This document shows positions 1 to 35,482 of a stretch of DNA of 35,482 nucleotides, piece after piece. Location of the stretch: NCBI GenBank assembly GCA_963805855.1, contig CAWDVW010000001.1, forward strand, positions 1 through 35,482, written 5' to 3'. Position 1 is the first letter of the stretch. The number at the start of each line of letters is the position of its first letter. The notes beneath the pieces were generated by a model that was not told where the DNA came from, did not search any database, and worked only from the letters and a program-made list of their open reading frames with translations. The translations under genes were made by a program, and so were the position numbers. The DNA is from Candidatus Dadabacteria bacterium. GTDB lineage: Bacteria > Desulfobacterota_D > UBA1144 > Nemesobacterales > CSP1-2.

Positions 1-125
1 TCATAATATATATTATGTGAATAAAAACCTTTTAATGAGGGAAACACACAAATTTTAATAGATTTTTCTAAAATTCAATACAATCTTCCAACATCTAATA
101 GGTTTAGACCCTAGGGTGATTTTTC

Positions 126-154
126 TTGACGAGAAATCTTCTTTGTCTTATGAT
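126..154 (+). promoter_or_regulatory. sigma70-type promoter for the EF-hand gene
   Basis: TTGACG (126-131), 17-bp spacer, TATGAT (149-154); AGGAGG RBS precedes ATG 220. Confidence 0.6.
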
Positions 155-219
155 ATTGGGAATAGAATAGGTCTATGCATAAAATGGGATCATAGGTCTT
201 AATGAATAGGAGGTGTTAC

Positions 220-985
220 ATGCATTATTTCAAATACATCCCTTATTTTCTCCTGTTGATTATATTCGCTTTCCCGGTCTCGACTGATTTAGCTTACGCG
301 AAGGAAAAAATGAACAAGAAATGCAGAGCCATGGATCGGAATAATGATGGTGTCATCACTCGTGAAGAATGGCGGATTAGTATCGATAGGTCTTTTGATA
401 ACCACGATTGGAATCGTGACGGTGTCCTCTCAGGTAATGAAGTGGAGGAGGGGTGCGCCATGTGGTAAGTATGATGACGACCAGAGTCGTCATTCCGACC
501 CATTTAGTGCATTCGATCGCAACAACGATGGCGTGATTTCCCGCAGCGAGTGGACGGGTACGATCGAGGACTTTAATCGTCTGGACGATGATCAAAATGG
601 CGTTTTAAGCCTTGAGGAGTTTCATGAACGCGCCGGGAAAGATAATTTTCGCGAGCTCGATCACAATAACGATGGGGTCATTGCACGCAATGAATGGAAT
701 AACACCAGTCGGTCATTTGAAGAGCTGGATCGCAACGGCGATGGAACATTAAACCGTGATGAATTTTACAATCGGGAGCAGGTTCGAGTTGCTGTCTTCT
801 ATGAGCTCGATGTTAACAACGATGGTAGGATCTCACGCAGCGAATGGCGTAGCGATACCGAAACCTTTAACAGTCTGGACACCAATCGGGATAACCTGTT
901 GAGCGAGAATGAATTCTACTCTCGTCAAAGTGAAACCGGTGACCTTATTGAACAAATCTTTCAGGAGATATTTAAAAAGCGGTAA
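220..985 (+). CDS. Secreted EF-hand repeat Ca2+-binding protein (8 loops), interrupted by a frameshift near 444-453
   Basis: ORF 220-468 has a signal peptide and 2 EF loops (DRNNDGVITREE, DWNRDGVLSGNE); ORF ending 985 has 6 more DxNxDG-type loops; removing one G at 444-453 joins them. Confidence 0.8.
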
Positions 986-1155
986 AAATTCGCCTGCCGG
1001 GAAGGACAGGCTTCACGAGGTTGGGTGCATTATGCCTTCAATTGTATATTCAAATAGAGTACTTTGAAGAAAATGACGAAAAGCTGAAGTAGGACGGGCA
1101 TATCCAAATGGCCGATAATAAACACTCTCCAAAAACTAAGTAAATTTAGACCTAT

Positions 1156-1560
1156 CTATGATAGCTCAGTCGTTTTCCATTCTTTAATAAAGGTTATAAA
1201 TCCAATAACTTTTCTTGAACATCTTTTTCAGAATATCCAGATTTACTAACAGCCATCATAAATCGCAATAAAATTCATTGAAACGCTGCCAAATTCTGGT
1301 GGTGCTTGTCGCTTTCGTATTTGTCGTTTCAAAAATCCAATCTCTAACTCTCCTTACCAGCATCTCAGGAGATCCATAATGAGATTTTATATCATTTCCT
1401 GAAATATCTGATAAAGTTTGTTGATATCCATATTGTTCTTTTTCGAGAATGAGACATTTCTTTTCAGCCAATTTACGAGGCCGATAGGCTTTACATCCTA
1501 AACCTGATCCTAGCTCAAAAGGCATATTGAGTCTAGGAAGTTCCTTTCTTCTCAATACCG
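1156..1560 (-). pseudogene. Degraded C-terminal remnant of a conserved hypothetical protein (LPRxNMPFELG family, possibly TIR-like)
   Basis: LPRLNMPFELG...CLILEKEQYGYQQTLSDISGNDI motif; no N-terminal half; tail continues past stop 1256 in other frames (SGYSEKDVQE, FITFIKEW) to TAG 1156-1158. Confidence 0.55.
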
Positions 1561-1689
1561 TATAGCAGCCACTCAATCCCTGTGGGACCAAGCTCAAACT
1601 AGAAGAAATATATTCTATTAAGAAAAAATTATGTATATTAGATGACAGCTACACATAATACTCTGCGATTTTCCTCTTCGGGAGGCAAA

Positions 1690-2411
1690 ATGTCTATAGA
1701 AAATGACGACACTCAAATTGACATTAGTGAGAAGGGAAGAGCTAAAGACGGCGCTCCTATAAAACTTAACCGTAGGCTGTTTATGCAATTTCATGCCTTC
1801 GGAAACTGTAGCGACACCTCACCTCTAATTGAGGCCGTGGAGCATTCAACAGTAGACGGCACACTCTATTTGGATATCAACGACCCCACTGGGGTGGGCA
1901 TTATATCAATGGAAGAAGACCCTGATCTTTTTATAACTAAAACCCGCGCTTTGCTGAATCAATATGCCTTTCGTAAATTGGTTCCCAAGCCAGAGTATAC
2001 AATGCTTGGCCGGACTTACTCGTTCGGATACGAACCCGATCTGGAGGCAACGCTTATTAATGAGCCACGCCGAAGAGTTCTAGACCCCGAATGGCCATGG
2101 GCTATATGGTATCCACTTCAAAGAGGTAAAGAATTTGAAACACTCTCGGAGGATATACAGCGTGCGGTACTGGGAGAACACGGCAAGATTGGCTTCAAAT
2201 TTGGCAAAGCTGGCTTTGCCAAGGACATTCGCCTCGCCTGCCATGGATTGGATAAGAATGACAATGACTTTGTAATTGGCCTTCTGGAAAAGAACTATAC
2301 CCGCTATCCTGCGTCGTACAGGCGATGAGAAAAACAAAACAAACCGCTATGTACCTTGACTCGTTGGGTCCATTTTTTATAGGAAAGGCAGTATGGCAAA
2401 GCAAATTGTAG
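1690..2411 (+). CDS. Chlorite dismutase / coproheme decarboxylase (ChdC/HemQ) fold heme protein, frameshifted near 2286
   Basis: WYPL, EHG proximal His and LACHGLDKNDNDFVIGL motifs; adding one G at 2286-2287 restores GKELYPLSCVVQAMRKTKQTAMYLDSLGPFFIGKAVWQSKL* (TAG 2409-2411); GGAGG RBS before ATG 1690. Confidence 0.8.
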
Positions 2412-2502
2412 GAGTGCTACGTTGTTTAGTTACGCATAAGGAAAACAACATCTTCTATTTTAACTCTCCTCCGTTATCCCCTATCGTCTTATAAATATTT
2501 GT

Positions 2503-3150
2503 TTACTGTGATTTGTCCTGATTGGGCGTTGATTTAATCTTATCAGCAAGATCCTTTGCCAACACATTTTGAAACTTTATAAATAATTGAGGATTTATCT
2601 GATTTAAATTCCTTAATTTCTCCTGATTCCATACAATATACTCAACCGGTCCATTCGCAAAGACATCCGCCGACGCAGGATTGCCGGTGAAAAAGCTCAT
2701 CTCTGCTATGAAACTTCCCCTGGTTAACTTTGCTATTACTTCACTACCCTTCACCACGTTGAAAGTGCCGGATAGGATAAGTACAAGTTCTCTTTGATGC
2801 TCTCCCTCTCGGATCATCTGATCTCCTTCTCTCCTTTCAGTTCTTCCCATATTCCAAAACGTCAAAAATTCTCTCCTGCTCATCGAGCTGAAGACCCGTT
2901 CGTATAAATCCGTTAATTCTGCAGGTAGTTCGATCTTCGTCCGCTCCCTTAAGAGTCGGGCTATTTGAAATGAATTTATGCCGAAAAACAACACATTCCA
3001 AAATGAAACATATAAGTTATCAGAGAAATAACCGAACGAAACCAGGCTCAATTGCCCCAATATTAGAATACTCCTTAATAAAAGGATATCCTTAGCCGTC
3101 AGGGCCAGGAACATGAAAAAATACCCCAGATTTACGAGTATATAAGTCAT
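2503..3150 (-). CDS. Membrane-anchored cyclic nucleotide-binding (Popeye-like) protein
   Basis: About 3 short N-terminal TMs (KDILLLR, FWNVLF) followed by a cNMP-binding domain (GSFIAEMSFFTGNPASADV). Confidence 0.8.
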   Translation of the reverse strand: MTYILVNLGYFFMFLALTAKDILLLRSILILGQLSLVSFGYFSDNLYVSFWNVLFFGINSFQIARLLRERTKIELPAELTDLYERVFSSMSRREFLTFWNMGRTERREGDQMIREGEHQRELVLILSGTFNVVKGSEVIAKLTRGSFIAEMSFFTGNPASADVFANGPVEYIVWNQEKLRNLNQINPQLFIKFQNVLAKDLADKIKSTPNQDKSQ

Positions 3151-3316
3151 GGCAACACCCCTTTGAAGTTTTGATATGCATATGACAGGTCCACATCAAA
3201 ATACAATATTAAGATTAAAAAAAATACTTACAACATTCGCTATTTTAACTCATCCTTGAATTTCAAATTGTGGTTGGTTAGAGTATAAAATAATTTCGAT
3301 TGAAGGGGGCATATTG

Positions 3317-3967
3317 ATGCGCAGATCATATTTTTTAAAAGCATTTATATATTCTGTGTTTATTCTGGCAATCGGTTTTGCTACTACATTTGCTGTAGGA
3401 ATAGCTGAGGAAGAACCTGCTAAGGAGACTCAGTCAGAAGAGAAAGTTGTCACAGATCACAATCAAGCCTCAGATATGGAAATATGGAAGGAATATGCAA
3501 CTCCCAATGAAAACCATAAAGTTTTAGACGCATTCGTAGGGAATTGGGATTACGCGGTAAAGTGGTGGGCTTCTCCGAATTCTGAGCCCGAGATATCGCA
3601 AGGAACCAGTGAGGCCAGATGGATAATGGACGGACGATTTCTGGAGAAAACTGCTCATGGGACATCAATGGACCAGCCCTTTGAAGGAATGGGAATTACC
3701 GGATACGACAACGCTAGAAAGGAATATGTTTCTGTGTGGATCGACAATATGGGTACAGGTGTAATGGCGTCGAGTGGTAAATATGTCACTTCTACAAAAA
3801 CCCTTGAAGAAAAGGGGGAATTTACACAACCTAAAATGGGTGAAACAACATTTAGGGGTGTGACAAAGATTATTAACGACGATAAATTCGTTTATGAAAT
3901 GTATACAAAAGACAAAGACTGGCAGGAGTATAAAGCCCTAGAGATTACTTACACAAGAAAAAAGTAA
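3317..3967 (+). CDS. DUF1579 domain exported protein
   Basis: Signal/TM segment; GNW, GRFL, FEGMGITGYDN..K.YVSVWIDNMGTG motifs. Confidence 0.85.
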   Translation: MRRSYFLKAFIYSVFILAIGFATTFAVGIAEEEPAKETQSEEKVVTDHNQASDMEIWKEYATPNENHKVLDAFVGNWDYAVKWWASPNSEPEISQGTSEARWIMDGRFLEKTAHGTSMDQPFEGMGITGYDNARKEYVSVWIDNMGTGVMASSGKYVTSTKTLEEKGEFTQPKMGETTFRGVTKIINDDKFVYEMYTKDKDWQEYKALEITYTRKK

Positions 3968-3979
3968 AATAATGAATAA

Positions 3980-4003
3980 CCCTGCAGAAAGCTGCAGGGG
4001 ATC
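3980..4003 (+). repeat. Palindromic repeat of the CCCCGCAGCAAGCTGCGGGG family; may also terminate transcription
   Basis: CCCTGCAG-AAAG-CTGCAGGG perfect 8-bp stem just after stop 3967; related copies at 17228, 17516, 25231 and 35215. Confidence 0.6.
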
Positions 4004-4228
4004 AGCGCATAGACAGAGAGGCACTTCACTCATCGCATTAACGGTTGCTTCTCTAGAAGGATCACAGGTATGAATGCAAACTTATTAAGTAAATTTCTAA
4101 TTACTAAGTCTAGAGCGTGTCGCCATCTAAACGCCTATATTACAGAATCTAAGATAACAATTAAGTGAATGACTAAAGTCCTCTGCCACAACTCTTCTTC
4201 ACGGCCGGAAGCTGTTCATAAATTACAT

Positions 4229-4252
4229 ATCCGGAGGTTTCCAACCTCGGAT
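4229..4252 (-). terminator. Hairpin downstream of the K+ channel gene
   Basis: ATCCG(G)AGGTT-TCC-AACCTCGGAT stem with one bulge, 20 nt past the stop. Confidence 0.45.
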
Positions 4253-4271
4253 CCTGAATAATTCAGAATAT

Positions 4272-5090
4272 CTATAACTTCTCTCCGCAGAACTTGCAAT
4301 GCTTCGCATCATCATCATGTCCTTCAGCACTGCAATACCTGCATGCCTGGGTTGAAATGCCTCGTGTAAATACCTGTGATAATTCTACACTAACGATTCC
4401 TGCTGGAACTGCAATGATACTGTACCCTATCATCATTACGACGATTGAAACTGCCTGACCAAGACTAGTTTGGGGAGCTACGTCACCGTAACCAACCGTT
4501 GTAAGTGTTACAATAGCCCAGTAGATGCTAAAGGGTATGCTAGTAAAACCATGCTCTTCTCCCTCAATCATATACATTATAGAACCTAAAATTACTACAA
4601 TCGTAATAACTGCAAACAGAAATACCATTGTCTTCCTGCTACTTGCCCTTAAGGCTTTTACAAGCGAATTGGCCTCCCCAATATACTTGGCAAGCTTTAA
4701 AATACGAAATATCCGTAGAACCCGTAATATCCTGATTACCAAAAGGAATCGCGTGCCAGGAAAAACCAAATCCAGATAAGTTGGTATAACTGTCAAGAGA
4801 TCAACCATCCCAAAAAAACTTGTAGCATACTTAACAGGCCGCCTTACACAAATTAATCTCAGTACATATTCAATACTGAATATGATAGTAAAAACCCACT
4901 CAAGGTAATAAAGTAATCTTTCATAATCATCTCTAATCCAGTCAATACTATCGAGCATGACAACAATAACGCTGAGAATAATGGTTAGTATTAACAACTC
5001 ATCAAATAATTTTCCTACAGGTGTATCTGCTTCAAAAATTATTTCATGAAGTTTCTCTCTCCATTCATTAATCTTTCCTTGATTATTCAT
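4272..5090 (-). CDS. 6-TM voltage-gated potassium channel (ion transporter) with C-terminal Zn ribbon
   Basis: S4 RILRVLRIFRILK, selectivity filter TTVGYGD, terminal CxxC...CxxC. Confidence 0.93.
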   Translation of the reverse strand: MNNQGKINEWREKLHEIIFEADTPVGKLFDELLILTIILSVIVVMLDSIDWIRDDYERLLYYLEWVFTIIFSIEYVLRLICVRRPVKYATSFFGMVDLLTVIPTYLDLVFPGTRFLLVIRILRVLRIFRILKLAKYIGEANSLVKALRASSRKTMVFLFAVITIVVILGSIMYMIEGEEHGFTSIPFSIYWAIVTLTTVGYGDVAPQTSLGQAVSIVVMMIGYSIIAVPAGIVSVELSQVFTRGISTQACRYCSAEGHDDDAKHCKFCGEKL

Positions 5091-5427
5091 ATAAAGTCCT
5101 CCCTTGGTTTTAACCTATTACTTAATTTAAGTTTATTATGCATCAGAAAATAGGGACAGTAACTAATTATTTAGTTAGCAAAAAGTATCACTGAAAGATA
5201 AAAATCAAGTTATTCAAATGAGTCCTCAAAAAACACATAAGGTTATTAGTGGGTTAAGTGAAAAAAGTAATCAATTCAAGCATTGTGGATTCAAAATAGA
5301 AAAAAAGTCTCTGTACTTTTTTTATAATGCATTTACTCTTTTTTAGAATTAGACAATCATTTCTCGAGTACTTATCCACCGTTTTCTATATTGACGTTTT
5401 GAGTGGTAGAATATAAACGCTTAGAAA

Positions 5428-6774
5428 ATGACTGAGCTCGTAAAAAAGTTAAATGATTTTCTCACAAGGGATCTTTGGCACATAGATCTCTCTTCTCTAG
5501 ATAAATTTAAAGCCTTTCTGATTCAATCATTAAGATTAATTTACACAATAGTGCGTGAATCAATTGAAAGTGAAATCACCCTCAGGTCGATGAGTCTCGT
5601 ATACACGACACTTTTATCGCTCATTCCCCTTATAGCTTTAAGCTTTTCTATCCTCAAAGCGTTTGGAGTTGTCGACACCCAGCTCGAACCACTTCTTCAT
5701 AAATTTTTGGTGCCGCTTGGGCCAAAAGGGGCAGAAATAAGCCAGAAGATACTGGAATTTGTGAAAAATACGAAGGTGGGTGTGCTCGGCATAGTCGGTC
5801 TCCTACTGCTCATTTACACAGTTATATCACTGGTCAATAAGCTTGAGAGTTCATTAAACCACATTTGGCGAGTGAAGAAAGGGAGAAGCATCTCTAGGAT
5901 ATTTAGCGACTATTTAAGCATGATTCTTATAGGTCCTGTCCTTATATTTGCCTTGTTTGGCCTTACTGCCAGTCTTCTCGGAACGACAATCATACAAAAA
6001 ATATCATCTATCGGACCGATTGGAGCCTTTATAACTCTTTTCGCCGGGAAGCTGCTGTCATTCATAATTGTCATGGCAATCTTTACCTTTCTGTACATCG
6101 TTATTCCAAATGTGAGGGTAAATTTTAGATCCGCCCTAATTGGAGGTTTGGTAGCAGGAATTGCCTGGCAAGCTGTAGGATGGATTTTTGCAACGTTTGT
6201 TGCAACATCGGCAAGGTATGCAGCAATTTATTCTGGTTTTGCAGTGCTAATACTCTTCATGATCTGGCTTTATGTAAGCTGGCTGATACTTCTCATTGGA
6301 TGCGAAGTGTCTTACTGTCATCAAAATCTAAAGACTCTTTCCCTGGAAGAACAATCATTCAATTTGAGTCACAGGTTAAAAGAAAAACTTGCCTTATTAA
6401 TAATGTATCTGATTGGATACAACTTCTATCACAACAAACAACGATGGACCCTGAATTCACTTGTTGATCATCTGCAGCTGCCACATCAGCAGATTCAGGA
6501 TTGCCTAATTCAGCTGGAAGATCAACAGCTAGTTACCGAGACCGGGGACAAAGAACCGGCATACTTGCCGGCAAAGAGCATCGATACGATAAAAATCAGG
6601 GAAATCATAGCAGCGGTAAGAAGCGGCTATAGAGATAATGCTACTTTTGAGAAGCAAAATCACAGCATTCCAGAAATTGATGAAGTGACTGATAGAATTG
6701 ACGATGCTATTCACAGTGCATTGGGAGAAGAAAATCTAAGAGATATTGTCATTTCAAAAAACGATATAACATAA
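5428..6774 (+). CDS. YihY/BrkB family membrane protein with C-terminal winged-helix (Rrf2-like) domain
   Basis: SLVYTTLLSLIP, LNHIWRV, IYSGFAVLILFMIWLYVSWLILLIG; soluble C-terminus with YLPAKSIDTI. Confidence 0.88.
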   Translation: MTELVKKLNDFLTRDLWHIDLSSLDKFKAFLIQSLRLIYTIVRESIESEITLRSMSLVYTTLLSLIPLIALSFSILKAFGVVDTQLEPLLHKFLVPLGPKGAEISQKILEFVKNTKVGVLGIVGLLLLIYTVISLVNKLESSLNHIWRVKKGRSISRIFSDYLSMILIGPVLIFALFGLTASLLGTTIIQKISSIGPIGAFITLFAGKLLSFIIVMAIFTFLYIVIPNVRVNFRSALIGGLVAGIAWQAVGWIFATFVATSARYAAIYSGFAVLILFMIWLYVSWLILLIGCEVSYCHQNLKTLSLEEQSFNLSHRLKEKLALLIMYLIGYNFYHNKQRWTLNSLVDHLQLPHQQIQDCLIQLEDQQLVTETGDKEPAYLPAKSIDTIKIREIIAAVRSGYRDNATFEKQNHSIPEIDEVTDRIDDAIHSALGEENLRDIVISKNDIT

Positions 6775-6799
6775 ATGTTAAGAAGTTTTTCCTATTAAT

Positions 6800-7864
6800 T
6801 CACAACCATTTTTTTCTCTTAAAATAAAGAATCATCGAAATTGCCACAATTAACATCAACGATAAAGTGAAAGGGTAACCCCAGCTAGCGTGAAGTTCCG
6901 GCATACCCTCGAAGTTCATTCCATAGATACCAGCGATAAATGTGAGTGGAATAAATATTGAAGCCATAATTGTTAGCACCTTCATTACCTCGTTCATCCT
7001 ATTGCTGGCGCTGGTCAGGTATATGTCAAGCATCCCTGATACCATCTCACGCATAGTCTCTATCGTATCAATCACCTGAACGGTGTGATCATATAGGTCC
7101 CTGATATAAATGGACAGAGATTCATCAATGAGGGCAGATTCCGACCTTTCTAACCCGTTTACCAATTCTCGAACTGGCCACACCGACTTTCTCAAAAAAA
7201 CCATCTCCCTTTTCATTCGGTGTATTTCTTTTATAGTGTTCTTATTGATACTATTAATTAACTCATCTTCTATGGCTTCAATCGCATCCGAAAATTTCTC
7301 AAGAATTATGAAGTAATTATCAACAATGGTATCTAATAGTGCATAAGCTAAGTAATCAGTTCCTGACTTCCTTAGCCGCCCTTTCCCTTTTCTTATCCTT
7401 TCGCGCAAGGGATTGAATACATCCCCCACCCTTTCTTGAAAAGTAAATACAATATTGTTACCGACTACGATGCTCAACTGCTCTGCTTTTACTATTTTCT
7501 CAATTTCGTCGTAGTAGAGCATTTTTATCACCATGAAAATGTATTCACCATAATCCTCAATCTCAGGCCTTTTATCTGTATTCAAAATATCTTCCAGCAT
7601 AAGCGGATGAAGATTAAAGTGCTCCCCAATCTTTTCCATCACGCCGACATCGTGAAGACCATCTATGTTTATCCATGTAACATTATTTTTATCTCTGTAC
7701 GGGAAGATATCTTCAATTGTATTTACCTCCGTTTCCTCGAGTTGATTCTCGCTATAGTCAATAATGCGAATCCTCGTTTTATCGACCTTTTTTTCACCAA
7801 CGTGAATCAATGCGCCCGGATGCAATCCGATTTTCTCAGTAGCTTTTTTTATGAATCTAGTCAC
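6800..7864 (-). CDS. corA: Magnesium/cobalt transporter CorA
   Basis: WINIDGLH, HPL.LEDI, MNEVMKVLT, YGMNF signature and 2 C-terminal TMs. Confidence 0.96.
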   Translation of the reverse strand: MTRFIKKATEKIGLHPGALIHVGEKKVDKTRIRIIDYSENQLEETEVNTIEDIFPYRDKNNVTWINIDGLHDVGVMEKIGEHFNLHPLMLEDILNTDKRPEIEDYGEYIFMVIKMLYYDEIEKIVKAEQLSIVVGNNIVFTFQERVGDVFNPLRERIRKGKGRLRKSGTDYLAYALLDTIVDNYFIILEKFSDAIEAIEDELINSINKNTIKEIHRMKREMVFLRKSVWPVRELVNGLERSESALIDESLSIYIRDLYDHTVQVIDTIETMREMVSGMLDIYLTSASNRMNEVMKVLTIMASIFIPLTFIAGIYGMNFEGMPELHASWGYPFTLSLMLIVAISMILYFKRKKWL

Positions 7865-8004
7865 GACATCTTTTCCGCCATTACTTTTAACGTTGATTAT
7901 AATAAAATATATAATCTCAATAAATTACGAAATGATGTATTACAAAATAAGCCCCGACCGTATTACCGTCGTGATGACTTGAATTTATTTCATCGATAGC
8001 GAAT

Positions 8005-9804
8005 TCATGTTTCTTTAGCTTCATCTTCCATCGTAGCTAACTCATCAGATAATTCTTTTTTTAATTCGATCTGCAGATTATTCTTAAACCACACGTCCCT
8101 CTGCGGAAATGGTACGACTATTCCCTCTTGCTGCAGCTCATCCCAACCCTTGAAGTAAATTTCACTCACGATGGGATTAATCTTCCACAGCATCCTAATA
8201 TTAACCCATATCAGCAATTCAAAGATCAAAGCGCTGTCAGCCATCTGCGAAAACCAGACACCCGGCGTCGGATACTTCAGTATTTGAGAATTTTCTTTAA
8301 CAACTCCCAAAAGAATCTCCTTTACCTTCTTTGGGTCGGAGCTATAAGATACGCCAAATGGAATTCTCACCCTTATATAATATCAGATAAGCGAGTAATT
8401 CACGATCTCTTGCGTTATGAATTGCGAATTGGGAACAACAACCTCAATTCCATCGGTCGTGCTTACAATGGTACTCAGCACATCTATGCTGTTGACCCTT
8501 CCATAAATGGTCTCTAAGCTGTTTCCGATCGCCCTCCCGGCATTACCCTCTATTTCAACTATATCCCCTACCTTTAGCTTTTTACTGAAAAGTAAAATAA
8601 AACCGCTTAGATAGTTATTCATTATGCTCTGAAGACCAAAACCAACTCCTATGCCCAATGCCCCCGCTACAGGTAACAATGCCTTCCATGTAAAACCGAG
8701 GTTTGAAAGACATATAACCACAACCATTAGGAGACCCAGATTTGATACTATAGCCCTTAATGATCCCGCTTCCACCTCCTTATTCCTGCTGATGTAATAG
8801 TAGTAGACCCAGTGTTTCGCAATAACTACTAATGAAAGTAGAATGACAAAACTAAAGATCGTAGAAATTGCTGAAAATAGAGAAATACCAAAAAGATCAG
8901 TCTTAATGATGTACAGATTACTGAGATAATTAACTGCAAATCCAATATAAAAAAATACTTCAAAAACCTTGAATAGGACGTACGCCAGAATTAGTGTAAG
9001 AAAGAGGTTAATGTTATTCGATAGACCCTGATATCTTTCCTCCCGCTCTTCAATCTTCGGGATAAGATAAGTAGTAATGTATGTTTTTACAAAGGCATAA
9101 AATGTGATTGCTACAAAGCATAGAACGACACCAGTTATGTACGATGATGCGAAACCAGGCAGTTTCAAGACCCAGAGGGCAGCTATGATAATATAGATGA
9201 CGGAGAGGATGGAAATAACATTGTCTAGTACACCTTTTGTGATATCAAGCTTTTCCGGAATGATTTCCCTTATAGACCTCAGACCCCTGAACAAGATAAT
9301 GTATATCAATGCAATTACCGAGGCCTTGAATATCAATAAAAAAACCTCTTCAAGCTCGGGCGAGACAAAATACTTATCATTCAAATTCAATAGGGCCAGG
9401 CCCAAAGTAGCAATTAAAAGTAAAATATAAGAACTTAAGTTCCAGGGAAGATTATCCAAACTTAGCGGTCTTAAAAGATTACGAAACAACATGTAACCAA
9501 GATAGAGAAAAGCAATAGAATTAAATATGATTAAGGAAACGGCACCCCTTGAAACGTCTTTTGCAATATAAATTATGATCAGATATAAACCAGGAAAAAC
9601 CAAGTCATTTAATAGCAGAATCAGCGATTTATTTTTCTCTACCCTCTTGGAGATTAAATTGCGTACTTTCTTCTGCGCTACGATTAAAAATGCTAGAATT
9701 ATGACAAGGGAGGCAGCGGTGACTAACTCATGAACTAAATTTTGTTCAAGAATTTTAACAACCGCTAAGACGAAGTCATCGATCTGGGTTACAAAATCAA
9801 GCAT
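8005..9804 (-). CDS. MscS family mechanosensitive channel with extended N-terminal TM region; in-frame TGA at 8383-8385
   Basis: GALGIGVGFGLQ, KVGDIVEI, VVVPNS; ORFs 8383-9804 and 8005-8370 are in the same frame (NYSLI*YYIRVRIPFGVSY...PFPQRDV). Confidence 0.88.
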
Positions 9805-9821
9805 TATTAAAAACCATTATA

Positions 9822-10691
9822 TCAGAATTTGAAGCCGTCATTTATAAAACAATGATAAAGGATAAAATAATATGACACGGGAAATACCAAGATTAGGCTA
9901 TCAAACCTGTCCAGAATCCCTCCGTGACCGGGGAGGATCGCTCCAGAATCCTTTACACCCACAATTCTCTTTATCTTAGATTCAAATAGGTCGCCGAATA
10001 TTGCACTAATAGCCACAATCAAACCTAAAAAGAAAACCCATGAGTAAGATAGGGGAGAACCGAAAATAAGGTTCACAACTACTCCAGTGATTATCGATGA
10101 TATGAACCCTGCAATAGTTCCAACCACGGTCTTTCCTGGACTTATACTTGGCGAAAGCTTTTTCTTCCCCTTCCACTTTCCGATGTAATAAGCGCCTGTA
10201 TCATTTAAAAAGCTACAGGTGACGACGAATATAATATAGAAAAATCCCGAATCCCTTAGACCTTGATTGGATTCACCGAGAACCCTCATATATTCGCTGT
10301 CGCCGATATTCCGCAACAGGATGGCGTGACTGAGAAACCACCCGAGATATATTATCGCCAAAAGATTCACGGCTGTTTGTGCAAAGACGTCACCTTCTTG
10401 CTCTTGCATCAGCATAAGAAGAAGTGTGATAATGATGATGGCAGTAGAGACAATGCTAAAATAAACAAAACCAAAATATGCAGCCGCAGGCAAAATTACC
10501 CCGGATAAGAAGATTAGTCCCTTTTGGAGAGGGTATCCTTTTTTTTTTAACATAACAATGAGCTCAAACTCTGCCATAAGAATCACTATTAGAAAGAGTA
10601 AGAGAAACCATACTCCTCCAAGATAGAAAATTAAATAGAGAATGGGAATCCCGATTACGGAGGTTAGAATTCTCTGGTAAGGTTTGTCCAT
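9822..10691 (-). CDS. cdsA: Phosphatidate cytidylyltransferase
   Basis: DTGAY, SPSISPGKT, GDLFESKIKR..GVKDSG.ILPGHGGILDRFDS signature. Confidence 0.95.
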   Translation of the reverse strand: MDKPYQRILTSVIGIPILYLIFYLGGVWFLLLFLIVILMAEFELIVMLKKKGYPLQKGLIFLSGVILPAAAYFGFVYFSIVSTAIIIITLLLMLMQEQEGDVFAQTAVNLLAIIYLGWFLSHAILLRNIGDSEYMRVLGESNQGLRDSGFFYIIFVVTCSFLNDTGAYYIGKWKGKKKLSPSISPGKTVVGTIAGFISSIITGVVVNLIFGSPLSYSWVFFLGLIVAISAIFGDLFESKIKRIVGVKDSGAILPGHGGILDRFDSLILVFPVSYYFILYHCFINDGFKF

Positions 10692-10752
10692 TGCAGTTAA
10701 GTGGATATAATTTCCATGATAATAAGGGCTATTGCAAATCGAAATTTTCCAG

Positions 10753-11556
10753 ATGAGTGATCTAGAATTAATCCATAACCCGAATAACAGCGCAATGAAA
10801 GTCGCAGTCTTGCTCTCTGGATCTGGTACAAATTTCTTGGCGATTTATGATGAGCAATTAAGATTGGAAAGATTGCGGGTGGGGAACTATGGGAAGGTCG
10901 AGGTAGTTTTCACGAACGTTCCAAACTGTGAGGGGGCGGATAAGGCGAGAGATTTAGGTGTTCCAGTTGTAAGCCTCAGTTCTAAATCATTCTTTGAAAT
11001 CCTGAATAAAAACCCTGGTGATGCCGGGCTAAGAGACTATTACGATGCGGCAACAATTTCCCTAATTGAAGGCATATGCAAACCCGATATCGTGGTGCTT
11101 GCGGGTTACAGGAGACGAATCGGAGGTCTATTCTTAAACCATTATAAGAATCGAATTGTAAACCTGTTCCCTGGAGATGTCACAAAAAGGTATCTGGTCA
11201 GAGGAGTCGATGCATCGATTCAAGCTTTACGGGCTGGCGAAGGTTATATCAAATGTACGGTATACCTAGAGAAACAGGGTGAGCGATTCGGCCCATCAAT
11301 TGTTCAATCAAAACCCATTTCCTTGGAAGGGTATGAAGAACGAGACGCGCCAAGAATGCAGGAGAAGATCAGAAACGAAGGAGAATGGAGAATCTATCCC
11401 TTCGTCGTGCACCAACTCATTGCTAAAGGAAGATTAGGAATTGACGAGAATGATAATCTATACATCGATGGGAAAAGAATGCCAGAGAGAGGATACCAAT
11501 TTAAAGACACTGATTTAAACTCAATTAGCCTAAAACGCGATTCAAACAAAGAATAA
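10753..11556 (+). CDS. PurN-like formyltransferase-fold protein with a non-canonical active site
   Basis: VAVLLSGSGTNF, VFTN, DIVVLAGY, GP.IVQ and E..IYP motifs; NLFP replaces NIHP. Confidence 0.75.
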   Translation: MSDLELIHNPNNSAMKVAVLLSGSGTNFLAIYDEQLRLERLRVGNYGKVEVVFTNVPNCEGADKARDLGVPVVSLSSKSFFEILNKNPGDAGLRDYYDAATISLIEGICKPDIVVLAGYRRRIGGLFLNHYKNRIVNLFPGDVTKRYLVRGVDASIQALRAGEGYIKCTVYLEKQGERFGPSIVQSKPISLEGYEERDAPRMQEKIRNEGEWRIYPFVVHQLIAKGRLGIDENDNLYIDGKRMPERGYQFKDTDLNSISLKRDSNKE

Positions 11557-11629
11557 TAATATTCGAAAATTGTAATATCAGTCTGGGATACAATCCTAAT
11601 AAAACAAAAAAATTTATAACGAGGTGACA

Positions 11630-11938
11630 ATGGCAAATTTAATAGAGGTAGCCAAAATAAATGAAATCAAACCGGGAGAGGGGAAACTTATTGAGGTCGA
11701 GGACCATGAAATTGCCCTTTTTAACTGTGAGGGGAGCTACTATGCAATCGACAACACGTGTACTCACCAGGGTGGACCGCTGTGTGAAGGAGACCTTGAG
11801 GGAAATAAAGTCATCTGCCCATGGCATGGAGCAGAGTTCGATGTAAAAACCGGTAACGTAGTTGCTCCCCCCGCAGAGGAATCAGTTAAATCCTATAGAG
11901 TCGACGTAGATGGTGATTCAATAAAAATAGAAATATGA
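11630..11938 (+). CDS. Rieske [2Fe-2S] ferredoxin
   Basis: CTH...CPWH ligands, FDVKTG; GAGG RBS. Confidence 0.93.
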   Translation: MANLIEVAKINEIKPGEGKLIEVEDHEIALFNCEGSYYAIDNTCTHQGGPLCEGDLEGNKVICPWHGAEFDVKTGNVVAPPAEESVKSYRVDVDGDSIKIEI

Positions 11939-11961
11939 AGTAAAGCCCAAGAAGTTATGAC

Positions 11962-13230
11962 CTATAGATGGAGCTCCTCATATAATTCACCAGACGGCCT
12001 CTCCCTGGCCAGATCTTCAGCACTCTTCAATTCCGGCCTGAGTTCAGAATCTAATATTAAATCCGAAAGCGCAACCCCAGCCCCATACGAAATCATAAGG
12101 CCTCTTCCGGTGTGTGCGACACATTCGTACACATTCTTTAACCCGCTCACTCCCCCAAGATAACCCGATCTGTCAGGAGTTTCAGCGTAAACACCAGCCC
12201 ATCCTCTCAAAAGCTTAACGTTTTCAAACTTGCTGATCCGTTTCGACAATGGCTCCCAAATATACTTTACAAATTGACTCTTCTCATCCATTCCACCAAA
12301 ACTGAACTCAAAATTATAACCATAGGGCTCATCCATATTTGAATACCCGGCAAGAATGTTCTCTCCCTCTTTATGAAAGTAGATATCAGAAGTATCAATT
12401 ATCATTCCATAATTCGTAAGATCGAGATCACGAGAAGAAATAAGCACCATTTGCCTTCTTCGAGGCATGATCTTATCATCGCTAAGACCATATAACCTTG
12501 AGATTGTGGGCGACCATGCGCCTGAGGTGTTTATGAGAGTCCCGCACGTAAAAGTAGTTAGATCCTGAAAAGAGCGATGAAAACCCTTCACAAGAATCTC
12601 TTTGACAATCTCTGAGGAGTCCACCACCCGCTCAAAGAGCTTTGTTAAATCGTATCCTACGACTCCAGTAACAAATTCATCTTTCAAAACCACATCCTTT
12701 ACGTAAATCCTATCAATGAACTGAACGCCCATTTTCCTCGCTTCTCTTCTATAATGTTCCCTCAGAGAATAGTGATCAATCAAACCTGCTTTTCGTGAAA
12801 TGGAAAGACCCGCAACACCTTCTAAGTTATCGACAAATGGCAGGAGGTCGGGAATTTTTCCTCTGGAATGCAGTTCAACATTCAAATCATATTCTTTGTA
12901 GAGAGGATGATTATTATTGATCTCAAGCCATGACTCTACATCATGCATCCAGTAGTAGCCAAATTCCCTAAACTGGATATCATTCTTAATGGTTCTATAG
13001 AAATCAATAGAGAATTTGCAGAGTTCAATGTTTGCACGATTCCGCCAGGTTGCCCTAACTCCACCAGCATTCTTAAGGGTCGAAGAATGCTCACCCTCGA
13101 GATCTAGATCGATAACGCCGATATTGACCGGCCTACCCCTTTGCTCGAGCCCTTTAGCTAGAGCCATAGAACATGACGAGCCCAGGATTCCTCCGCCAAC
13201 TAATAGAATGTCAAATTCATAATCCGTCAT
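11962..13230 (-). CDS. FAD-dependent oxidoreductase, DAO / sarcosine-oxidase-beta family
   Basis: VGGGILG, STLKNAGG, SGAWS, GWAGVY.TPD, G.GLM motifs. Confidence 0.85.
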   Translation of the reverse strand: MTDYEFDILLVGGGILGSSCSMALAKGLEQRGRPVNIGVIDLDLEGEHSSTLKNAGGVRATWRNRANIELCKFSIDFYRTIKNDIQFREFGYYWMHDVESWLEINNNHPLYKEYDLNVELHSRGKIPDLLPFVDNLEGVAGLSISRKAGLIDHYSLREHYRREARKMGVQFIDRIYVKDVVLKDEFVTGVVGYDLTKLFERVVDSSEIVKEILVKGFHRSFQDLTTFTCGTLINTSGAWSPTISRLYGLSDDKIMPRRRQMVLISSRDLDLTNYGMIIDTSDIYFHKEGENILAGYSNMDEPYGYNFEFSFGGMDEKSQFVKYIWEPLSKRISKFENVKLLRGWAGVYAETPDRSGYLGGVSGLKNVYECVAHTGRGLMISYGAGVALSDLILDSELRPELKSAEDLARERPSGELYEELHL

Positions 13231-13389
13231 CGCTAACTTCTTAAATTGAACATCACCAAGTACCGCTTAACAATTATTGAAACATGATGCCATCTATAAT
13301 CAGTTTAAGTTTTTTTACGCAATAACAAAATTTATCATTGACTTTAACCATAATCGAATGGATTATTTCATCATTTTAGTGACGGCAAA

Positions 13390-13902
13390 ATGAGCAGCAA
13401 TTCAAGCATGGCGTCCAGGAGTCGAAAGCCTTTATTTCTTCAGGAAGCTGATGGAAAGGGACAAGGGGTTTTTACGCTGGGGCGTTATGAAGCGGGGGAG
13501 AAGATACTTTGTTTTAAAGGAAATATAGTCGACCTTGATGAGGTTGAGGACCACGGGAAGTATCTCCAGGTCGGAAAGCACCTTTTTCTTGGTTCATCCG
13601 GTGAAATAGACGATTTTGTAAACCATTCCTGTGAGCCAAACTGCGGTGTTGCTCTAAGGCAAGGGAACATACTACTCATTTCAATACGAGAAATTCAACC
13701 AAACGAAGAATTGACCTTTGATTATTCGACCTGGATGGCATACGACTACTGGGAAATGGATTGCATATGCGGAAATACCCACTGTCGTAAGAAGATTAAG
13801 GATTTCAAATATCTTCGTAGAGAATTGAGGCAAAAATATATTGATCTCAATGTAGTCCCCGATTATGTTCTCAGGGAAATTCAATTTCAAGTGAAGTGCT
13901 AG
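13390..13902 (+). CDS. SET domain protein-lysine methyltransferase with post-SET motif
   Basis: GKGQGVF, NHSCEPNC, EELTFDY, CICGNTHC. Confidence 0.92.
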   Translation: MSSNSSMASRSRKPLFLQEADGKGQGVFTLGRYEAGEKILCFKGNIVDLDEVEDHGKYLQVGKHLFLGSSGEIDDFVNHSCEPNCGVALRQGNILLISIREIQPNEELTFDYSTWMAYDYWEMDCICGNTHCRKKIKDFKYLRRELRQKYIDLNVVPDYVLREIQFQVKC

Positions 13903-15434
13903 TTTTTAAAAAGGACCTCGTAAAGGTCGTGCCGCCTGTGCTGCCAGTTTAGCACAGTGCCGCTTCTTCTGTAACGATCCAGTAATTCAAGATCCACGTC
14001 ATGTATGACTAGAGTTTCAATGTTAGGTGTGCATTCAGAAGCAATTCCATCCCTTGAAAACCCAAAATCAGAAGGTGTGAATATACCTGATTGTGCATAC
14101 TGAATATCCATATTCTCCGTAAAAGGTAAATTGCCCACGGTCCCAGCTAATGCGACAAAAACCTGATTCTCTATACATCTTGCCTGTGCGCAATAGCGTA
14201 CCCTCAGATAACCGTGCCTCTCATCTGTGCAAAAAGGGACAAAGATTATCCTCGCTCCCTTGTCAACTGCGATACGACTTACCTCTGGAAACTCTATGTC
14301 ATAACAAATCTGAATCGATATGTTGCCAGAATCGGTGTTAAAAACTTCAATCTTAGTACCTGGCTGTACGCCCCACCAGCGCTTTTCGCTCGGAGTGATA
14401 TGGAGTTTATACTGTTTACCAATCTCACCGTTTCTCTTGAATAAGTAAGAAATGTTATACAGATCGTCTTCCTCGAGTGTAAAATGCGAGCCGCCTATTA
14501 TGTTGACGTTATATCGAATAGCAAGTTTAGAAAACAGCTCGAGATATAATGGGGTGAAATCGCTAAGCTTTCTAACAGCTAGAGCAGGTCTTTCAGCCTC
14601 TGCAAAAGACAGTAACTGCGTAGTCAAAAGTTCCGGGAACAATATAAAGTGAGAATGGTATCCTGAAGCCACATCGACAAAATATTCGCACTGCTGGGAA
14701 AATTCGTCAAAGCTTTTGATTGGCCTCATCTGATACTGTATTACACATATCCTGACGGGACGCGATGGGAGTAATTTCTTATTGGTCGTAGGCTGATAAT
14801 CCAAATTTATCCATTCCAGAAGGGTAGCCCATCCATCGGACTCGACGTCAGAAGTTAAATACGACCGAATCAATCTCTTTAAAACAAAACCATTTGCAAT
14901 CTGCATTGTAAGTACCGGGTCATAAAGTTTCTTAACTATAACCTTTTCCACATACTCTCTGGCCGACATTTTATGTTTATGCTTTCCATATCCAGAAATC
15001 CGTCCTCCCACGATTATCCTTTTTAGATTCAGTTCCCGACAAAGCTGCTTCCTGGCATCATAAAGCCGGCGAGATAGCCTCATACGCCTAAAATCAGGAT
15101 CTACCATGATTTCAATACCATATAACGTATCACCTTCCGGATCGTGGTTCCTGATGTAGCCTTCATCAGTAATTTCATTCCAGCTATGACCTTCCTCATA
15201 TTCATCAAAGTCAATAACGAGACTACTCGATGATGCAACTATCCTACCATGGTATTCAACGACAATTTGGCCCTCAGGAAATACTCTCAACTGGCTTTCA
15301 ATGTGCTCCTTTTTCCATGCTTTCATATCTGGAAAGCATCGTCGCTCCAACTCTACCAACTGGTCAAAATCGTCTATTTTCAAGGGTCGAACTAAAATCC
15401 TTTTTTCAAATTGCTTGTGATTTACTCTTACCAT
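13899..15434 (-). CDS. Bifunctional GNAT N-acetyltransferase / carbon-nitrogen hydrolase
   Basis: GNAT (VDPDFRRMRLSRRLY) plus nitrilase triad FPE, YKLH, ICYD; AGGAG RBS before ATG 15434. Confidence 0.93.
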   Translation of the reverse strand: MVRVNHKQFEKRILVRPLKIDDFDQLVELERRCFPDMKAWKKEHIESQLRVFPEGQIVVEYHGRIVASSSSLVIDFDEYEEGHSWNEITDEGYIRNHDPEGDTLYGIEIMVDPDFRRMRLSRRLYDARKQLCRELNLKRIIVGGRISGYGKHKHKMSAREYVEKVIVKKLYDPVLTMQIANGFVLKRLIRSYLTSDVESDGWATLLEWINLDYQPTTNKKLLPSRPVRICVIQYQMRPIKSFDEFSQQCEYFVDVASGYHSHFILFPELLTTQLLSFAEAERPALAVRKLSDFTPLYLELFSKLAIRYNVNIIGGSHFTLEEDDLYNISYLFKRNGEIGKQYKLHITPSEKRWWGVQPGTKIEVFNTDSGNISIQICYDIEFPEVSRIAVDKGARIIFVPFCTDERHGYLRVRYCAQARCIENQVFVALAGTVGNLPFTENMDIQYAQSGIFTPSDFGFSRDGIASECTPNIETLVIHDVDLELLDRYRRSGTVLNWQHRRHDLYEVLFKN

Positions 15435-15471
15435 TAACAATTTCTCCTGATTAAGATAATATTTAATTGAA

Positions 15472-15500
15472 ATTGTAAGTTAGCTGCCCTATCTCGTCAA
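15472..15500 (-). promoter_or_regulatory. sigma70-type promoter of the GNAT-nitrilase gene
   Basis: Minus strand TTGACG, 17 bp, TACAAT. Confidence 0.65.
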
Positions 15501-15567
15501 ATTACCCACAGGGAATCGAAGGAACTCGTTACGGACCAGGATATCATTCTTAATTGAATATGGGCAG

Positions 15568-15623
15568 CCCACCAGTTCCTACCCTCCCCCCCACGCGGGT
15601 AGCACACCAGTCTTGCTGGTGGG
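15568..15623. other. GC-rich nested stem-loop (terminator or structured RNA candidate)
   Basis: CCCACCAG/CTGGTGGG outer stem, CTACCC/GGGTAG inner stem, second CACCAG copy at 15605. Confidence 0.5.
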
Positions 15624-15634
15624 ACTATCAATTG

Positions 15635-16138
15635 TCACGGGATTTTTTTATGCCTTCTAATAGCTTCCTTTGTCTCTTTAACCATCTTTTCAAGTGGGAA
15701 TGCAAAAAGGTACTGACCACTGTCGTCTAATACCTCAATCGTGCGAGATGAAACCTTATCAAAGAACTGGACCTTATTTCCGTCCGTAAATAAGACCCAG
15801 TTTTGGGGTTTTTTTAGAACATCGGGCATTTTCTTCTTTAAAAAGTCAACCACCTCTCTAAAACGCTTTACCGATATCCCCTTCTTATGCAAAACAACAA
15901 GCCACCTGAGAAGAATAAAATCCTCTACCGAGTATAGCTTTGGAACCCCCCTACCCTGAGCACTTCTTATGCTCGGAACCACAAGCCCGGTGTGTTCATA
16001 ATAAAAGAGCTGATCAAAATCGATTACAACACCCTCAAGGGATTCGATGAGCTCCATTACTTCCTTACTCTTTAATCCATGAAGAACTTTCGGTTTCGCT
16101 TCCCTGGATCTTTTCCCTTACTTTTTATCGCTCACCAT
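15635..16138 (-). CDS. MerR family HTH transcriptional regulator; in-frame TAA at 16118-16120, or true start at 16057
   Basis: QLFYYEHTGLVVPS...G.PKLYS.ED motif; upstream in-frame MVSDKK*GK...GLKSKEV supplies HTH helix 1. Confidence 0.75.
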
Positions 16139-16246
16139 AATGTCAGTGTTTCATCATAAAAATATTAGCCAAGCAAATGACAATACCTAATGATTCCAGC
16201 CCACTTGGTTCAAAATAGCACAAACACTAAAATGATTCAACTATTA

Positions 16247-16276
16247 TTGACACCCAATCCATATATGAGTTAGCAT
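16247..16276 (+). promoter_or_regulatory. sigma70-type promoter
   Basis: TTGACA, 18 bp, TAGCAT upstream of ATG 16322. Confidence 0.55.
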
Positions 16277-16321
16277 TTTGTCACCAATTACCCCATTCCC
16301 TTTTTCCATGGAGATCGAGTC

Positions 16322-17206
16322 ATGGTGAAAGCACAAGAACTTAGGGCAATCTTATCAAGACCATATTCTCTGGTGGTGCCGGGGATCTACGATTGTCTTA
16401 GTGCTAAAATAGCTGAGAAAACTGGTTTCGAGGTCATTTTTACAAGCGGATTTGGTATTTCAGCATCAACCCTCGGCCTTCCTGATTTCGGCTTCCTTGG
16501 CGAAAACGAGATGATAGGTCGAGTAAGCCAAATTTCCAAATCCGTAAATATTCCAGTTGTTGCTGACATAGATACAGGATATGGAAACCAAATAAATGTG
16601 ATAAAAACAGTATCGGATATAGTCGATCTTGGAGTTGCCGGAGTTATTTTGGAAGACCAGATGTGGCCAAAGAAATGTGGCCACTTTGAAGGGAAGCAAA
16701 TCATAAGCATGGAAGAGCATGTTGCGAAAATACAAGCCGCGATTTACGCCAGAGGAGACAGCGGATTGGTTATTTTTGCCCGCACAGATGCGAGAGCACC
16801 GTTGGGTCTTGATGAAGCAATTCGACGGGGGCGTTCGTATCTTGATGCGGGGGCTGATGTATTATTTATCGAAGCTCCAGAGTCGGTAGAAGAACTGAGG
16901 GAGATCTCAAGTGCCTTTCCGGACGATTGGCTCTTTGCAAACATGGTTGAAGGTGGGAAAACACCGTTTCTCTCGGCTGAAGAGCTAGAAGAGCTGGGAT
17001 ACAAATTTATTGTCTTTCCTGTCTCTGCTTTATTTGCAGCGACAGAGGCCATGGAGAAATGCCTTTCTCATATCAAAAAGTACAAATCAACCGCAGGCTA
17101 TTGTGATGAGTTTTCATTGAAGGATTTTGAAAAAATTATCGACGTTCCAAAATTTCGGATGCTCGAAAAAAAATTTGGCGTAAAAAACGAGGGTTTAAAA
17201 ACGTAA
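16322..17206 (+). CDS. Isocitrate lyase / PEP mutase family enzyme (PrpB / oxaloacetate-decarboxylase-like)
   Basis: DIDTGYG, EDQ..PKKCGH, ARTDA, GAD..F.EA, NMVEGGKTP. Confidence 0.9.
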   Translation: MVKAQELRAILSRPYSLVVPGIYDCLSAKIAEKTGFEVIFTSGFGISASTLGLPDFGFLGENEMIGRVSQISKSVNIPVVADIDTGYGNQINVIKTVSDIVDLGVAGVILEDQMWPKKCGHFEGKQIISMEEHVAKIQAAIYARGDSGLVIFARTDARAPLGLDEAIRRGRSYLDAGADVLFIEAPESVEELREISSAFPDDWLFANMVEGGKTPFLSAEELEELGYKFIVFPVSALFAATEAMEKCLSHIKKYKSTAGYCDEFSLKDFEKIIDVPKFRMLEKKFGVKNEGLKT

Positions 17207-17227
17207 CCTTTGCTAAGTCATGAACTG

Positions 17228-17541
17228 CCCCGCAGCAAACTACAGGAAATTCGCGGTTTAAACAGCTAACAAATTAAAAGGGTAGGCAACGAGTCTTGCT
17301 CGTTGTCATCCTGCAGGATATCAGCACAACCCGGGGGAGATTGCTTCAATTTGCTTCACAAATTTCGCAATGACAGCAGGACGGTAGGGCTGTGTGTCAT
17401 CTAAGACGGCGAAGTGTTCGCAATGGCAACTTCTTTTCGTTATTGATAGCAAACTAGTTTCTGTCACGAGCAAGCCTGTACGAGCCAGTCGAAGTATTCG
17501 CAACAATAGTGGAAACCCTTCAGCAAACTAGAGGGAATTCG
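17228..17541. repeat. Mosaic of degenerate palindromic (REP/MITE-like) repeats
   Basis: Flanking imperfect direct repeats 17228-17253 and 17516-17541; GTAG hairpin 17282-17307; GAGATTGCTTC...CGCAATGAC 17337-17374. Confidence 0.6.
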
Positions 17542-17578
17542 TTAGCTAAAATGGGAACCCAAAAACAAGGATGGAGCA

Positions 17579-19021
17579 TTAAGGAGGCATAAAGGGAATC
17601 GGGATCGCTTGTCCATTTAATTCCAAGACCCCTTTGCTGTAAGCTAATTTTAGTTCATACTTGTTATCGTTAAAAGCAAAAATATTTAATTGAAGTAGAC
17701 TTTTGATCTTTTCGTTTGAAGCTGATTCGGCTAAAAGACTTAATTGATCCTCCGCAGGTATTTCTTTACCTTTTTGCTTCATTGCTTCTTTTAGTTCCTC
17801 TCTCGCAATTTCTTTAATTATAAGTTCGAACATAGCCTTGGGAACAGATACCATCGCATCGGCATTTATAGCCTCAATCGCATAAAATGGATTTAGCTTT
17901 AACTGCGAACCTTTCCCGTCAATATATACTTTCGCGTTAGCCATGAATTCACCATCGGGGGTTCCGAGCCTAAGTTTTGTGATTTCAAACTCCGCATGAT
18001 CATCCGCCAGCCGGGGTAAATATTTCATGATTCTACCCAATGTTCTCAATCCCTTTTGTTGAGGGGTAATTACTTCTCCACCCAGGCTATCAATTGATTT
18101 GTTTATCTCATGAAATGCATCGGAAGCGATATTACGCACCGAAAACTCAAATGCGCCCGGCCCGAATTTATTCGACTCATTGACGATCAGTTTATCAAAA
18201 CCAAATTTTTGAGAACCATTTATCAATCCGTCTTTCACCACACTCGACCATGATGACTCCAGCCCGTTTAATGACAGTAATTGAATTTCATCCGAACCTA
18301 GGGAGAAATTGTGAACTTCAACATTTTTTGTTTTGAAAGATATTGAGTCAAGCTGACCGTTTATTTTGTTGTTCGCATCCTGTAAATTTAAAGCAATTTC
18401 GGCGTTACTAAATGACAACGAGAAATCCTCGTCTATAATCTCCAATCCTGGAAAATAAAGATCCATCCTTAATTTATTGCCTTTTGGAACAAAGCTTGAA
18501 TTGCCACCTAAGCCTTTCCAGGTTAAAAACTCTTTTAGGTTCTCATGCCTGTAGGAAAAAGACTGCATTGAGATATTACTCGTACCATCGCCCTGAAGCG
18601 AAAAGACAGTGTCTATCTCAAGAGGAGGCAGCAGCTTGAGCATATCGGCAAGTTCAGATCGGTTATTCAGTTGACCCCTCACCTCTGTCTTGATATGAGC
18701 CAAAAAAGGTTCCAACTTTATCTTGCGCCGTAAAATACCCTTGAGAGATATTGGTCCGTGGACTACGTAATCATGTTCACTCAATGCCAGGATCAGTCTA
18801 TTCCCCTTTCTATATTCAAAGATTGTTTCGGCATTGGAACTAAACCATCCACGATCATATTTCTTTGAAACCACCCTCAGATTACTCACTTCTGCCCAAT
18901 GTTCCACCCATTTGCTATATGCATTCTCAGCCTTGATGCCAAAAACAAACGTTGTGACTCCAACAGCAAGGATCAAGATAAATACAATAATGGCCAGAAT
19001 GATAGAAAATTTTCCAATCAT
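17579..19021 (-). CDS. YdgA / DUF945 family protein
   Basis: N-terminal TM, YDRGWFSS, HGP, TPDG and terminal LELNGQ motifs. Confidence 0.88.
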   Translation of the reverse strand: MIGKFSIILAIIVFILILAVGVTTFVFGIKAENAYSKWVEHWAEVSNLRVVSKKYDRGWFSSNAETIFEYRKGNRLILALSEHDYVVHGPISLKGILRRKIKLEPFLAHIKTEVRGQLNNRSELADMLKLLPPLEIDTVFSLQGDGTSNISMQSFSYRHENLKEFLTWKGLGGNSSFVPKGNKLRMDLYFPGLEIIDEDFSLSFSNAEIALNLQDANNKINGQLDSISFKTKNVEVHNFSLGSDEIQLLSLNGLESSWSSVVKDGLINGSQKFGFDKLIVNESNKFGPGAFEFSVRNIASDAFHEINKSIDSLGGEVITPQQKGLRTLGRIMKYLPRLADDHAEFEITKLRLGTPDGEFMANAKVYIDGKGSQLKLNPFYAIEAINADAMVSVPKAMFELIIKEIAREELKEAMKQKGKEIPAEDQLSLLAESASNEKIKSLLQLNIFAFNDNKYELKLAYSKGVLELNGQAIPIPFMPP

Positions 19022-19453
19022 GCCAACAATAATAAAACAGCTTCCCTGTCAATTTACAATACTGCATCAATATATATTGAAATCCAAAAATTATTAGGCT
19101 TAATATCCTTAATCGAGATTAATTAAGTATTCAAGGAATAAATGGCAAAAATATCATGGCTCTCAAAGCAACCACTCTAATCATTTTATATTTGATTACA
19201 TTAAGTTCTGTTACATCTAATGAAGCATGGTACGGGCAACGAACCAGACGGAATGGTGTTTTTTCGGGGTGATAATTGACAAATGCTTTGGAGCCAGGAT
19301 TTATCTCGAAGATAATTTAATGAAAGAAAAAAGCCTTTTAAGGGAGATTTTCCCTTTAATTTTCGGCAAAGACCAAATCGAATAAAATTGTGATTAAACT
19401 GTTTTAAAATTTTCCGTAATACTCATTAAGGGTAAATCATAAGCCTGAGCTAT

Positions 19454-20533
19454 ATGACAAAACAGCAAATATTCACCGGATTCTTTGTCCTAATATTTAT
19501 CTTCTTATTCTATCTGTTTTATCAGGTACTTAAGCCTTTCCTGATTTCACTTCTCTGGGCGGGAATACTTGCCTTGATTCTACATCCAGTTTATGAACGA
19601 CTAAAAACAATCCTTAGAAATAAGTCGGGTATATCATCGTTGATTATGACGTTTTTAACCGTATGTATAATTGTGATACCATTAATCTTAATAACCGCTT
19701 CATTATCTATTGAAATCTTTGACATATACAAGTCTGCACAATCTAGTGGTGAGTTTGAAAAGTTAGGACGAATAGCGCAAAAATTTACAAGGCTAGATAC
19801 ATTAAAAGATTTTGTTCCCTCAGGAATTTTAGAAAAGGTAGTGAAGAATTTCGATTTAGGGCAGTTGAACCTCCAGGAAATCCTTATTAAAGGAGTTGGC
19901 AAAGCGAGCAATTATCTATTAGGGAAATTTCAGGATATCGCTCGAAATCTAACCAGCTTCATATTTAATTTCGTAATTATGGTATTTGCGCTATTCTTCT
20001 TCTTTCGGGATGGAAAAGGAATCTGTAAAGAGCTAATAACACTAATACCAATGAAAGAGAGCGAAAAAACCAAAATTTTTGCGATTTTCTCTAATACGAT
20101 TGATGCCGTGATAATGGGCAGTCTGGCAATCGCCGTAGCCCAGGGTTTACTGCTTGGGCTCATGTTCTGGATCTTGGGGATTTCATACCCGGTTATTGCC
20201 GGAGCGCTCTCATTCATCTTGTCCATTTTGCCACTCGTAGGCGCGGTGGTTGTGTGGGCACCTGTCGGAATTTACCTTCTTTTTACAGGGTCGATCGTCA
20301 AGGGGATAATACTTCTTCTTTTTGGTGCATTGGTAATCAGCACTGTCGATAACGTGCTTAGACCTCTGATAATTGGAGGAAGGGTAAAACTGCCTACACT
20401 TTTTTTGTTATTAAGTATAATTGGGGGCATACAGTATTTCGGTTTTTCCGGAATCGTACTCGGTCCTGTACTTCTCGCAGTATTCATAAGTTTTATAGAA
20501 ATATATAAGCAGACCTACAAAGAATTAGCCTAA
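19454..20533 (+). CDS. AI-2E family transporter
   Basis: FFFFRDG, AQG, P.VG..VWAP, DNVLRP, GG...FG..G...GP motifs. Confidence 0.93.
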   Translation: MTKQQIFTGFFVLIFIFLFYLFYQVLKPFLISLLWAGILALILHPVYERLKTILRNKSGISSLIMTFLTVCIIVIPLILITASLSIEIFDIYKSAQSSGEFEKLGRIAQKFTRLDTLKDFVPSGILEKVVKNFDLGQLNLQEILIKGVGKASNYLLGKFQDIARNLTSFIFNFVIMVFALFFFFRDGKGICKELITLIPMKESEKTKIFAIFSNTIDAVIMGSLAIAVAQGLLLGLMFWILGISYPVIAGALSFILSILPLVGAVVVWAPVGIYLLFTGSIVKGIILLLFGALVISTVDNVLRPLIIGGRVKLPTLFLLLSIIGGIQYFGFSGIVLGPVLLAVFISFIEIYKQTYKELA

Positions 20534-20806
20534 ACAATGAACCATGTCGACGATCGAGGACATTTTCATATCCTAATGCTGAAGTAAAAAGTAGGGTATC
20601 AGCAGATAACCAAACAGTTTCTCATGTCATAACAAATTGCCGGTCATTTGTATGTTAACTGAGTTGGTTTATCCTGAAATCGAAGGGCAAATGACAAAGA
20701 AAATTTGCGACTTCAACCGGAAATCGGATTTCGTGAAGACAAAATGACCAGTTAAAATGGTTAGTGAGGTCAAATTTTAAATTTAAACCAATTAAGGGGG
20801 TGAAAA

Positions 20807-21190
20807 ATGTCAGTAGATAAAACAAACAAAGGCTCCGATTCTGGAGAGGAAAACTATACGGAGATAGATTTCGATAATATTAAAGAAGACATAGCAAGAT
20901 TACGCACAGATCTGGCTGAATTATCAAAACAGGTGAAAGATAGGGGCACAGGCTACGCGAAAGCTACGACCGATAGAATACTCGCATCAATTAGTCAGGA
21001 GTTAGAAGACTTAGGAGATGACAAAGATAGGGTCCTCCACAAGCTGCGTGCAGAACTAGAAAATGTTCAGGAAATGGGTAAACAAAAGGTCGAAACCGTT
21101 GAACAGAAGATACAGGAGAATCCTTTGAAGAGCTTAGTGATCGCATTTATTGCGGGGCTATTTCTTGGCAAGCTATTTGACCGGAAATAG
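20807..21190 (+). CDS. DUF883 (ElaB/YqjD-like) tail-anchored protein
   Basis: Coiled-coil body and C-terminal IQENPLKSLVIAFIAGLFLG TM. Confidence 0.85.
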   Translation: MSVDKTNKGSDSGEENYTEIDFDNIKEDIARLRTDLAELSKQVKDRGTGYAKATTDRILASISQELEDLGDDKDRVLHKLRAELENVQEMGKQKVETVEQKIQENPLKSLVIAFIAGLFLGKLFDRK

Positions 21191-21192
21191 GT

Positions 21193-21684
21193 ATGAACGC
21201 GTTGATTGATGCAATTTCCACAATAGTTAAGATAATAGGCTACAGGTCCTCTAGAGAGTTTTCTTATTTTGTAGATAAGTTACAAACAAACCTGGCTGTC
21301 TTAGCTTTGGCCAGCATATCTGTCTTCATTGGGCTTTTATTTATTGTCTGGGCAATCTACTTATCATTTAATTCCATTTTAAGCCCTCCGCTTGCCGCTC
21401 TGGTGAGCGGAAGCATTACAATAATCTTTTCCATTTTAATAGTTTTGATCATGCGGTTGTTCAATAGGCGCAAAGAGAAGAGATTAATAGAAGATGGTAA
21501 TATCGAAAATATCAGCCTTAAAGACTTTACAAAAAATATCACTTTGGTCAAAGATAACCCTCTTTTATCGATAGCTTTAACAGTCATCGCAGGTTACTTC
21601 ATAGGGAGTTCTCCGTCTGCAAGAAATGCTCTTGCTGAAGTCATAGTTAAGTTATTGGATCAAAATCTTAAAACAAAAAAATAA
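21193..21684 (+). CDS. YqjE/holin-like membrane protein with a DUF883-like tail
   Basis: 2 TMs, position directly after DUF883, C-terminal KDNPLLSIAL...AGYFIG. Confidence 0.6.
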   Translation: MNALIDAISTIVKIIGYRSSREFSYFVDKLQTNLAVLALASISVFIGLLFIVWAIYLSFNSILSPPLAALVSGSITIIFSILIVLIMRLFNRRKEKRLIEDGNIENISLKDFTKNITLVKDNPLLSIALTVIAGYFIGSSPSARNALAEVIVKLLDQNLKTKK

Positions 21685-21837
21685 AAAGATTAGAGCGAGA
21701 GTGCATTACTTTCACTTGAAATACATGACGAATTATGGAGTATAATCTAACTAGATTCAATATAAGGATTCTATTCAATACAGTCATTTTGCTACCTTAC
21801 TGACGTCATATCATAGGATTTAAAAGGAGGTTGACTA

Positions 21838-22392
21838 ATGAGAAGACTACTTGCTGAATTCTGGTGGGCATTTTTATTGAGGGGTATTCTCGCGGTAATT
21901 TTTGGTGTGGCGGCGATTATATGGCCGGGAAAGACACTTGAGCTGCTGATCTTTATCATAGGCGTTTATTTCTTTGCCGACGGAATAGTAATAATCTTCA
22001 CGGCTTTTGGGAACAAGGAAGAATGGTGGATGCTCTTAATTGAAGGAATCATAAGTATGTTGTTTGGAGTCGTTATTTTCTTCTTACCCGGAGTGACTAC
22101 CTTAATCCTTCTTTACCTGATTGCAATGTGGGCTCTATTCACAGGCATATTTGAGCTGATTACAATATTTCGCCTGCCAAGAGGGCATTCCGGTTTTTAC
22201 TCCCTGCTGATCATGGGAGTTCTTTCAGTGCTATTGGCAATATTGCTTATAGCTTTCCCTGGCGAGGGAGCACTGGCAGCAATATGGCTTGTAGGGATAT
22301 ACGCTATTTTGTTTGGCATTTCAACCGTTATCTTCGGATTGAAATTACGTAGCTGGATAGAGCCTTCCGAAGTAACTGAGCAACAGTTATGA
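21838..22392 (+). CDS. HdeD / DUF308 acid-resistance membrane protein
   Basis: WWAFLLRGILAVIFG..AIIWPG, duplicated 3-TM repeat; AGGAGG RBS. Confidence 0.9.
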   Translation: MRRLLAEFWWAFLLRGILAVIFGVAAIIWPGKTLELLIFIIGVYFFADGIVIIFTAFGNKEEWWMLLIEGIISMLFGVVIFFLPGVTTLILLYLIAMWALFTGIFELITIFRLPRGHSGFYSLLIMGVLSVLLAILLIAFPGEGALAAIWLVGIYAILFGISTVIFGLKLRSWIEPSEVTEQQL

Positions 22393-22568
22393 AGTTGGCT
22401 GAATTCTAGATCTAATTATCAGCGACAATATAGGTACCAGAATTCTATTCATTGAATCGTGATTTTGTAAATTAATACTTTATTCAAACTGAACGGGATC
22501 ACGGCAAGAAATCTTCAAAACTGGTATAAAAAGAGAATTTTGATATCTTAGAGTTCTGATCACTTAAG

Positions 22569-24167
22569 ATGACTCCTTCTCAAAATAAATTCATAAGAAT
22601 TCTCTTGATAGTTTCTATTTCATTTCTGCCTTTATTCATAGTCAAAGAGTATTCTGGTACATTCATATTTGGATCAGACAAAACTCAGGCGAATGCCAAC
22701 GCCTCTACTCTCGAGGATGCTACACAATCGACCAGTTTAGAAAATGCGGAGCCCAACCCGAAGGATCAAACTGAATCGGAACAGCATGATGCCGGACATT
22801 CAGACCCATTCTCATTTATCCTCATAGAACTCGCAATAATAATACTAGTGGCCATCATTGGTCGCTGGGCAGCCATAAGGTTTGACCAACCTGCTGTTCT
22901 GGGAGAACTACTGATCGGGGTAATACTTGGGAATGTGGCTTATTGGCTGGGCTCACCGCTCTCATTTTTCATCATGCATCTCAGTGATGCCGGGCAGATA
23001 TTTGACAGAATCTGGCTCACCGGGGGTACGGCTCTTGATGCTGCAAAATACATTTTCCCTGCAGGTGAATTAGAACCGGGCGGAATGGGTCATAGATTGG
23101 TACAGATAATGACAGGCCCCGGTGCTGACAAATTTATTATTATGGGATTTTCTTTATGGCTATTTTCCAACCTGGGTGTGATTCTTCTGCTTTTCATGGT
23201 CGGCCTCGAGTCAAGCGTTAAAGAAATGCTAGAGGTTGGTCCAACGGCAGCTAAGGTTGCAATTGTCGGGGTCGTGTGCCCCTTCATTCTTGGACTTATG
23301 GCAAGCATCTGGCTTCTTCCAGATTCCGGGAGCCCCGTACACCTGTTCCTGGCAGCTACTTTTTGCGCAACAAGCGTGGGGATCACCGCCAGGGTATTCA
23401 AAGACCTGAATAAGATTCAGACCAATGAAGCAAAGATCATACTTGGAGCAGCCGTAATTGATGATATCCTTGCCCTAGTCATTCTCGCAATAGTCGTTGG
23501 GATCGTAACAACCGGAGGTGTAAGGTTTTTTGAAGTAGGGCGTATCCTGTTATTTTCCATAATCTTTCTTGGAGTAATAATAAAATATGGAGAAAGATTC
23601 ATCCGCTGGGTCCTCCCATATGTGAGTGTACTCGATCGCAACAATAGCAAGTTGCTTTTCCCTTTGGCTCTTGCCTTCCTTTTGGCGTGGTTATCTAATC
23701 TAATCGAACTGGCTACAATAGTTGGAGCATTTGCGGCAGGCTTAATATTAGAGGATGATCAGTTTGCCGTGCATGAAGATACAAAGAGTACGATGGAAGA
23801 AACGATTAGGCCCCTGGAGACTATTTTCGCACCGATCTTCTTCGTATTGATGGGCATGCAGGTGAATCTAAGCACTTTCCTTCAGAAAGAAACGCTGTGG
23901 TTATCGCTCGCTTTCATAGCTGTCGCGATGCTGGGGAAAATATTGGCCGGGATACCGGCCGGCAAGGGGACTGATCGGACGACCGTGGGGATAGGTATGC
24001 TGCCTCGTGGGGAAGTTGGACTCATCTTCGCAAGTATTGGGAAAGGCCTTGGGGTAGTTACCGATTCGATATTTTCGGCGGTGGTAATAATGGTAATTGT
24101 CACCACTCTAATAACGCCACTCCTGTTGAAGTGGTCGCTTACCAGAAATATAGTTTCAGATAAATGA
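22569..24167 (+). CDS. CPA2 cation:proton antiporter (NapA/KefB-like) with N-terminal extension
   Basis: QPAVLGEL, GLES, ATSVGIT, AVIDD, GAFAAG, PRGEVG motifs. Confidence 0.92.
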   Translation: MTPSQNKFIRILLIVSISFLPLFIVKEYSGTFIFGSDKTQANANASTLEDATQSTSLENAEPNPKDQTESEQHDAGHSDPFSFILIELAIIILVAIIGRWAAIRFDQPAVLGELLIGVILGNVAYWLGSPLSFFIMHLSDAGQIFDRIWLTGGTALDAAKYIFPAGELEPGGMGHRLVQIMTGPGADKFIIMGFSLWLFSNLGVILLLFMVGLESSVKEMLEVGPTAAKVAIVGVVCPFILGLMASIWLLPDSGSPVHLFLAATFCATSVGITARVFKDLNKIQTNEAKIILGAAVIDDILALVILAIVVGIVTTGGVRFFEVGRILLFSIIFLGVIIKYGERFIRWVLPYVSVLDRNNSKLLFPLALAFLLAWLSNLIELATIVGAFAAGLILEDDQFAVHEDTKSTMEETIRPLETIFAPIFFVLMGMQVNLSTFLQKETLWLSLAFIAVAMLGKILAGIPAGKGTDRTTVGIGMLPRGEVGLIFASIGKGLGVVTDSIFSAVVIMVIVTTLITPLLLKWSLTRNIVSDK

Positions 24168-24177
24168 AATCCAGTAA

Positions 24178-24753
24178 TCAACTAGCCTTAGGAGCCGACC
24201 GGGCAGCAATAGAGAGCATTACCATGGATATACCACTAAACAAGATATAGAAACCGACAAGCAAACCAATAATCACAATGCTTGTCGGCCATTGGGCCCA
24301 GATCAGTATTGCAAGTACTAGTGATATAATGCCGCTCACGAGAACCCAGCCCCAGTTCTGTGTAGACTTCATTTGAAAGGCATAGATGATCTTAAAGATT
24401 CCCTCCACCAGTAAAAATGCAGCTAATATAAGTGCCAGTGTAAGCACCCCCTTTAGAGGATTTGCAACCAATAATACTCCAGCAATTACAAATATGATCC
24501 CGCTCAATAATATTAAAAGAAATTTCCCCCAATTACCGGAGAAAAAAGCGCTCACGATTGAAATGATTCCGCAGATGATAAGGATCCATCCTAGCATTAA
24601 ATCAACAGCCAGAGTCAGTGCGTATGGACTTCCAAGCGCGACAATACCCAGTATGATAAAGACCACACCGAGAGCAAGAAGCCATCCCCAACCCTTCTCC
24701 AAGGCACGAGCTTCGAGGGATTGCTCCCCAACTTGAGTGGTTTCTGATGTCAT
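24178..24753 (-). CDS. HdeD / DUF308 membrane protein (second copy)
   Basis: WGWLLALG, NWGWVLVSG, QWP motifs; AGGAGG RBS before ATG 24753. Confidence 0.9.
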   Translation of the reverse strand: MTSETTQVGEQSLEARALEKGWGWLLALGVVFIILGIVALGSPYALTLAVDLMLGWILIICGIISIVSAFFSGNWGKFLLILLSGIIFVIAGVLLVANPLKGVLTLALILAAFLLVEGIFKIIYAFQMKSTQNWGWVLVSGIISLVLAILIWAQWPTSIVIIGLLVGFYILFSGISMVMLSIAARSAPKAS

Positions 24754-24840
24754 TATACAGTTCCTCCTTCTATATAAGATTTTCAAATAATCATGGAATC
24801 AGAAAACACTTGTACAATCACATGCTCTTTTTAGGACCTC

Positions 24841-24869
24841 ATGATAAAATTTTTGATCTGCGAAGTCAA
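24841..24869 (-). promoter_or_regulatory. sigma70-type promoter of the second hdeD-like gene
   Basis: Minus strand TTGACT, 17 bp, TATCAT. Confidence 0.6.
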
Positions 24870-24919
24870 ATAATCATCCAGTTTTAGCTTTATAATTCCT
24901 CTGGGACGACAAACTAGAT

Positions 24920-25256
24920 GTCATTCCCCGTTAAAGTCATACGGAGACAGGCGTAAGCGGAAATCCATGCTCATGCCATTCCCAAATGCCGTTATTGGGA
25001 ATCCATGTGTTTATCCCTGGATCCCCGATAAAAGTCCTCGAGGATGACAAATTACATGTCATTCCCGCGGATCGTAAGCGGGAATCCAGGCTTGCTCCCA
25101 TTCCGCCTTTTGAGGAGTTTTATTCCGAAGCAATCTCATTTTTATTCGTGTTCTAGATTGCTTCGTCCCCTTCGATCTCTTTAGGGGTTTCCCTCAGCAC
25201 CATGACACACCGATTTTGTGGTTACTAAAACTTTGCGGCTTGCTGTAGGGAATTTC
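24920..25256. repeat. Array of GTCATTCCCGC..GCGGGAATCCA-type palindromic repeats plus other REP families
   Basis: Units 24920-24967, 24975-25005, 25018-25048 (inverted) and 25058-25089; perfect 11-bp IR at 25126-25136/25155-25165. Confidence 0.75.
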
Positions 25257-25352
25257 ATTGATTTGTAATTTCGGTTTAAATCAATAAAACTAAAGAATTT
25301 GATCAAACAAATGCTAAATTCATAAATTCATGTTTTTAAGGATCTTAAAAAA

Positions 25353-25757
25353 ATGAAACTCATATTTTTCACAATCTTCACCCTGTTTGTAAGCGTAGGC
25401 CCCGGGTATTCAGTCAACTGGGAATTTGTTACATCTGATAGGGCGGACGATGGAATAGATATCTCATATTTCATTGACGCGGATGAAATCAAAATTATGA
25501 ATGGAATTAGAAGTTATAGAGAGAAGCGTCTTTATACTAGAGGAAAATCATTAAAAAATATTGGGATGGTCGAAATTATGGGCTATTACGATTGCGCCAA
25601 CGGGAATTATGTATATGGAAGCATCTCATTTTTGAGCCCCGAAGGAAAATACCTCGAAGGATATTTCCTGAAAGAGGATGATTATAAGTGGGAAAATATT
25701 GGTCCGGGTCCCAACAGTGTAAAGTATGAATATATTTGTAAATTCAACAAACGTTGA
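25353..25757 (+). CDS. Secreted hypothetical protein (surface-adhesin-E-like pattern)
   Basis: Signal peptide, W..V, YFID...I, YDC, W..I.P, terminal YIC. Confidence 0.7.
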   Translation: MKLIFFTIFTLFVSVGPGYSVNWEFVTSDRADDGIDISYFIDADEIKIMNGIRSYREKRLYTRGKSLKNIGMVEIMGYYDCANGNYVYGSISFLSPEGKYLEGYFLKEDDYKWENIGPGPNSVKYEYICKFNKR

Positions 25758-25957
25758 AATGAGTTGGCCCAAGGAACATGATCTAATTTACTGCCTATCA
25801 ATTTAATCAATGTTCTATTACCATTTTCCGAATCCATTTTTATCGATGAAACAGGTCACAGATTATACCTTATCCGGCCTGAGCGTTACATGCCCGATTC
25901 GAATCGCGACTACATGAAAGCTATATTTAAAATCGTTCTTATCCGATGGCGAGAAAT

Positions 25958-26209
25958 TTAGTCTGCATCTTTTTTTATGTTCTTTCCAGCTTCTTCCATC
26001 TTTTCGCCCAATTTTTTTTGAGCCTCAGCACCCTCTTCGCTTACTTGCTCTTTAGTTTCCTCCAACTCCTCAGCTGCTTTCTCAACAGCCTGGTCGATCT
26101 GCTTGCCAGCCTTCTCGGCTGGCCCCTCTTCGCCACCTTTGCAACCACCGAAACTGAGAACATTAAAACAAATGAAAAGCAGAAGCAAACACTTTTTTAA
26201 TAGTGACAT
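25958..26209 (-). CDS. Small acidic lipoprotein (stress-associated type)
   Basis: Lipobox-like FGGC, GPAEKAGKQIDQAVE motif; AGGAGG RBS. Confidence 0.8.
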   Translation of the reverse strand: MSLLKKCLLLLFICFNVLSFGGCKGGEEGPAEKAGKQIDQAVEKAAEELEETKEQVSEEGAEAQKKLGEKMEEAGKNIKKDAD

Positions 26210-26319
26210 TGCATCGATACCTCCTGTCATAAATGTTATTTTTCTTCAATTAAAGCTTGAAAGTCCCATATCAAAAAAATAGTAAATTACGTTACCGAAC
26301 CCAATCGTTCTCCTCGCTT

Positions 26320-26955
26320 TCAATTCACCGGTTTTAAATCGAGTCGACTAAGATCATTCTCAAAATCTATCAACACCTCTCTCAAGGCCTCATTCCATCC
26401 ATTTACTAAGGTTGTTGGGGATTTAGAAATTATCTCGACATCTTTACGGTAACTCCTACTGAAAACAATGATATCCTCACCAGAATCCTCCTTAATCAAA
26501 AAGAACTGCATTGCCAGTACGGCCTTTGGTGACCCCTCATCAATATAATCGCCATATATGCTATTTATATACCCGCTCAATACATAGTCTGGGGGTATTT
26601 CACTTGGCGCGACTACGACATGTTCAAACATGTTAGATTGTGAAAACCAACCGAATACTTCCTGGGTTATAAGTGAGGCCGGCGCCTTAAAAAATTGGTT
26701 GTAAAAGTCTGATTGGTAACCATCAGGACTCACGCGGTACACAAATTCATGTCCATTGTATGCTGGAGAAACACGAAAATTACGAATTTCAAGAACCACT
26801 TGCTTAGAACTCCCATCGTAATTGCTTGATCGCGTTACATCGAAGACATAGTATCTTCTTTCTGGAAAGTTCTTTTGCAAACTCACACATCCCAAATTTA
26901 GAATCAACAGATAAAAGAAAATTAAAAAAATATATCCGCAGTGTTTAGGTGTCAT
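26320..26955 (-). CDS. ABC-type transport auxiliary lipoprotein (PqiC-like)
   Basis: Lipobox NLGC, YR....Y.SDFY..F..P; overlaps the mlaD stop by 4 nt. Confidence 0.85.
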   Translation of the reverse strand: MTPKHCGYIFLIFFYLLILNLGCVSLQKNFPERRYYVFDVTRSSNYDGSSKQVVLEIRNFRVSPAYNGHEFVYRVSPDGYQSDFYNQFFKAPASLITQEVFGWFSQSNMFEHVVVAPSEIPPDYVLSGYINSIYGDYIDEGSPKAVLAMQFFLIKEDSGEDIIVFSRSYRKDVEIISKSPTTLVNGWNEALREVLIDFENDLSRLDLKPVN

Positions 26956-27923
26956 TTAGGTGCCTCGTTCAACTCTGGTGGAGGATTGCCAAAAAGAATC
27001 CACGACGGATAATTATTTGCAATATTCATGAACCGCCTAAGATCTTCCGAAATTACAGAAATATTCTCAAGAATAGTTGTAATTTCTTCTTGACGACTTG
27101 ATACCAAGCTATCAAACCTATTCAGGATGGTATTCAACTTAGACACCACATCTGGCAAATCCTCAGAACCAGTCTTTATATCCTCTAGGGTTCCACTAAG
27201 ATTCTTCAGACTCTGTCTTAATTCTTCACTACCGGTTAAAGAATTCAAATTTGCCGCGACCTTATTAAATTGCAATATTGTCTTCTGGAGATCCTGGCTC
27301 ACGCTAGCAATCTTCGCATCCTCGACCGACTTTGTCACAGCCTGTAACAGATCTTGAATATCATCCGCAATTTGCTGAAAGTTAATCTTATTTATGCTTG
27401 TTGTAAGCTCGGTAATTGAATCAGTAATGGTAGTGATCGTGCTCGGAGCAGATGGTATGTAAAAGTATTTGGGTTTCCAATCTATTTCATAGCGAGGATA
27501 CTTGTCTGGCTCAAAGTAAACGCCGTTTAAGAAGGCTACGCCTGTAACACCCTGCGACGACAGTTGAAGCCTGAATCCCTTTTCTACCTGCTTTCCCGCC
27601 CTTTCAGCAAATTCCTCTTCAGTGTCCACGTCCTTGCCTAATGTATCCGGGAAGTAGTAACCTCTGACAATTATATAATTTAGGTTAGTTTTGTATATCT
27701 GTCTTACAAAGGTTATCTTGCTTACCGATCCGACTTGCACTCCCAGAACCTTTACCGGAGCACCTTCTGTCAGCCCCTGAACGGACTGGTCAAAATACGT
27801 CTCAAAGTAGATCTTCTTGCGAAAATATTTGCTTCCGCCAAAAACTATAATACCTATAACTAGAATCACCAATCCGATGATTACAAAGACGCCGACTTTG
27901 AAGAAATTGGGTTTTCTACTCAT
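26952..27923 (-). CDS. mlaD: MlaD/MCE family protein with long helical C-terminus
   Basis: N-terminal TM, SVQGL.GAPV..GVQVG.V, helical tail ending P..ILFG. Confidence 0.88.
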   Translation of the reverse strand: MSRKPNFFKVGVFVIIGLVILVIGIIVFGGSKYFRKKIYFETYFDQSVQGLTEGAPVKVLGVQVGSVSKITFVRQIYKTNLNYIIVRGYYFPDTLGKDVDTEEEFAERAGKQVEKGFRLQLSSQGVTGVAFLNGVYFEPDKYPRYEIDWKPKYFYIPSAPSTITTITDSITELTTSINKINFQQIADDIQDLLQAVTKSVEDAKIASVSQDLQKTILQFNKVAANLNSLTGSEELRQSLKNLSGTLEDIKTGSEDLPDVVSKLNTILNRFDSLVSSRQEEITTILENISVISEDLRRFMNIANNYPSWILFGNPPPELNEAPK

Positions 27924-27959
27924 ATTTAGTGTCCATCAATGTAAACGAACAATATTAAA

Positions 27960-28733
27960 TCAGGCCGCTGCCTCCGATTCGACTTCCCTGTTAAAGAACT
28001 GACGGACCCAGGGGTTATCGGAATGGTCACGCAGGTAATGGGGTTCGCCAGTAGCGACAATTCCCTTTACCCGTTTATCCAGCATGATGACTCGATCTGC
28101 TATAGTGTATATACTTGGCAACTCGTGTGTTACGACAACAAACGTTATCTTAAGGCTACGTGCAAGTCTTAGAATTAGCTGGTCAAGTTCAGCAGACGTG
28201 ATAGGATCCAGTCCGGCGGAAGGCTCATCCAGAAAAAGAATGAGCGGATCGAGTGCCATTGCCCTTGCTAACGCACCACGCTTCTGCATCCCTCCACTAA
28301 GCTCAGAAGGCATTTTATTTTCAGAGCCCGAAAGCCCCACCAGCTTGAGTTTCATGAGAGAGATTAGATCCATCGCTTCAGGCGAAAGATCTGTATATTC
28401 CTCAAGGGGCAACCGAACATTCTCAAGTATGGTCATGGAGCCGAAAAGCGCCCCACTCTGATAGGCAACACCGATCTTCTTTAAAACTCTGAGAAGATCG
28501 TCTCCTTCGGCAGTGGCAATGTCATCTCCATCAATAATAATTTTACCTGCTGCAGGTTCATATAGTCCTATCATGTGCTTCAGTACCGTACTCTTCCCGC
28601 ATCCGGAGCCACCAAGAATCACAAAAACCTCCCCAGGATAAACATCGAAGGATATGTTATCTATTATCACATTCCCCGCATAAGCAGCGGTAAAATTTTC
28701 AACTCTAATAATTGGATCCTTTTCTCCACCCAT
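27960..28733 (-). CDS. mlaF: MlaF-like ABC ATPase
   Basis: GGSGCGKS, LSGGMQKR, LDEPSAGLDP, VTH. Confidence 0.92.
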   Translation of the reverse strand: MGGEKDPIIRVENFTAAYAGNVIIDNISFDVYPGEVFVILGGSGCGKSTVLKHMIGLYEPAAGKIIIDGDDIATAEGDDLLRVLKKIGVAYQSGALFGSMTILENVRLPLEEYTDLSPEAMDLISLMKLKLVGLSGSENKMPSELSGGMQKRGALARAMALDPLILFLDEPSAGLDPITSAELDQLILRLARSLKITFVVVTHELPSIYTIADRVIMLDKRVKGIVATGEPHYLRDHSDNPWVRQFFNREVESEAAA

Positions 28734-28739
28734 CTCAAT

Positions 28740-29885
28740 TTAAATTCCCAGGAAGTAGTAAATAACTCCAAAAATACCGTCTACAAATATAATCAAAACA
28801 AGGCCAATAACAACCGCGGAGGTAGTAGAATCTCCAACCGCCGATGCGCCGGTCTTGGTTCTGAGCCCCTCCATACACCCGACACCCGCAATAATAAATG
28901 CGAAAACAACCGATTTGACGAGGCCTGCCAGAAGCATAACAAAGGTTGCGGCAGATACTATCTCATTGACATATGTGACAACAGTAAACCCTAGAGAAAG
29001 CATGACTACCAATCCGCCTATGAGACCAAATAGATTTCCAAAAATCGTAAGCACCGGTATCATCACGAGTGACGCCAATAACCTCGGGACAACTAGAAAT
29101 CGAACCGGTTCAAGCCCCATTGTGGTGAGCGCATCGATCTCTTCGTTTACCTTCATAGTGCCAAGCTCCGCCGCAAAGGCTGACCCGCTTCGGCCATTAA
29201 CCACCCAGGCTGTCATTAGAGGCCCAAGTTCTTTAAACATGGCAATTACAATAAGGTCTGCCACGAATAACTGTGCGCCGTATTGCTCCATCGGTATCGC
29301 GGATTGAAAAGCCATCACAAGGCCTATAAGAAAACACACGAGGGCCACTATAGTAAATGCATTAACACCAATCAATTCAGCGGTAATTAAAAAATCTTTC
29401 CATCGAACACTTCTAGGATTAAGCATTGCATAAAATAGAGCAACCACGATTTCCCCTAGAAATGATATGTTAGCCGCCATCCCGCGAAACATATCAATTG
29501 TTTGCCTGCCAACATTCACAAAAACGTTCGATGCTTCAAGCTCCTCTATATCAGCTTGGACGAAGTCAGCGGGTTTGAATTGGTCAAATAATTGTTGAAA
29601 CTCCCCCGCAAGTCCTCGAATTTCAAACACTCCGCCCCTTTCGGCTTGTTTTAATTGAAGATTAAACAAAAAGCCAATACCAGTGCCGTCACAATAATTT
29701 ACCCCGGAAGCATCCACAATCACCCGCTTAGGCGAAGATTTATCAATCGAAAGTAATGCCTGTCGCCAAACTTTTCCGGTCGAACTCGAATCAAGTCTTC
29801 CATTTATGATTAGCTTAAGAGAGCCTTCCTCGGTAATATCCGTATGGAGAGTGACAGGATTAATTCCTCGCAACGCATTATTCAT
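28740..29885 (-). CDS. mlaE: MlaE permease with N-terminal STAS domain
   Basis: STAS-like N-terminus (DASGVNYCDGTG); ELGP, GRSGSAFAAELGTMKVNEEIDAL, VG.STT. Confidence 0.92.
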   Translation of the reverse strand: MNNALRGINPVTLHTDITEEGSLKLIINGRLDSSSTGKVWRQALLSIDKSSPKRVIVDASGVNYCDGTGIGFLFNLQLKQAERGGVFEIRGLAGEFQQLFDQFKPADFVQADIEELEASNVFVNVGRQTIDMFRGMAANISFLGEIVVALFYAMLNPRSVRWKDFLITAELIGVNAFTIVALVCFLIGLVMAFQSAIPMEQYGAQLFVADLIVIAMFKELGPLMTAWVVNGRSGSAFAAELGTMKVNEEIDALTTMGLEPVRFLVVPRLLASLVMIPVLTIFGNLFGLIGGLVVMLSLGFTVVTYVNEIVSAATFVMLLAGLVKSVVFAFIIAGVGCMEGLRTKTGASAVGDSTTSAVVIGLVLIIFVDGIFGVIYYFLGI

Positions 29886-30196
29886 GAAGATGAAACCCCA
29901 AACTTAGCTTGAGTCAGTATAGTACTTTTTGCAAAATCAATGAATCCTGCATTCAGAAAATCAGGCTTTAGTATAACCAAAGCCCTTGATACCACAAGAG
30001 ATTTTGGAAGCAATTCAAGGAAGTCTTAATAACTGTGTTGAGGGTTTCAATCCCCTTAATATGCGCAGGATGTTCTTATATCCCGCGTATTGCAATCGAT
30101 CTGATGCCAACTGCAGCGCATAAAGTTATGTATGGGGTATAAATCTTGAAGTGGAAAACTATTTTGAATTTATATGATGTAACAAATTACCTAGAC

Positions 30197-30222
30197 CCTC
30201 GGGAGGCCAGGACCTCCCGAGG
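30197..30222 (-). terminator. Hairpin downstream of the SYLF gene
   Basis: Perfect 10-bp stem CCTCGGGAGG-CCAGGA-CCTCCCGAGG; U-tract is weak. Confidence 0.55.
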
Positions 30223-30244
30223 TTTACATTTCTTTATCACGGTG

Positions 30245-30946
30245 CTATTTACTTGGGGAAAATTCCTTTACCGCATCGGTGAAAACCATCAAAGCCGGAG
30301 GGGTCTCATTATTTTCCAACAAGGCTTGAAGGGGTGTCATCTCCTTGTTGTAGGCTTTATTATTGGCATCCTTATTAAACTGGATTGAAAGTGACCCTAC
30401 ATCAAGGCCCGCAAATACACCGCCCGTGGCTCTAGCATAAGTATAAAATGGTGCTTTAGTACTCGCGCCACCAGTACCAGTTTGTGCTCCCGTGCTGCCA
30501 GCCACTGCGGTTGCGCTGCCTCCACCCAGAGTAACTGCGCCCGAAGTCAACGCATTTTCCGCCATTTCGTTCATGGCCAGTATCACTACATCGCTTGACG
30601 ATCCTCCAAGCGAAATACCAACGCTCGGACCTTTAGCGTTATAAAAAGCCGGTGCTCCCCACTCGCCGGTATCTGCATGACGACAGATCGCAAAACCTTT
30701 CCCGCTCTTATAACCTACAGCTACGCTAACCTTTACTAAGCCTGGAATCACAACGATACACTGTGCCTCTTGTAAAACAGAGGCAGGAATCTGCTTGTCA
30801 GGGGGCTGGTTCATAAAAGCCTTCAAAACATTAGCGGCTCCCTGTGCCCTTTTATCAACCTCTTGTGCCCAGGAAATATTGATTAAACTCAATCCCACCA
30901 CAATAACAATGGCGAAAGCCATAATAAAAGTAGATCTAAACTTCAT
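30245..30946 (-). CDS. Exported lipid-binding SYLF (Ysc84-like) domain protein
   Basis: Signal peptide, IP..VL..A.C..VIP, G.G...CR, W.APAF, G.FAG, N...Y motifs. Confidence 0.88.
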   Translation of the reverse strand: MKFRSTFIMAFAIVIVVGLSLINISWAQEVDKRAQGAANVLKAFMNQPPDKQIPASVLQEAQCIVVIPGLVKVSVAVGYKSGKGFAICRHADTGEWGAPAFYNAKGPSVGISLGGSSSDVVILAMNEMAENALTSGAVTLGGGSATAVAGSTGAQTGTGGASTKAPFYTYARATGGVFAGLDVGSLSIQFNKDANNKAYNKEMTPLQALLENNETPPALMVFTDAVKEFSPSK

Positions 30947-31123
30947 CGTAAGTACCTCCTCAAAAATGTTGGTTTATTTTTTACCCCTAATGGAACTCTA
31001 AAACTTCGTAAGGATACGTCTCCTGCTACATATGTCAACCCTTCGCACATGATCGAATGTCGAAAATGAGTCAACTTGAAACCCTAATTTTTTTCGTATA
31101 TCTTACCTACTCTGGTATAAGTG

Positions 31124-31501
31124 ATGAAAAATATTATCATAGTAACTCTGATCCTGTGCGCGAATGCTCGGACATCTCATATTTCTCAGTTCACGAACTT
31201 CGTAAAGACCGCTATTGGATTTTATGACCTATCAATCAGAGACAACAATCTTCAGGGATTCAAGCTACAAAAATCGCATCAATTAGTTCAAGAAACTTTT
31301 CCTGAGGAAGAACCTTACGCGGAGGAAGAAGGCCCGGCACCGCCCGAAGAACCATATGTTCCAGAAGAAGAGCCCTATTTACCCGAGGAAGATCCTAACC
31401 TGCCCGAACAGCCCTACATACCCGAGGAAGAACCACTTTTACCAGATGAGCAGCCGTCATTGCCAGAGCAGCCATTCGAAGGGGAACCAGAGAGCTGGTG
31501 A
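31124..31501 (+). CDS. Hypothetical protein with Pro/Glu-rich (PEEEPY) repeat tail
   Basis: Hydrophobic N-terminus; repeats conserved at protein level with varied codons; TTGAAA-17-TATCTT promoter at 31076-31104. Confidence 0.6.
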   Translation: MKNIIIVTLILCANARTSHISQFTNFVKTAIGFYDLSIRDNNLQGFKLQKSHQLVQETFPEEEPYAEEEGPAPPEEPYVPEEEPYLPEEDPNLPEQPYIPEEEPLLPDEQPSLPEQPFEGEPESW

Positions 31502-31831
31502 GGCCCCTGAATCTCCAAAACGACCTGAGTAACTGAAGCTGTCCACGTAGTTGCTTGTTAACTCACCGCAAGCACATACGGGAGATTATTTGACCGCTAT
31601 GAATCATAACGTTGAAAACCTCAAACTGGCTTAAAAGTGAAAAGAATTGAAGTTTATTTAGCGATTACCTTTGTATCAATAACACGTCTTATTAATTTAT
31701 TTTATTTCTCCGATAATTAGGAGCCATCATCCGGCACAATTCATAGAAAGAGCAATGGATTCAAACTTGCCTTTGTTATATAATCCGTTTCAATTAATTA
31801 AAGAACCTTTTTCTTTCTCCATCTTCCATAA

Positions 31832-34800
31832 ATGAAAGCAACGAAAAAATTGTTTCTTTTGTTCATAGCAGCATTGGCAGTCGTTCTAGTCATTATAATT
31901 TTCGGCCTCTTGTTCCTGTCCCATTTTGTCAATCTCGATTCAACCAAGAATACGATCATAACTAAAGTTTCCGAAAAAACTGGTGCTCAAGTAAATTATG
32001 CAGACTTTGATTTCTCGTTATTTCCTCTTCCTCACGTGACAATTCGCGAAGGAAATTTTCTCTTCGATCAGAAAACAGGTGGAAGCTTTGAAAAACTGTC
32101 AGTGTATCCTGAATTGCTGCCTTTATTTAAAGGTAAGGTGAAACTTCACAGGGTCAGTATCTCATCCCCAGAGATAACATTAAGTCTGCCAGAGAGGGCC
32201 GAGGTAAAAGACAGCACAAAAATACAATTTTCGATTAATGAACTATGGAAGGTTATTACTTTGGGCTTGGTTTCAATGGCGTCAAAAGCGCCTGATCTGG
32301 TTTTCGAAGTCAACGATGGACTAATAAACCTTACCAAAAATGACGAAACTGTATTTTGGTTCAGGGACATCGAGGCACGCATCGCAGTACCATCAGATGA
32401 AAGAAACATCGCAATTACATGTACATCTAATCTTGGTGAAACGGTATCAATAACGGGTTCGGTAAATCTAAAGGAATTCGCTGGCGACGGGCGGATTAGA
32501 CTCCGTAAATTCCGACCGGAAGCACTTTATAATTACCTTCTACCGACCTCGAGTCATCGAATTCCCGATTCAATAATCAACTTGGACATTAACTTTGAGG
32601 CAAATGGCCAAAAATACTTAAACGCACTGTTTACTGGCTCAATTCCGAAACTCTTCCTCCAAGATCAAAAAAGCAAATTTCCTTTTAGGGCAAGCAACAT
32701 AGAAGGTGATTTCCAAATTGCTGATGGTAAGACTAGTATTTCATTTGAGAACATAAATCTCGATAATCCGCAGCTAAACCTGAAGGCACGCTTTCTAGAA
32801 GATAGAACAACAAATAGGGTGGAATTAGAAATTCAGGCAAAGGAAGTCGATATTAAATCGGTTCGAGAGGCGGCCCTTTTCTTAGTTGGACGATATCGTA
32901 GTACGCAGAAGATTTTTGAAATCATTAAAGCAGGATATTCACCTCTAGCAGAGTTTTCATCGAACGCCAATTCGATTTCTGAAATAGGAAAAGAAGAAAA
33001 TTTTATAATTAAGGGCCAAATGCAAAATGCGGAGATATACATTCCGCAGGCTGATCTGGATTTAAACGATGCCAGTGGATATGCCATCGTTTCAAACGGT
33101 ATATTGGAAGGTGAAAATCTTGAAGGTAGTGCGGGGAACTCTCGAGGCTACAATGGGAATCTCAAATTAGGTCTTAGTCGAAAAAATGACATATTTAAAC
33201 TCGATGTCCTGATCAATGGTGATCTTTCGGAACTCCCACCATATCTATTACGCTATATTAAAAATGAAAACGTTAGGAAAGAGATTTCTCTTATCGACAA
33301 TTTAAGCGGAAATGCGCAGGCGCACTTAATTTTAGGCGATACGAAAACTTCTATAAAAACCAAGATCGAAGCACGGAATATTAGCCTCTCGGCTAACTAC
33401 ACTCGAATACCCTACCCTATTGAAATAAAAGGGGGGCAATTCTTATTCGATAAGAATAGGATTGATCTGAAGAAATTGGGTTTAAGTTTGGCAAAATCAA
33501 ACCTTTCAGGCCTTTCTGGATGGATAGACTGGCACAAAACGACTGATTTCAGCATTCAGGCCGATGAGTCCAACATCTTCCTTAATGAAGCAATTTCGTG
33601 GCTGTCATCAACTGACTACATTGCCAGTTACACTAAGTACCTGCGACCCTTCAATGGTTCGCTAGTTTTCTCTTTATTGAACGTCCAAGGCCCCGTATTA
33701 GAACCCGGAAAATGGAATGTCAAGATCAAGGGTGAAGGAGATCTGAATGGCCAGACTGGTCCAAAACTTTTTTTAGATTTTATCAGAACACCTGAAGAAT
33801 TTGTTGTTCATAACCTAACAATCGATGACGAAGGATCCCATGCCACCATAAGAGGAAAAAAGAATAAAAGGTTTTTGGAAATAAATTTTATGGGTAGTTT
33901 GAAAAGAAACACTCTGGGCAAAATCTTTTCAGACAAATTCTTATCCGATGGTTGGGTCAAAGGAAATATCAAAGCACAGTTTATGAAAGATCAATCTGCG
34001 ACATATACGGCTGAGGGAAACCTGGAAGGTGAGAATTTAATATCCCCGATGATATTGGATGAGTCTTTTAAGATAAATAGAATTTCCCTTGAAGCCGATA
34101 AAAATCAACTAAATGTGGAATCACTCGCTCTTTCATTGGGAGACACCGACTTAGCCATCGAGGGAAACGTAACCTCAACGGAAGAGGGATTTCAATTTCT
34201 GCTCGATGCTTCTTCTGATCGCATCGAATGGGAAAACATAAAAGCTGCTTTGGACAGATTTAATGGAGAAAGAAATACAAACAGTGATGATGAAAAATGG
34301 GATCTGCCACTCAAAGGTACTTTTGGGTTAAAATCTAAAAACTTTCATTACGATAGGTTCAACTGGAGCCCATTGAATGCCGAAATAAGATTCGATGATA
34401 ATATGATAAATATCATTATATCGGATGCCTCCCTGTGCGGAATTGATACACCCGGTGTCATAACAATCACCCCATCCGATAAAACTCTCGATTTCGAGCT
34501 AACCTCCAGGAAACAACAATTGAGAAAAACTATACGGTGCTTGTTTGAAAAAGAGAATATTATTTCCGGAGATTTTGACTTTGACGGTCACGTCACGGCA
34601 GGTGTCAAGAATGAGCTGTCAGCAGGGTCATTACAGGGAAATGTGGGCTTATCCGCAAGGGACGGAAGGATATACCACCAAAAACTTCTATTAGAGATCC
34701 TCGATATAATGAGAATCGTTAATTTGAGGTTGCCTGATTTTGGGCAAAAAGGGTTAGCTTATAAATCATTAGAAGTCAGAGGTAAGCTCAAAAATGGCAC

Positions 34801-35068
34801 CCTAATTCTACAGGATTCGATATTAGATAGCCCTACAATGGCTGTTGTTATTGATGGTGATGTTGACCTTGCTGACAAAAAAGTAGATCTAAAGCTAAAG
34901 GTTGCTCCAATAAAGATCATGAACTTTGCAACAACCAAAATACCGATACTAAAAAGGATCAGAGGAGGACATTTACTTTCAGTCCCTGTTCGTATAAAAG
35001 GGGATTGGGGTAACCCGGGGGGTCAAAAAAGAGGAATAGAACAGACACACTGGTCGGCTATTATCTAA
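31832..35068 (+). CDS. AsmA-like (YhdP/TamB clan) periplasm-spanning protein
   Basis: N-terminal TM and AsmA N motif (SLFPLPHV, LLPLF.G.V), beta-rich body, AsmA C motif (LQG......DGRI, G.VDL, IKG....P). Confidence 0.85.
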   Translation: MKATKKLFLLFIAALAVVLVIIIFGLLFLSHFVNLDSTKNTIITKVSEKTGAQVNYADFDFSLFPLPHVTIREGNFLFDQKTGGSFEKLSVYPELLPLFKGKVKLHRVSISSPEITLSLPERAEVKDSTKIQFSINELWKVITLGLVSMASKAPDLVFEVNDGLINLTKNDETVFWFRDIEARIAVPSDERNIAITCTSNLGETVSITGSVNLKEFAGDGRIRLRKFRPEALYNYLLPTSSHRIPDSIINLDINFEANGQKYLNALFTGSIPKLFLQDQKSKFPFRASNIEGDFQIADGKTSISFENINLDNPQLNLKARFLEDRTTNRVELEIQAKEVDIKSVREAALFLVGRYRSTQKIFEIIKAGYSPLAEFSSNANSISEIGKEENFIIKGQMQNAEIYIPQADLDLNDASGYAIVSNGILEGENLEGSAGNSRGYNGNLKLGLSRKNDIFKLDVLINGDLSELPPYLLRYIKNENVRKEISLIDNLSGNAQAHLILGDTKTSIKTKIEARNISLSANYTRIPYPIEIKGGQFLFDKNRIDLKKLGLSLAKSNLSGLSGWIDWHKTTDFSIQADESNIFLNEAISWLSSTDYIASYTKYLRPFNGSLVFSLLNVQGPVLEPGKWNVKIKGEGDLNGQTGPKLFLDFIRTPEEFVVHNLTIDDEGSHATIRGKKNKRFLEINFMGSLKRNTLGKIFSDKFLSDGWVKGNIKAQFMKDQSATYTAEGNLEGENLISPMILDESFKINRISLEADKNQLNVESLALSLGDTDLAIEGNVTSTEEGFQFLLDASSDRIEWENIKAALDRFNGERNTNSDDEKWDLPLKGTFGLKSKNFHYDRFNWSPLNAEIRFDDNMINIIISDASLCGIDTPGVITITPSDKTLDFELTSRKQQLRKTIRCLFEKENIISGDFDFDGHVTAGVKNELSAGSLQGNVGLSARDGRIYHQKLLLEILDIMRIVNLRLPDFGQKGLAYKSLEVRGKLKNGTLILQDSILDSPTMAVVIDGDVDLADKKVDLKLKVAPIKIMNFATTKIPILKRIRGGHLLSVPVRIKGDWGNPGGQKRGIEQTHWSAII

Positions 35069-35214
35069 TATGTGGAACCAATAAATTTTTTGCTCTTTAT
35101 CCGCCGATCCTACATACATTCTTAATTTACTCGTGAATGCCAGAATAATTTTGTTTTGATGTTCCCCCGAGCAGCGTGGAAGTAGAGGCTCTTATAAACA
35201 TACCCGTTACAATA

Positions 35215-35236
35215 CCCCGTAGCTTGTACTACGGGG
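35215..35236. repeat. Palindrome of the CCCCG(C/T)AG family
   Basis: CCCCGTAG-CTTGTA-CTACGGGG perfect 8-bp stem. Confidence 0.55.
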
Positions 35237-35331
35237 ATGAAAACAGGTCCCCAACTCGGGCAGAAAAGAATATAATACACGGATATGACTATGTAAGAGG
35301 AATCATGACGCTTCTAAAAATTGCCAATAAG

Positions 35332-35377
35332 GTAGGAGCGGCTTCCAGCCGCGATCGCGCCAAGATGGCGCTCCTAC
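35332..35377. repeat. GTAG-type REP doublet (REPIN)
   Basis: GTAGGAGCGGCTTCCAGCCGCGA followed by the inverted TCGCGCCAAGATGGCGCTCCTAC. Confidence 0.8.
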
Positions 35378-35482
35378 AAAGGGACTTGGGTAGTTTTGGG
35401 TGATTGGTATTGTGGAGTGTATGGTATTAGCTAACAAAGGAATTGATAAGTAAGCATGTAGAATATCTACTAAGGAGAAATT

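Follow-up and report, generated by a model that had tools for sequence, protein, structure and literature searches.

The 35,482-nucleotide stretch of Candidatus Dadabacteria DNA that we analyzed (the window) carries a gene for a PurN-fold protein that, judging from its sequence and those of its relatives, appears to be a re-purposed PurN paralog and no longer a folate-dependent GAR transformylase. The His/Asp pair that serves PurN in catalysis is replaced in this variant and throughout its orthologs, and we consider it likely that the protein is functional, has a re-tooled cleft and is not a GAR transformylase.

The variant has the fold of PurN

The gene (P0001) runs from ATG 10753 to TAA 11554-11556 without interruption and encodes 267 amino acids, in agreement with the initial annotation. 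An upstream TTG at 10732 was also considered as a start and was dropped in favor of ATG 10753 because orthologs start at an aligned M-x-x-I-E-L-I-Y-x-P. The gene and the motifs discussed below are located as follows.

10753..11556, + strand, stop codon included: PurN-fold variant gene (P0001), 267 amino acids, assigned from the ORF and its translation, PF00551, the AF2 model and structural matches to PurN
10816..10833, + strand: SGSGTN, residues 22-27, aligned with the GAR 5'-phosphate loop of PurN and retained
11107..11118, + strand: YRRR, residues 119-122, replacing F-M-R-I of PurN (folate-side loop)
11161..11187, + strand: NLFPGDVTK, residues 137-145, with Asn137 as the kept Asn106 and Phe139 at the place of His108
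11254..11265, + strand: CTVY, residues 168-171, with Tyr171 at the place of His137
11281..11295, + strand: ERFGP, residues 177-181, with Arg178 at the place of Asp144 and Phe179 at that of Gly145
11371..11388, + strand: RNEGEW, residues 207-212, with Glu211 equivalent to E. coli PurN Glu173 and Arg207 to Gln170 by alignment

The protein matches Pfam PF00551 (Formyl_trans_N) with 58.6 bits against a cut-off of 26.1, and among solved structures E. coli PurN comes closest to it in sequence (2gar, E 1.7e-19). The AF2 model (pLDDT 90.9) has E. coli PurN 1cde as its best Foldseek match, with a TM score of 0.91 on the target, and the best VIA-align match is PurN 2ywr (Z 24.9 over 213 amino acids, rmsd 2.3). 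The variant is thus a Formyl_trans_N protein with the PurN/GAR transformylase fold; the closest ESM Atlas clusters all belong to PF00551, and no usable match was obtained there once PF00551 was skipped. With the TIGR00639 equivalog profile, which has a cut-off of 150.1 bits, the variant scores below at 89.2 and the canonical PurN of the same genome above at 243.6.

The catalytic pair is replaced and the presumed phosphoribosyl side of the cleft is kept

PMC3261824 identifies His108 and Asp144 as the residues with which E. coli PurN carries out catalysis, and the variant lacks both. NLFPGD (residues 137-142, 11161-11178), CTVY and ERFGP are present, as the initial annotation had reported. Its statement that both histidines and the aspartate had given way to aromatic residues holds for His108 (Phe139) and His137 (Tyr171) but needs correction at the third site, as Asp144 is replaced by Arg178 and it is at Gly145 that Phe179 sits. 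The pairing of Asp144 with Arg178 and of Gly145 with Phe179 was obtained in the HMMER alignment to E. coli PurN, and MAFFT and BLASTP comparisons with the genome's canonical PurN gave an identical result.

We examined these positions in a 147-row alignment comprising 70 orthologs of the variant, 35 rows of a sister group, 28 rows of a wider group and 14 canonical rows. All 70 orthologs have Arg at position 178, where 76 of the 77 outgroup rows have Asp (100, 96 and 100% of sister, wide and canonical rows). Position 139 is Tyr in 68 orthologs and Phe in 2, versus His in all 77 outgroup rows (100% of each group). The window protein itself has Phe139, so the hydroxyl of Tyr139 cannot be essential. 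At position 171 we found Tyr in 55 orthologs and Phe in 15; Phe is already the residue of the purL-linked sister group at this site, so the replacement of His137 is not diagnostic. Of the Phe/Tyr/Phe set, whose conservation had been proposed as a check, Phe179 is constant (57/57 orthologs), position 139 is mostly Tyr and position 171 varies. Phe at both 139 and 171 was seen in 1 of 120 homologs.

Several other parts of the site are retained. S22, G23, G25, N27, N137 and P140 are common to all four groups, and hence the oxyanion-hole residue Asn106 is present in the variant as the invariant Asn137. The invariant SGSGTN aligns with the loop that binds the GAR 5'-phosphate in PurN structures, a role that is putative for the variant. 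Glu211 and Arg207 are each found in 57 of 57 orthologs; Glu173 of E. coli PurN is a ribose-binding residue, and Glu211 would be its counterpart. SGSGTN, LAGY and EW.IYP, all described initially as intact motifs, are indeed present, with the qualification that LAGY is followed by RRR and not by the M-R-I of PurN. In the region of PurN M89-R90-I91-L92, the folate-side loop, the window protein has R120-R121-R122-I123 and so departs from the PurN type. Position 120 is Arg in 100% of the variant clade versus Asp in the sister group and Met in the wide and canonical groups (79-86%); Arg121 is found in 57 of 57 orthologs, and position 122 is Arg in 41 and Lys in 16. If the cleft is divided into a GAR side and a folate side as in E. 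coli PurN structures, the changes (M-R-I to R-R-R, Asp144 to Arg) concentrate in the folate half and the retained residues in the GAR/phosphoribosyl half, which makes the earlier suggestion of folate binding doubtful.

The replacements are authentic and maintained by selection

Sequencing or assembly error was considered as the cause of the replacements and was ruled out, as the initial annotation had expected of three separate changes: codons 139, 171 and 178-179 show no listed difference in the contigs of four independent public runs, and the replacements recur in orthologs. NG86 dN/dS was calculated for 313 ortholog pairs and lies between 0.078 and 0.345 in the 40 closest (0.25 for the window versus L005). 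Conservation over 37 cleft positions averages 0.87 versus 0.64 at the other 199 core positions, a mean that none of 10000 random draws reached, and 18 of the 38 invariant positions lie in the cleft. The replacements are thus fixed under purifying selection. Loss of catalytic residues in a gene that selection nevertheless keeps, which the initial annotation had offered as a pseudoenzyme or a neofunctionalised enzyme, describes the family well, with all 70 orthologs changed at a dN/dS of ∼0.08-0.35.

For the same six genomes (15 pairs), mean pairwise identity is 50% for the variant versus 61% for canonical PurN, which points to a somewhat higher rate of evolution in the variant.

The variant probably arose from a lineage that keeps the catalytic pair

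In a 62-row tree made by a "quick" search, with SH-aLRT as the only support measure, the variant forms a clade (99) that is grouped with His/Asp-keeping rows (98), and a wide His/Asp-keeping clade (98), which takes in PurD and MTHFS fusions, adjoins that grouping. The nearest outgroup representative, P0123, is 52% identical and retains both His and Asp. Close homologs with an intact pair, which had been named as evidence against a changed function, therefore exist outside the variant clade only, and inside it the pair is replaced in 70 of 70. In the sister group purL is adjacent to the gene in 15 of 44 loci. Because the nearest outgroup retains His and Asp, often beside purL, the loss of these residues is derived. 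The variant shows the traits of this "long PurN-like" lineage in its N-terminal extension, P-G-D-x-T-K, G[DE]W-x-I-[YF]-P and its placement in the tree, and it has neither the lineage's His108/Asp144 nor its purine link (purL adjacency, PurD fusion).

The variant coexists with canonical PurN and is lost from streamlined genomes

The window's own genome also encodes canonical PurN, whose presence elsewhere in the genome had been proposed as a check, together with PurU, Fmt and PurD; no purT score in this genome exceeded its cut-off. Across the phylum (Candidatus Dadabacteria / Thermodesulfobacteriota) the variant occurs in 89 of 120 genomes and 23 of 32 genera and is absent from 31 of the 120 genomes, and canonical PurN occurs in 113. 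In all five complete genomes checked, as in the window's own genome, canonical PurN stands alongside the variant. Two small-genome families have the variant in 0/6 and 0/19 genomes and PurN in 6/6 and 19/19, and in small genomes the variant is cleanly deleted with the rest of the locus conserved. Streamlined genomes have thus lost the variant and kept canonical PurN.

The absence from 31 genomes, together with the lost catalytic residues and a conservation somewhat below that of canonical PurN, would fit a decaying, functionless relic of a duplicated purN. We regard such a relic as very improbable, since the window and the 70 orthologs all have an open reading frame, dN/dS is 0.08-0.35, the new residues do not vary in their turn and conservation is highest in the cleft. 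The spread over 23 of 32 genera also speaks against a relic, and ortholog identities of 48-95% speak against one recent clone.

The conserved neighbor is cdsA and not a purine gene

The features flanking the variant are as follows.

9822..10691, - strand: cdsA (phosphatidate cytidylyltransferase family), PF01148 203.9 bits, head-to-head with the variant
10684..10711, + strand: promoter-like TTGTCC-16-TATAAT upstream of the variant, a candidate site whose -35 element overlaps the start codon of cdsA (10689-10691, - strand)
11624..11938, + strand: gene for a Rieske-type ferredoxin, PF00355 78.4 bits, 67 nt downstream of the variant

The housekeeping gene cdsA, which in this genome is the sole PF01148 match, is the only conserved neighbor of the variant. 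ORF calling gave a cdsA-like gene in 65 of 73 sources, and in 58 of the 60 with both genes called the two lie head-to-head within 250 nt; neighbor counts are lower bounds because the greedy ORF caller took longer antisense ORFs and so missed the variant in 5 loci, and in some other loci cdsA. The sister-group loci yielded no cdsA-like ORF. The number of promoter-like sites is not above that in shuffled sequence (5 vs 4.1), and a GATATAaTTTC block upstream of the variant is common to 10 of 14 aligned related loci. The Rieske-type ferredoxin gene adjoins the variant only in the window's own sub-clade (cluster 14, after the variant in part of the loci), and no + strand terminator-like site was found between the two genes. 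A PADLOC defense-system search matched neither the variant nor CdsA nor the Rieske protein, and a search for riboswitches and RNA elements near the variant gene gave just a sub-threshold snoRNA match (21.8 vs 80 bits).

No pur gene is present in the window, in keeping with the initial annotation, or in 72 related loci, so the variant has no pur-gene context, and with a canonical PurN encoded elsewhere it is not the obvious GAR transformylase of the genome. These loci bear on whether the protein could be a second GAR transformylase isozyme, working with an altered catalytic set (Asn-Tyr-Arg) or with another formyl donor. Such an isozyme would account for the retention of Asn106, the phosphate loop and the Glu173 equivalent, would suit the purL linkage of the sister lineage and would agree with the database name phosphoribosylglycinamide formyltransferase. 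We nevertheless judge it improbable. The two residues described as catalytic in PMC3261824, His108 and Asp144, are both replaced, the Asp by the oppositely charged Arg; the TIGR00639 score stays under its cut-off; no pur gene adjoins the variant; canonical PurN coexists with it in the five complete genomes checked and in the window's own genome; and genomes that have lost the variant still have PurN.

A probable new role on a putative phosphoribosyl site

Most likely the variant performs a new job across the phylum. We propose that its ancestor belonged to the "long" PurN lineage, in which all other members are linked to purine genes and have the catalytic residues intact. Within the phylum the His108-Asp144 pair has given way to Tyr(Phe)-Arg, and M-R-I in the folate-side loop to Arg-Arg-Arg(Lys). 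What has been preserved (SGSGTN loop, Asn106, Glu173 equivalent) is presumably the part of the cleft that accommodates the 5-phosphoribosyl moiety of GAR. Formyl transfer from 10-formyl-THF would have been lost in this process, and the variant, to go by its residues, probably continues to bind a nucleotide-like ligand that carries ribose-5-phosphate. The former formyl/oxyanion spot would now be made up of Asn137, Tyr/Phe139 and Arg178, flanked by Arg120-122, and may hold an anionic group such as a carboxylate or phosphate, or stack a ring.

At somewhat less than even confidence, we favor the view that the variant is an enzyme with a new, non-folate activity that acts on a phosphoribosyl substrate and whose physiological role is accessory and dispensable. 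A purely ligand-binding role fits the same data almost equally well. In that case the PurN scaffold would be a non-catalytic pseudoenzyme, a binding module, for a phosphoribosyl/nucleotide ligand or for another protein, that acts as a sensor, buffer or regulatory subunit. The loss of the canonical dyad in 70 of 70 orthologs, the replaceability of Tyr139 by Phe, the retention of binding-type residues (P-loop, Glu211), the dispensability in streamlined genomes and the tight conserved head-to-head layout with cdsA are all consistent with a pseudoenzyme. However, the invariant polar or charged residues N137, D142, T144, R178, R120, R121, E163 and R207 that line the old catalytic spot are more typical of catalysis, and, as weak evidence, no fused DNA-binding or signaling domain was found, a search of 469-2000 amino acids at E <= 1e-20 having returned no fusion partner and no form above 468 amino acids. 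On balance we hold a pseudoenzyme to be a serious but less probable alternative.

In a more specific and rather unlikely version of the new role, the PurN scaffold might have become a handler of a nucleotide or phosphoribosyl metabolite, with its Asn-Tyr-Arg set and tri-arginine loop binding an anionic phosphoribosyl compound, and the head-to-head, putatively promoter-interlocked pairing with cdsA would mirror a functional link of nucleotide status to CDP-diacylglycerol (phospholipid) synthesis in the phylum. Candidate ligands for this version include a cytidine nucleotide, PRPP and purine intermediates that are carboxylated or succinylated.

The variant could reveal a novel reaction or regulatory ligand in uncultured bacteria that are widespread in soil, sediment and marine settings. 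If it is a ligand-binding relic only, the main gain would be a corrected annotation. Public databases label it "phosphoribosylglycinamide formyltransferase" or "formyltransferase family protein", and the formyltransferase label is very probably wrong for this phylum-level family.

Comparison with known systems

Our literature search, which left most subscription journals outside its range, found no report that deals with this family or with any PurN paralog lacking His108/Asp144. PurN itself (E. coli, 1cde/2gar; TIGR00639) shares its whole-chain fold with the variant at ∼30% identity, and both have the phosphate loop, Asn106, Pro109, the Glu173 equivalent and an E. coli-type C-terminal segment. 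The variant differs from it by His108 to Tyr/Phe, Asp144 to Arg, Gly145 to Phe, His137 to Tyr/Phe and M89-R90-I91 to R-R-R, by its length (267 vs ∼205 amino acids, with a 14-amino-acid N-terminal extension and small insertions), by a score under the family cut-off, by its place outside pur context and by not being the genome's only copy.

PurU (3w7b, Z 20.7) and Fmt (3tqq, Z 17.5) have the same catalytic-domain fold in VIA-align, but the ACT domain of PurU and the C-terminal domain of Fmt are both absent from the variant. The PurU profile TIGR00655 matched residues 96-138 alone (13.9 bits vs a cut-off of 285.95), so the variant is not a PurU, and the fmt profile gave no match at E <= 1. Translations of PurU and Fmt from the window's own genome keep the His and Asp that the variant lacks.

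DpdN, a phage PF00551 protein, is predicted in PMC10516641 to formylate dPreQ1. It illustrates how a member of the PurN superfamily can take up a new substrate, as we suppose for the variant; unlike the variant, which is without the formyl-transfer dyad, DpdN is proposed still to be a formyltransferase.

The closest comparison is with the "long PurN-like" lineage, comprising the sister group (∼295 amino acids, motif NVHPGDTTKGY, often beside purL) and the wider group (∼260 amino acids, NVHPADLS, with PurD and MTHFS fusions). The variant has in common with this lineage the N-terminal extension, GDW/GEW-x-I-Y-P and a C-terminal GR..D..VY.DG, and with the sister group P-G-D-x-T-K. The lineage keeps His108/Asp144 (both in 100% of 35 sister rows, and in 100% and 96% of 28 wide rows), in contrast to the variant, which is without the His/Asp and the purL link of the sister group and adjoins cdsA instead. 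The variant thus offers a clean natural case in which a His/Asp dyad has become Tyr/Arg with one substrate half-site kept, and with ancestor-like, purL-linked and His/Asp-intact relatives at hand it makes a tractable system for studying how a folate enzyme is re-tooled.

Fold and active site of the variant

The gene of the PurN-fold variant is open throughout, from its ATG at 10753 to a TAA at 11554–11556:

10753–11556, + strand, variant gene, 267 aa

Its product matches Pfam PF00551 (Formyl_trans_N) at 58.6 bits and falls under the PurN equivalog cut-off (TIGR00639, 89.2 vs 150.1 bits), with E. coli PurN (2gar) as the closest solved relative by sequence (E 1.7e-19). An AlphaFold2 model, for which 29 orthologs formed the input alignment, is confident (mean pLDDT 90.9, pTM 0.88) and superposes best on PurN structures, both in Foldseek (1cde, E 3e-19, TM 0.91 on target) and in VIA-align (2ywr, Z 24.9, 213 residues, rmsd 2.3), where all PDB representatives matched above Z 11 share the formyltransferase fold. 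Tail residues 259–267 are poorly conserved and have pLDDT < 50. We also observed that contigs of related strains from two public sequencing runs (X2 and X4) carry a 1-nt insertion behind window position 11523, which would alter the last ~10 residues.

The initial annotation had described both catalytic His and the Asp of PurN as replaced by aromatics, and all the motifs it quoted were found in place. Residue-by-residue alignment to E. coli PurN shows that Asn106 is kept as Asn137, that His108 and His137 have become Phe139 and Tyr171, and that Asp144 and Gly145 have become Arg178 and Phe179; alignment by MAFFT and by BLASTP to the canonical PurN from this genome gave the identical pairing. The description thus holds for the two His but not for the Asp, where Arg178 reverses the charge and the Phe of ERFGP lies one position later. 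Directly after LAGY the variant reads R-R-R where PurN reads M-R-I, and both its SGSGTN loop and Glu211, which aligns with E. coli Glu173, are retained. Sequence error had been considered improbable, and indeed contigs of four independent public runs show no listed difference at codons 139, 171 and 178–179, which rules out an assembly artefact as the cause of the changes.

Conservation and selection

A word-indexed search found 239 homologs, and the 120 listed among them are 55–95% identical, mostly 250–260 aa long and named formyltransferase or phosphoribosylglycinamide formyltransferase by their sources. A genome scan yielded 73 loci, titled mostly Candidatus Dadabacteria or Thermodesulfobacteriota. 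Among whole genomes of the phylum the variant is present in 89 of 120 (71/94 of high quality), spanning 23 of 32 genera. Among orthologs the replacing residue is invariant at 178, and positions 139 and 171 are each either Tyr or Phe.

Residues of the variant orthologs
Position 139: Y 68/70, F 2/70 (F in the window and L005, a related locus)
Position 171: Y 55/70, F 15/70
Position 178: R 70/70
Position 179: F 57/57
Positions 120 and 121: R 57/57
Position 137: N 57/57
Position 211: E 57/57

States at 139/171/178/179 from a motif pattern run over the 120 listed homologs
Y-F-R-F: 71/120
Y-Y-R-F: 40/120
F-Y-R-F: 6/120
Y-F-H-F: 1/120
F-F-R-F: 1/120
Pattern unmatched: 1/120

Nei-Gojobori dN/dS was calculated for 313 ortholog pairs with at least 72% identity; it is 0.078–0.345 for the 40 closest of these pairs and 0.25 for the window against L005. 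Conservation was then compared between 37 cleft positions, set beforehand as homologous to the ligand and catalytic segments of PurN, and the other 199 core positions. The mean is 0.87 in the cleft vs 0.64 outside it, with 0 of 10000 random draws as high. Conservation is thus far higher in the old cleft, where 18 of the 38 invariant positions also lie, and the cleft is therefore not a decayed pocket but the variant's functional centre. Counting against this is the lower conservation of the variant as a whole, its mean pairwise identity being 50% vs 61% for canonical PurN over 15 pairs from the same six genomes.

Probable origin from a His/Asp-keeping ancestor

When 1.84 billion representatives were searched with a profile, only two scored above 350 bits, one a member of the variant clade and the other P0123, a homologous protein of 52% identity that retains His108 and Asp144. 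Lower scores form a long tail of PurN-like proteins, ~260–300 aa in length, which keep N-V-H-P and D-x-G-P when aligned. In a 62-row tree (quick IQ-TREE search, SH-aLRT as the sole support measure, 14 canonical PurN as root) the variant clade is monophyletic (SH-aLRT 99) and joins a sister set that includes P0123 and keeps His108 and Asp144 (SH-aLRT 98); a wider His/Asp-keeping clade adjoins both (SH-aLRT 98). Retention of His/Asp by close homologs, named initially as evidence against a pseudoenzyme or new activity, is therefore seen only outside the clade, in the sister set, and not within it (R178 in 70/70). Across a 147-row alignment His108 is 100% conserved in all three outgroups and Asp144 100, 96 and 100%. 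Phe already occupies the His137 position in the sister set (35/35), so that this replacement alone is uninformative on activity.

Members of the sister set are linked to purine synthesis: in 15 of 44 metagenome loci, each at least 3 kb long, a large purL (TIGR01735, 1562 bits) adjoins the sister gene, 14 of the 15 on the same strand. The wide set includes one fusion to PurD and several to 5-formyl-THF cyclo-ligase. Individual fusion proteins are P0132, joined to 5-formyl-THF cyclo-ligase (NCBIfam), P0172 and P0201, which by eye are alike in length and layout, and the 697-aa PurD-PurN-like P0156; none reaches the PurN equivalog cut-off. Read most simply, these data make the ancestor a functional folate-dependent GAR transformylase, with the loss of His and Asp a derived event at the base of the phylum's variant clade.

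Canonical PurN and loss of the variant

Four PF00551 genes occur in the 3.11-Mb, 9-contig genome of the window; they encode canonical PurN, PurU, Fmt and the variant. A search for a canonical purN elsewhere, as initially proposed, found one whose 204-aa product carries NLHP, TVHF and VDTGP (TIGR00639, 243.6 bits). PurD is also present (527.6 bits), and no PurT exceeds its cut-off in this genome (best 174.6 vs 502). Across the phylum, 113 of 120 genomes (93/94 of high quality) have a canonical PurN above the cut-off, and it accompanies the variant in 5/5 complete genomes reached through the loci. The variant is not its genome's GAR transformylase.

Two families with 0.8–1.6 Mb genomes have the variant in 0/6 and 0/19 and PurN in 6/6 and 19/19; in five small genomes the variant profile matches the canonical PurN locus alone (E ≤ 1e-5). 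One closed small genome reads cdsA, TIM-barrel gene, arginine decarboxylase gene, exactly the order of a sister family minus the variant, and in another cdsA directly faces the decarboxylase gene. Since it is absent from small genomes that keep PurN, the variant gene is accessory. These losses fit the streamlining for which marine pelagic Dadabacteria are described in PMC8115339. Two tandem canonical-PurN-like matches (~246 and 165 bits) were seen in each of two genomes of one genus, both without the variant (G025:C13:46827-48105 and G026:C159:796-1979).

Gene neighbourhood

As initially remarked, no pur genes occur in the 35-kb window. Among the neighbours, cdsA alone (PF01148, 203.9 bits) is conserved throughout the phylum; it is the sole member of its family in the window's genome and is divergent from the variant, with start codons 61 nt apart. 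The ORFs called include a cdsA-like one in 65 of 73 sources (window and 72 loci), and the two genes lie head-to-head within 250 nt in 58 of the 60 sources with both called, most gaps being 16–71 nt; as neighbour counts from a simple ORF caller these are lower bounds. Other neighbours vary by sub-clade: a Rieske ferredoxin and a DAO-type oxidoreductase in the window, GlnRS and ALAD in others, and a TIM barrel and arginine decarboxylase elsewhere.

10684–10711, sigma-70-like site TTGTCC-16-TATAAT, -35 overlapping the cdsA start codon

Sigma-70-like sites are no more frequent in the region than expected by chance. A GATATAaTTTC...GCAAAT block in the intergenic region (10692–10752) is common to 10 of 14 aligned related loci (L005–L033) and fits a putative promoter with its -35 across the cdsA start codon. 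Because such interlocked promoters alone could explain the unbroken pairing, we treat it as a lead and not as evidence of shared function. Small genomes keep cdsA without the variant, so cdsA does not need it.

Further genes were noted in the window. An MlaE-STAS gene directly adjoins cdsA in other sub-clades, and the window has its own in a membrane-lipid transport cluster. An MscS-like channel gene is split by an in-frame TGA (8383–8385) into an N-terminal piece of 473 aa (8383–9804) and a C-terminal piece of 121 aa (8005–8370) in one frame (read-through ...NYSLI*YYIRVRIPF...). Three others are unrelated to the variant.

26320–35068, membrane-lipid transport cluster
26952–29885, - strand, MlaD-like gene, ABC ATPase, MlaE-STAS
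31832–35068, + strand, YhdP/DUF748-like protein, 1078 aa
8005–9804, - strand, MscS-like channel gene
344–985, EF-hand repeat protein
13390–13902, SET-domain protein
16322–17206, PEP-mutase/isocitrate-lyase-family protein

Proposed activity

By homology with PurN structures, we take the kept SGSGTN loop, Glu211 and Asn137 to be holders of the GAR 5-phosphate and ribose, and the changed segments 120–122, 139, 147–153 and 178–179 to form the folate and formyl side. Because the GAR-side elements are kept and the folate/formyl side is changed, the variant would still bind a beta-N-ribosyl-5-phosphate type ligand and its partner would no longer be reduced folate. In the pocket geometry derived from alignment, Asn137, Tyr/Phe139 and Arg178, flanked by Arg120–122, may accommodate an anionic group or stack with a ring. 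The window's own variant has Phe for Tyr at 139, which shows that a hydroxyl there is not essential. Folate-dependent formyl transfer appears very unlikely because both His108 and Asp144, the catalytic residues of E. coli PurN according to PMC3261824, are replaced, the Asp by Arg. Judging from the many invariant polar residues around the site, we slightly favour a new enzymatic activity over binding alone.

Comparison with known families

The variant represents a phylum-wide, selected loss and replacement of a textbook catalytic dyad. Intact ancestor-like relatives are available for comparison. Neither NCBIfam nor Pfam has a curated family that separates it, and our literature search found no description of it. 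The variant shares the scaffold of PurN but differs in score (below the cut-off), in His108, Asp144 and the folate-side loop, and in lacking a pur context. By descent it belongs to an unnamed 'long PurN-like' lineage, from which it differs in exactly the catalytic residues.
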